Assembly (NCBI GenBank): GCA_951406725.2 | Contig: OX597814.1 | Coordinates: 173,104,001-173,168,000, forward strand | DNA length: 64,000 nt | Direction of reading: 5' to 3' | Origin: Octopus vulgaris | Taxonomy: Eukaryota | Shown: piece after piece, positions 1 to 64,000 of the stretch | Layout of the letters: every line of letters begins with the position of its first letter | Position numbering within the stretch: position 1 is the stretch's first letter | Translations under genes and position numbers: made by a program | Notes under the pieces: generated by a model | The model's database searches: none | Seen by the model: the letters and a program-made list of their open reading frames with translations, nothing else | What the model was told of the DNA's origin: nothing

Positions 1-309
1 TTACATTTGTTTCTGATGGCACTATTAACAAACACAAGTATTCGCACCCACACCACGGAATGGACATAATTTACCAAACTGATTTATGAAAGTTCTTACT
101 TGAAGATCAAAGTGGTTTGAAGTTTGCGATGGAAAAATAAATATATGTTTACATAAGCAATAACTCACCACACACCCACCCAACAGTTTTACGGTCGTGA
201 AACCAGGATTTTCTACACTTTTGGTATTAGTTTGGAATCCGACAGTGTGTTGATAGCCCAGAATTCGGGATGAGTGCTTCTCTGGAAATAACCCACCTTT
301 ATACCAAGA

Positions 310-360
<51 letters not shown>

Positions 361-505
361 ATATATCAAGAAGGCAGCTATAGTTTTATCATTTCAACTT
401 TAGCATTTTGCTTGAGTCAGCCTTAAATTCATTTGGTAGGTATATATAGATATAGGTATGTATGTATATATATATACAGAGACAAACAGACAGACAGACA
501 GATAA

Positions 506-600
<95 letters not shown>

Positions 601-769
601 CGCACCTTCCTTCCAATCACTGCTGTAAACAGCGGAAGTGAGCTAGAACGTTAAAACTCTGAACAGAGTAGAGTTCATCTGTGTCAAGCAATTTCAATCT
701 GCGTGCTTCAACTTTGTTGCTATGGCAACAGTCCGGATTCTTATTGATCAGGCCTTTTACCTGTTTCAA

Positions 770-939
770 CCATTGGACTTCGGCCAAGCTAAGAAACTGT
801 TCTGAATCAACTTAAGTACGTATTTTTTAAAACCTGGTACTTATTCTATGGTTTCTTATACAATAACGCGAAGTTACGGCGATATAAATACACCAGCAAC
901 GACAATCATGCGGTGATGGGGGACAAACAAAAACACAAA

Positions 940-1015
<76 letters not shown>

Positions 1016-1191
1016 TACAAGTATGTATACGACAGGCTTATTTCAGAGTCCGTCTACTAAATTCGTATACATGGTTTTGATCGGCCTTGGCCTATAGCAA
1101 AAGATACTCACCGAAGGTACCACGCAGTGGACTAAACCCGGAACTATGTGATTGGGACGGAAACTTCTTTCCACATAGCCACGCCTACACC
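770..1191 (-). mobile_element. SINE family C (CORE-like) with internal (CA)n
   Basis: GGTGTAGGCGTGGCTATGTGG head, GGGTTTAGTCCACTGCGTGG B-box region, family tail. Confidence 0.7.
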
Positions 1192-1682
1192 TGTGTATAA
1201 ATTGTACACGTTAAATATGTATAAATTAGCATACTTCTACATAGTGTATTTTATACCAGTGGTCGGTGTTTTGTATCTATATGTCTATACTCACCTTTTA
1301 TACATTTCATTGCTTTGTAATTTTTTAAATATATCTCTAATTTGCCAACAGTTTTCATTTTGTTTTTAATTTTATGAATATCCGCAATTTGCATTTATAC
1401 ATTTCTAGTTTTCTATGCTTTACTGCCCATTATTTCTATAGATTTTATATCCACTTTAATACAAGTTTTGCCATTTAAATTTGCGTGGTGTATTCTTAAA
1501 TATAGCCACGAAACACGTGTCGTTATTCTACAAATTATATATGTTATTATTATTTTTTTTTGCAATTTACTTAATCAATGACATTTTATTGTTATTTTAA
1601 TTTTAATATTTCTATTATATGTAATTTTCTAGATGGTGTAATTTAATTTTTCATTTTGTATTGATAAAAGGTGTTTCTTTTC

Positions 1683-1776
<94 letters not shown>

Positions 1777-1807
1777 ATAAATGTGTGTGCGCGTGTATGT
1801 ATGAATA

Positions 1808-2028
1808 CGGGGAGATACTGTTTAGTTCCTGGCTTTAAGGGTATCGTGAAAGGGTATCGTGATTGGACACCAAAACTTCCGTGTTCTTTTACTGCGCTTA
1901 GAAAAACTGAAGGAAATCTGCAATAAGTGTGTGAATCTGAGAGGGGAATGTGACTAATAAAATCAGAATTTACTGATCCTCCTGTATCTTCTTTTACTCA
2001 AAATCTGGAACTTTTCAGCCACTCTTCA
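1808..2028 (+). mobile_element. Mariner-derived MITE
   Basis: Imperfect TIRs flanked by TA; internal EKLKEICNKCVNLRGE resembles the mariner transposase C-terminus; related copy at 29198. Confidence 0.65.
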
Positions 2029-2037
2029 TATATATAC

Positions 2038-2068
<31 letters not shown>

Positions 2069-2114
2069 TGTATGTATGTATGTATGCATGCATGTATGTA
2101 TGTATGCATGTATG

Positions 2115-2145
<31 letters not shown>

Positions 2146-2560
2146 TGTTTCTTTGTGTGTGTCTGCGTTTGACCCCTAACACAGGTTGACGACCGGTTCG
2201 GAAAAAAAGACCCATAGAATAACAATGAAACTTAAAAAAACAATAAGTACAGCGGGCTGGATATATCCGATTAAAAACTTCTTCAAGACGGTACCCCTGT
2301 ATGACTACGGTCAATTATTACTTAGTGCAACTCTATTTCAAGTCAGCTAAATAGAAGTTCACCTGGACTGAATTTCAACTCAGAAACTTAAGAGGTGTGA
2401 CTTTACATCATAATTCCTATTTTTCTTTTTTTTTTTCCTGTCTATCTAATCCTTGCAATCGCTCTCTCTCTCACTACCAGCCAATTTTTTCTACACTCAA
2501 ACTTTTTTTATATAGATGTGTACGCTATATGTATATATGGGGGGGGGGGGCGTATACATA

Positions 2561-2594
<34 letters not shown>

Positions 2595-2821
2595 TAAAAT
2601 ATGCGTATCCAAATTAACATACACAAACGTATATTACTGCATTACGATTATTTTTACCCATTCATATTACGACTTTGCAATGTTATGCATATGCTGTCAC
2701 AGACATTTTGTATTTAGCCCAACACAGCATTAATATGTTTACAGGAGTTCTTTCATATATATATGTATATATATATATATGTATGTATATGTATATGTAT
2801 ATATACATATACATACATACT

Positions 2822-2883
<62 letters not shown>

Positions 2884-2949
2884 TAATATATATATAAACA
2901 GAATATGCATGTATGTACATATACGCGAATGTATGTATGCATGTATGTC

Positions 2950-3450
2950 TATCTTTTCAGATACCAGCTTGCCGCTGTATAGAATTATATTCCTTAGTCT
3001 TGTACGAATCTTGTATTTTGAGTGACAAGCTCACTATAATTGCGATATTTTCATGCTGTTTCTTGATGTTACATACGCCAACTCTAGGCAAAATCTCTGC
3101 AGTATTCATTTTATCATTGAGAAGGATGGTTGGCACTGCAGATTAAAAGCTTCCGATCTTCTTATGCATTTCCTCTTCTATATCCAAATTTCATTTATAT
3201 TCCGGCGTAATTTTGTAGTAAACACCTGATACACCTGATATACCTAATAGGTTCCAATTTTGATCTGTAATTCAATATGATATTTCGGCGTGAACATTTC
3301 TATATTTCATTCAAAGAATTCCTCATTGTCTACTGTGATCTTTAACATAATTTGCTCATCAAACCTGGCAGCTTGAATAGCGTTGCTTCCTTTGTTCATT
3401 GTTATGCTTTTCCATTTATAATAGCAAATAATGAATTTAATATGCGATAC
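2950..3450 (-). pseudogene. Highly decayed RTE-clade LINE C-terminal region
   Basis: Fragments [36 protein letters not shown] / ILYSG in the order expected after RTE reverse transcriptase. Confidence 0.5.
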
Positions 3451-5441
3451 AATGTGTTCTAATAAACGAATTTCTTGAAACTATTCTTCAGCCTAACATC
3501 ATATATAAAAAAAATACCTTTAAAAAAGCGAATGCACATTGGTAAAGTGTGTGATTAATTAAACAAAGTTTCCAAAAAGCGATCCAAGACGAGAAATTCA
3601 AAAGAGTGTAAAGACGAAAAAAATGAAATTAGAAATAACTGAAGAATTTGAAAGGAGAATGACATGAGCTAATAAACAGAAAAACAGAAAATGTGAAGAA
3701 TAAAAATAGTGCTTATCTTAATTGAGCTGACGACTTTATCATCACGATGCAATTGAAGCTAGTAGATAAACATACATGCACACACACACACACACGAACA
3801 TAAACACACAACACATCATCATAGTAGCATTGAAAAGAGGAAGGAAGACTGGTTTACTCGACCATACAACAAATAAATTATTTCCAATACAGACCGAAAC
3901 TTTATATCGTGTGTGAACCAACATACAGATTGCAACTGCTGATCCTTAACCTCCTCACTTATATGTGACATATAGAGCATGCTTAACATCTTCGTATTCG
4001 ATTTCACCAGAAATGCATGCAAACCTATCTTACCAGCATTTATTTCCATTCATCTCTTTATCCTGGAATTATAAGGCCTACGAATCAGAATGTACCAGCC
4101 ACCTATCCAACATGGAATACCATTCACAAAGCTACTCTGTTTTAAAAGTGCCCATAACAGCAGATTACGCTTAAGCAAAAGTTCTACATAAAACTGCAAA
4201 TGATATCATTTAATTGTTGATCGAACAAATTAAATAGTTGTCGTCATTGAAGATTACCGATATAACAAAAACCCTGTGAAGTAGTTGCGATCTGGTGATC
4301 TTAAGTCTGTCTCAGGTGGTCCTCTTCACACAAAACTAATCTAGCTAATAACAACAGTATCTCTGGCCATCAACATATACACACATCTGACCTGCCTTCA
4401 GGAACGAGAATCGATAGCAAATATTTTGAAATGCATCAGTCATCAAATATTGCCTGAACGAGCATATGCATGCGACAAAAGGAGCAAGTAACCCCAAGAG
4501 TAATGAAAGGAATCATCGATTCCTCATAAGTATAAGTTTTATAAGTATACAGTGGTTGTTTTTATTTTTCTGTTTCTAAAAGTGTGTGCTTATGCGTATG
4601 ATGTGTATGTGTATATCTATGAGTGTGTGTGCATGTGTGTGTGTGTGCGTGTCTGTGTGTGAGTGTGTGTGTGGTTGTGTGTGTGAGAGTTTGTTTTTAT
4701 GTGTGTGTGTGTGTGTCTGTATGTGTATAAGACAGGTTTTGAGTGTGTGTGTGCATATGTTCCTTATGTATTCGAAAACTTACTTGCCGATTTTGACTAT
4801 GGGGTAATCTTTCGGCTACCAAATAAACTTTATTTTCATTTACATACTTGCATTACAAAAATTTAACATTATAATCTTTCTATAACTCAACTATCGTAAA
4901 CGACATTTTATACCATCACCACAACGTCACAACTATATATATATATATAAGCAGATGCCTGTGTATTTGTATGTCTGTGCATAATGCCAATGAGGAAATG
5001 AGAGGGGATAGAAAGAAACGGAGAAGCAAAGTGAAAAAGTGGCTCTTTACTTCTCCTCCTCCATCTCCTCATTCGTCACAACGTTTTTCGATAGAGGGAG
5101 AAATGTAAATAGTGTAAATTTCGCACAAAAATGTTCTCACTCTCTACAAGATGAGACGGGGTAGATGTAGATGATTAGTATTTTACATTAAAGTAAAGAT
5201 GAGTACAGGTATCCGCAGTAAGGTTACTAGAGACTCCTGTACAGCGACATTTTTTCCGTGTGTCGTAATCAAGTGGTGATTAGCAGTCTGCCTACAGAGT
5301 AAAAACCTCGCTGAGATCAACTTTGTCTTTCCTCCTTCTGCAGTCGATAAAAGATGTACTAATCCGGGATGTTGGACTGCTGTAAGAAATTTGGAGTTAA
5401 CGTTCCCGCACTTTTGAGTTCGAAACATACCATAGCCTACA

Positions 5442-5839
5442 TCTTTATATATAAAAGTGAGGTTGTGTGCTGTCTGTCTCCTACGATTTAGATTCCTAAC
5501 TACTCCCACATTTTGCGGTGCAGTTCAACCAAAACCGGGAATCTTATAGTCGTGATTCATATCGAGCCCTTCTGGGTATTAGCGCGCGTCTACGATGAGT
5601 CTACGATTTAAAAAAAAAAAATTACCATCAATTTTTCCCATTTTTAATGCATTTTTGGCATATATAAGGGAAGTAACTCTCTAAAAATTTATTATTAAAT
5701 CTCAGAACGTAAAAAGCTTCAGTAACACCCCGCCTTTGTGGTTAGCCATATTGAGATGGCTATTATACTTTACGTCTCTAAAAATGCTTATATAATTATT
5801 TCCCTTACAAACCCGAGCAACGCCGGGCGATACTGCTAG
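5442..5839 (+). mobile_element. Non-autonomous Helitron
   Basis: A|TC 5' end, 3' hairpin CCCGAGCAACGCCGGG, CTAG|T 3' end, no TSD. Confidence 0.8.
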
Positions 5840-6059
5840 TAAGTAATAAATTCATTTCATTTCCCAGGGGCCAGTTTAATACTACCAACTAGCACTCAAA
5901 GTGTTAAGCATTAAGCAGGCAGTCGGCAGCCGAAAGGTCTCCGATTTGTTTATACATTTCTCTTTCGCTGCCGCCAGGTTCAGAGACCCTGTAAAGTGTT
6001 ATGGGTGTTAGCTTTTCCCCTAACCTAAATGGAAATTATTGATTTCAAATTTTGGCGCA

Positions 6060-6890
6060 AGAACAGCAAATCACCATCATCACCATCAACCACAACAATA
6101 CACTACAATAATCACCCTCACTAACATCTCTGCCCCTTCCGTCTACATTCAGCAGCACCATCAACACTAACCATTACCACCCTCGACGCAAGCACCACCT
6201 TTACTATGTATTTGAACCTCACCAATACCAGCATCATTATAACCTCCTCCATCATCATCACAACCACCATTTTCATCATCATCACCCAACCACTTCATTC
6301 ATCATCGCCATCACCTCTCCATCATCATCATCACCACTTCCAATCACCATCTTTATCTCCATCACTCCACCACCATCAGCATCACCATCAGTATCACTTC
6401 CATCACATCACCATCCCCATCATCACCACTATCTCCATCATCATCACCAGCTCCATCATCACCACCACCTCCAATCACTATCTTCACCCCCATCACTTCC
6501 ACCATCATTAACATCACCACCTCCAATCACCATTTTCGCCACCATCACTCCACTACCATCAGCATCACCACCACCATCAGCATCATCACAGCCATCACCT
6601 CCGTCACACCACCACCTCCGCCATCACCAAGACCTCCATCAGCACAACCACTTCCATCATTACCATATCTCCACCACCTCCACCACGAGTGTCACCACCA
6701 TTACCTCCATCACTGGAACAGCCACCAGCCCCACCATTGCCATCATCATCAACTTCACTACTACTACTGTCACCCACATTCACAAGTACCACTATTATAA
6801 CTATCACCCCCACCGTCACTACTGCCTCCATGAGAACCACACTCACCACTTTCACTTGAGTTACGACCACCACTACAGCCACCAGTAACA
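6060..6890. repeat. Degenerate (CAT/CAC)n low-complexity region
   Basis: Direct reading. Confidence 0.85.
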
Positions 6891-7160
6891 CAATATCTAA
6901 TACTGATGATACTGACCACTCTCTACCTGGACCACAACAATCAGAAACTATTACCTATACACACGACTTCTCTCATAATTATAGTTACCTCCACGTCTGT
7001 CAACTAGAACCCCGAAAATATATATCCAGTATTCACACCGTTATCGATACTACCACCAAAACTTACGCCGCCATTACGTATAACTCAACTTCCAACAAAC
7101 TAAGTTAACCATCGAAAGTTTTTTAACCACCACAACCACAACCACTACTACTACCACCAC

Positions 7161-7192
<32 letters not shown>

Positions 7193-7193
<1 letters not shown>

Positions 7194-7544
7194 CGGCTGA
7201 TGACAACGTGTCTTTAAAAGAAATGGAGAAACTCTCAAAATACAAAGACCTGGAAATAGAGGTAACTAGAATGTGGAATCTGAAAACAGAAACAATTCCT
7301 ATCATAGTAGGTGCATTAGGCATGATAAAAAAATATTCAGACAAATACATAACAAAAACACCAGGACTTACAAACACATATAACATACAGAAAATTGCAC
7401 TACTAGGCACTGCACACATCCTACGCAGAACACTTTCCATACAATAACCATCAGAGCATCACAACAAATCACAGCACATACCCAAGGCACACAGAGCTGC
7501 ACTCGGTAGTGAAGTGAAAGCACGCTATAAAAATAAAACTACTG
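7193..7544 (+). mobile_element. 5'-truncated R4/Dong-type non-LTR retrotransposon (restriction-like endonuclease C-terminus plus 3' UTR) inserted in (TAA)n
   Basis: Open frame PADDNVSLKEMEKLSKYKDLEIEVTRMWNLKTETIPIIVGALG...QKIALLGTAHILRRTL* (stop 7445-7447), typical of the RLE tail (EK..KY.DL, PIIVGALG); (TAA)n on both sides. Confidence 0.85.
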
Positions 7545-7625
7545 AATAATAATAATAATAATAATAATTAAGAATGATAATGATAATAATAACAATAATA
7601 ATAACAAAAAACTAAAAATAAAAAT

Positions 7626-7713
<88 letters not shown>

Positions 7714-7716
<3 letters not shown>

Positions 7717-8270
7717 GCCCTGATGCAGTACCAGGCAGAGGCTCTCATGGCTTCTGATCTTAACTGATTGGAAGTGTTATCATGTACATTGTTCTGTCTT
7801 GGTATAAAAGATGGGCTACAGCAAATATTCTGCTCAATACCACAGATTTGCTTGTCAGTTGTTTGACCTTAACCAGTTGAGCATGTCCCTTAGTGGCTGA
7901 CGATATGTGCATCTCTGATCACGAGCAGAAGTAGTGGAGGAGCATCATAGCCATGTGTTGAGAGGGATTCTTTGGGGTTTGAATAATTCACCTCTGGAGA
8001 CATGGGTGGGTTTTTCAACATCCTTAAACAACCCTTATTCAGGTACCGTTTGAGCGGGATGGGCTACTCAACCTGAAGAAAATTCTAACTGGGCTCCACC
8101 TGCAAGGTCATGTGCAGTTTATCTTGATATGAGATCACCATGCCGCGCACATATGGTTGTGATGCATGTGCCTGGTGTACCTTTATCAGACGGGTAGTCA
8201 TGATGGGTATATTGGGCTTCGTATATTTTACCCCAGTGTCACTTTGATGGCATGAACTGCTCTCTCACTC
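7714..8270. mobile_element. ~560-bp non-coding element embedded in (AAT)n
   Basis: Higher-GC unique-looking block bounded on both sides by (AAT)n, no ORF; a short match (GTCTTGGTATAAA.G.TGGG) occurs on the minus strand near 292-310. Confidence 0.5.
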
Positions 8271-8287
8271 AATAATAATAATAATAA

Positions 8288-8472
8288 TCCTTTCTACTGG
8301 AGGCACAAGGCATCGAATTTGTGGGGAGGGGTCTAGTTAATTACATTGACCCCAGTGTTTTACTGGTACTTAATTGATCAACTCCGAAAGAATGAAAGGC
8401 AAAATCGACCTCGGCGGAATTTGAACCCAGAACGTACGGCCGGCGTGCTAACGTTTCTGCTAGCTCACCACT
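8288..8472 (-). mobile_element. SINE family A
   Basis: Reverse complement of the family A body and head. Confidence 0.75.
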
Positions 8473-8530
8473 TTCAATAATAATAATAACGATGAGGATG
8501 GTGATGATGATGATGATGATGATGATTATT

Positions 8531-8567
<37 letters not shown>

Positions 8568-9020
8568 GGAGGAGGAGGAGGAGGAGGAGGATCACGGTAC
8601 CCTGTATGAAGTTTAGGTTCAGAAATGACATTTAGTGCTACGAAGCGAAAACACTATAAAACAAACAAAAATTCAACCCCCACCCCTATATACATACAAT
8701 GTAGTACAAAATATAGTTTATATCAATTGTGGCTATGTATCCATGTGGAACTATGAGTCTGATGTCATATGTGTATTGTATACGTACTGAAGACACAAAC
8801 TCATATAGATGCATGCGTGTGTTTGTATGCGTGCATACGTATGAGAGTATATATGTGTGTGTGTGTGTGAGAGAGAGAGAGTAAAAGAGACAGAAAACGG
8901 TTAGATTAAATTTATTACTTAATCTAACCGTTTTTCTGTATTATAAACATACATTGATTTATATCTATGTTTATATATATCAATATATAGTGTATATTTA
9001 TATATATATTTATATATATA

Positions 9021-9078
<58 letters not shown>

Positions 9079-9658
9079 TATATATAGATATATATATTAC
9101 ATATATATATATATAATATATATATATATACATATATATATAATATATATTATATACACATATATATATATACATATATATATATGTGTATATATATATA
9201 TATCATATACAATATTACATACAATGAGCGTGAGAGAGATACAGATAATGAGACAGAGAGACAGAGAGATAGAGAGAAAGATTTAGAATCCCCACTATCA
9301 TTTAAATGATATATAGTACCAAAATGCTAAAAGGACTTTTTGAATCAACGTCTATATATATGTAAATATGAATGTAGGGAGTGTGTAAGTAAGTATGAGT
9401 ATGTATGTATACATAGACTTAATGTAGGTTTTCCTTTGCTGACGCGTGAATAAAGAAGCTAGCATATCAAACATTTATAAGTGACGTAATTAAGAATTAA
9501 GCAAGCGTAAAAATCATGTGTATGATAATAGACTCGCATAAATAATTCATTTAACGAGGATATAAACTCCTAATCTTTTGTTCGGGCTTAATTGCGCATT
9601 CGCAATCACACATGCAGAATATTACAACCTAAGCCTTATCTACGTATCTAAGATTATA

Positions 9659-9757
<99 letters not shown>

Positions 9758-10137
9758 GAGAGAGAGAGAGAGAGGATATATATATATATATACACACACA
9801 CATACACACATATATATATACATATATGTATATATACGTGTACGTGTATGTATGTATGTATATATGTACCTACACACACGCACACACATATATATGCATG
9901 TATGTATCTATGTGCTTGCGTAGTTGTGCATGCATATATATTTGTATGTGTGCGTGTTTGAGTATGTGTGTGTATGTCTACTTACATGCACAAAGAGAGA
10001 GTGAAAGTAAATGAATGAGGGAGTTAGATGAATAGACAGACATGCTGACAGAGACAGGCAGACAGACAGACAGACAGACAGACAGATAGATAGATAGATA
10101 GATAGATAGATTGATAGATAGACAGACAGACAGATAG

Positions 10138-10212
<75 letters not shown>

Positions 10213-10322
10213 GTTCTTCAAAATTCAGCAGCTTGTCGTTTTTAGTATAATGATGTATATACACTCACTTATGTACACACAAACACACGCGCGCAAACAC
10301 ATACGAACACACACAGCCCACC

Positions 10323-10360
<38 letters not shown>

Positions 10361-10540
10361 GAAACAACGAGGGACATTTTACACTCTCATTCGAAATTGA
10401 TAAAATCGAATTTTCACCAGTGGTCTTTACAAGACGTATATTTGATAACGTAATACGAAGTAAACACTTGTTTAAAAAAAATTATAAGTTGTTACAATAG
10501 CTATACTAATCACGGAATCTGTCTTCGATTCCACATGTTC

Positions 10541-11454
10541 AAAGTCGTGCAAATGAAATAATTTTACTTACTAAACTATGGGCAATCTCACGTACATACA
10601 TTGTCAAAATTGCGTTACAAAGACTAGAATTACTCTGCCAAAATTTTTCAACGTTAATTACTCACAAAACTTGTCAACAGAGCACAGATTAACCCGTGTG
10701 GTTGAAGTATTTATAGAGAAAGAGTTGCAACATATGCAAATCTCTTAGTCTGAATTCAAATGTATGCAATGGAAAGAAAAACTTATAATGTATATAATGG
10801 AAAGAAAAAAAACTTCTACTGAATCATGCCCCTGTTGAAAGATCTAAGTCCTCACTGAAAGATAATCTCACGTTCTCTACCCGATGGATACATTTTATAT
10901 CTAAATTAAAGTGCTAACATTGGATGATGAACGTAAACTGGATGGTTAAGAAGCAAACAGTGCAATATACACTCCACTGCAAATGATATCACTGTTCATT
11001 TCTCCTTAACCATCTAGCGCACTTTTATCATCAAACTGCAATATAAGTACTTTAATCTAGATACGAGCTGTATCCAAGAACCTTCAGGATATCTTCCAGG
11101 GAGAACATATCAGTCAACAGCCCCGATTTCAATTGCTTTACGTATCAAAGAAAATAATCATTTATGTCAGGTTCGAAGTAATTATATTAAAACAGTTAAA
11201 TTTGCTATAGTTTTTTTTTTTCGCTAACTTCATTTGAATTCAGACTAAGATTGTCAGTGCATGTTACGGCTCTCACAATCTCTCATGACTACGAATAATT
11301 CATCCATACGTGTTAATCAATGCTCTGTAGACAAGTTTTGTAAGTAATTAACGCTGAAAAATTTTTTTAGCTAAGAAGAGTAATTGTAATCTGTGTAATA
11401 CAGTTTTGACAATAAGAGAAAAGCAAAATTAAATATTTCTATTGCAGGACTTCG
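10541..11454. mobile_element. Old long-TIR (foldback/MITE-like) element: ~220-bp inverted arms 10541-10762 and 11231-11454
   Basis: Arms align in reverse complement with gaps (e.g. CTTAGTCTGAATTCAAATG / CATTTGAATTCAGACTAAG; ACAAAACTTGTC / GACAAGTTTTGT). Confidence 0.7.
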
Positions 11455-11552
11455 TGTATTTATCGTAGAGAACTCATTCCTTTTTATGTATAATTATTGA
11501 AGCTTTATCATTAATTATTACTTTTGTTTTAACGATACTATACTCCGTTTTA

Positions 11553-11953
11553 AGGGGGCGAGCTGGAAGAAACTTTAGAACGCCGGGCGAAATGCTTAGC
11601 GGTATTTCGTCTGCCGTTACGTTCTGAGTTCAAATTCCGCCGAGGTCGACTTTGCCTTTCATCCTTTCAGGGTCGAGTAAATAAGTACCAGTTACGCACT
11701 GGAGTCGATATAATCGTCTTAATCCGTTTGTCTGTCCTTGTTTGTCCTTTCTGTGTTTAGCTCCTTGTGGGTAGTAAAGAAATAGGTATTTCGTCTTTTT
11801 CGTTCCGAGTTCAAATTTCGCAGAGGTCGACTTCGCCTTTCATCCTTTCGGGGTCGATAAATTAAGTACCTGTTGCGTACTAGGGTCGATCTAATCGACT
11901 GGTCCTCTCCCCCAAAATTTCGGACCTTGTGCCTAGAATAGAAAAGTATATTG
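11553..11953 (+). mobile_element. tRNA-headed SINE family A with duplicated body and TSD
   Basis: GGCGAGCTGG head, GTTCAAATTCC B-box-like motif, GAGGTCGACTTTGCCTTTCATCCTTTC body present twice (slightly variant); TSD TACTCCGTTTTA at 11541-11552 and 11954-11965. Confidence 0.85.
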
Positions 11954-12424
11954 TACTCCGTTTTATATTATCATGTATACACCATTTAAAACCGATGATG
12001 TAGATATGATGCTTTAACAAATTTTAGTAACTTCGAGTGACAATATAGACCATTTGCAGCACACTGTACACTCCATTCTAGCAATTGCTCAAATTACTTG
12101 CAGAAGATATCAGCCATAAATTTGCTATCTAAACTAGGTATCTGCATATCATCTCTACTCAAAAGCATTGCTTCAGGCGCCTTTTCCACTTGGGTCATCC
12201 CCACAGTACTTCAACCCTCAAACGTCGAACTAAACACATCGCCTGGCCTTTTCTTTCAGGAAATGCAGTCATTTAGAAATCTCTTTAACCCACGTTTTTA
12301 TTTTTATTCGTAGATATTTTCATATATATATATTTCAAACTCAAAAGCAGCTAATTCAAGGTCACTAAGTCTGGGTAAGTCTCGATTGCTCCTTTTACTT
12401 ACAAATAAAGCATATATATATATA

Positions 12425-12840
12425 TGGATTTTTGCGTAATGAGATAAAAAAAACAAAAGCTGTATAGATATTAGAGCATTTATGGATAGATGGTCTTACA
12501 GCTGTTTCTAGAATATTAATTGATAATATCCCTTCATCGGAGACGGTGTGAGAGGAAAACATTAAGTCATAGTTAGTTTCGATGTGATATAAATAGAGAA
12601 TGAGGTGGAGGAAAGAAAATAGATGTAAGATATGTATGTATATTGAATTTGTAAATCCGTTTTATAGGCATAATGGTATATATGTGTAATATTCAAATAT
12701 CCTTTGAGTAAAATCCAAAAGTTCAACAGAGTTTAATATGAGTCCATCCAGACGTAAAGTTTATAAGCAATGTAAGATTCTATTAAAGTTGGTCATTCCC
12801 AGTATGGAATTTATACAGAGTGTAGCAAATTCGAGGTATA
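12425..12840 (-). mobile_element. Penelope-like 3'/pLTR fragment with hammerhead motif (12493-12544)
   Basis: Minus strand GTCT-CCGATGA-AGGGATATT..AATATTCTA-GAAA-C AGCT G-TA-AGAC with palindromic stem III; starts at (TA)n; second copy at 32030-32370. Confidence 0.62.
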
Positions 12841-13218
12841 CGAGTAAAATGCCACCCATCCAATGGACAGTGCTGGGTTGTCAAACATTTAAACCAAATT
12901 TTCTCAAAATACCTAGTCCGACCGTCCCATTGGCCCTTTGAGAAACACTCATTTAATCTAAATTTGAGACACCAGCAAAAGAAGAAATAAAGATAGACTT
13001 TTTTTCTATTCCAAGAAAAACGCTTTTACAAATGTACGTTCCCATGGCTTTATCGATCGCATTCTCACCTGGAATCGATTTTTGTAATTTTTTCAAGACT
13101 TATACACACTCTGATACCGTCGGTACCTACATATCAAATTTGAGCGCAATCGGACGAAGGATGCCCGAGATCCTAGAAGACAGACATACACACAGACACA
13201 ACGAATTTTATATAATAT
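12841..13218 (-). mobile_element. Helitron-like family 2 copy
   Basis: Reverse complement of 44020-44410; ends CTCG|T. Confidence 0.7.
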
Positions 13219-13242
13219 AATATGTATATATATATATATATA

Positions 13243-13399
13243 CTTTTGTTAACAAAAACTGTCCGATGAACGGGAACGTGAAACTCAGAGTAACAGGTTT
13301 TGTTGAATTTCTGCTGCTTTTAAATGAAGCATATTACTCTACCCCTGGTATTTGAGTACTCTTTTTTTCCGCCTTGTTTCACATTTATGTGTTTACTCC

Positions 13400-13401
<2 letters not shown>
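13243..13401 (+). mobile_element. Penelope pLTR-like short element with minimal hammerhead (13259-13296) in (TA)n
   Basis: CTGT-CCGATGA-ACG GGAA CGT-GAAA-CTCAGA-GTA-ACAG (U4>C core variant, GNRA-capped stem II); same family as 21867, 49340 and 57372. Confidence 0.72.
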
Positions 13402-13466
<65 letters not shown>

Positions 13467-13576
13467 ATATATACTGGGGTTGTATGAAAACATGTAAGTA
13501 TATATGAACATTGGCGTGTATGTGCTTGTGTCTAAACACACATACACACACACACACACATACACACATATATATA

Positions 13577-13737
13577 GGCGTAGAAGTGGCTGTGCGGTAA
13601 AAAGCTTGCTTCCCAACTACATGATACCGAGTTCAGTCCCACTGCGTGGCACCTTGGGCAAATGTCTTCTACTATAGCCTCGGGCCGTCCGAAGCCTTGT
13701 GATTGGATTTGGTAGACGGAAACTTAAAGAACCCCGT

Positions 13738-13805
<68 letters not shown>

Positions 13806-13933
13806 TATTTGTATCTGAGCGCCATACTAATACAATTGTTCGTTTGTTTTCCACCTGCCTTCGTCTTTTGTCTATTTTCATAAAGCTTCCCGTTATATAT
13901 ATATATATATATATATTTGTATATATATATTTG

Positions 13934-13966
<33 letters not shown>

Positions 13967-14125
13967 ATGTATGTGCGTGTGTGTGCGTGTGTGTGTGTGC
14001 GTGTGTCTTTATGTCTTTGTGTCTTTGTCCCTCCGCCAGAGCCGCTTGACAACAGAAGCTGGTGTTTTTACGTTCCCATAACATATCGGTTCGGCAAAAG
14101 ACAACGATAGATTAAGTACTAGGCT
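13577..14125 (+). mobile_element. SINE family C (CORE-like) with expanded internal microsatellites
   Basis: GGCGTAGAAGTGGCTGTGCGGTAA head and GCACCTTGGGCAAATGTCTT CORE-like motif. Confidence 0.78.
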
Positions 14126-14177
14126 CTAAACAATCTATCTATCCATCGGCTCTTGGGGCCGATGGATAGATAGATAA

Positions 14178-14271
<94 letters not shown>

Positions 14272-14810
14272 TATAATTCAAATTAAATAAAAGCATTCCT
14301 TCGAAATTATAATTTTTGCATTGCAGAATTTTAACCTCAGTTCTAACATTCGTTTCCCATAATGCAATTCCTCTTCTCTCCAGCTTGTAATGTCTTTGCA
14401 TGTAACTTTGCACGTTCTACTTCCTGTCAGCAGTCGGCAGCCAACCGGAAGTAGAATACATTTATTTACGCTTTCATTTTGACAGACAAACCGTGAAACT
14501 ACGTCCCACCGATAGCGAAGCTCAATGCAATTGGGTAGCGATTTGATATGTTCGTATTAGGAGTGAGTGAGTGAGTGAGTGAGTGAGTGAGTGAGTGAAT
14601 GAGTGAGTGAGTGAGTGAGTGAGTGAGTGAATGAGTGAGTGAGTTAGTGAGTGAGTGAGTGAGTGAGTGAGTGTGTCAGTGAGAAAGAATGTGAAAGCAA
14701 GAAAAAAGAGCGTGTAACGATAAGTGAGATAGAATAAGAAATATATGACACCGGATACGTTTGTGTGTATATATGCTAGTAATGTTATTGTGATGGTTGT
14801 GACGATGATA

Positions 14811-14858
<48 letters not shown>

Positions 14859-16294
14859 GCATGGGCAGTAGTTGGGAGCATGACGTTGGGAGTATTGTGG
14901 CTGAAACTGGACGAGTGTTGTGAGCGTGGGAACTCGTATAAAAGCAAGTCGGATGCATTGATGGATGGTGATGCAGATAGATAAAGAAAAGAAGAAAGGG
15001 GAAAAAATTAAAAGAAGGAGAAAAAGAAAAAGAAGAAAACCGATAAAGAATGAAAAAGAGAAAAACAAAGTGAAATAGAGAGAACCAAAGCTAGGCCGAA
15101 GAAATAAGAAGAATATACATGATGAAGTATTTCGTGTTGTTTTAGAGTCGGACAAATATAGTGGATGGTATAAAAAGGTTCAGTAGAGTACTCTTCTGGA
15201 TAAATATGAAAAGCCGGAATTGTCTATAATTATTCATTTGAAAATCAGTGGTTATATCCTGATCAAATGAGAAATATGCTACATTCCACAATCCATTTCA
15301 CAACAACAACAACAGCAACAACAATTATAATAATAATAATAATGATAATGATAATAATAATAAGAAGAAGAAGAATAAAAAAGAGATATATGGTATGAAC
15401 ATGAACCTAGTAAAGTACTAGAGAGTTTGCCATAGACTCATATAGCCAGTTACCTGGATTTTGTGGTGTACGTATTTTCCTGGGGCAGCCCAGGATTACT
15501 CATCTTGTCAACGTGACTACAGGAACAGGAAATGAAGTGTTTTGCTCAAGATCACAACACATCACCTTGTCCAGGAATCGAAACCACAATCTTACGATTA
15601 CGAGTGCAACATCCTAACCACTAAGCCATGCGCCTCCGCACATACATATATTTTTTCCTTTGTTTCTTCATCTCACTCTCTCAATCTCCTGTTTAAAGAT
15701 ATAATATAGTTATCATAATCTCTGTTCACCGCCAGCCTTTTGTTCTTCCCGTGTAATAGACAGAGAGAAAGAAAACAGAAAACTGAGCAAAAAAAAAACG
15801 GATTTTAAGTTTTATATATAATCATTTCCAATAATATTTTTGATATTTCGAACCAACAGAACTTTGTGGTCGCTCAACCTGAGAGAAATAGTAACTAAAT
15901 CACCGTTTAGCTTAAACCCTACCGCCTAAAAACCCAAACTACGTAATTTATAAATAGTCGAGTTGGCTGTAGCTGGAATCCCTTCGATTATATTCTTACT
16001 GGTCCAGAACGAAATAACTATAAAAACCACAATATTCGGTGATATTTTTATTTGTTTTACCGTTGAAAGTTAACGTTTTCTTTCAAAATAATTTTCTAAA
16101 TTTTTTCCCACTTATTTTCTTTCTGTTTATTCTGAAATTGAAAACGCGTGAAGATGGTTAAACGAGCGAACATCTTAAACATTGTGCAACAATTGATGTA
16201 ATGAGATGTTCTTTACTCTTCCTGTGTGAGTAGTGTACATTCGGATAAATGAATGCGTGTGTCTGTGTGTGCATGTCTGTATGCGTGCGTACAT

Positions 16295-16371
<77 letters not shown>

Positions 16372-16983
16372 GCTTGTATATTTTATTTCCAAACAGAGTC
16401 TCTCCCAGATTCTTTGTTAGATTGCCACTATTATTGCAGCAGTGATTGTCAAATATTTTATACGCCATATGATATTGTCTTTTCAATGACAGCTTTATAA
16501 CATTCACTCACACGTAAATGTATTAAGAATTCGTTAGCCTCAGTATAACTGTCGCTTGCCAGTCATTATTTAAATATAAACACGACTTCCATGTCAGATA
16601 TGTCCCATGGCAAAAATGGCGATGTCTAATTGTGTTCAAACATAACAAACCATATTGTTGTTACATCGAATGAACAATCACGACAGAGCTATTCAATTCA
16701 CCTTTCATTCACTCAAACATTCTTTCATCTCTCTCTGTCTCCTTCTTTCATTTTTACTTCGTTCTTTCTATCGCTCTTTCCACCCTCTGTCTCCACTCTT
16801 TATCTCTCTCTATATATATATGTATATACATGTAAATGTATATATATACATATATATATATATGTATATGTATATATATACATATATATATGTATATATA
16901 TATACATATATATATATATGTATATATATACATATATATATATGTATATGTATATACATATATATATGTATATATATACATAT

Positions 16984-17017
<34 letters not shown>

Positions 17018-17501
17018 ATGTATATACATATATATATATATACATGTATATGTATATATATATGTATATATATATGTATGTGTATGGTGTGTATATATAT
17101 ATACATACCCTTTCTTTCTATCTCTCTCTCTCTCTCTTTGTCTTTCTTTGTTTCTACTTTTTATATTTATCTGCACATATACATGCGTGTGTGTTTACGT
17201 GTATGTATGCGTATATGAGAGTGTTTGTGTTCGTATTGATGAACCTAGCCTACCTAGAATTTTAGTAGGAAGCTAGTCACACTGAGAGACAGACAGAAAG
17301 ATAAACATATGAATAGATAAACACACATAGAAACAAAATTGATATGGACGTACATAAATGCCTATGGTCATCGATTGATTCATTGAAAGATTGATTAACT
17401 GATTTGACATGGCCCTATTTTTCAAATTTGAAAAATTTGAACGCATAAGCACGAGGCATATACTAGATTGCCTCGTGTATACATATTTAATCTAAGGTGT
17501 A

Positions 17502-17572
17502 TCTGCTGAAGAAGGCTTTGCCTAGCAAATCATTTTATTTGCTAAAAAAAAGTCTGAAACCATTGGTCCAGG
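17502..17572 (+). ncRNA. Type I hammerhead ribozyme
   Basis: TCTG-CTGAAGA-AGGCTTT(inner hairpin TAGCAAAT/ATTTGCTA)AAAGTCT-GAAA-CC ATT GG-TC-CAGG; GUC cleavage triplet at 17566-17568; stem I extends through an internal loop into ATCTAA/TTAGAT. Confidence 0.82.
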
Positions 17573-17972
17573 AGTTAGATGGTAAATGTTTTCATTTTTC
17601 ATTCCCTTCGATATTATATCCCTAATAGTGGTTCGGATTTTAACTGTCCTCTCTAACGTGCGGGTAGTCCTATGATAGCTACCTCTTATATGTTTAAATG
17701 TACACTGTATTTATATGAATAATATATAGTCTATTGACTAAATTTTTACACGCTAGGCTACTGGTAATGAAAATTTCTAATACTTCAGATTACCCTTTGA
17801 TATTGATAATTATTGATAATTTTGGGGGATAATTTTCGAAATGAAAAAGCCGGCATATTTATTTACTGCCGACAAGGAGCTGCGCTTGTGCTGTACATTT
17901 GAAATATTAAAATGTATAAGCACGGGGCATATACTGGATTGCCACGTGTATATATATTTAATCTAAGGTGTA

Positions 17973-18041
17973 CCTGCTGAAAAAGGCTTCGCCTAGCAAA
18001 TTATTTTATTTGCTAAAAAAGTCTGAAACCATTGGTCCAGG
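17973..18041 (+). ncRNA. Hammerhead ribozyme copy with core mutation (CUGAAAA, G8>A), probably inactive
   Basis: Same stems as 17502-17572 with the conserved G8 replaced by A. Confidence 0.65.
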
Positions 18042-18282
18042 AGTTAGATGGTAAATGTTGTATTTTTCATTCCTTTCGATATTTTATCCCAAATTGTGGT
18101 TTGGAATTTAACTGTCCTTTCTAGCGTGCAGGTAGACTGTATTTATATGAATGTACACTGTATTTATATGAATAATATATAGTCTATTGACTAAAGTTTT
18201 ACACACTAGGCCACTGGTAATGAAAATTTCTAATATTTCAGATAACCCTTTGATATTGTTAATTACACACACACACACACAC

Positions 18283-18335
<53 letters not shown>

Positions 18336-18584
18336 CACATACACATACAGACAGCCAGATATATTTATTTATGTATGTATGTATATACATGTGTAGATAT
18401 ACGTATGTATCTATGTATATGTGTAGGCATACTGCGCACATACACAAATCAATTGTTATCTATATATTGTGGTAACTATGTTTGTCTTTACGCACCGAAT
18501 CGTAATACAAGTGCACATGTATTAAATACATACTGATATATATATATATATATATATATACATACATATATATGTGTGTCTGTG

Positions 18585-18670
<86 letters not shown>

Positions 18671-18876
18671 TGGAGGTGGTGCACCAGCATGACCTCAGCC
18701 CTCGGCTGAAACCAGTAGGAGATATATATATATATATATATGTATATACATATATGTATGTGTGTTTGTATATTTATATATATATATCATACATTTATAT
18801 ATATGCATACATACACATATACACAAACACACACACACACAAGCACACACTCACACACACACACATACACACGCAC

Positions 18877-18936
<60 letters not shown>

Positions 18937-19188
18937 TGTTTGTAATGTGTGTGCGTGCGTGCGTGTGTGTGTACACATACGCACATGTATGTTCCTGGGG
19001 TGACGAGTTAATGGGAGCAGAGTCAACCCATTTATAATACAGAACTTGAAGTGAGAAAACCAAATATGAATCCGTTTAATCCATAGTCGCGAATCCAACT
19101 GTATATACATGTATGCCTGAGTGTGTAACTGTAGATGTGCCACTGTGTGTATGTGTGTGTGTGTGTGTTTGCATGTGCGTGTTTGTGC

Positions 19189-19223
<35 letters not shown>

Positions 19224-19596
19224 TGTTTGTGAGTGTATGTGTGTGTTTGTTTGTGTGTGTATGTTATGTATTAAAGATCACATGAATGTCACTTTAATCC
19301 AGGCCGGTATATCCCGATTAATATAATATAAACATTAAGTCTGTATACACAATGTGTTCACAGACAGAAAGAACAATCAGCTGCGCATGCGTATTTCAGC
19401 TCTGTTTCGTCGACAGTTTTATACCTTCCTTAATTTGCTGCACACTTTTGCTTCTAAACCCACTCACTAACATTGGTTGCTAAAGTAAACTGCATAGACC
19501 AACTTGCATGTGTAACATTTCCTTGTCATCTTAATAGTGTTTCATTTCCATGGCAGTATGGTTAGGACAATCGTTTTGAATCCACATAGTTTTATG

Positions 19597-19658
<62 letters not shown>

Positions 19659-20721
19659 GCACGTGTGTGTGTGTCTTTGCGTCTGTGTTTGTCTCTGCAC
19701 CCATCGTTTGATAGTTCGTGTTGGTTTATTTAAAAACTCGTAACATAGCGGTTCGGTTGAAGCGACAGATAGAATGAGTACCAGGCTTTGAAAAAAACTA
19801 ATTACTACATTCGATCTGTTCTACTCAAGTCTAAGGCATGGCTGCAGTCTAACGACTAAAACACCTCATCGATAAGAGATAAAATCTAGAATATATCTAC
19901 AGAAAATCTTTTGGTTTGTTTTTGTTGCTGCTGCTGTTTTGTGCTTGATCAAAAGTTTTGATGAAAGACATTTTTGTCGCGACCATTTTGTCTGTTAACT
20001 AGAACTCAGTTACTTAATGAATCTTCGCTTGTTTAAGAACGTCGGCATGCCGTTTGACTGAAGTTTACCTGTCGTATCTTTTGTGTAGAACGGTCGTTCT
20101 CAACCACTTTTTTTTACATGAGGGCTCCTTTGATTCCTTATTTCTATCAAATGGCTATGGGGTCCATAGCTATTTGATACAAAAATCACCATATTTTAAT
20201 ATTTAAGAATTGTAAAGGTGATGAGCTTGCAGAATCGGTAGCATGCCAGGCTTTACGTTTTGAAGTCGACGTTGCCTCTTATCTTTTTGAGGTCGATAAT
20301 ATAATTACCAGTTGAATACTGGGGTCGATGTACTCGACTTACCACCTCCACCGAAATTGCTGGCTTTGTGCCAAAATTTGAAACCAAATATTATTAGGAA
20401 TTGTATTTATAAATATATGTTAAAATATTTTGTATATTGTAGAGGTATAAGCGATTTATTGCCCATAAATTTTAACAGCAATATCTTCTATGGATCCCGG
20501 TTGAAAACCACTGAAGGAAAACGACCACGTAGAGACCATTCAATAGGCTCATAATTGAAGGATATTGAGAGACAGATAAAAATATGTTAGGAAAAGAAAG
20601 GAAGCGGCGTGGCCGAAGAAGTTACTGAGAATGCTACATGAATTGGGGCTGCCTTATCACAGCATCACCATTATCAATTGATGTTGTTGCTGCTATTTGT
20701 TTTATTTGCTTGTTTGTTTGT

Positions 20722-21090
20722 TTGTTGAGCGAAGCGGTCTTCGTCCCAGTAATGGGAGAAGTCCGAAACGTGGTCCTTTGCTATTCGTAGGACCCGCAAG
20801 AAGAGAAAGCAGGTCAATCTCCGACACCGAGAGCATCGACGGATGGATGCATGCGCATCCAGGCTCAGCGGTTGCGTAGGAAGTCAGGGACAAGAAACAG
20901 GAAGAAAGAGTGAGAGAAAGTTGGAGCGAAAGAGTACAACAGGGGTCGCCACCCCACCCCCTGCCGGAGCCTCGTGGTGATTTAGGTGTTTTCGCTCAAT
21001 AAACACACACAACGCCCGGTCTGGGAATCGAAACCGCGATCCCCCGACCGCGAATCCACTGCCCTAACCACTGGGCTATTGCGCCTCCAC
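20722..21090 (-). mobile_element. tRNA-headed SINE family B (tail type 1, ends in (AAAC)n)
   Basis: GGAGGCGCAATAGCCCAGTGGTTAGGG A-box and GGTTTCGATTCCC B-box on the minus strand. Confidence 0.82.
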
Positions 21091-21866
21091 TTTGTTGCTG
21101 CTGTTTATCACTAAGCCAACGACGATCGTGCAAATCTATGTTCAAGAACGTTTCCAGGTTATCTAACATGTCTTTAGTTTTAGACAGAAGATGTGAATTG
21201 AAGAATATTTGACTACTCTTTCTAGCAGACAGAGTGACGGTATGGAGGGCCGTCCCATAAACCAAAAAGATTAAGGTAAATTATTATTTCCCAACATACA
21301 AACAAAATATACAGTGTAGAAGAAAAAAGTATTAATAAGAGATAAACAAGCGAACCAAACGACATAAACATTATGACACGTGACATTTAAACATTTAAAG
21401 GTCAGAAGGAAAAGTAGACGCCTATATGAATCAGATCAAAGAACGAGTATTTGAAACCAAATGTGGCTTTGGCTTCAAGTATGAAGGTCTGCTGATAATT
21501 AAGCAGCGTTGTTGTTCAATCAAATAATTCCACACAGTGTTAGATTAGGTAATATAATCTCTTGCGCATCGTGAAAAATCTAGCGAGCAGTCAGAAGTAC
21601 TCTAAATGAAAAAAAAAAAGAAGCTACTTTTGTAGTCTCGTATACTTGTACGTGTATGGCAAAACCAGTAAATACAATATACGCCTAAGTATGTATGAAC
21701 GTGTGTATGTGTAAATGTGCATATCAATAACACTAAACTCACACGTACATACAAGCAGATACACATATACATAAACATACACAGGAATATACCCATATAT
21801 ATCCATTATGCTTATATAAACATATGTATAAATATACATACATACATTCATACATATATATATATA

Positions 21867-22092
21867 CCGGAGTAAACACATAATTGTGAAACAAGGTGGG
21901 AAACAAAGTACTCAAATACCAGAGGTAGAGTAATATGCTTTATTTAAATGCAGCAGAAATTTAACAAAAGCTGTTACTCGGAATTTCATGTTCCCGTTCG
22001 TCGGACAGTTTGTTAACAAAACTGTCCGACGAACGGGAACATGAAATTCCGAGTAACAGCTTTTGTTAAATTTCTGCTGCTTTTAAATAAAG

Positions 22093-22094
<2 letters not shown>
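21867..22094. mobile_element. Asymmetric palindrome of the same pLTR-like family with two divergent hammerhead motifs (21971-22008 minus; 22022-22059 plus)
   Basis: Near-perfect inverted arms around GTTAAC (22012-22017); long arm ends CCGG next to (TA)n; cores read CCGACGA...GAAA...GTA. Confidence 0.75.
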
Positions 22095-22191
<97 letters not shown>

Positions 22192-22245
22192 AGGTTTGGA
22201 GATGATGTACAGGTATTATATATTAGAAGAAATGAGGTAATCAGA

Positions 22246-22504
22246 AGATCGGATGGTTTATATTTACAGATATTTATTTATATATTACATTTTTTATATA
22301 TATATATCATATCACTTAGATCATTAGCGCTTTCTCCCATTCTAGTGGGGTTTTCAAATCAAAAAGGAAGAAAGAGTGAGAGAAAGTTGGAACGAAAGAG
22401 TACACTAGAATGGGGGAAAGCGCTAATGATATAAGTGATATGATATATATATATAAAAAATGTAATATATATATAAATATCTGTAAATATAAACCATCCG
22501 ATCT
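22246..22504. repeat. ~100-bp inverted repeat enclosing a SINE fragment
   Basis: Arms 22246-22347 and 22403-22504 are nearly perfect; the spacer contains GGAAGAAAGAGTGAGAGAAAGTTGG..CGAAAGAGTAC of SINE family B. Confidence 0.85.
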
Positions 22505-22509
22505 CATTT

Positions 22510-22549
<40 letters not shown>

Positions 22550-22559
22550 AAGAAAAACA

Positions 22560-22639
<80 letters not shown>

Positions 22640-22641
<2 letters not shown>

Positions 22642-23438
22642 GGGGTTGGACAAAATAATGGAAACACCTATTATCATAGCATCATGATTTTGAGATATCT
22701 ATAAAACCGTCAAAAGCTTGTTTATTTATATTTTTTTATTATTAGTGTTTCATCATATGTTTTCCTAAAATTGCTGTTTCTTTTCGGACATCATCAGAAA
22801 AAGGTAATTAAAATACAATAAAATGACAGATCTGTCGGACTTTCAAAGCGGTCAAATTGTTGGAGCTCGATGACAGGCGATAGCGTAACGAAAGCAGCCG
22901 AAATGTTTGGTGTATCAAGAAGTACAGCCTCAAAAGTAATGGCAGCCTATGGGAAAGAGGGAAAAAACCTCCTCGTCGAAACAAAACTCCGGGAAAAAAT
23001 CAAAACTTTCAGATAGGGATCATCGGACTCTTACGCGAATTGTTAGAAAGGATTACAAAAGTACAGCTCCCAAAATTACTGCAGAGCTTAATGACCACCT
23101 CGAGAACCCAATTCCCGCAAAGACTGCTCGCCGGAAGCAACACAAAATCGGATTTCACTTGAGGGCTGCAATAAGAAAACCACTACTTTCAAAAATAAAC
23201 GTTGCAAAGCGTTTAGGGTGGAGTAAAAACCTACAGAATTGGTCCCTAGAGCAGTAGAAGAATGTTGTTTTCTTGGACGAGTCATCTTTTACCTTATTTC
23301 TGACCACCGGCCGAGTATACGAAAACAAAAGAAGCATTTGACCTAGACTGCCTTCTTCCAACTGTTAAACATGGAGAAGGATCTGTGGTGATCAGGGAAG
23401 GGGGCTATATCTTGGAAATCCGCCGGCCCAATGGTTTC
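22640..23438 (+). mobile_element. Tc1-like DNA transposon, left TIR plus truncated transposase pseudogene (ATG 22823)
   Basis: TIR-like AGGGGTTGGACAAAATAATGGAAACAC after TA; MTDLSDFQSGQIVGAR / SVTKAAEMFGVSRST / KLSDRD.RTL.RIVRK / RKPLLS / VVFLDES / PTVKHGEGSV with frameshifts and a stop; breaks at (TA)n before the HHR array. Confidence 0.88.
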
Positions 23439-23439
23439 A

Positions 23440-23494
<55 letters not shown>

Positions 23495-23606
23495 AGGAAC
23501 GGCCATAATAGGCCATTCACCCACTAGAAATAACAGCCAAAGCTTCAACCGCAAAATAACATTAATTCCGCAAACCAGGAGAAAATTAAAAAACATTTAC
23601 CCTGTA

Positions 23607-23713
23607 ATTTCTTATACGATGCACCGTTTCATCTACTGTTTAATGGTAAACTAACCTGATTAAATTAAATCAAGCCAATTTTCCATAGGCCCTTAGATTC
23701 GTCAGTAAGAAAT
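23607..23713 (-). ncRNA. Type I hammerhead ribozyme, unit 1 (allele A, intact stem III)
   Basis: Minus strand: stem I AUUUCUUA, core CUGACGA, stem II AUCUA...UAGAU (long hairpin with G-U pairs), GAAA, stem III ACGG-UGCA-UCGU, cleavage triplet GUA, stem I UAAGAAAU. Confidence 0.85.
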
Positions 23714-24092
23714 AGCCAGAACGGAACAGATATTTTCACGAGGCATTTCTGTCCCTGCCTCGGCAATATCTGACCTAAAATTTTCAAATCATCGCACTCG
23801 CGCCAAATTTATCGGCAGCAAATAAATATAAGCCGCCGATTCCATTACGGAATCAACCAGAAAATTCATAATTAATCAATATAGGGTGGCAAAAATTTTG
23901 TAGAATTTTTTTGCCACCAGCGGCCTAGTGGGAAAAAATTAAATAGCCATAGACCATTTATAAGTTCAACATCACAATCAAGGAACGGCCATAATAGGCC
24001 ATTCACCCACTAGAAATAACAGCCAAAGCTTCAACCGCAAAATAACATTAATTCCGCAAACCAGGAGAAAATTAAAAAACATTTACCCTGTA

Positions 24093-24199
24093 ATTTCTTA
24101 TACCATGCACCGTTTCATCTACTGTTTAATGGTAAACTAACCTGATTAAATTAAATCAAGCCAATCTTCCATAGGCCCTTAGATTCGTCAGTAAGAAAT
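24093..24199 (-). ncRNA. Type I hammerhead ribozyme, unit 2 (allele B, G-G mismatch in stem III)
   Basis: Same fold as unit 1 but stem III reads ACGG-UGCA-UGGU. Confidence 0.75.
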
Positions 24200-24580
24200 A
24201 GCCAGAACGGAACAGATATTTTCACGAGGCATTTCTGTCCCTGCCTCGGCAATATCTGACCTAAAATTTTCAAATCATCGCACTCGCGCCAAATTTATCG
24301 GCAGCAAATAAATATAAGCCGCCGATTCCATTACGGAATCAACCAGAAAATTCATAATTAATCAATATAGGGTGGCAAAAAAATTTTGTAGAATTTTTTT
24401 GCCACCAGCGGCCTAGTGGGAAAAAATTAAATAGCCATAGACCATTTATAAGTTCAACATCACAATCAAGGAACGGCCATAATAGGCCATTCACCCACTA
24501 GAAATAACAGCCAAAGCTTCAACCGCAAAATAACATTAATTCCGCAAACCAGGAGAAAATTAAAAAACATTTACCCTGTA

Positions 24581-24687
24581 ATTTCTTATACGATGCACCG
24601 TTTCATCTACTGTTTAATGGTAAACTAACCTGATTAAATTAAATCAAGCCAATTTTCCATAGGCCCTTAGATTCGTCAGTAAGAAAT
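24581..24687 (-). ncRNA. Type I hammerhead ribozyme, unit 3 (allele A)
   Basis: Same core and stems as 23607-23713. Confidence 0.85.
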
Positions 24688-25070
24688 AGCCAGAACGGAA
24701 CAGATATTTTCACGAGGCATTTCTGTCCCTGCCTCGGCAATATCTGACCTAAAATTTTCAAATCATCGCACTCGCGCCAAATTTATCGGCAGCAAATAAA
24801 TATAAGCCGCCGATTCCATTACGGAATCAACCAGAAAATTCATAATTAATCAATATAGGGTGGCAAAAAAAAATTTTGTAGAATTTTTTTGCCACCAGCG
24901 GCCTAGTGGGAAAAAATTAAATAGCCATAGACCATTTATAAGTTCAACATCACAATCAAGGAACGGCCATAATAGGCCATTCACCCACTAGAAATAACAG
25001 CCAAAGCTTCAACCGCAAAATAACATTAATTCCGCAAACCAGGAGAAAATTAAAAAACATTTACCCTGTA

Positions 25071-25177
25071 ATTTCTTATACCATGCACCGTTTCATCTAC
25101 TGTTTAATGGTAAACTAACCTGATTAAATTAAATCAAGCCAATCTTCCATAGGCCCTTAGATTCGTCAGTAAGAAAT
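25071..25177 (-). ncRNA. Type I hammerhead ribozyme, unit 4 (allele B)
   Basis: Same as 24093-24199. Confidence 0.75.
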
Positions 25178-25343
25178 AGCCAGAACGGAACAGATATTTT
25201 CACGAGGCATTTCTGTCCCTGCCTCGGCAATATCTGACCTAAAATTTTCAAATCATCACACTCGCGCCAAATTTATCGGCAGCAAATAAATATAAGCCGC
25301 CGATTCCGTTACGGAATCAACCAGAAAATTCATAATTAATCAA

Positions 25344-25932
25344 TGATGTTGAACTTATAAATGGTCTATGGCTATTTAATTTTTTCCCACTAGGCCGCTG
25401 GTGGCAAAAAAATTCTACAAAATTTTTTTTGCCACCCTATATTGATTAATTATGAATTTTCTGGTTGATTCTGTAATGGAATCGGCGGCTTATATTTATT
25501 TGCTGCCGATAAATTTGGCGCGAGTGCGATGATTTGAAAATTTTAGGTCAGATATTGCCGAGGCAGGGACAGAAATGCCTCGTGAAAATATCTGTTCCGT
25601 TCTGGCTATTTCTTACTGACGAATCTAAGGGCCTATGGAAGATTGGCTTGATTTAATTTAATCAGGTTAGTTTACCATTAAACAGTAGATGAAACGGTGC
25701 ATGGTATAAGAAATTACAGGGTAAATGTTTTTTAATTTTCTCCTGGTTTGCGGAATTAATGTTATTTTGCGGTTGAAGCTTTGGCTGTTATTTCTAGTGG
25801 GTGAATGGCCTATTATGGCCGTTCCTTGATTGTGATGTTGAACTTATAAATGGTCTATGGCTATTTAATTTTTTCCCACTAGTTGCTGGTGGCAAAAAAA
25901 TTCTACAAAATTTTTTTGCCACCCTATATTGA

Positions 25933-25940
<8 letters not shown>
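25344..25940 (+). mobile_element. Inverted ~1.2-unit copy of the same hammerhead repeat, head-to-head with the array
   Basis: Sequence from TGATGTTGAAC (25344) is the reverse complement of the unit and ends in (TA)n at ~25940. Confidence 0.92.
25608..25714 (+). ncRNA. Type I hammerhead ribozyme in the inverted copy (allele B)
   Basis: ATTTCTTA 25608-25615, CTGACGA 25616-25622, ATCTA/TAGAT stem II, GAAA 25691-25694, GTA 25704-25706, TAAGAAAT 25707-25714. Confidence 0.78.
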
Positions 25941-27990
<2,050 letters not shown>

Positions 27991-28472
27991 TATATATTTT
28001 CTTTATCTCAGCAAATATTTCTATAATCGTTTATTTATCTCTCTCTATATCGAACTATATTAAATCAAAGAATGAAATTTATGGTATTATCTCTCATTCT
28101 CTAATTATGGTCGTCTCTGCACAACATAGGAAATAAACTTTATGAATATAATAAATATTAATGTTGATATGAACATAAATGAATTCCTATGATTATAATA
28201 CTGGATGTCCCTAAAGGCTGGACGCATAGTCGAGATGTATATTTTCAAGAAATACATGTAAAATTTTCAACAACATTTTATTCAATTGGGATATTAACAT
28301 ATCTTCAATATGATTTCCACTATTTGTGATGAAAAGGTCGTTGCGCTTTGCAAGATTTACGTGAACCGGACGCAATAACTCCACACTGCCGTCAATTTGA
28401 GCACATTCATCGCTGAACAACGCACAGTCGTCGGTAAAACGCTTGTTTTCATCCAATATGTGTCCACACTTT

Positions 28473-29040
28473 GTGGAGGCGCGTCGCTTAGTGGTTAGGG
28501 TGTCAGTGTCATGACCGTAAGATTGTGGTTTCGATTTCTGGACTCGGGTGACACGTTGTCTTCTTGAGCAAAACAATTCATTTCACGTTGCTCCAGTCCA
28601 CTCAGCTGGCAAAAGTGAGTAACGCTGCGATGGACTGGCGTCACAACCAGCTGGGTAACATATACGCCATTGAAACCGGGAAACCAGGCCCATGAGCCTG
28701 GCTAGGCTTTAAAAGGGCGCATTTATTATTTATGTGGAGGCGCAATTGCCCAGTGGTTAGGGCAGCTGACTCGCAGTCGGAGGATAGTGGTTTCGATTCC
28801 CAGACCGGGCGTTGTGTGTGTTTATTGAACGAAACCACCTAAAGCTCCACGAGGCTCCGACAGGAGGTGGTGGCGACCCCTGTTGTAATCTTTCGCCCCA
28901 ACTTTCTCTCACTCTTTCTTCCTGTTTCTTGGGTAACGCTGCGATGGACTGGCGTCCCGTCCAGCTGGGGCAACACATACGACACAGAAACCGGGAAACC
29001 GGGCCCATGAGCCTGGTTAGGCTTGAAAAGGGCGTAAAAA
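28473..29040 (+). mobile_element. Head-to-tail pair of B-type SINEs inside one 15-bp TSD
   Basis: ATGTGTCCACACTTT at 28458-28472 and 29041-29055; heads at 28473 and ~28733; shared tail ending AAAAGGGCG. Confidence 0.85.
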
Positions 29041-29197
29041 ATGTGTCCACACTTTAGGAACACGCTGTATATTTTTGTGATGTAGACAATGTGCATTTCT
29101 TCAGTCTCAAAAATATAACTAGTCAGTTAGCCATGAACTGTGCTTACATATGCGTATACCCTTGTATATATGTATTCAATTGTATGTGTATAAATTT

Positions 29198-29410
29198 GAG
29201 GGGCTACGGAAAAGTTCCTTGTTTTGGGTAAAATAAAATACAGGAGAATCAGGGATCAGTTAATTAGGATTTTATTCAGCATATTACCCTCTTAGATTCT
29301 CACACTTATTGCAGCAGTCCTTCAGTTTTTTTTCAGCCCTTTAGATGAACTCGAAAGTTTGAGCCTACAGGGAAGTCTTTCGTGACAACCTTAAAGCCAG
29401 GATCTGAGAC
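29198..29410 (-). mobile_element. Second copy of the mariner-derived MITE, followed by or interrupted by a SINE
   Basis: Reverse-complement similarity to 1808-2028. Confidence 0.6.
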
Positions 29411-29742
29411 CCCCTTGGGTCACGACCCAGACCATGGGATTGCGTCTAGAAAGTTACGTTCCCAGGCACAAGTCCGGGCAAGGTTGTTTATGGAAGATCA
29501 GTAGTTGCCCATGCATACCGGCCTCCCCTCTCAACGCCACCAGTGTTATCCAAGGGAAAGGCAAGGCCCGATACAACTTGGCACCTGTGACGTCGCAACT
29601 CATTTCTACAGCTGAGTGAACTGGAGCAACGTGAAATAAAGCGTCTTGCTCAAAAACACAACACGCAGCCCGGTCCGGGATTCGAGCTCACAACCTCACG
29701 ATTGTAAGCTCGATGCTGTAACCACTGAGCCATGCGCCTTCA
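29410..29742 (-). mobile_element. B-related tRNA-headed SINE
   Basis: GAAGGCGCATGGCTCAGTGGTTA head and TTTCACGTTGCTCCAGTTCACTCAGCTG body; relatives at 15440-15640, 41212-41360, 50240-50415 and 62985-63085. Confidence 0.72.
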
Positions 29743-29904
29743 TACCCCGCTCAATATATGCCAGGATACCCCCTCGATATATGCATGCATGTATGTGCCT
29801 GCACGTATGTATATAATTAGATAAGTATTCATTTTATTTTAATTATGAACTTTTATTTTCCTTGCCAAAAATGCCTTCCTTCTATGTTGTTTTCCTTTCT
29901 ATAA

Positions 29905-30050
29905 TACGTTTTGAGTTCAAATTCCGCCGAGGTCGACTTCGCCTTTCATCCTTTCGGGGTCTATAAATTAAGTACCAGTTACGTACTGGGGTCGATCTAA
30001 TCGACTTGCCCGTCCCCAAAAATTTCGGGCCTTGTGCCTAGAGTATAAAA
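29905..30050 (+). mobile_element. SINE family A (5'-truncated)
   Basis: GAGTTCAAATTCCGCCGAGGTCGAC...CCTTGTGCCTAGAGTA. Confidence 0.75.
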
Positions 30051-30421
30051 TAATATATACATACACACACATACACATATTATAGAATATGGATAAGGTC
30101 ATATAATGTGGCTTATATGAAAGAAATATAGCAAAAGGTTTCATGTTGGAATATGATATACAAAATACTTTATGCTCACTTCTGAGAAATTAATATAAAG
30201 CCTGTTACCTTTTACATGGCTGTGTCATATTAGTAATACATATGCTTGCATATTCCATGTAAGCAAATATCACTAAATATTTTGGCAGATGTTCTACCGA
30301 TTTTACCATCCAGATCTCTTGGTTATAAATTGTTGCATATGCTTTTGTATAAATGTGTGTAGGTATGCATCTGTTTGTATGGATGTATGTGCAAGAATGT
30401 TTCCATGTGCATTTGTAATGT

Positions 30422-30835
30422 TGGTTTCAAATTTTGACACAAGGCCAGCAATTTCAGGGGTGGTGTGAAGTTGATTGGATCGACCTCAGTGTGCCACTGC
30501 TACTCATTTTATCGATTCCGAAAGGATGAAAGGCAAAGTCAACCGTGGCAGAATTTGAACTCTGAACGAAAAGACGGACGTAATGCTGCTAAGCATTTTG
30601 CCCGGCGTACCAAGGAGTCTGTCAGTTTGCCACTTTACTGTGTACATTTGTAATATGAAATTATGTAATGATTTCAAAGTTTTGCACATGGCCAGTAATT
30701 TTAATATTAAGGCATCAGTCGATTAGAGCAACCTAATGCTCAACTGATATTTATTTCATCGATCCCGAAAGGATGAAAAGCAAAGACAACCTTGGTGAAA
30801 TTTGGGCTCACAATGTAAGTTCCGCTGAACATTTC
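30422..30835 (-). mobile_element. Two degraded SINE family A copies
   Basis: CCGAAAGGATGAAA body occurs twice. Confidence 0.65.
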
Positions 30836-30839
30836 GTTT

Positions 30840-31232
30840 GCCGCGGTGAGAAGTTTGGTTCCGGACCACGTGGTTTCAGGTTCATTCACATTGCGTAATA
30901 CCTTAGGCAAGTGTCCTCTACTGTAACCTCTGGTCGACCTTGTGAATGGATTTGGCTGGCAGAAGCTGAAAGAAGCTCTTCAAATTTGTATGTAAGTATG
31001 TGTCAATGTGTGTGTGTGTCTTTGTGTCTGTGTATGTCCCCTCCACCACCACTTGACAACCGGTGTTAGTGTGTTTATGCCCCTGAAATTTAAGGGTTCA
31101 GAATTAAGTGACCGATATAATAAGTAGTAAACTTACAGTAAAAATAAGTACTGCGGTCGATTCGTCAAACTAAAAGTTCCATAAGGTGGCGCCCCAGCAT
31201 GGCCGCAGTCTAATCACTGAAACAAGTAAAAT
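30840..31232 (+). mobile_element. SINE family C
   Basis: ACCTTAGGCAAGTGTC core and CCCCAGCATGGCCGCAGTC tail. Confidence 0.7.
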
Positions 31233-31983
31233 ATAAATAATCAAATATAGTACATCCATTTATACAATCATATAAAGTTACTGGATATATGAAACAACTA
31301 CAAAAGCGTAATAAATAAATTGAAACATTTAGCGAATTAAGTTATAGTAAAAAACGTCTGAATCTTGAGATTAAGCATTATGGGGTTAACGATAAATTGG
31401 TGACTTAAATCTTCAGGGTTTTGAATTGGTTCGTAAAAGATGAAACTGGAGGCGAAAAACTATCATGCTGGCGGTCGATATCTCAGCAACGAAAGCCCAA
31501 AGATCATGTCAAATTATCTCACTGTAAAATAATTGACATGGTAGAGGGATACGTGTGAAAGGTCACCAGTTGTAGCTACTACTCCTCCATGTCAGTCAAA
31601 GATATCTATCTTGGTTCTCCATTCGTCATAACGAGATTCGGAGTTCACGTGGTGTTTCATGCGATATCACTGCATCCAGTAAGCAGCCAACAGCTCTAGC
31701 ACCAGCAACATGTCGAAGTAATAATCGCTGGCAATTATGTATGCTTGTTTTGGCCAATAACATCGGGGAATTCTGAAGTACAATCACAGAGTGAAATATC
31801 AGCCAATAATGCTATGACTCTTTTTTCCTTGTTCTTAATTCAACTTGTCCTATCCTCTTACTTTTTCCTCAGCTTTTACGTCATCCTTTACACACATAGG
31901 CTTTCAAATCTGTGCGCGCGCGCATGTGTATGTCTGTGTGTGTGTATGCATGCTTGTGTGTTGTATGTATGTATGTATATATA

Positions 31984-32015
<32 letters not shown>

Positions 32016-32029
32016 CATATAATTTTTTT

Positions 32030-32370
32030 TTCAGAATGAGATAAAAAGCCAAAGCTGTGAAGATTTTAGAACATTTATAAATAGAAGGTCTTACAGCTGT
32101 TTCCAGGATATTTATTATATCCCTTCATCGGAGATGGAGTGAGAAAGTGGTTAAGCAATAGTTATTGAGATAATATACGAAATAGAGAGTGAAGTGGAGG
32201 AATAAAAATAGATGTGAGATATGTAAGGATATTGCATTTGTAGATCCATTATTTAGGCAGAATGGTACACATATAAGATTCCAATACCTTGTGAGTAAAA
32301 TCCAACAGTATTTCAAATTGGTCATTCCAAGTATAGAGTTTGTACACAGTGCTATTAAATCAAACCCAGA
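32030..32370 (-). mobile_element. Second copy of the 12.4-kb Penelope-like fragment with hammerhead motif (32088-32135)
   Basis: Alignable to 12425-12830 with an internal deletion; TCT-CCGATGA-AGGGATAT..ATATCCTG-GAAA-CAGCTG-TA-AGA. Confidence 0.6.
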
Positions 32371-32478
32371 AAGATGAATAGATAGAAAGATAGATAGATG
32401 CATACAAAAATACATACATGCATACCTACACACACAAACGTCACACACAGACGTACATACATATATACACGTGAATTA

Positions 32479-32545
<67 letters not shown>

Positions 32546-33084
32546 TTGCGTAATATAAATATGAGTATGTCTTCCTCTGTATAATTATGTGGTCCCGATC
32601 ATATGTACAAGTTCTTATGTGTGTGAGTATAAAGTGGTAGGAGTTGCACTACTACTATCAAAAATCATTCAAATCACGTGATATATTTGTTCCTCTATTC
32701 AATCACCAAACAAATGAGATTACAATCTTTGATTACAACCATCTGACAGAAATTCTATATTTATTCTCCTAATCTATAATTTAAGATATTCTTTCTGCCA
32801 TTGACCTTTTTTTCGTGAGTAAGACACAGTGTCATGACGTTCCCGAAAGCAATTCCTAACTCCGTATCTCGATATACCAGTAGCAATGATCTCTTTTAGC
32901 CTCAAAGGTGATAAGATTGTATCAATTGGAGAATTGGTTAAGTTTACATTCAAAAATATGCACAGTAACTACGCTTTATGTGTGCAGTGTGGCTGTGTTT
33001 TTTTAATCTTTTTAACTATGGAATCTGAAAAAAAACTATCCTTACGTGTTCTATGAAGGCCAATATGCAGTGAGGTGGAAAAAG

Positions 33085-33266
33085 GCTTAGCGGCATTTCG
33101 TCCGCCTTTATCGTTTGAGTTCAACTTCCACCGAGGTTGACTTTGCTTTTCATCCTTTCGGGGTGGATTAAATAAGTACCAGATATGCACCGGGGTCCAT
33201 GTAATCGACTTAATCCTTTCCCCCTAACTTGGGGGCTTGTGCTTCCAGTAGAAAGGATTTTTATTA

Positions 33267-33339
<73 letters not shown>

Positions 33340-33530
33340 TATTATTATGATTATAAAGGAAGCCAACTTGCAGAATCGTTAGCATGCTGGGAAAAATACT
33401 TAGCGGCATTTCGCACGTCTTTGCGCTTTGAGTGCGAACTATTCTGACGTCGGCTTTGCCTTTCACCCTTTTGGGCTCTATTTGCTACCCCTCCCTAAAT
33501 TTTAGCCCTTGTGCTTATAGTAGAGAGGAT
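33085..33530 (+). mobile_element. Two SINE family A copies separated by (ATT)n(ATC)n
   Basis: Family A body and GTAGAAAGGATT tail. Confidence 0.7.
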
Positions 33531-34044
33531 TATTTCGGTGGTGACTGGATAAAACCTTTACCACGCCGGGCAAAATGCTTAGCACTTTACGTCGTTGTCG
33601 TCGTTGGTGGATGTGCTTCATTTCAGCTGGTACAGGGTTAACTGATTTTGTTAGAAATGTGTTGTCTTAGACTTTGTTTGTGTTTCTTTAAATAAGGACG
33701 GCTACTGCATCAAGAGTGTGACAGCAGGCGTGGGCCTTAACGTTCACCTCTCTTACAACAAAAATTTCACCATATTTTAAATTTAAATGTTAAAATCATG
33801 TTACATCAAAACATACATTCATTAAACTTCGTGAAATTGTAGAAGGTAAAACGATTCCTCTGACTAAAGCATAGAATAGCGGCGATTCCTCTAAAATCAA
33901 ACATTACAGCTTGGCTACCATTGGCAGCAGTATAGGGGGGGAAATGGATGACAACGAAAACAACAACAACAGCAGTGATGGCAACAAGAATCTCAAGTGA
34001 CAGCAGCAACGGAAACGACAGCAGCAGTAACAACAACAGCAGTA

Positions 34045-34497
34045 GTGGAGGTGCAATGGCCCAGTGGTTAGGGCAGCGGACTCACGGTCGTAAGAACGCG
34101 GTTTCGATTCCTAGACCGGGCATTGTGAGTGTTTATTGAGCACCGAAGCTCCACGAGACTCCGAAGGGGTGGGGTAAACCCCACTGTACTCTTTCACCAC
34201 AACTTTCTCTCACTCTTTCCTCCTACTTCCGCCTCAATACAAAGGAACCATGGTTTAACCCGCTATGGTATGGTAAACTTTCAGACCCTAGTCTAGATTG
34301 CGAATCCTCTGTATCCCAGGATGGTTCAGCTTTCCACCCGTTAAAAGCCACCGATTACGAAATGAGGATAACAACGTAGCTTTCGCACCCGTGCAACCGC
34401 CAGACTATGGCGGGTGGTGGGTGGATCTTCTTAGTAGCTTAGAGCAGGCTCGAATTAGAGATTATTCTTTGTGGCTAATGACGTGAGTCCTCATTGG
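34045..34497 (+). mobile_element. SINE family B (tail type 3, ends in (GAA)n)
   Basis: Family B head and body; tail shared with 54418-54829. Confidence 0.8.
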
Positions 34498-34920
34498 AAG
34501 AAGAAGGAGGAGGAGGGGGGAGTGGGAGGAGGAGAAGAAGGAGGAGGAGGAGGAGGAGGAGAAGGAGAAGAAGAAGAAGAAGAAGAAGAAGAAGAAGAAG
34601 AAGAAGAAGAAGGAGAAGAAGAAGAAGGAGGAGGAGGAGGAGGAGGAGGAGAAGAAGAAGAAGAAGAAGAAGAAGAAGAAGAAGAAGAAGAAGAAGAAGA
34701 AGAAGAAAAAGAAGAAGAAGAAGAAGAAGAAGGAGGAGGAGGAGGAGGAGGAGAGGAGGAGGAGGAGAAGAAGGAGAAGAAGAAGAAGAAGAAGAAGAAG
34801 AAGAAGAAGAAGAAGAAGAAGAAGAAGAAGAAGAAGAAGAAGAAGAAAGAAGAAGAAGGAGGAGGAGGAGAAGAAGAAGAAGAAGAAGAAGAAGAAGGAG
34901 AAGAAGAAGAAGAAGAAGAA

Positions 34921-34952
<32 letters not shown>

Positions 34953-35097
34953 AGAAGAAGAGAGGAGGAGGAGGAGGAGGAGGAGAAGAAGGAGAAGAAG
35001 AAGAAGAAGAAGAAGAAGAAGAAGAAGAAGAAGAAGAAGAAGAAGAAGAAGAAGAAGAAGAAGAAGAAGAAGAAGAAGAAGAAGAAGAAGAAGAAGA
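34498..35097 (+). repeat. ~600-bp compound (GAA)n/(GGA)n polypurine tract
   Basis: Direct reading; only one pyrimidine near its start. Confidence 0.97.
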
Positions 35098-35346
35098 CAA
35101 CACCAGTACCAACGACAATAATAACAACAAAGTCGTAGAGGCAATACCACGGGCGGGTGATTTTTGGATGGCATTACAGCAATGTAATCTTCTCGCTCTC
35201 CAATAAAATTATATCAAAACATGTCAGGTGTTTTTTATGGATACATGTTATTTTTAACATTTTTGCCACCGATTTTGTGACTTTTGGCTGAAACACATTG
35301 ACGAAAGGTATATACCCACATATGTATGCATACAAGCACACACAAC

Positions 35347-35579
35347 CTATTTCTTTACTACCCACAAGGGACTAAACACAGAGGGGACAAACAAGGACAG
35401 ACAAATGGATTAAGTCGATTGCATCGACCCCAGTGCGTAACTGGTACTTAATTTATCGACCCCGAAAGGATGAAAGGCAAAGTCGACCTCGGCGGAATTT
35501 GAACTCAGAACGTAACGGCAGACGAAATACGGCTACGCATTTCGCCCGGCGTGCTAACGATGCTGCCAGTTCGCCGCCT
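35347..35579 (-). mobile_element. SINE family A, near full length
   Basis: High similarity to 11553-11790. Confidence 0.85.
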
Positions 35580-36239
35580 TTACAAGCACACACAACCGCG
35601 TTTTCACAGATAAGACATTGGCAAACCCGAAACCATGGTAAAAAAAAATAGCGTCTGTCTAACATAGTGAACAGTAGTGGTTACGAAACAAATACTTGAG
35701 GCACACAGCAAAGCTTACCTACACCGCCCGAAATACTTGCATCCAATCCAGAATGTATTAAAGGGACCGAGAACGATAGTGTACTATCATGATAATTTAA
35801 TATGACAAAACTGAACATTAAATGGAGTTACCCACAAGTAACCGAATACTCAATCAGATGATTCTAGTTAATTACACAAGATAAACATTCTGTTGGATCT
35901 AACAATACACCCTCTTAAAGTACAGATAAGTTAATAAGCCTAGCTGAATATGGCTGGAATAAATATTTTGTTTTCCTCTTTCCTCTTACCTTCAGTTTTT
36001 TTTTTTTTTATTTTTACGTTGGAATATCGGACTCGAATACACGAATGTTTTAGGTGGTATTGAAAAGAGGTTTGTTTTCCCAGAATATATGAAAACTAGT
36101 TCTTTATTGACAAAACAACAGTGACAAAATAGTCATGAGAAGCTATGATTTCAGTAACATCTGTAATAATATTTGTTCGACGGAGGATCCGGCGCTTATT
36201 ATACAGGGCTTCGCCAACTTCTTGGGAGCTACGGATCTG

Positions 36240-36543
36240 TTCCTTGTTCCTTGTCGAGGCACGCCTGGCTCACAAGGGCCGGTTTCCCAGTTTCCTTGGC
36301 GTATAGGTTTCCCACCTGGATGGGACGCCGGTCCGTCGCAGGTGAGCTGCAAGATACAAGAGGAAAGAGTGAGAGAAAGTTGTGGCGAAAGAATCAGCAG
36401 AAGTTCGCCACTACCTTCTGCCGGAGCCGCGTGGAGCTTAGGTGTTTCGCTCATAAACACACACATTGCCCGATCTGAGATTCGAACCCGCGATCCCTCG
36501 ACTGCGAGTCCGCTGCTCTAACCACTAGGCCATGTGCCTCCAC
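36240..36543 (-). mobile_element. SINE family B (tail type 2 variant) with near-TSD
   Basis: CTACGGATCTGT / CTACTGATCTGT flanks. Confidence 0.8.
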
Positions 36544-37534
36544 TCTACTGATCTGTACTTGTGCACAACCACTGTTGACATTGAAAACTTCTCCACTTTG
36601 AGCTTGGAAAGTCACATTTGAATAATTGTAGCCATGACAGGAGCCTCTACTTGGTTACTTGATCTGTTAGAGATAGTAACCAAATCTCCCTCAAATTATA
36701 CCCTACCATCTTAAAAAGAAACGACACACAGGGTAAAACTGTCTTAGATATATTGCATGAACTAAAGATGAGATGCCCACGGCATCATATGCTTAACCCC
36801 GAGATTTTGGACCTGGAGATCTCCATTTCCAGCGACTTCGAGGGCCACCTGCCAATGGTGACGGGCGTCAACAAAGAGCTTTCGACTACAACAAGACGAC
36901 CAAGTTTTTTTTTTCCAAGGTCTGGGGTCTCCCGCCCCTAAGCCCTAGACCATCACCTAATCACCCTTACCCGTCTTGTTGCTTAACAACAACAACAACA
37001 AAAACATTTATAACTACAAGAACATCAACATTATTGTCTTCTATTTTCCATTTTTCGTTGAATTTGGGCAAAAATATAAAGATTTGCATAATTTAGGAAC
37101 AGTTATGAACTCTTTCATTCGTGTTCTTCCGCATCACCCACCAGCGAGGTCATCCCCTGATTTCTCATCACTGCTTCTAACAACAATGCCACTGCCATCA
37201 CCTCTTCCAAACTATTGAAACCAACCCTTGCTCATCTTTGCAAGAATCTGTCAACCTCATACAACCTTAATTTCCACCGCCATATTATCACCAAAACAAA
37301 ATTCCACCACCACTATCATCACAACTGATACCGTAATAACCTGCATTCTTATTTGCACCTCTTTAACACCTTCACCGATATACTGGTCATTGTACCGACT
37401 TCTTTTCTGCACCTCCAATAGCCATCCTTATTCAACATGCCTTACCGAACACACTCCCAAATCACCCACAACACCACCAGCAACATACTCTCAACCACAG
37501 CTACCACATTCACCGCTAACATCCTTATTATCCA

Positions 37535-37922
37535 CTTACTCTTTTAATTGTTTCAGTCATTTGACTGCAACCATGCTGGAGCACTGCCTTTAGTCGAGCA
37601 AATTGACCCAAGGACTTATTCTTTGTAAGCCTAGTACTTATTCTATCGGTCTTTTTTGCCGAACCGCTAAGTTACGGGGACGTAAACACACCAGCATCTG
37701 TTGCCAAGCGATTTTGGGGTGGACAAACACAGACACAAACACACACATATACATATATACGACGGGCTTCTTTCAGTTTCCCCCTACCAAATCCACTCAC
37801 AAGGCTTTAGTCGGCCCGAAGCTATAGTACAAGACACTTGCCGAAGGTACCATACAGTGGGACTGAACCCGGAACCATGTGGTTGGTAAGCAAGCTACTT
37901 ACCACACAGCCACTTCTACGCC
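37535..37922 (-). mobile_element. SINE family C, near full length
   Basis: Reverse complement of the family C head, core and tail. Confidence 0.8.
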
Positions 37923-38370
37923 TTCATCTCTAACTCTTCAAGCAGAACTTTCCTGCTACTCTAAGAAAACAAAACCCGACTCCTCTGCAGTCACTCCTAC
38001 TATAACCACAATCAACGTTATCATTTGTATTATGCCACCACCAACAACGACAATAGCAGCGACGACTGCGGAACCTCTACCACCATCATCTCTTACTATT
38101 TGCGTTACAAGTCTTTCGACCGATTCCTTTCCAGCTACCAATATCACAAACAGACATTAAACCACCGTCTTTATCTTCATTCTCGCCACCACCGCCCCAC
38201 CAACAGGAACAATAACATCAACACCACTGCTGGCGCATTCACTACTATCATCCCATCTCCCCACTTTCAAAGTTCTCAAACCGAATCTTTTCTTCCAATA
38301 CACATTTCACACCACCACCACCACCATCATCACCATTGACACCACAACCGACCACTACTACTACTACTAC

Positions 38371-38434
<64 letters not shown>

Positions 38435-38764
38435 CTTTTCTATTCTAGGCAGAAGGCCCGAAATTTTAGGGGATGGGACCTGTCGATTAGTACTTAATTT
38501 ATCAACCCTGAACGGATGAAAGGCATAGTCGACCTCAGCGGAATTTGAACTCAGAACGTAAAAACGAAATACCTATTTCTTTACTACCCACAAGGAGCTA
38601 AGCACAAGGACAGACAAACGGATTAAGTCGATTATATCGATCCCAGTGCGTAACTGGTACTTATTTAATCGACCCCGAAAGGCTGAAAGACAAAGTCGAC
38701 CTTGGCGGAATTTGAACTCAGAACGTAACGGCAGACGAAATACCCCTAAGCATTTTCGCCCGGA
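38435..38764 (-). mobile_element. SINE family A with duplicated body
   Basis: Same composite layout as 11553-11953. Confidence 0.8.
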
Positions 38765-39035
38765 GTGATAACAAAAGGCAAACGATGCTGGATCATAGAT
38801 ATAGCATGCCCAGCTGATAATAAGGTATGCAATAAGGAAGAAAGACATGTCGATAGATATGACAGGGAGGTTAAGCAGTTGTGGACGATGAAAAAGGTGG
38901 TTATAATTGTCGGAAACCTGGGAGCAGTCAGTAAAAATCTTGAGAAGTACATGGAACTAATAGGGGCTGCAATAAGGGTGGAGAACTTGCAGAAAACAGC
39001 ACTGCTTGGAGCCGCTCGAATACTCCGGATGGTGC
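38765..39035 (+). mobile_element. Second, divergent R4/Dong-type RLE fragment, sandwiched between SINE pieces
   Basis: CWIIDIACPADNKVCNKEE...IIVGNLGAVSKNL...LQKTALLGAARILR. Confidence 0.75.
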
Positions 39036-39262
39036 ATCGACCCCAGTGCTCAACTTATTTTATCGACCCCAAAAGGATGAAAGGCAAAATCAACATCTGC
39101 AGAATTTGAACTCAGAACCTAAGAATAGCACTAACCATTCCGTCTGCCATGCTAATAATTCTGCCAGCTCGCAGCCTTAGTAATAATAATAATAATAATA
39201 GCAATAATAATAACAACGAAAACAACAACAACAACAATAATTATAATATTGTCTTGGTATAT

Positions 39263-39520
39263 CACTGATTTAACCTAAATTTGAGACACCAGCAAAAGAA
39301 GAAATAAACATGGAATTTTTCTATTCCAAAGAAAAACGATTTTATTCACTTTATCGATCGCATTCTCACCTGGAATCGATTTCTGTAATTTTTTCAAGAC
39401 TTATATACGCCCTGATACCGTCGGTATCAACAAATCAAATTTGAGCGCAATCGGATGGAGGATGCTCGAGATCCTAGAAGACACTCGCACAGACAGACAG
39501 AACGGATTTTATATAATAGA
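39263..39520 (-). mobile_element. Helitron-like family 2 copy (3'-truncated)
   Basis: Matches the 5' two-thirds of 44020-44410. Confidence 0.68.
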
Positions 39521-40709
39521 TAATAATATAACAACAACCACCGCTATCGCCACTCTCTTCATTCAATACATCTCAGGTTTACAAACTGATGTGGTCAATC
39601 GATCTGCTGATAACTTGCTAGTAATAACAACCAAACCTCTAAGAAATCACACCCTACCGTCGTAAAAAAAGAAAAAGACTAGAATTCCTTTGATCATTAG
39701 ACTTTCCAATCAAAAACTAACCTGCGACTAAACAACAACAGTAACAATTTCTCAAGATTTCCGTTATTTTCAAGAAGGACAGGGGCATTTTAGTAGGGTT
39801 TTGGTGGAGGAGGGCTCTCTAAGATAAACCCCCTTTCGCTGTTGTTTATTCGCTACTTTTCCGAGAGATGTCTTGTCGCCGTTTAGTTTACTCTTTGTAT
39901 ATCTGTCTGTCGTTGTTTATTTAAAATGACGATCATTTTCGTTTACTCTTTACCCAACCTCTGACTTCTTTGCTTTAACAAACGACGTTTCTGCTAGCTT
40001 TAACGTTTGTCTTTCTTAAATATTTTATACTATTCCGCCACACACACGAACACGCACGCATTCACAAACACACACACACACACCACATACACATGCTCCT
40101 GTACATCCTTACATACACCGCATTTTTTCTTATCTTCCGTTGTGGAGGGTTGCGTTTTTTCATTGCAAGTAATTCTTCCTTTCTTGATCCCCCGCTCCCC
40201 ACTAGACACACAGACATACGCACACATACACAAAAACCTACACATTCTTATCGTCCCTTTTGTTTTCGGGGAATTTTTTTCTTCCACTTTCTGCCTTTTT
40301 TTATATATTTTCTTTATGTCTCCTTCTGTTACTTCCAACGTCACCCGCCATCACCAACGCTACTACATCTGTTTATTTTATTCTGCTTATATACGTGTGT
40401 GAGTGCGTGAGTGTGTGTGTGTGTGCGTGTACATATATAGGAGTACGTGTGTGCGTAGGAGTGTGTGTGTCGATATTATTCGTTTCTTTTGGTTTTAATG
40501 TTGACATTTTGCTATTAATCTTGTTCGTTTTTGTTGTTTTAAGAGATTTCGCGAATATCCTTTAGCCAACATGTGCCGCCGTCAATTTGTCATTCTTGCC
40601 AAATATATAATAAATTCGAGACCATATCTCACATCTAACCCAGGTTTTTGTTTGTTTCCTTTATTTATTATTATCATTGTTGTTGTTTTTGTGGTTGCTG
40701 TTATTGTTG

Positions 40710-40756
<47 letters not shown>

Positions 40757-41484
40757 GTTATTATTATTGTTAGTTTTATTATTTTGTTTTATTATAATAT
40801 AACAACTTGTTTGTTTACAACTTATCACTTATCACGTTAGCTCACTTTTAAGTAAACAGAATGTATTAACACATGGCTTAAGATGGGACGCAGTTAGCGA
40901 CTGCGACGAACTCAAATACACACACACAGACGCACACATACGCACATGCACACATACCCATTTACACACATAGATGCAGAGACAGAGACAGAGTGGGAGA
41001 GACAGAGAGGGGTGGGTGAGAGGAACAGAAACGGAGACAGGGAGAGAAATACAAGGTCAAAGCGTATAAGATTATTGAAAGTTCTATATTATAAAAGGGA
41101 CTTCAAACAATGGCAAAATGTTCCAACTTTTTCTTCAGAGTGTTGGGTAGTCAAATTAATCTATCCTGGTATATGATTGGTATTTATCAACCACAGTAAA
41201 AAGGAAGGCGGAGGAGCGTGGCTTAGTGGTTAGGGTGATGGACTCACGATTGTAAGATTGGTTTCGATTCCTGGGCCGAGCGATGCGTTATGCACTTGAG
41301 CATAACACTTCATTTCATGTTGCTCTAAACCACTCAAATGGCAAAAATGAGTATTCCGTTATTTAGTCCAGGATGGGGGATATATAGACCAAATTACCGG
41401 GAAAACAGACCCCATGATTCCGTATGATTCGGGGATGAGTGTTTTCCGTTATTTACCTTTCAGAAAATAAGGGCGTAACAAGAT

Positions 41485-41701
41485 ATTGATTTCACATTTT
41501 TTTGGCACAAGGCCAGCAATTTCGGGAGAGTTGGGTAAACCGATTATATCGATCCCAGTGACTAACTGGTACTTGTTTTATAGATCCTGAAAGGACGAGA
41601 GGCAAAGTCGATTCCGGCGGGATTTGAACTCAGAACACGAAGACGGACGAAATGCCGCTAAGCATGTTGCCCGGCGTGCTAATGATTCTACTAGCTCGCC
41701 G
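41485..41701 (-). mobile_element. SINE family A with degenerate TSD
   Basis: Flanks TAAGGGCGTAACAAGATATTG / TAAGGCATAACAAGCTATTG. Confidence 0.78.
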
Positions 41702-42929
41702 TTTAAGGCATAACAAGCTATTGTAAACTATATATTCCTTCACACTATCGAGTCTACTTTCCACTTCATACCCGTGATAGTCATTTGATCTGCTGAGAAA
41801 TAGCAGCTAAACTGCATCAACTCACAGCGTAACATGTCTTGAAAAAAATCATGTTGGATAATGTGGTCATGGATTCTCTATAAATACTAAAATGATGGAA
41901 AGGTCATGGTTAGAATGCCTTTGATAATGGGTCTGATCGATCAGAATGAAAGTGGGGTTGAACAATTTCAACGACAACACTCAGTTGCTCTGAAATAAAG
42001 ATGGAGCCTGTAGCCAATGACAGAACCAATATAAGGACGTTTGATCTGCCAGAAATGACAACTAGATCCCCAACAAATTTTATTGTACTAATTTTGGATC
42101 GCAGTTTTAGAGTTTTAGATACGTTATTATGGAAGAAGAAATGGATGGATATGGCTGGGATCTTTTAACCGTATGTCTCGCTCGATCAAGATCGATCATT
42201 GGCTAAGAGGACTGCTTAACCATTCAGCCGTAAAAAATGACAAGATGATCACTGATCGAACGCCGTTGCTCATAGATCTGGCCAACAAGGGTCTGACCAG
42301 GGGTTGAAACAACAACAACAATAACATACAATAACATACAAGTAATAATAAATTGAGTGATTCTTCGTTGACGACGCAGTAATTTATAAAAATGTTATCG
42401 TGCAATCAATCTATGCCAGGCTTTCGGAAACATTTCGTACGTACAGAACCATCTAGATTGAGAGAAATTTTTTACGGCCTAAATGATATCAAGAAAAAAA
42501 TTACTAAAGTCAGTAATCCTTAAGATAACATGATTGCATAATTTAGTTACTTTCCAACCGGTAAAAATCTGTAACTTCATACTGCTCAATGATAGCCTTA
42601 ATATTTGGAATTAAAGATGTAAATTGTAAGCGAAAGACATTTATAATCAGTCGACTTCTAAATGTCTTAATTTATAATTGAATGAAATGAAAATGTTTTG
42701 AGACGGAAAAATGTAGTTAAGAGGAACATTAACTCTTTCAAACTATAGCTGGTAGACTAGGATGCTCCATTAAATATTGTTTCTAATTTAGACACAAGAT
42801 CAGCAATTTTAGAAAGAGTTAATCAATACTTGACTAGGATATTATTTTATCGTTCCTGAAGGGACAAAAGGCAGAGTTGACTTCCGTGGGATTTGAGCAC
42901 TGAACGAAAAAGAGATGGAAAAAGTACAA

Positions 42930-43930
42930 CCTCCACGGCTATAAGATATCAAGAATAAAATTACTCCTTAGAAGAGTATTTATATTCTTGTCAACAATCC
43001 AAGACACCAGAGAAAGAAATCCACTGAAAAACGCATGCATTGATTAGCAACGGACATTCCAAAAGACTAGTAGACTAGTAGAACTACCGGAGAAGACAAA
43101 CACAAATACATTACATGTTGATCAGAGAATAACCCAATGAAAATACACAAATGTAATATAAATTCATTTTATGAGCCAAATGCATAAAATCTATGGAACA
43201 GACGAATACTTGATGAAAAACCTCAAACACCGGAACGTAACATGGATCACACCCAACCATAAACTTAACACATAATTTACAAAAAAATACCAAACTAAAA
43301 GCTTCCTTATCCGCAATATACCGCAATTATGTAAACTAGGGAACACACGCTGTTAATTACCGCTGTGATCTATAATTTCGAAAGTAAAATTAAAGTTTGA
43401 AAATTGAAAATTTCAAACCCCCAGCTGCTACAACTAGCTGCTACATTGGGCATACTATGTCAGCGATTTCTCGTAGGCATCCATGCATTTACAACAAGGA
43501 ACAATCGCAAAATACTATACCTTATACCGCAAAACAAAGTTAGAAAAATACGTACACTCTCTATAAAATTCCTCATGAACATAGAAGATTAATTGTGGAA
43601 GCCATAATTACATGACAGTACAATTCCAAAATAAACATACAAGCAACATATCCAAAACAGATTAACACATGGCTACCTATGGATCAGAAATTGCACCAAA
43701 ACAACCAAATCAACGTAGAAATCTAACGATCAAAAAGTGTTTGTGTCTAAGTCTACATGAAACAATACAGACGCCAAGCAAGTTAAATTCATGAAAATGA
43801 GATTTTTCAAGTCTGGAAACATCGAATATGAAATTAGGATATTTTTTGTTCCAAACACTAATGGGAAAATACGAAAAATCTAAACTAAAACGATAAAACT
43901 TAAACACAGACTTGTATTTAATGAAACATA
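42930..43930 (+). mobile_element. Decayed Penelope-like retroelement 3' part (GIY-YIG endonuclease relic plus degenerate pLTR hammerhead at 43787-43827)
   Basis: Broken frames give ALISNGHSK, AVIYNFES, CYIGHTMSAISRRH (YIG at 43442), HLQQGTI and RRLIVEAIIT*QYNSKINIQ, matching the GIY-YIG motif order; downstream ATTC-ATGAAAA-...-GAAACATC-GAAT. Confidence 0.65.
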
Positions 43931-44019
43931 TATACATACAAACACACTCTCTCATGCATACAGAGACACATATATACATATACATATATGAATGCACACA
44001 TACACATACAATGCATATA

Positions 44020-44518
<499 letters not shown>

Positions 44519-44537
44519 GATAGATAGATAGATAGAT

Positions 44538-44613
<76 letters not shown>

Positions 44614-44775
44614 TGTATATACATACATACATACATACGCAAATATACACATACATACACACACACACACATACATACATACATACATACATACATACAT
44701 ACATACATACATACATACATACATACATACATACATACATACATACTTACATACATGTATGCATGCATACATATA

Positions 44776-45964
44776 CGAGGCGGCATCAAAAGTTTCCCGG
44801 ACTAGTTATGTTTAATAAAAAAGATTAACTTATTTAATTAGTTTTTAACATCATCTGCTTCGAAATAGTCACCGTGAACAGCAATGCAGCAATCCCAGTC
44901 TTTCTACTACTTCTGGAATCTGACCTGGAAGTCGTTTTCTGTAAGCGGGTCGAGGTTCTTTTGCGATTCATTCTGGATTTCGACAGCAGTGTATAAACGG
45001 CAAAATTTGAGCGGCATTTTCATTTTGAGGAAAAGGTGGAAGAGTCCGCAGATGCTAAATCTGGCGAAGAGGGCGGGTACGAAAGCGATACCATGTAGTT
45101 TTTGGCGAAAAATTCACGAGTGAGGAGAGTTTGGCGGCAGAGAGCATTGTCGTCGTGAAGAATAAAATTCTTCGCGCACAACAGATCTAGTCGCTTTCAC
45201 CGAATGTCCTCCCTCAAACGTTTCAAAACGTTGCTGTTGAACTTTGGACTGACAGCCTAATCCTGAGGGACGAATTCCCGATGCATAATACCACATTTCC
45301 GGGGGTAATTCTCGTGGCAGTTCTTCCAGATCGTTTATCGTCTTCCAGGGACAGTCTTCCGCTTTTTGTTGTGTGGACGCCCCCAGACGATGAAGTAGGC
45401 TAGCTCAATATGTAGATATAGAGGGAGAAGCCTAGACGTCAAGAGAACAGTTGAGCATCTGTGAGAGCACAGTAGAAGAGAGTCAAGATTCGAGCAGAGT
45501 TGAGTAGCGGTGAGAGGACAGCACAGTAGAGTCGAGAGTAGCAGTCGGAGCAGAGAGCAGAGAAAGAGAGTTGAGTAGTAGAGGCATCCGAACGTGTGAC
45601 ATAACACTTTTGAAGTGCCCGAGCCACCCACTCGAAACATTGCGTACGACCCATTGCCTCGCCGCCGTATGCTTGGCGGAGCATGCTGAATATCCCTGTA
45701 GTAGACTTCCCAAGTTCAACGCGAAATTTCACTTTGGCACTTTGCTCCTGTCCATGACAAAATCGCAGACATGCGATCACAAAAATACGATCACAAACAT
45801 GCGATCACAAAAATACAAATTTTACAAGTTGCGAAGTAAACACAGCAATGTCACTCGCCACACTGCCTCATGAAGGCCACTGTTAGCTTTCAGTTTGCAT
45901 GTAACTGTGTTGCCATCTGTTGGTGCGCTACAGAACTAGTCCTGGAACTTTTGATACCACCTCG
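44776..45964 (-). mobile_element. Mariner-like transposon with both TIRs and an internally deleted, decayed transposase
   Basis: TA-CGAGGCGGCATCAAAAGTTTCCCGGACTAGTT ... AACTAGTCCTGGAACTTTTGATACCACCTCG-TA; N-terminus EQSAKVKFRVELGKS..MLRQAYGGEAMGRTQCFEW; C-terminus HDDNA..YPPSSPDLA..GDYFE. Confidence 0.88.
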
Positions 45965-46409
45965 TACACAAACACACACGCATATGTGAACAATTAAATC
46001 CTCTTGAATTACAAACGGTTTCGCCTTTCAAAGGGCAAAGAATGGGTGATGAGTAATTGCGTAACAATATATAAGCAAAAATATTCGAAACAAGCATAGC
46101 TCACAGAACATTGAAACTTGATTGCCTTCCCAAAAATCTTATATATTCTGCAACCAATCAAATATCGAAGTGTAGCGAAACAACCATAACTCGATAGCTA
46201 TTGAATGTTGGTGCGGATGTTTTCTCACTGCTACGCCTCAGTAATTGGTTATATAATCGTGAAATCTGAAACTTACCGGTACATTTAAAAAAACTACAGA
46301 TTTTCATAAAATATATGCACTTTACTCCATGTATTGACTACATTTTGTTGGTAATTTAATAAGTATCGGCTTACAGTGAACTCCACTACAAACATACACA
46401 CACGCATAT

Positions 46410-46466
<57 letters not shown>

Positions 46467-46946
46467 CGTATGTGTGTGCATGCAACTAGATATATATATA
46501 TACGTATCCGTACATACACACACATATAGATATGTATCCAAAATACCCACACACACATACATAATACACACTAACACATTAATACACACACATGGTGGAT
46601 TTGAACACATTTCTCTCGTTCTCCCTCGTTCGTCATTCCTTCTCTCTCTCCCACTCTCTCTCCCACACTCTCTCCTTCTCTCTTTTCCTCTCTCTTTCTT
46701 CCTCTTTCTCTCTCTCTCTCTCTCTTTCTCTTTCTCTCTGTCTTTCTTTGTGCCTGTGTGTAGTTATTAGTGTTGGACGAATATCCTTCACCAATTTGTC
46801 AAGATTTTTATCAATCATTGATCTACAATCAGTACAAAGGTGCTTGACAATTTGGTAGACTCATCTGTCATACACCCAGTATATAGCATAAAAAAGATGA
46901 TCTTGGATAAACACTTTGCTACAAGATACAAATCCAATCTGAATAC

Positions 46947-46996
<50 letters not shown>

Positions 46997-46997
46997 G

Positions 46998-47122
46998 GGC
47001 TGTAATGGTATATGGAAGATATTAGCAAAATGAAACTTCTGGAATGACCAATGGTGAGATGAAGAGATTACATAAGAATGAGATGAGCAGGGCGATTTAG
47101 GCGAATAAATGGTGTCAGTATT
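46998..47122 (+). pseudogene. RTE-like LINE scrap
   Basis: VMVYG..ETSGMTNGEMKRLHKNEM..RRINGVS resembles MLYGSETW.....RRL...EM...R.I.GV. Confidence 0.4.
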
Positions 47123-47268
47123 AGTTTGATCTCTACACTGGTTCCATGGGTCACTCTAGATTGTGGTGATTGCTATCTCGTAGCCGAAAGCATCATTGTA
47201 CAGTTTGTAAATGAATATAATTTTGAGCAGCACTAACATGGTGTTTGTATATATGAATATATATGTAT

Positions 47269-47338
<70 letters not shown>

Positions 47339-47362
47339 GCATATATATACATATATATATAC

Positions 47363-47395
<33 letters not shown>

Positions 47396-47426
47396 AAACA
47401 TGGTGTGTGTGTATATATATAACATG

Positions 47427-47469
<43 letters not shown>

Positions 47470-48150
47470 TGTATGTATGTGTGTGTATATGTATGAGTTA
47501 CATTGTATTTGTGTGTGTGTGTGTGTTTATGTGCATGTGTGTACTTCTGTGTGCCATCTTGATGTCTTGCTTACGGAGTCTAAAGGCTATTCAGAGTAGG
47601 AGGAAAATATCGAGTTGAAAAATTGGTCTGGAAACAGAGGTTACCGTAGTTGAACTCAATGAAAATAGATTACAGTGCACCAACATTCACTCTGGTTAAT
47701 AAGTAAATAGTGTTATATCTTGGTTTCTCTGCTCTTGCAATATCGCGTTTTACAATATAAGCAGATAAACGTATAATACAACATTAACAATAGAAATGCA
47801 TCGACGTTGTTCCAACCGACCGTATGCGTGCATATTTTTGCTTCGTAATATGGTTTTGTTTTATTCATAATTTCACTCTGATAACAAAGAGGTGTATAAC
47901 CTTGCAAAGATCTTCCTTGTTTGGAAGAGAGCGAGCCGGGTGAGAGAAAGAGGAACGACGGGGGGGGGGGGGGCGACAAAGCAATATTAGGAGAGGTTGA
48001 GATGATTAATTTTCATTATAAATATTCAAAAGCATGGACTGCAGGGAAAGCAATAAGAGGTGAGAGAATTCTAGGAGGAAGCCAAATTGTTCTGGCCACA
48101 GTTTGTAATTACACCACCCCCCATCCCGCCCACGAAAGTACTGAAGTTAT

Positions 48151-49021
<871 letters not shown>

Positions 49022-49339
49022 GCCGCGGATCATTCGAACACAAGACAGCTAAAAACAACCACGTGGATCCTGTTGAAACAATTATGAACTTTTTCATTAC
49101 ACTCAACTTGAAACTTACAGCTATTATGCTTACTACCGACAAAACACCACCACATGGATTTTGTTGAGACCAGTAAGAAACAGGTATGAACTTTTTTTTA
49201 TTACACTTAACTTTTTAAAATATTTTTGATAAGGTTCGTTTTTTCAAGAAGACATAAAATTTCTAAGAAAATTAAAATTTATCTTATATAGTGGCGTTTT
49301 CAAACTTCTTGGATAGAGTTGACATATCGGTTCCATTCT

Positions 49340-49417
49340 AGCAAAAACTGTCCGATGAACGGCAACGGGAAACTCAGGGTAACAGGTTTTGTTGAATTTT
49401 CTGGTGCTTTAAATAAA

Positions 49418-49420
<3 letters not shown>
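49340..49420 (+). mobile_element. pLTR-like fragment with minimal hammerhead (49348-49385)
   Basis: CTGT-CCGATGA-ACGGCAACGG-GAAA-CTCAGG-GTA-ACAG followed by the family tail and (TA)n. Confidence 0.62.
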
Positions 49421-49512
<92 letters not shown>

Positions 49513-49526
49513 TACATACATACACA

Positions 49527-49650
<124 letters not shown>

Positions 49651-50520
49651 TTGCTCAGATATAAATATGGATATATGTAAATACTCGCATCCTGCAATTC
49701 ATTTGGATCTGGGGATTATAGACAGCAGAGCAATATGTGTAATGAATGTAACCACATGTGCGACCTTGATGTCTCGTTGTGTATTTAGTCAGTCATTTGT
49801 GAATGTATGCATAACTTGAATATATATCCATGTTCACTTTAGTGAGTATATTGTACACAATAGCGCTACCACCGACCTGACGTTGGTGCTTTCACTGTTG
49901 GGGTCGCTGCTATAATCGGTTTTCTAACGGCTTTTCTTTTTTGTACCATTCGAAACTTCTTATTCTTTAAACAAGTTAATTATTGATTTGCGGCCCGATA
50001 GCAAATGATCCACGGACTGGTAGTGGTCCGTGGCCCGGGACTTCTGTTTTAGACTGTTGTATATTAAAGGGAATTTGTCAGTTAATTCAGTAGATCAAGA
50101 GACATCATAGAGGCTTCCTCGTATACTTCTGCTCCAGTAATTACTGTACATAATTTTAGTACTGTCAATGGGGTTATTACTGTTTTTTCATTATCTTTGT
50201 ATTGTACTAAACATTATTATTGTGGTTGTTGACATTTTCTGGAGGCGCGTTGCTTAGTAGTTACGTAAGAGTATTATTACGATTCCTGAACCAGGTGAAA
50301 TGCTGTTGTTCTTTGAACAAAGCACGTCATTTCGCGTTGCTCCAGTCCAGTCATTTGGAGAAAAAAATGAGTAACCCAGCGACAGACCATCGTCGAGGGA
50401 AACCGGTCTCATGAGCTTATGGTTCGGGAAGGACCAGTGATCCTTTTCTAAGGCAGTTGATCCTTCGACCCATTTTTTAAGGCCGTATAGTGTCAGGTAA
50501 AATAACTTGCATTATTTTTA

Positions 50521-51162
50521 AGGCGGTGAACTAGCAGAATCATTAGCACACCAGGCAAAATGCTTAGCGGCATTTTGTTCGTCATTACGTTCTGAGCTTT
50601 GTGTTTCACCCTATCGGGGTCGATAAAATAGGTTCCTTATTTCTTTATTGCCCACAAGGGGCTAAACATAGAGGGGACAAACAAAGACAGACAAAGGTAT
50701 TATGTTAATTACATCGACCCCAGTACGTAACTGGTACTTAATTTATCGACTCCGAAAGGATGAAAGGCAAAGTCGACCTCGGCGGAATTTAAACTCAGAA
50801 CGTAACGGCAGACGAAATACCTATTTCTTTACTACCCATAAGAGACTAAACACAGAAAGAACAAACAAGGACAGACAAACGGATTAAGTCGATTATATCG
50901 ACCCCAGAGAGTAACTGGTACTTAATTTATCGACCCCGAAAGGATGAAAGGCAAAGTCGACCTCGACGGAATTTGAACTCAGAACGTAGCGGCAGACGAA
51001 ATACGGCTACGCATTTCGCCCGGCGTGTTAACGATTCACCTTTGCTCGTCACCTTTGAGCTCGTTGATAAAATAAGTTCCAGTCAAGCACTAGAGACCAT
51101 GTAACCGACTAACGCCTTCCCCACCCAAATTTCAGGCCTTGTGCCTATAATAGAAAGGACTA
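50521..51162. mobile_element. Nested SINE family A cluster: minus-strand composite copy (~50637-51037) between plus-strand pieces
   Basis: Head on + at 50521, reverse-oriented double body, then + strand tail. Confidence 0.75.
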
Positions 51163-52091
51163 TTGTTGTTACATTGGCTATAGACATTCTTGCCATAATT
51201 GTTCCCCTTGTTGCTATTGCAGTTGTTATGATTCTCATATTGCTGTAGTCATTTTTTCATCACTGTTCTTATTATTACCAGCATTGTGGTCGTTAGTGTT
51301 GCTGCTATAACATTTGTTATTACAGTAGTCATTACAGATGTTATTGTTGTTGTCATTATCGCTGTTATTATTGTTGCTTTTGTCGTTTCTATTGCTTCTG
51401 TTATTATTGCTGTTCTTCTTGCCATTTCTACAAAAATTTTTAAAACAATTTCTTTTGAGGATTTTTTCTTTCATGTCGTCTTTGTTAATTTCTTAGATAT
51501 CCGTACAATATTTATTTATATTTTTCATATTTTCATGTTACTTTTGTTTTTCTTATCATTGATAAGGATGTTTTTACTATTGTCTTTTTTCAATTCTTAA
51601 TAATGCTTATTGTTGCTTTATTTTGTATGTCTGATAAAATAACTACACATTCATGTTCGCATTCTTATAGTTAATATAGACATTGCAACAAATATTTGTT
51701 TCATTTGAGTTTATTCCTGTGTGTTTTTGGTGGAGTGTTGCATAGTAGTGTATTTCATTATATTCAGAGTTATCTGTCCATCGTTCTTCTTTACTTTTCT
51801 TGCCTTTGTTATGGGTCGGTCTTCACAGCATTTACTTTTTGACAGAACACCACCCATGGACATGTGTTGATGTTTCTTTCGTATTTATGAATATTGTTCT
51901 TGTATAAGCGAGAGACCGAGAAGAAACAGCAATGTGCATATATAGACAGAATTTGTATAGATATGGTTGCGTATGTGATTAAAATTTTACTCACAGACTT
52001 GCAGTTTTCATATAGAGGTACTGCACTCCATGTGTTTACATTTTCCCGCATGTTTTGCTGTCGCAACGCATCTGGGGGATGTTATCGTTAT

Positions 52092-52139
<48 letters not shown>

Positions 52140-52142
<3 letters not shown>

Positions 52143-52320
52143 ATAAAAATGGTAAGACAACAAAAGAGAAAAGAAAGAGACCTCGATATTATGTAAATAG
52201 ATGAATTTATCTGTAAATGTAATATGTGACGATTATTCGTTAGCCATGATAAAACTCCGAGTTTCGGATGCCGTGGTGGAAATCCACGCCGCCATCTCTT
52301 CAGTTGTCCGGCCATCGGAA
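52140..52320 (-). mobile_element. pLTR-like fragment with hammerhead (52248-52308)
   Basis: Minus strand GACAA-CTGAAGA-GATG...CATCC-GAAA-CTC G GAG-TT-TTATC; abuts (TA)n. Confidence 0.6.
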
Positions 52321-52736
52321 AAATGCTATATATACACCATATAAGTACAATCTCTCGGTTTCCTAAGATGGCTTACATTAAAATATAGTTCGTTGTTTTT
52401 GCGTGCTTCGTAATGGTTTCAGATTTGACATATCCTCTCGGCAGATTGATATCACACGTCCATGTTGTTTACTATTCGCTGCGGTATTTTTCATTATTAT
52501 TGTTATTATTATCATTTTCGTTAAATTCTGTTTCCATTTCCCGCCGAGTGTCTTCCTGACACATAGAGCTGAGAAACGCACTGTATTCATTGGTAGGCCA
52601 TTAAAATAAGCACATCAAATTGTCCATTTACAACATCATGTGATAGAGAAGAAGGAGAGAAAGACAGACAGAAAAGATAAGAAATAAAAGATGAAAAAGT
52701 AAATAAAGAAAATAAATGGGAAAATGGAAAGAAAAT

Positions 52737-53301
52737 TCACAGCGACAATGCGCTTCTTAATACGTGTAACGTACCAGTTAAGATATTCTTTTCCACTTGC
52801 TGTATGGATGGTAAGCCAGGGATCATCCTCAAATAATTTTCAGTTCTTTTTTTGATCATTCTAAGTTATCCTACAGTCACTGGTATTGTAACCGTCTTGA
52901 GATGCCACATCTTTTCGATTTCGATGAGCAAATCCTTATATTTTCTCAGCTTATCAAATTCTTTTGCAGAGATATTATGGTCACAGGTTATGCTCATATC
53001 AATCTTTAAACAGGCTTTATTGTTTTGATCTTCCACAACAATATCTGGTTTATTTGCTTTGATGGTCAGGTCTGTACATATTGGGAAGTCTCAAAGAATA
53101 GTTACATTTTCTCCTTCAGATACAACCCCTGGATGGTGCTTGTACCAGTGTAGATATTGGCCAACACGGTCATGTCTTGATTTGTACTCTACAGGTGGTA
53201 AAAATTTTTACAACCAGAGATTCGGTTGTCCACTGTTTCTATCCCGTCGTTGCAGTATCGGTAATTTGGGACTACACCAGTTTCATCAGGTTGGCTTGAT
53301 A
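52737..53301 (-). pseudogene. Third R4/Dong-type fragment: degenerate zinc knuckle plus RLE endonuclease
   Basis: YRYCNDGIETVDNRISGC, YKSRHDRV, KANKPDIVV, IDMS, KEFDKLRKYKDLLIEIEKMW, ILTGTLHVLRSALSL*; contains stops and frameshifts; 5' end abuts (TAA)n. Confidence 0.82.
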
Positions 53302-53325
53302 TTATTATTATTATTATTATTATTA

Positions 53326-53380
<55 letters not shown>

Positions 53381-53381
53381 A

Positions 53382-53604
53382 CCGATGAGTTGGCAGAATC
53401 GTTAGCATGCTAGATGAAATGCTTAGCGGTATTTTGTCCGTCGCTACGTTCCGAGTTCAAATTCTGCCGAGGTCGACCTTACCTTTCATATTTTCGGGTT
53501 CGATAAATTAAGTATCAGTAAAACACTGGGGTCGATGTAATAGACTATCCTCCTCCCCCAAAATTCAGGCCTTGTGCCTATAGTAGAAAGCATTATTATT
53601 ATTA

Positions 53605-53700
<96 letters not shown>

Positions 53701-54300
53701 GTGTTATTGTAAGGCGGCGAGCCGGCATAATCGTTAGCGCGCCGGGCGGAATTGTTAGCGGCATTTCGCCCGTCCTAACCATCTGATTTGAAATTCCACC
53801 GAAGTCGACTTTGCCTTTGATACTTCAGGGGTCGATAGAAATAAGTACCAGTTGGGTACTGAGTTTGATGCAACTGACTGACTTTCTCCTCCAAACTTCA
53901 GGCCTTGTGCTATAGTAGAAAGGATTATTAGTGTTGTAGTTTAAGGCACTAGATGAGCAGATTTCATTAGAGCGTCAGAATAACTGCTTTATAGAATTGT
54001 TCTGATGCTTTACTTTCTTAATTCATTTCCCGTTGAGATCAACTTCACTTTTCATCCCTCCAGGATCATTAAATAATATACCAGTAGAATACTTGGATCG
54101 ATACTATCGGCTAATCTCTTTTCCTCAAGATTGCTGTACTTATATTTGAGGTCAGAATTATTAGCACACCGAGGAAAAAAATGCTTAACAGCATTTCGTC
54201 TCACCAAGGTCGGCTTTGAGTTTCATTCTTTCAGGATTGATAAAAAAAGAGTACCAGCTGAACACTGGGGTCGATTTGAACTAAGTAACTAATTGTTGGT
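53382..54300 (+). mobile_element. Run of four SINE family A copies of decreasing integrity, partly separated by (ATT)n
   Basis: Repeated head/body motifs at ~53382, 53712, 53945 and 54150. Confidence 0.7.
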
Positions 54301-54417
54301 CTTTTGCTCAAAAGTTTTGGTCTTTTGCCAGAACTTGAAACAGTTATTGTTATTATGTGTATATTTATTTATTTATTTATTTATTTATTTTGTTGTTGTC
54401 TTCTTTCTTCTTCTTCT

Positions 54418-54829
54418 TCCAATCAGGACTCACACCATTAGCCACAAAGAGTAATCTCTAATTCGAGCCTGCTCTAAGCTACTAAGAATGCGTGTGGCAA
54501 CTTGAAGATCCACCCACCGCACGCGATAGGCTGGCGGTTGCACGGGCGCGAAAGCTGCGTTGTTATCCTCATTCCGTAAACAGTGGCTTTTAACGGGTGG
54601 AGAGCTGAACCATCCTGGGTTCCTCTGCTTTGTGGCAGAAGTAGGAAGAAAGAGTGAGAGAAAGTTGTGGTGAAAGAGTACAGCGGTGTTCACCCCGCCC
54701 CCGCCCGGGCCTCGTGGAGCTTAGGTGTTTTTGTTCAATAAACATTCATAATGCCCGGTCTGGGAATCGAAACCGCGTTCTTACGACCGCGAGTCCACTG
54801 TCCTGACCACTGGACCATTGCGCCTCCAC
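54418..54829 (-). mobile_element. SINE family B (tail type 3)
   Basis: Reverse-complement similarity to 34045-34497; short (GAA)n end. Confidence 0.82.
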
Positions 54830-54948
54830 AGGCGCAATGGCCTAGTGGTTGTTGTTGTTGTTGTTGTTTTTGTTGTTGTTGCTGCTGCTGCTGCTGCTGT
54901 TGTTGTTGTTGTTGTTGTTCTGGTTGTTGTTGTTGTTGTTGGTGGTGG

Positions 54949-55015
<67 letters not shown>

Positions 55016-56777
55016 AGAGGTTCTTACATGCTGAATTCATACCCAACCGAGACCAACATTGGACTTTGATCATTTCTAGGTCTGTCAAACAACACCAGCT
55101 AAACACAGAGAACGGCGGTTTCATCTCACCTTTCTTCAAATTTCTAGGATTGCGCAGATTAGATTTTATTATATATGTATTATATCATTAAAAAAATAGC
55201 ACTGACCAGCAAACAAATTGTTTTCTGAAACTATAAACAACGGTCTGGATTCTTCTGGTTAACGAGAGACATATCGAAAGAACGGGGTCCCAGAATCCCT
55301 TGCACCAATAATTCGAGTTTGTTTTGAATACATAGTCTTCGTAAAACGGAAAAAAAACTGCTCTCTTGTGACTTACACAAGAGCGATTAGCATATTTGTG
55401 TTCGAATCTGCCAGAACGTATTAAGATTAAAAATGGAAGTCATCGGTTTATTTTGGCTGTAATGTTCGTATTCAATTGTACGATTTTACACTTGTTTTGT
55501 TGTTGCTGTTGACATTGTTGTTCAATTCGTTGGTTGTGTCATGAATAAAATAGCTATAATGACAAGCTAATTTTTAAAAACACCACACATAACCAAAGTT
55601 GTAATTTTTTTTTAAAAAATACAAATTAATGAATTAATAAATAGACTGGTAACTTCCTAAAAAATAAATTTAAACTGTCAGAAAATAAATCGAATTAATA
55701 AGTAAGAATGTACATGAAAGAGTCATTTCGTCAAATTTACTGTTATCTATTTTTATTTATCTCACTCCACTCGTTCCATCTCATCCCCCTTTTATTCCTT
55801 TCAATCAATCAACGGTGTTTATATATTTCTATTCCACAACAACATAAAAATTCATTAAACAATAAATAAATAAATATCGAAAATAATTTTTAAAAATATG
55901 ATTATCTGCAAATTAAATACATTAATAAATAAGCGAGTAAATGAAAAAAAAAATGATTGCATTTCATCTCACTCTACCACATTCTCTCTCGCGCGCTCTC
56001 TCTCTCTCTCCCTCTCTCTCTCATATTCACAAACACACACACACATACACTCACACATTTTCTGTCTGTGTATTTCGATTCATCGCCAATATTTTCTATC
56101 AAAATCTCATACTTCCGTGAATATAATATATTCTATTATGTATATTTCCTATACAAAATATTTTTAAAAATTAACAAAATAAAAACAAGAATAAAATTTA
56201 AATACATTGGAAATGAATAAACGAATTAAAAAGAAACACTAATTCTGAAAAAGAAGACAGAATTAATCCATGAATTTATCTATCGTTCTCTCGTCTCTTT
56301 CTTCAACACCCTTCTTAACAAGGTGTCGTCTGCTTTCTTTGAAAAAAAAAATTTACATTTGAAACATCGTATTGTCTGTCGTCCATATCTCACAACTTCA
56401 ATATTCACCTGAAGTATTTTTCGTTCTAATCTAGTTTATAGGGAAAACATTACAGATAAAATTAATTTTCCATTCGTTTTTCATTTTGTATTTTTGTCAT
56501 TTTTCATCAGTTTATCTGTTGCTATCATCATTCTTGTTGATGTTGATATTATTCTTAAAATTTCTTAGTCTTTACGATTTTTATTTGTACGTCAATGCCA
56601 TTTTGTATCTATAACTTACCTCATTTCATTCATTTGACATCTAATACTCTGTGTGAGAGAGAGAGAAAGAGAGAGAGAAAAGAGAGAAAGAGAGAGAGTG
56701 TTTGTGTGTGCTTCTGTTATATGTGCATTCATAAAAAGTAGCACACATTACCAATTTACATAAACACACACATATTC

Positions 56778-56810
<33 letters not shown>

Positions 56811-56833
56811 TGAGCACACACACATATATACAT

Positions 56834-56884
<51 letters not shown>

Positions 56885-57325
56885 ACACACGAGTACACAT
56901 ATATATATATACATTTATATATATATGCACATACATATATATGCATGTATATATATATATATATATATATATGATACACACATACACACATACATATATA
57001 TGTGTGTGTGCGTATGTGTGTGTGTGTATGTATGTGTGTGTATGTGTGTGTGTTTGTGTGTGTGTCCCTGTGCGTGTGCTCACATGCACACACATAAGCA
57101 TAACACACGCAATAACTCACACATAATCACTTTGTTTATCATTTATTTGGCATTTATAGTCTGGAAGTTTGACTGACATCCATTTTTTCACAGATGAACA
57201 CACACAGACACAAAGATAATGCAGTCACGCATTCCATGGAGATACACACACACACCCAAACACGCACGCATACATACATGCATACATACATACAAACATA
57301 CGTTTGTAATGTCAGTATGTATATA

Positions 57326-57371
<46 letters not shown>

Positions 57372-57374
<3 letters not shown>

Positions 57375-57606
57375 TTTATTTAAAGCAGCAGAAAATTCAA
57401 CAAAATCTGTTACTCTGAGTTTCTCGTAGCCGTTCATCAGACAGTTTTTGTTAGAAAGTACAAAAACTGTCTGATGAACGGCAACGAGAAACTCAGAGTA
57501 ACAGATTTTGTTGAATTTTCTGCTGCTTTAAATAAAGCATATTACTCTACCACTGGTATTTGAGTACTCTTTTTTCCACCTTGTTTCACATTTATTTGTT
57601 TACTCC

Positions 57607-57609
<3 letters not shown>
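57372..57609. mobile_element. Asymmetric palindrome with two divergent hammerheads with canonical CUGAUGA core (57407-57444 minus; 57467-57504 plus)
   Basis: CTGT-CTGATGA-ACGGCAACGA-GAAA-CTCAGA-GTA-ACAG on + and a near mirror image on -; flanked on both sides by (TA)n. Confidence 0.78.
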
Positions 57610-57664
<55 letters not shown>

Positions 57665-59814
57665 TATATACATACATATATACACAAACATGCATATCTA
57701 TATGTAAGTATATATGTACATATATATATACATATACGTATATGACATATATGCGCATCTCTTGGGTGTGTGCGTATGCATCGCACACACACATACACAC
57801 ATACACATACGTTTATATACAGGCGTGGCTGTGTGGTAAGAAATTTGCCTCCCAACACATGGTTTCGGGTTCATTCTCACTGCATGGCTCCTTGATAGAC
57901 GTACACTGAAAGAAGACCTTCTTGCGTATGTGTGTCTGCGCGCGCGCCTGCGTCTGTTTTGCAACTGTGATGGGGGAAAACTCAGTCACACCGATATACC
58001 GGAGTAGTAGAATTACCACAAAAGGGTTCTGTCTATGAAATACCATTTGATTCTGTTTCAATAATGTCCTTAAAATTTTAAAGATAACGGTGTGTATTTT
58101 AAGAGAGATTTAGCTATTTCTTCTAGTTGACACATGCGCAATCGCTTTCCTGTTTAGCCCCAAGTTCACTTAAATTGAGAAGACTTAAGGTTAAAATCGT
58201 TCTAGCCATAGTTATCATTATGTCATAGTTTACCTCAGACTACAATATCCAAAATACTATTCCTGTTTTGAATCACAAGCCTTTTCTTGCAGGTTGAGTG
58301 ACCACAGAAAGCTTTTCCCTCTAATTATCTTGCAAATAATCTCCTAAGGACAATAGAAATCATAAGCTATCGGTAACTAACCCGGTTTACAAATAACCAA
58401 GCAGAAAATACAGGCAATAATATTTTAAAATATACGCCAACCGTTAAAAATTATAGTCATTTCTCTCTCCTATTCCGAAAATAGTATTTTAAAATTAGCT
58501 TAACCATTATTCCTTCCAATAACATCCGAAAATTTCATTACAAACCATTCTTTAATTATAGAAGCTTACCTTAAGCTTGTTTTTAAAGTTCGAGTTCGAT
58601 ATTAAGTACTAGATGAACACTGGGGTCTCTGTAATCCCACGAAACGCAGACTGTTGGTTTCGAATCGCTTCCAATCTACAACACTCTAAGCAAATAAATG
58701 TATTTTGCCAAAGTTTCAAATCGGACAAAGTTTTGTAAATGAAATCTGATAGACAGAAACTATGTAACAACATGTCGGAAGAAACGTTTCAGTTTTTGGT
58801 GGCCTAATTAATCGGTCTCCCGTTTTGGTACTCAGCAACCTGACTTTTGTATGCTGGTAACGGTGTCTCTTTAAAGCGTTCGAAAAACCTGGTCTCCGTT
58901 CTGAGGATAACTTACTCTCTTCTCTCTTCCTTCCGCCAATAAAGGATAATGAACAGCACTGTATCTTCTCTTAATCAGCCGTTGAAACAAAATCACACAT
59001 ACAAACAGGACAAGAAAAGAAAAAAAGATAAATAGTACAGCTCATGTAAACGATTAGCAAATCGTTAATATACGTATTTCCTTTCATATGAAAAAGAAAT
59101 GTATTTTCCTTCTGTATAAGCAACTAATATATTAGTCGATTAGTATTTCAATCGAATTTGACAAGGTAACGGTCTATCCCAGACTTTTGCTATTATATGG
59201 CAACACAGTAATGATTGCGTATCAATTTTAACTATACATTATCTTTTATCGTCAGTTCGCTTTGGGAATATTTTCTCGTTCCCAGTCTTCCTTATAAGAA
59301 GCGTTTCGTAATTTCCTTTTAATTCCGACACGGTGCAAAAGCCAAGGAAATCAACAGACCGTTGTTTTATAGGAAAACGGTGTCAAATGTGAGATTTACT
59401 AGAAAGATATACAAATTGTGCAGCTGTCATTTTACATTGTCTCTTCTGATAATTATTCATTGATCTGAGAAATCAAAGAACGCCAGAGAGTATTGAGATA
59501 CGCGGCTTTCGTGGATCGAAAAATGCCATTGAAAATTTTCTTTGCATTTCTGCTAGGACCGTTTTGATAAAAGCTAGTCTTATTGTCTTATTAAGTTCAC
59601 TTCTAATTACACGAACATACAATCGCACGTGTCCACACACACGTACACATACGCTCGCGCATGCACATATATCTATCAGTGACTTACCACTATAGTTTAT
59701 TACTACCACTCTAATACTATTATTACCACTACCACCCCGTCACCCTCACCGCCGCCACCACCTTCACCACCACCACCACCACCACCACCACCACCACCAC
59801 CACTACTACTACTG

Positions 59815-59868
<54 letters not shown>

Positions 59869-59994
59869 ATGCAGCAGCATCAAGAAACGTACAACGAAAA
59901 ATTTGCTAGTAGGCTTTCATTTTTCCTCTAGATGTTCATAAAATATATTGTGACACTGTCGACTAAAAACATGACTTGATATTTAATCTATATA

Positions 59995-60525
59995 AGGCAG
60001 CGAGTAGGCCGAATTATTAGTACGCCGGATTAAATGCTTAATTGCATTTCGTCCGTTTTTGAACGCTCTCAGTTCAAATTCCACCAGGCTCTACCTTACT
60101 TTTCATAAGTTCAGGTTCGATATACTTAGTGCCAAAATCCGAAACGAACATTTTATGTATATATATATATATATTAATCGAAGTGTACGGTATTATATAT
60201 CTATCACGGCCGATCTTACCAATCGGTCTCGCATTAGGGTTTCAACGGAGTGTTAGGTAATAGTCCGATTATGCAACCCTGCGCTCTTCAGAGGTAGCCG
60301 TTATGGAATATGCCAATGAGCTGGCAAAATCGTTAGCACACCAGGCAAAATGCTTAGTGGTATTTCGTCCGTCTGCACGTTCTAATTTCAAATTCCGCCG
60401 AGGTTGACTTTGCATTTCCCGTTTTCGGCGTCGATAAAATAAGTACCAGTTGATCGCTAGGGTCGATGTAATCAACTTACTTTTCCCGCGAAATTGTTGC
60501 CTTCTTCCAAAATGTGAAACCAACA
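59995..60525 (+). mobile_element. Two SINE family A copies (59995-60135, 60315-60525) flanking the degenerate hammerhead
   Basis: Family A head and body motifs. Confidence 0.65.
60207..60300 (-). ncRNA. Degenerate type I hammerhead (GAAA>GAGA)
   Basis: CGGCT..CT-CTGAAGA-GCG.AGGGTT..CGGA/TCCG..AACCCT..TGC-GAGA-CC GATT GG-TA-AG..GGCCG; near a short (TA)n. Confidence 0.5.
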
Positions 60526-60785
60526 ATTAATGTATATCGTCCAAAGTGCAAATGTTACCACCAACAACATTGGCATATCAGAATCGTTTCATTCGCTCAA
60601 TATCCTTACGGCACCGGAGACCGATTCTTTCGTCGCCTCAGCAAATCAGTTGAACCGATTCAAAGACTGAAGGAATTTTCATGAAGTTGTTCTTTCACAT
60701 CCTCTACGCATTTTCATATTCTTTATTCCATTCTAATTTTCATCCACCGCCACCACCACACCTAATACTAATACTGCTGCTTCTG

Positions 60786-60824
<39 letters not shown>

Positions 60825-60831
60825 ACTACTA

Positions 60832-60908
<77 letters not shown>

Positions 60909-60912
60909 CAAC

Positions 60913-60943
<31 letters not shown>

Positions 60944-60945
60944 TA

Positions 60946-60987
<42 letters not shown>

Positions 60988-61405
60988 TCGCTGCAGACGG
61001 AAATACTTTAATATTATATTCAAACATATTCACACACACACATATATATGTATGTGTGCGTGTATGTGTTTGTGTATATATATATATATATATGTGTGTA
61101 TGTGCGCGCCCATGTGTGTGTATGTATATACATAACGTGTTTGTAAACACGGGATATATATATGCCAGCAAGTATATATGTATATGCGCGCGCGAGCACA
61201 CACATGTATGTTTATACACACATCCCACACACGAACACACACAACTGCAAACACACACACACAGAGAGATTCATACACACGCACACATGTATATCTGATA
61301 TACATATGCTTTGTATGTATCCATGTGTATGCATGTTCGAGTCTGACTGTATGTATCTTCATCTGCCCCTGTTTTTGAAGGCAAACGTGTGTGTCTATGT
61401 GTGTT

Positions 61406-61445
<40 letters not shown>

Positions 61446-61499
61446 TTTATGTGTGTGTGTATGAACTTTTACATCTACGTGTACTACTTTGTACTACTT

Positions 61500-61690
61500 T
61501 GTGCGGCGAGAATGTGGATAGCTGTCTATTTGTCTATTGTAGAAGATAGCTTTGTTGTAATACCACCCGCCTCGATTCTTTTACTTCCTCTGGTATTCTT
61601 TTGTGATGTCAGTCTATCTACGTTCGCATGTGGCTTCATCACGCTCCGCTGTTGGCAAACCATTCCGATTTGATCGAGGTATCTGTTGGT
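61500..61690 (-). pseudogene. Possible RTE-like reverse transcriptase scrap
   Basis: RSNRNGL..., KRIPEEVKE, IHILAA in broken frames. Confidence 0.3.
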
Positions 61691-62025
61691 TTCGTATTCC
61701 AGTTTTTTTTCAAAACATCTGAGGAAGGCATCAACAAAAACAAAAAATTATAAAATGAAAATGATTACGATGATTATGATAACGATGATGAAGCTGCGAG
61801 TTATGACGATGATTATATTGATGATGATCGTGCTGGTAGTGATAGTGATAGTGATGGTTATCGTGTTGCCAGTCGTGGTGTTTTTTCGAGCCTGAGTTCA
61901 TAATACGAATGATAATAATGTTAGTGATGATGACGAGAATGATGATAAATTGCAGATGGAAGATGAGGAAATGGAAGTAGGAGTAAAACACTGTTTTTCT
62001 TACTCTTTATCCTCCGTCTTATTAT

Positions 62026-62268
62026 CTATTTCTTTACTACCCACAAGGGGATAAACACAGAAGGGACAAACAAGGACAGACAAACGGATTAAGTCGATTA
62101 TATCGAAACCCCTCCCCCCCTTGTGCGTAACTGGTACTTAATTTATCGATCCCGAAAGGATGAAAGGCAAAGTCGACCTCGGTGGAATTTGAACTCAGAA
62201 CGTAACGGCAGACGAAATACGGCTACGCATTTCGCCCGGTCTGCTAACGTTTCTGCCAGCTCGCCGCC
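62026..62268 (-). mobile_element. SINE family A, near full length
   Basis: High similarity to 35347-35579. Confidence 0.85.
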
Positions 62269-63589
62269 TCCGCCCTATTATTGTCATCATCATCGTCGTC
62301 TTCGTTTTCGTCGCCGCTGTCACCGCCGTCGTCGTCGTCATCGTCATCGTCGCTATCGTCATAATCATTTCTTAAATCCCATTTGATAAGCACTAATAAG
62401 AGGTCCGTACGTTGTTGCTCTACCTGCTAGAAATAGTGATAACAATTTCTGCATTTGATGCTGTACCATCTTCAAAATATGATTGAGTCGTTGGCTAACA
62501 GGAAATTAGTTATACTATATAAGAAGCGAAAGTTCTGGTCGGTGCGGCTGTAAAGTTTTTGATCTACTCGACCGGTTTCACTAAACAAAAATTATCATCA
62601 TGGTCAACACAGTCATCAGTATTACCATCATCATACTAATCCCATCATCATCATCATCATCATCACCATCATCATCATCATATCCTCGTCATCACCTCAT
62701 CATCATTATCGAACACCGCCTTCATAATACAAAGGAAAGGGTGGTCAGCAGCAGTAGTATGGGGGCATGCGCTGTAACAGTAACCCGCTGCATGCACCAT
62801 ATGTTGGCGATTTCCTACTCCTGGCGGATGACACCTTTGTGCCACTCAGGTAACAACCTTCCAACCCATGGGACTGTTTTGGGTACTCGTTGGTCGGATT
62901 ACCATTCCTACCCCAACCTCTTTTAGTCGCCTTTTGAGGATATGAAGAGGAGTCTATTCTTTGACATGCCGGTCCCCACACAACGTAAAATCAAGTGTTT
63001 TGCTCAAGAACACATCAATGTTCGAGAATCGAAGCCGCGACCTGCAGATCATGAATGCAATGCCCTAACCACTAAGCCACTTGTCTTTACAAGTATGATC
63101 TATGTTAAATTATAAAAATTTATGGAAATAAAGAAATCCCACATTTTTGTTGACTGATCTGTCTAATATCCAGGGTAGTACCAGCCACTCTGCTTCTCTC
63201 AAGTGATGTTTTTTTCCCTGGGTGTGTGATGCTTTCATCTCAGTTTGACGGGGTAAGAAAGCAAACCGGGGACGGAGGACGCTAGGGTACTCAACAGAGA
63301 TGGACAATTAGACATTTTTCCTCCAGTCACTCGTCCTTACTCGCTTTCTGCAGGTATATGAACTGGAGCAGCAATTTCTAAGTTTATTACTAATTTGACA
63401 AACGTCATCACTGGAAAATGAGTCAGAACATGTGGTGTTTCATAAAAACGATTTGCATCTCTCGAACCGGAAAAAAAATATTACATTCTGAACTCCTCTG
63501 GTGCTGCAAGCGTTGTAAAGAAAACCAGCAGTATCAAGGTTCCTATTAATGCATCATTTAGTGCAGTCTCCTGAGAGAAATGCCTTCTA

Positions 63590-63835
63590 CGTGGGTCAGC
63601 CTAAATGTTCATAGGCTGACCAAAATACTCTTATGGAATGTAATCAAGTGTACTTTATTTTTCAACATAGACCCAGTAGCGGTCCACACACTTCTTCCAT
63701 CAGTGTTACTGTGTTTGGTGTAAAAGCTTTCATCCTATTGGTCAAAATTTATCAACAGCAGTTATGACGTCATCATCACTGCGATACTGGTTCCCAGGTA
63801 AGTGTTTTTTCAAGTCAGGTAACATGAGTAACAAC
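63590..63835 (-). mobile_element. Mariner transposase C-terminal relic with terminal repeat
   Basis: PDLKKHLPGNQYRSDDDVITAVDKF...WKKCVDRYWVYVEK*; ends at TA. Confidence 0.65.
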
Positions 63836-64000
63836 AGGTGAGCGTCTGCACTGTGAATCCCTCAACAGTATCTCCATAGCGGCATTTTGTAGGTTCCTTG
63901 TTTTCTTTCTTGTTTTACTTCAATTGAAGCTGGAAAATTGTAATAGAAGGATTTTTAAAAAATTATTTTCAAAAATCTTATTCGCACTATCAGTGAATTA

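Follow-up and report, generated by a model that had tools for sequence, protein, structure and literature searches.

The family B array and its surroundings

The window (the whole 64-kb stretch of DNA that was analyzed) is AT-rich (GC 0.27-0.44), contains microsatellites throughout (134 tandem-repeat rows), and reads as animal intergenic DNA. Comparison of its 126 low-repeat ORFs with Pfam returned only Tc1/mariner-type helix-turn-helix fragments plus one weak DUF. The repeat designated family B occupies positions 17426-18265 on the plus strand as 1.8 units of 471 bp, with a unit GC content of ~0.30-0.32 (i.e., below 50%) and no Pfam family among the low-repeat ORFs of the unit. The following features were identified:

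17426-17896, plus strand: family B unit copy B1, 471 bp, the 5'-truncated start of the array (limits based on the 471 offset to B2 and on joints 17896->17426 in DNA runs X2, X4, and X13)
17897-18265, plus strand: partial copy B2, 369 bp, ending against (AC)n
17417-17436, no strand assigned: perfect 20-nt palindrome at the 5' junction, in which the first ~10 nt of the element are preceded by their own inverted copy (a micro 5' inversion)
17450-17477, plus strand: pre-hammerhead hairpin of 9-10 bp with a 10-nt loop; seven stem pairs shared unchanged with family A, the loop having diverged
17490-17580, plus strand: type I hammerhead of B1 with intact core (C3 17506, G8 17511, G12 17556, C17 17568 within GUC)
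17581-17590, plus strand: GGUAAAUGUU, directly behind stem I and identical in families A and B
17624-17800, plus strand: multibranch domain of B1, ~175 nt, with helices 17628-32/17757-61 and 17653-60/17749-56; candidate signal for reverse transcriptase (RT) docking or initiation
17662-84, 17727-31/17736-40, and 17763-68/17789-94, plus strand: hairpins of the B1 multibranch domain, the last being the terminal hairpin
17961-18049, plus strand: hammerhead of B2 with G8>A (CUGAAAA, position 8 at 17982), cut site 18037, predicted inactive
18092-18253, plus strand: multibranch domain of B2, its inner hairpin lost to a deletion/21-nt duplication
18258-18265, plus strand: 3' terminus of family B (site Y), at position 243-244 of the B unit counted from the cut; the family A plus arm has its 3' end in this aligned column
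18265-18321: microsatellite (AC)n behind B2

BLAST aligned positions 17426-17812 with 17897-18265 at an identity of 87%, gaps counted, and 30 of the 369 aligned columns hold a substitution. The direct repeat of ~471 bp that had been reported for this locus was therefore recovered in its offset of 471, and 1.8 units were present rather than two full ones. The 5' flank was not a microsatellite and a target duplication left no visible trace. Family B is a short, non-coding tandem repeat present in many copies, with a single type I hammerhead in each unit, and in these features it agrees with non-LTR retrozymes.

Other elements were dispersed through the window. A long and nearly perfect inverted repeat at ~21935-22090, with arms of ~70 nt, adjoins (TA)n and looks like a fold-back element or MITE. 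A dispersed repeat of ~230 nt and 91% identity was found in both orientations (11552-11796, 35345-35580, and 50638-51037), within which a 184-nt tandem pair lies at 50638-51004; it is probably a SINE or MITE family. Two frames, 39285-39662 on the plus and 43713-44279 on the minus strand, start with almost identical translated stretches, which points to a further dispersed repeat in opposite orientations. A 119-aa frame at 38750-39106 (plus strand) resembles, by its motif, the terminal restriction-like endonuclease of R2/R4-type retroelements and had no Pfam match. A mariner relic at 45442-45804 (minus strand) gave a weak match, below the cutoff, to the Mos1-type transposase helix-turn-helix (PF17906, E 0.003).

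Hammerhead motifs

The hammerhead core consensus comprises C3 U4 G5 A6 N7 G8 A9, G12 A13 A14, the pair A15.1-U16.1, and H17. The CUGAAGA...GAAA...GUC hammerhead proposed for B1 was borne out with a complete core and three helices: CUGAAGA lies at 17506-12, GAAA at 17556-59, and the C17 of GUC at 17568 is the predicted cut site. Stem I consists of 4 bp, an internal loop, and then 6 bp; stem II of 6 bp, a loop, and then an 8-bp hairpin that extends it; and stem III of 3 near-palindromic bp. All 13 core-flanking pairs were canonical in B1 as well as in B2, and the closing pair 10.1-11.1 of the B hammerheads is A-U, not G-C. In the loose-end consensuses of X2, X4, and X7, position 17555 (hammerhead position 11.1) carried A instead of U, which marks a common subfamily in which the base of stem II may pair differently.

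B2 failed the core test at G8 only, through 17982, so the crippled neighboring hammerhead described by the original prediction is present in the form that decay leads one to expect. At 8% copy divergence, the probability of at least one difference in the 13 core positions is 0.67, and the family variants listed, 40 out of 96, do not include G8>A. From its sequence, the change in B2 is probably decay with a predicted loss of activity and, as B is an old copy, needs no special reading. The locus as a whole is considered a decayed copy because B2 carries G8>A and is partial. Two consecutive units with complete hammerheads, by which Li et al. (10.64898/2026.07.22.740005) define an active copy, do not occur in B. 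All five hammerhead cores of the second family of the window, family A, are complete.

The pattern CTGANGA-N40-70-GAAAC-N18-26-GGTAAATGTT matched B1 and all five A hammerheads, giving six matches in the window against 0.00 in 100 shuffles. Rfam at gathering level returned no match in the whole window, and none of its hammerhead families was among the seven matches at E<=10 in 17430-18262; the long stem II and short stem III would likely explain this miss by the models. Among the 119 metagenome stretches (44 of 64 parts) and 12 viral contigs, none of 133 pattern matches had stems I and II of at least 3 bp, and nhmmer with A and B found no match on the 131 metagenome and viral loci; the pattern matches there are considered to be chance since the stems are missing and nhmmer came back empty.

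The active hammerhead fold of a B monomer was predicted to lie 3.5-3.8 kcal/mol above the minimum free energy, with a stem I pair probability of ~0, and the predicted stem III self-duplex of -8.9 kcal/mol is compatible with a dimer. In both families, the 3' strand of the stem II extension is complementary to the conserved GGUAAAU that follows the hammerhead, with a predicted duplex of 7-9 bp at ~-7 kcal/mol (17535-17546 with 17578-17590; in A, 24616-24628 with 24566-24578 on the minus strand). This modeled pairing, noticed post hoc, is possibly an alternative, ribozyme-blocking fold.

Homology of families A and B

Family A lies some kilobases downstream in two arms:

23491-25344, minus strand: family A array of 3.8 units of 488 bp in alternating variants (period of two units), terminating 3' in (AT)n at unit position 124
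25344-25940, plus strand: family A inverted arm, 597 bp and 1.2 units, from unit position 127 to 235 (site Y), against (AT)n

A decayed Tc1/mariner-type transposase fragment at 22640-23438, with a PF01498 match (E 2.5e-12) at 22940-23254, ends at the (AT)n flanking family A.

Families A and B had been described as sharing little overall identity, with structure and not sequence being conserved. Both statements were contradicted by an alignment anchored on the core, in which 300 of 446 ungapped columns (67%; 58% of 513 columns) were identical, and by a global alignment score of 266.5 against 125+-12 in 300 dinucleotide shuffles (z 11.5); such shuffles gave 57% ungapped identity. Homology was also recovered by BLASTN (E 3e-4) and nhmmer (E 1e-16). 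The two families are therefore homologous by plain sequence, which is conserved as well as structure, and identity was equal at positions paired in A (129/191) and at unpaired ones (112/169). A register shift, in which the CUGAAGA of B is homologous to a stretch inside A stem II, was tried and rejected; its scores were nearly equal and its local match had P 0.06-0.43.

The membership of A and B in one family was upheld by this homology and by the shared motif order, found to be collinear once the proposed formal alignment was run. The CGAGGCA/UGCCUCG hairpin (17452-58/17469-75) occurs in both families and holds no covariation, because its seven pairs are identical in A and B. The extended stem II and the internal loop in stem I were likewise confirmed in B, but the architectures differ from those of A: stem I before the internal loop has 8 bp in A and 4 bp in B, and the stem II arm has 68 nt in A and 43 nt in B.

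A probably conserved multibranch domain behind the ribozyme

Folded alone, B1 gave a multibranch core equal to that of A folded alone. A covariance model built from A only found B1 17624-17800 end to end with 37.5 bits versus 20.2 bits for a sequence-only model, and B2 with 27.0 versus 24.9 bits (a gain of +2 bits), the bit scores of the two kinds of model not being strictly comparable. Pairing was further compared with a neutral null, in which a structure-aware alignment that rewards only changed-but-paired positions was applied in the same way to simulations keeping identity, gaps, and substitution bias. For the domain, the A->B1 score was reached by 1/150 and 1/700 simulations (z 3.1) and the B1->A score by 0/250 (z 4.7), with domain limits picked after viewing the helices and covariation that rests on two families. 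Tests with B2 were weaker, as 14/150 simulations reached A->B2 and 11/250 reached B2->A. For the hammerhead, the corresponding counts were 3/300 (A->B1) and 17/300 (A->B2).

Helix placement against a neutral null showed that, outside the hammerhead, B1 kept 76 of 97 A pairs (68.1+-3.1 under the null, P 0.0075) and B2 kept 62 of 75 (51.6+-4.1 under the null, P 0.0025). Totals from structure-blind alignment had P values of 0.03 (A->B) and 0.28 (B->A), and double changes alone were not significant in the structure-blind and helix-placement tests (P 0.07-0.38 overall, 0.11-0.38 by helix placement). Clear double changes were seen once in helix 17628-32/17757-61, twice in the long-range stem, and three times each in hairpin 17662-84 and the terminal hairpin. 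The long-range stem 17653-60/17749-56, originally drawn as a consensus of the two copies, has one broken pair in each of B1 and B2, and the family letter at 17656 backs the consensus. G.U pairs numbered 16 in 127 A pairs on the hammerhead strand and three in 107 on the other strand, which favors the former as the RNA strand; the opposite strands also beat shuffles in folding (z -2.6 and -5.8 versus -3.2 and -7.1). Raw pair counts for B1 from a model-fitted alignment (of 53 pairs, 22 unchanged, 13 double and seven single changes kept, four broken, and seven gapped) were set aside because an alignment of mostly unrelated matches reaches 95.6% paired.

The original prediction extended the conserved structure over the whole ~480-nt unit, and signal was found only in the hammerhead and in 17624-17800. 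The ~120-nt stretch 17827-17950 gave none under two structures (99/200 and 195/400 simulations reached the score), despite hairpins that can be drawn in it. Conserved pairing outside the ribozyme core is thus probable across the ~175 nt of 17624-17800, on the strength of the B1 nulls (1/700 and 0/250) with weaker B2 tests, and has no support in the final ~120 nt. The compensatory changes claimed for the stems correspond to a net excess over the neutral null in A/B1 that, with two families, is suggestive and below R-scape grade.

Family B in DNA runs outside the window

Words of the B unit occurred in runs of five species labels (20 of 24 rows), none of them listed as RNA. Four runs were aligned to 17250-17900, namely the DNA runs X2, X4, and X13 (three species labels) and X7, and the small-share runs X10-X12 and X14-X20 were left out of the family B comparison. 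X7, which is RNA by guess only, had 323 contigs covering the element and not the unique flank, and was counted neither way. Contigs aligned to B numbered 3962 in X2, 2323 in X4, and 1727 in X13, and joints going back 471-472 (17896->17426) were present in all three; these contig numbers and joints in three DNA runs establish B as multi-copy and tandem. Depth was 38.6, 16.5, and 42.7 on the unique flank versus 1e3-5e5 summed on the element, the latter not being a copy number.

Pairs that are broken in B1 were restored by the majority letters of these runs at 17502 (C for T, 86-99%), 17656 (G for A, 94-99% of depth in each of the four runs), and 17759 (C for T, 98-100%), and the majority letter at 17502 turns a stem I G.U into C-G. 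Common variants likewise kept pairs at 17515 (stem II G.U to A-U) and at 17767 (A-U to G.U). Loose ends of organism E suggest that the long-range pair found as U-A in B and as G-C in A has a third state, G.U, as read from unlinked consensuses with an agreement of 0.62-0.77.

The 5' junction of B was spanned without a difference by one X2 contig (from another study) and with four differences in 220 by one contig of organism B, such that the B insertion predates the split from organism B. One organism E contig (X13) followed the left flank over 17250-17398 with 14 differences in 149 and then left it at 17398 with 106 unaligned letters, which is possibly an empty site.

Insertion ends and site Y

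The 3' ends of family B and of the A plus arm fall on one aligned base, which lies ~18 nt past the terminal hairpin of the multibranch domain and 235 nt (A) or 243-244 nt (B) from the cut. Site Y corresponds to 17811-12 in the complete B unit and to unit position 233-235 in A. Such a shared end would be expected by chance at ~2% (2 ends x 5/480). Each of the three 3' ends that these elements have in the window borders on (AC)n or (AT)n, an adjacency that is weak alone because the window is microsatellite-rich. The insertions display the anatomy of the Penelope-like element (PLE) type, i.e., 5' truncation, a partial tandem, and an inverted 5' segment (10 nt in B, the 597-bp arm in A).

The minus arm of A ends at unit position 124 and its plus arm starts at 127, which we take to be twin-priming geometry. 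The twin-priming model has been described for L1 (PMC2246262), and this reading of A is nearly symmetric given that the minus arm starts at unit position 223; site Y is taken as primary since B ends there too. Successive A copies alternate strictly at two sites, unit positions 423 and 485, each variant recurring in every second unit, and one of the alternating variants shortens stem III from 4 to 2 bp.

Site Y was absent among the 24 of 796 loose ends listed, which included ends into (AT)n at 17716 (X4, 32 contigs, agreement 0.57). The ends at 17716 and at A position 124 indicate that several A/T-rich priming sites exist. In PLEs, two RT start sites can be separated by an optional tail of 30-40 nt; the few end sites seen here are A 124 and 235 and one near B 17716. 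Depth behind 17821 falls 3.4-4.4x in X2 and X4, and not in X13.

Proposed mechanism and alternatives

Family B, with its 1.8 units, represents an old and decayed insertion of a tandem repeat that is non-coding, occurs in many copies, and is very probably of the retrozyme type; a non-LTR retrozyme mobilized by a PLE is the reading that we moderately favor for it. The class, probably a non-LTR retrozyme or non-autonomous PLE, and the insertion-end evidence were both absent from the original prediction. More tentatively, with a probability of about 0.35, the ~175-nt domain could be a cis-acting docking and internal-initiation signal for a Penelope-type RT, its structure being kept and its 3' end fixed within 2 nt, with A recording twin priming on a dimer-periodic, possibly circular template.

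By analogy with known retrozymes, multimeric transcripts would be cut at GUC 17568, with a dimeric cleavage fold that is probable because stem III is short and near-palindromic. Cleavage would yield ~470-nt monomers, perhaps circularized by the host RtcB. A PLE enzyme may then nick a microsatellite and prime reverse transcription internally at site Y; its RT/endonuclease would recognize the fold behind the ribozyme and start just downstream. Partial tandems could arise from RT running round a circular or multimeric template and the inversions in A and B from second-end priming, and the broken pairs in B1 and B2 as well as G8>A would be post-insertion decay. The window contained no autonomous PLE or RT fragment, with no match to RT or GIY-YIG among its 126 low-repeat ORFs.

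There is a modest chance that the units are instead the 5'-truncated terminal repeats (pLTRs) of two autonomous PLEs, the domain being the 3' signal of the PLE itself. PLE insertions are mostly 5'-truncated partial tandems (PMC8557442), the B hammerhead is PLE-like in shape, and 21 PLE matches were reported for 24 of 57 Xenopus retrozyme families (10.64898/2026.07.22.740005). The B unit, however, closes on itself, with joints going back 471 in three DNA runs, and A strings together 3.8+1.2 units without a coding stretch, the unit having no Pfam match.

Mobilization by a microsatellite-targeting LINE, with the fold serving RNA stability or circularization and not RT docking, was judged unlikely. 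LINEs were left open as partners of retrozymes, whose circles are highly self-paired (Cervera and de la Pena, PMC7229834), twin priming is a described feature of L1, and several end sites exist. Against a LINE stand the lack of a poly(A) or own simple-repeat tail, the termination of two families 33% apart at one internal base, and the position of the covarying part, which lies just upstream of that base and is not unit-wide.

Improbable as well is a satellite amplified at the DNA level, whose hairpins would reflect shared ancestry and whose covariation would be an artifact of two sequences and a flexible alignment. An identity of 67% by itself keeps many pairs, paired and unpaired positions are equally identical, the 95.6% of paired cells in the model-fitted alignment came from 89 rows of which most were unrelated microsatellite matches, and the B2 tests are weak. 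Nevertheless, the neutral nulls were exceeded (1/700, 0/250), the hammerhead helices re-pair with different sequences, and the insertion ends and inversions resemble reverse transcription.

Selection for an inactive second hammerhead in both families, with alternating strong and weak ribozymes making a dimer-length transposition template, accords with the A alternation at two sites (one cutting stem III from 4 to 2 bp) and with one intact plus one G8>A core in B, but is very improbable in that the B change fits neutral decay (P 0.67) and is missing from the 40 of 96 variants listed and the A alternation needs only a dimeric donor.

Comparison with known retrozymes and Penelope-like elements

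Animal retrozymes are known, and the account of Li et al. (10.64898/2026.07.22.740005) does not settle how, and by which enzyme, they are copied. The structured domain common to two diverged families, together with the insertion terminus common to both, supplies a candidate RNA signal and start site that can be tested directly. As an RT signal, the domain would link retrozymes to PLEs mechanistically, a link not found in print; as a mere stability fold, it would leave B a new but otherwise ordinary retrozyme family, from a lineage in which the literature searches showed no hammerhead report. A PLE terminal repeat sharing the domain and the GGUAAAUG motif would name the partner enzyme. In O. 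vulgaris, 31 recently active Penelope-like families have been described, with ribozymes unmentioned in the main text of that source (PMC13282606). No paper was found on a covarying non-ribozyme retrozyme domain or on cephalopod hammerheads, and supplements and subscription papers may hold cases.

B has in common with animal non-LTR retrozymes (PMC7229834) a tandem unit that is non-coding, contains a single type I hammerhead, has a GC content under 50%, and occurs in many copies, along with a short stem III suited to dimeric cleavage and a self-paired fold. The B and A units of 471 and 488 nt slightly exceed the 150-450 bp given there (PMC7229834) and fall within the 51-972 bp of a recent preprint (10.64898/2026.07.22.740005). 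Stem II is long in A and B, and neither a covarying domain nor a fixed 3' end was found described for those retrozymes (PMC7229834). Retrozymes have been proposed as PLE derivatives (Li, Clavereau, Pollet, 2026; 10.64898/2026.07.22.740005), and those of that preprint are like A and B in their proposed PLE dependence and in their monomer, dimer, and multimer loci. The evidence there was co-occurrence and pLTR phylogeny in vertebrates, compared with insertion anatomy and a conserved fold here, and only one of nine dimers was cleaved in the assay reported (10.64898/2026.07.22.740005).

PLE insertions are characterized by 5'-truncated partial tandems, an inverted 5' copy, and a microsatellite bias (Craig et al., 2021; PMC8557442). 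A and B share 5' truncation, head-to-tail partial tandems, and an inverted 5' copy with EN+ PLEs and with non-autonomous Chlamys elements such as MRC1, together with the (TA)n/(CA)n bias that hides target duplications (PMC8557442). PLE hammerheads have a short helix I, a long helix II, and a small palindromic helix III (Cervera and de la Pena, 2014; PMC4209133), which is the shape of those of A and B. In contrast to PLEs, A and B have no ORF, and the A end sites lie 111 nt apart compared with the 30-40-nt tail (PMC8557442). Reverse transcription of PAc, a Poseidon element of Anolis, begins at an internal stem-loop that follows the hammerhead on its downstream side (Frangieh et al., 2024; PMC11167929). 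As proposed for A and B, genomic ends mark the start sites of PAc and the target is A/T-rich (PMC11167929), a likeness that is functional only. In PAc, ~85-92 nt separate the cut from the start, which falls within the ORF in an AC-rich stem-loop (PMC11167929), whereas A and B end 235-244 nt after the cut, behind the multibranch domain of a non-coding unit.

What the first reader, a model, noticed from the sequence alone, without database searches (positions are those of the whole stretch)
23615..25150. ABAB allele phasing: hammerheads with intact and mismatched stem III alternate
Seen: units 1 and 3 carry TACGATGCACC and CCAATTTTCC; units 2, 4 and the inverted copy carry TACCATGCACC and CCAATCTTCC. 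The B change creates a G-G mismatch in stem III next to the cleavage site. Inference: if only A cleaves efficiently, the processed RNA is an AB dimer (~975 nt), and rolling-circle reverse transcription of a dimeric circle would write exactly (AB)n into the genome. Alternatively A and B cooperate as a double hammerhead through the palindromic UGCA loops.
Basis: partly seen in the sequence, partly recalled or inferred. Interest (0 to 1): 0.8.

Follow-up and report, generated by a model that had tools for sequence, protein, structure and literature searches.

The report
Alternating hammerhead units in retrozyme array
Four head-to-tail copies of a 488-base mobile repeat, each with a predicted self-cutting RNA, alternate between two versions; the same alternation occurs in many sister arrays whose ribozymes look intact, so it likely comes from ordinary DNA copying between repeats, although an RNA-dimer template remains a real possibility.

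Summary
The ABAB pattern is real: two linked SNPs alternate over four 486-490-bp units, and the inverted copy is B. Each unit holds a well-supported type I hammerhead (core invariant except N7, compensatory stem changes). The array is one insertion of a dispersed family (about 1,860 intact stem-III motifs), inserted in (TA)n, mostly with an inverted arm: a non-LTR retrozyme with Penelope-like ends. The mismatched B allele occurs only here (3 copies genome-wide), so A/B is not an evolved partnership. In 126 loci, 13 of 42 arms with at least four units share SNPs two units apart; periods 1, 3, 4 and 5 also occur, often mixed in one array, and only 2 of 55 shared sites hit critical ribozyme positions, as chance predicts. 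Post-insertion DNA copying is therefore sufficient (about 0.5). The dimer-circle template stays a close rival (about 0.38): it needs no later events, missing source loci are usual in this family, and a second array with a dead-ribozyme allele is periodic at that site. The more robust surprise is the family's end rule: 80 of 87 two-armed insertions begin at two different fixed sites 111 nt apart, never at the same one.

The parts
23439..23490 (.). (TA)n target, left flank
23491..23976 (-). unit 1, type A (128G, 190T, A-run 5); begins at the family's q1 end
23607..23714 (-). type I hammerhead A; predicted cut between 23615 and 23614 (after GUA); stem II carries a hairpin extension of about 60 nt
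   Evidence: cleavage not tested
23977..24464 (-). unit 2, type B (128C, 190C, A-run 7)
24093..24200 (-). hammerhead B with G15.3-G16.3 mismatch (base 24104)
24465..24954 (-). unit 3, type A (A-run 9); hammerhead 24581-24688
24955..25344 (-). unit 4, type B, truncated at q390; hammerhead 25071-25178; private SNPs at 25258 and 25308
25345..25830 (+). inverted unit, type B (q486 to q1); hammerhead 25607-25714; private SNP at 25472; forms a palindrome with unit 4
25831..25937 (+). 111-nt tail (q378-488) ending at the family's second fixed start site; holds a 15-bp hairpin
25938..26091 (.). (TA)n target, right flank

Best explanation
The array is one insertion of a dispersed 488-bp hammerhead repeat family (likely a retrozyme moved by a Penelope-like enzyme), and its ABAB pattern likely arose after insertion, by DNA-level copying of two one-off mutations between units two apart and across the palindrome. 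Shown: the family, its fixed ends, the (TA)n flanks, the privacy of both SNPs, and the frequency of such sharing in sister arrays. Inferred: an RNA of wild-type sequence was reverse-transcribed from both cut target strands into 3.8 direct and 1.2 inverted units; 190T then arose in unit 1 or 3 and 128C in unit 2, 4 or the inverted unit; gene conversion or unequal exchange with the units misaligned by two, plus arm-to-arm conversion between unit 4 and its mirror copy, spread them. That one marker falls in stem III is then coincidence (about 7% for two markers and 16 critical positions of 446).
For: 128C: 3 exact hits, all here, against 870 GUA-type and 988 GUC-type intact motifs; the 2 other 190T hits are single units of other subfamilies. 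In 126 loci, 21 of 42 arms of at least 4 units share a two-allele site and 13 of 42 do so at a distance of two units; in 11 of the other 12 the alternating units have an intact core and stem III. Of 25 arms with 4-5 units, 3 others read XYXY at one site or one close pair (L099, L203, L225). Complementary two-marker alternation occurs inside L031, L032, L060 and L114. Periods are mixed within one array (L060, L114, L209), nested (L210: period 2 inside period 4) or local with unhomogenised edge units (L032, L115, L210), which one RNA circle cannot write. 2 of 55 shared sites are critical, about 2 expected. Mirror-image units share derived alleles more often than non-mates, 10 of 129 against 7 of 319 comparisons, some of them polarity artefacts; clean cases are L036, L041, L120, L123 and L215, the last with one neutral SNP in two direct units and one inverted unit. 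Units 1-3 have no private SNP while unit 4 and the inverted arm have four changes, as expected if the outer units were overwritten.
Against: It needs two or three copying events plus a coincidence. No other arm of 42 has two complementary markers phased over the whole arm. The three short-arm parallels rest on one mutation cluster each. The A-runs of units 1 and 3 differ by 4, whereas 0 of 37 SNP-sharing pairs elsewhere differ by more than 2 (11 of 338 non-sharing pairs do), which argues against a recent block duplication. Both shared critical-site alleles found (this one and G12U in L212) are strictly periodic over their arm, against 8 of 42 neutral sites. Innermost units carry more singletons anyway (4.7 against 2.0 per kb), which weakens the overwriting argument. 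12 of 88 loci carry alleles fixed across all their copies and seen in no other sampled locus, showing that template-borne private variants are common.
Confidence: 0.5

Rival explanations
1. Dimer template. A source array had neighbouring units with one private change each; the G-G mismatch slowed cutting at B, a 974-nt AB RNA was released and circularised, and rolling-circle reverse transcription from both target strands wrote ABAB and the inverted B in one event.
For: Explains all five states with no later event. B costs 1.3 kcal/mol more to fold as a monomeric hammerhead (5.18 against 3.86 above the free ensemble), and in a double hammerhead the stem III duplex is -17.5 (AA), -15.0 (AB), -12.5 (BB), with the mismatch always beside B's site. 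Insertion ends (q1, q378) do not coincide with the cut site (q124/125), as expected of a circular or multimeric template. Locus-fixed private alleles span both arms at L054, L055 and L117; genome-wide, none of the three has a source array (one sister locus, one unrelated singleton, one with no other hit), so a missing source is normal. L212 has intact ribozymes at units 2, 5 and 8 and G12U at the rest. Circles as RT templates and accumulated multimers are in print for retrozymes (PMC7229834, PMC4209133).
Against: No source or sister locus with either marker in phase. Alternation does not need a damaged ribozyme elsewhere. In L212 the linked SNPs at q259 and q415 break the period of three. Other internal damaged ribozymes (L041 unit 2, L226 unit 2) have no alternating daughters among the loci examined. 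One paired base plus a palindromic loop is a natural, dimer-active helix III in amphibian retrozymes (PMC7229834), and the AB duplex is still stable, so B may cut. All four later changes fall outside units 1-3.
Confidence: 0.38
2. Two monomer RNAs, A and B, held together by their palindromic stem III, served as alternating templates through template jumps.
For: The stem III sequence is self-complementary over 12 nt. Some loci mix subfamily markers between or within arms (L048, L050), so more than one template can feed one insertion.
Against: Haplotype switches in other arrays often fall inside a monomer rather than at the cut site (L116, L060, L031). No source for either monomer.
Confidence: 0.06
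3. Assembly mosaic of two haplotypes or a consensus error.
For: No raw long reads were available to check phasing; the A-run varies from unit to unit.
Against: The two SNPs, 62 bp apart, are linked in 5 of 5 copies; each unit has its own A-run, unlike a duplicated read segment; other arrays have uniform A-runs over 13 units (L032); a mosaic would need three switches at unit scale.
Confidence: 0.04
4. A and B are an evolved cooperating pair (heteromeric double hammerhead).
For: An AB duplex can form (-15.0 kcal/mol).
Against: B is 3 copies at one locus against about 1,860 intact motifs; AA is the more stable duplex.
Confidence: 0.02

Closest known systems
Non-LTR retrozymes of animals (Cervera and de la Pena 2020, PMC7229834; Li, Clavereau and Pollet 2026, 10.64898/2026.07.22.740005)
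   Same: Non-coding, low-GC tandem units, each with a type I hammerhead with a short helix III and a palindromic loop; dispersed arrays from dimers to long multimers.
   Different: Unit of 488 bp, above the 150-450 bp given; stem II has a 5-bp base plus a conserved hairpin of about 60 nt, so Rfam misses it; inverted arms, two fixed start sites and (TA)n targeting were not among the passages I saw ('inverted' 0 hits in PMC7229834).
Penelope-like elements, endonuclease-bearing clades including Naiad (Craig et al. 2021, PMC8557442)
   Same: Partial tandems, an adjacent inverted 5'-truncated copy, a tail at one end only, insertion bias for (TA)n.
   Different: No ORF; tail of about 111 nt instead of 30-40 bp; Naiads lack canonical hammerheads; no autonomous partner found.
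Double (dimeric) hammerheads of newt and axolotl repeats and of PLE pLTRs (PMC4209133, PMC7229834)
   Same: Weak helix III that becomes a long palindromic duplex when two ribozymes pair.
   Different: Here helix III has 2 canonical pairs plus G-U; heteromeric pairs that differ at 16.3 were not found in the passages read.
Higher-order repeats in satellite and minisatellite DNA (unequal exchange, gene conversion; from my own knowledge, with the passage on expansion by unequal crossover in 10.64898/2026.07.22.740005)
   Same: Variants shared at fixed distances, nested periods, diverged edge units.
   Different: Arrays here are short (up to 18 units), young and made by retrotransposition; at this locus the phasing covers the whole arm.

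Membership tests
type I hammerhead ribozyme | core CUGANGA, GAAA and UH in the right order, with helices II and III closed and helix I open | tested here: met
   H17 is A in this subfamily and C in another
type I hammerhead ribozyme | core conserved with N7 free; stems kept by compensatory change | tested here: met
   N7 reads G 184, C 112, A 33, T 16 while its neighbours are invariant in 344-345 units; 98% of cells paired, 3 pairs and 6 cells changed on both sides in 15 hand-picked sequences (0 of 500 shuffles for cells, 34 of 500 for pairs; related sequences inflate this)
type I hammerhead ribozyme | match to an Rfam hammerhead model | tested here: not met
   no hit at gathering score or at E up to 10; the long stem II insertion is the likely reason (inference)
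type I hammerhead ribozyme | self-cleavage at the predicted site | not testable with these tools
   needs an in vitro assay
non-LTR retrozyme | short, low-GC, non-coding tandem units, each with a type I hammerhead, at many loci | tested here: met
   488 bp is slightly above the published range
non-LTR retrozyme | expression as linear and circular monomer RNA | not testable with these tools
   only assembled contigs were available
non-LTR retrozyme | target-site duplication longer than 4 bp when present | tested here: inconclusive
   both flanks are (TA)n, so a duplication cannot be read
non-autonomous Penelope-like element | tandem plus inverted 5'-truncated arrangement and microsatellite target | tested here: met
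   87 of 126 loci have abutting inverted arms; 160 of 170 primed ends lie beside (TA)4 (100 loci)
non-autonomous Penelope-like element | 30-40-bp tail at one end only | tested here: not met
   a one-ended tail exists but is about 111 nt (80 of 87 loci)
non-autonomous Penelope-like element | sequence shared with the pLTR of an autonomous element | tested here: inconclusive
   no real match in 42 stretches around GIY-YIG hits (30 best of 148 hits plus 12 wider stretches; only 150 of 6,136 candidates were scored); the one 53-bp match was a nested fragment
higher-order repeat made at the DNA level | mixed or nested periods and unhomogenised edge units | tested here: inconclusive
   met in L032, L060, L114, L115, L209, L210; this locus is too short to show it

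The most novel reading that the evidence does not exclude
This locus is a genomic footprint of a two-unit circular RNA: one mutation silenced every second ribozyme, the RNA was processed to a dimer, and reverse transcription wrote the dimer's phase into both arms. It would be direct sequence evidence that hammerhead-processed circles are the templates of Penelope-type insertion, and with L212 (period three) it would mean that ribozyme activity sets the period of new arrays.
Probability: 0.38. Interest if true: 0.72.

Novelty: new member of a known kind. Interest (0 to 1): 0.45.

Why it matters
That retrozyme and Penelope RNAs are copied from ribozyme-made circles is proposed in print (PMC4209133, PMC7229834), and PMC8557442 says the origin of the tandem/inverted structures still awaits an experimental system. 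This family offers well over a thousand young copies with unit-level markers, a strict two-site end rule and natural ribozyme mutants, so both questions become testable. If the ABAB is only DNA turnover, the locus itself is ordinary and the value lies in the family.

Tried and rejected
Rfam found no hammerhead. Long-read phasing: the run search listed 21 runs, all kept as contigs; 20 hold the stretch or part of it (8 studies, 4 organism codes); no RNA holder listed. Laying 4 of them on unit 2 gave G at 24104 in 99.7%, 99.9%, 100% and 100% of depth, but contigs drop rare variants and no piece spans the unit, so this says nothing on phasing or expression. Gapped patterns for long arrays could not be run; multi-unit DNA queries were used instead, each scoring only 40 of 1,245-1,802 candidates, so the 126 loci are a sample biased to long arrays. 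Autonomous partner: a 781-aa GIY-YIG ORF family is abundant but shares no sequence with the unit; the L140 match was rejected as a 53-bp nested fragment. Fold-back origin of the inverted arm: rejected, because copying the direct arm back would make the inverted unit A, and truncation points of the two arms match within 15 nt in only 7 of 66 loci against 4.0 in shuffles. Pile-up of inner ends at the cleavage site: not evident. In-register twin priming on one dimeric RNA would make the inverted unit A, not B (inference). The A-run test was not decisive. L048, L080, L127 and L135 (compound insertions) were left out of arm counts, also L110 and L133; homopolymer columns were skipped. 128A and 136A alleles (L128, L116) give G-U wobble pairs and are shared by adjacent, not alternate, units. 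Earlier scan notes: nothing. PMC5785218 on dimeric PLE hammerheads is not held. A protein scan of the neighbouring transposase-like piece failed on stop codons and was dropped.

Full report
Observation. The window holds 3.8 direct units of 486-490 bp (23491-25344) and an inverted arm of 1.2 units (25345-25937) between two (TA)n tracts. With positions counted along unit 2 (q), two SNPs alternate in phase: q128 G,C,G,C and q190 T,C,T,C; the inverted unit is C,C. Unit 4 has two private SNPs, the inverted unit one, the tail one small change, and units 1-3 none; an A-run reads 5, 7, 9 in the direct arm and 8, 7 in the inverted arm.

The ribozyme. On the minus strand each unit has an 8-bp stem I, CUGACGA, a 5-bp stem II continued by a hairpin of about 60 nt, GAAA, a stem III of C-G, G-C and G-U closed by UGCA, and GUA. 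Rfam does not detect it. The family does support it: across about 345 units N7 takes all four bases while its neighbours are invariant; a second large subfamily has GUC instead of GUA; 15 hand-picked sequences keep 98% of cells paired, with compensatory changes in stems I and II. B turns G15.3-C16.3 into G-G. The active monomer fold lies 3.86 (A) and 5.18 (B) kcal/mol above the free ensemble; the stem III palindrome pairs at -17.5 (AA), -15.0 (AB) and -12.5 (BB), and in AB the mismatch stays beside B's site. The A change turns a G-U pair of the stem II extension into A-U. That inner helix III mismatches slow cleavage strongly is recalled from trans-cleavage studies and comes from no call. Cleavage itself is untested.

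The family. The genome has 2.8 Gb in 227 contigs; its size, about 30 large contigs and microsatellite load fit an octopus (recalled, not tested). Exact stem III motifs number 870 (GUA) and 988 (GUC); the B motif occurs 3 times, all here. The A marker has 2 other hits, single units of other subfamilies. I compared 126 loci, chosen as best hits to one-unit and multi-unit queries and from a list for contigs 1 and 2, so long arrays are over-represented. Of 87 loci with abutting inverted arms, 80 have one arm starting at q1 and the other near q378; 7 have one other end; none has the same start twice. 160 of 170 primed ends in the first 100 loci lie beside (TA)4. This matches the tandem, inverted, one-ended-tail and (TA)n features described for Penelope-like elements (PMC8557442, passages), with a longer tail, and the unit matches non-LTR retrozymes (PMC7229834, passages; 10.64898/2026.07.22.740005, part 1 of 5 and passages). 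No autonomous partner was found.

Is alternation special? No. Among 42 arms of at least four units (four compound loci left out), 21 share a two-allele site and 13 do so at a distance of two units. In 11 of the other 12 the alternating units have an intact core and stem III. Four-unit windows read XYXY in 19 of 62 and 13 of 66 cases in the two sets (overlapping windows, not independent). Several arrays mix periods (L060, L114, L209), nest them (L210) or alternate only locally with distinct edge units (L032, L115), which points to DNA-level exchange. Of 55 shared sites 2 lie in the 16 critical positions, about the 2 expected. Derived alleles also pass between mirror-image units of the two arms (10 of 129 against 7 of 319, with some polarity artefacts), and L215 shows one neutral SNP in two direct units and one inverted unit. 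Every step needed for a DNA-level origin is thus seen elsewhere without ribozyme damage.

What speaks for the dimer. This is the only arm of 42 with two complementary markers phased throughout. A single unequal crossover cannot make it, since unit 4 ends at the original junction (inference); two or three events and a 7% coincidence are needed. The A-runs of units 1 and 3 differ by 4, more than in any of 37 SNP-sharing pairs elsewhere, though only 5 of 338 other pairs differ that much either. Privacy of B is no argument against an RNA template: 12 of 88 loci have locus-fixed alleles seen nowhere else in the sample, and none of 3 tested genome-wide has a source array. The only other shared knock-out allele, G12U in L212, leaves intact ribozymes at units 2, 5 and 8, a strict period of three, against 8 of 42 neutral sites that are strictly periodic; but two linked SNPs there break the period. 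Circles as templates for more-than-unit reverse transcription are proposed in PMC4209133 (parts 1-2 of 4 read) and PMC7229834, which also reports multimeric RNAs in axolotl. A rough product of the measured rates puts the two models within a factor of a few of each other; this is my estimate and no call computed it. I give 0.5 to DNA turnover and 0.38 to the dimer.

Print. Searches for 'retrozyme' with 'higher-order repeat' gave 0 papers; 'octopus' with 'hammerhead ribozyme' gave 5, none on such a family by title or abstract start; (listings only, apart from the papers named) showed no report of phased intact and damaged ribozymes. PMC6765202 was seen as passages. I read no supplements; family lists in the supplements of PMC7229834, PMC8557442 or the 2026 preprint, and Repbase, which I could not search, may already hold this element.

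Verdict. A real pattern in a new member of a known kind of element. The cooperation idea fails; the dimer-circle idea is an open, testable rival rather than the default. The family's two-site end rule is the firmer and perhaps more useful finding. Interest 0.45.

Noticed in passing
family-wide; here window 23491 and 25937: Two-armed insertions start at two different fixed sites (q1 and about q378, 111 nt apart) in 80 of 87 loci and never at the same site twice; single-arm loci use either. Suggests two distinct priming sites on one template.
   Followed up: partly
L212 836-4705 (G000:C7, about 78.333-78.337 Mb): A G12U core allele in units 1, 3, 4, 6, 7 leaves intact hammerheads at units 2, 5, 8 (period three); linked SNPs do not follow the period.
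   Followed up: partly
L210 1087-6584; L115 2373-6844: Clean higher-order repeats: a period of two nested in a period of four (L210) and an exact four-unit duplication including the A-run variant (L115), with distinct outer units.
   Followed up: partly
family-wide: The unit touching the inversion junction carries more private SNPs than the others (4.7 against 2.0 per kb), with clusters at L043, L064 and L055; error-prone joining or repair at the palindrome centre is possible.
   Followed up: partly
L050, L048: The two arms, or segments of one arm, carry markers of different subfamilies, so one insertion can draw on more than one template.
   Followed up: no
G000, e.g. L168-L173: A young family with a 781-aa (in one copy 771-aa) open frame holding a GIY-YIG match, often preceded by a frame of about 310-380 aa; many near-identical copies; no sequence shared with the 488-bp unit.
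   Followed up: partly
window 22188-22511: A short element with an internal inverted repeat between (TA)n tracts; a similar piece lies in L140 at about 200-320. Looks like a very short two-armed insertion of another (TA)n-targeting family.
   Followed up: partly
window 22642-23438: A decayed piece between (TA)n tracts that looks by eye like a Tc1/mariner transposase gene; not confirmed by any scan.
   Followed up: no
window 50638-51004: Two copies of a 184-bp repeat, likely a common SINE-like element of this genome (recalled).
   Followed up: no
runs X1-X20: The unit is held by runs under four organism codes, so the family is shared by related organisms or labels.
   Followed up: no
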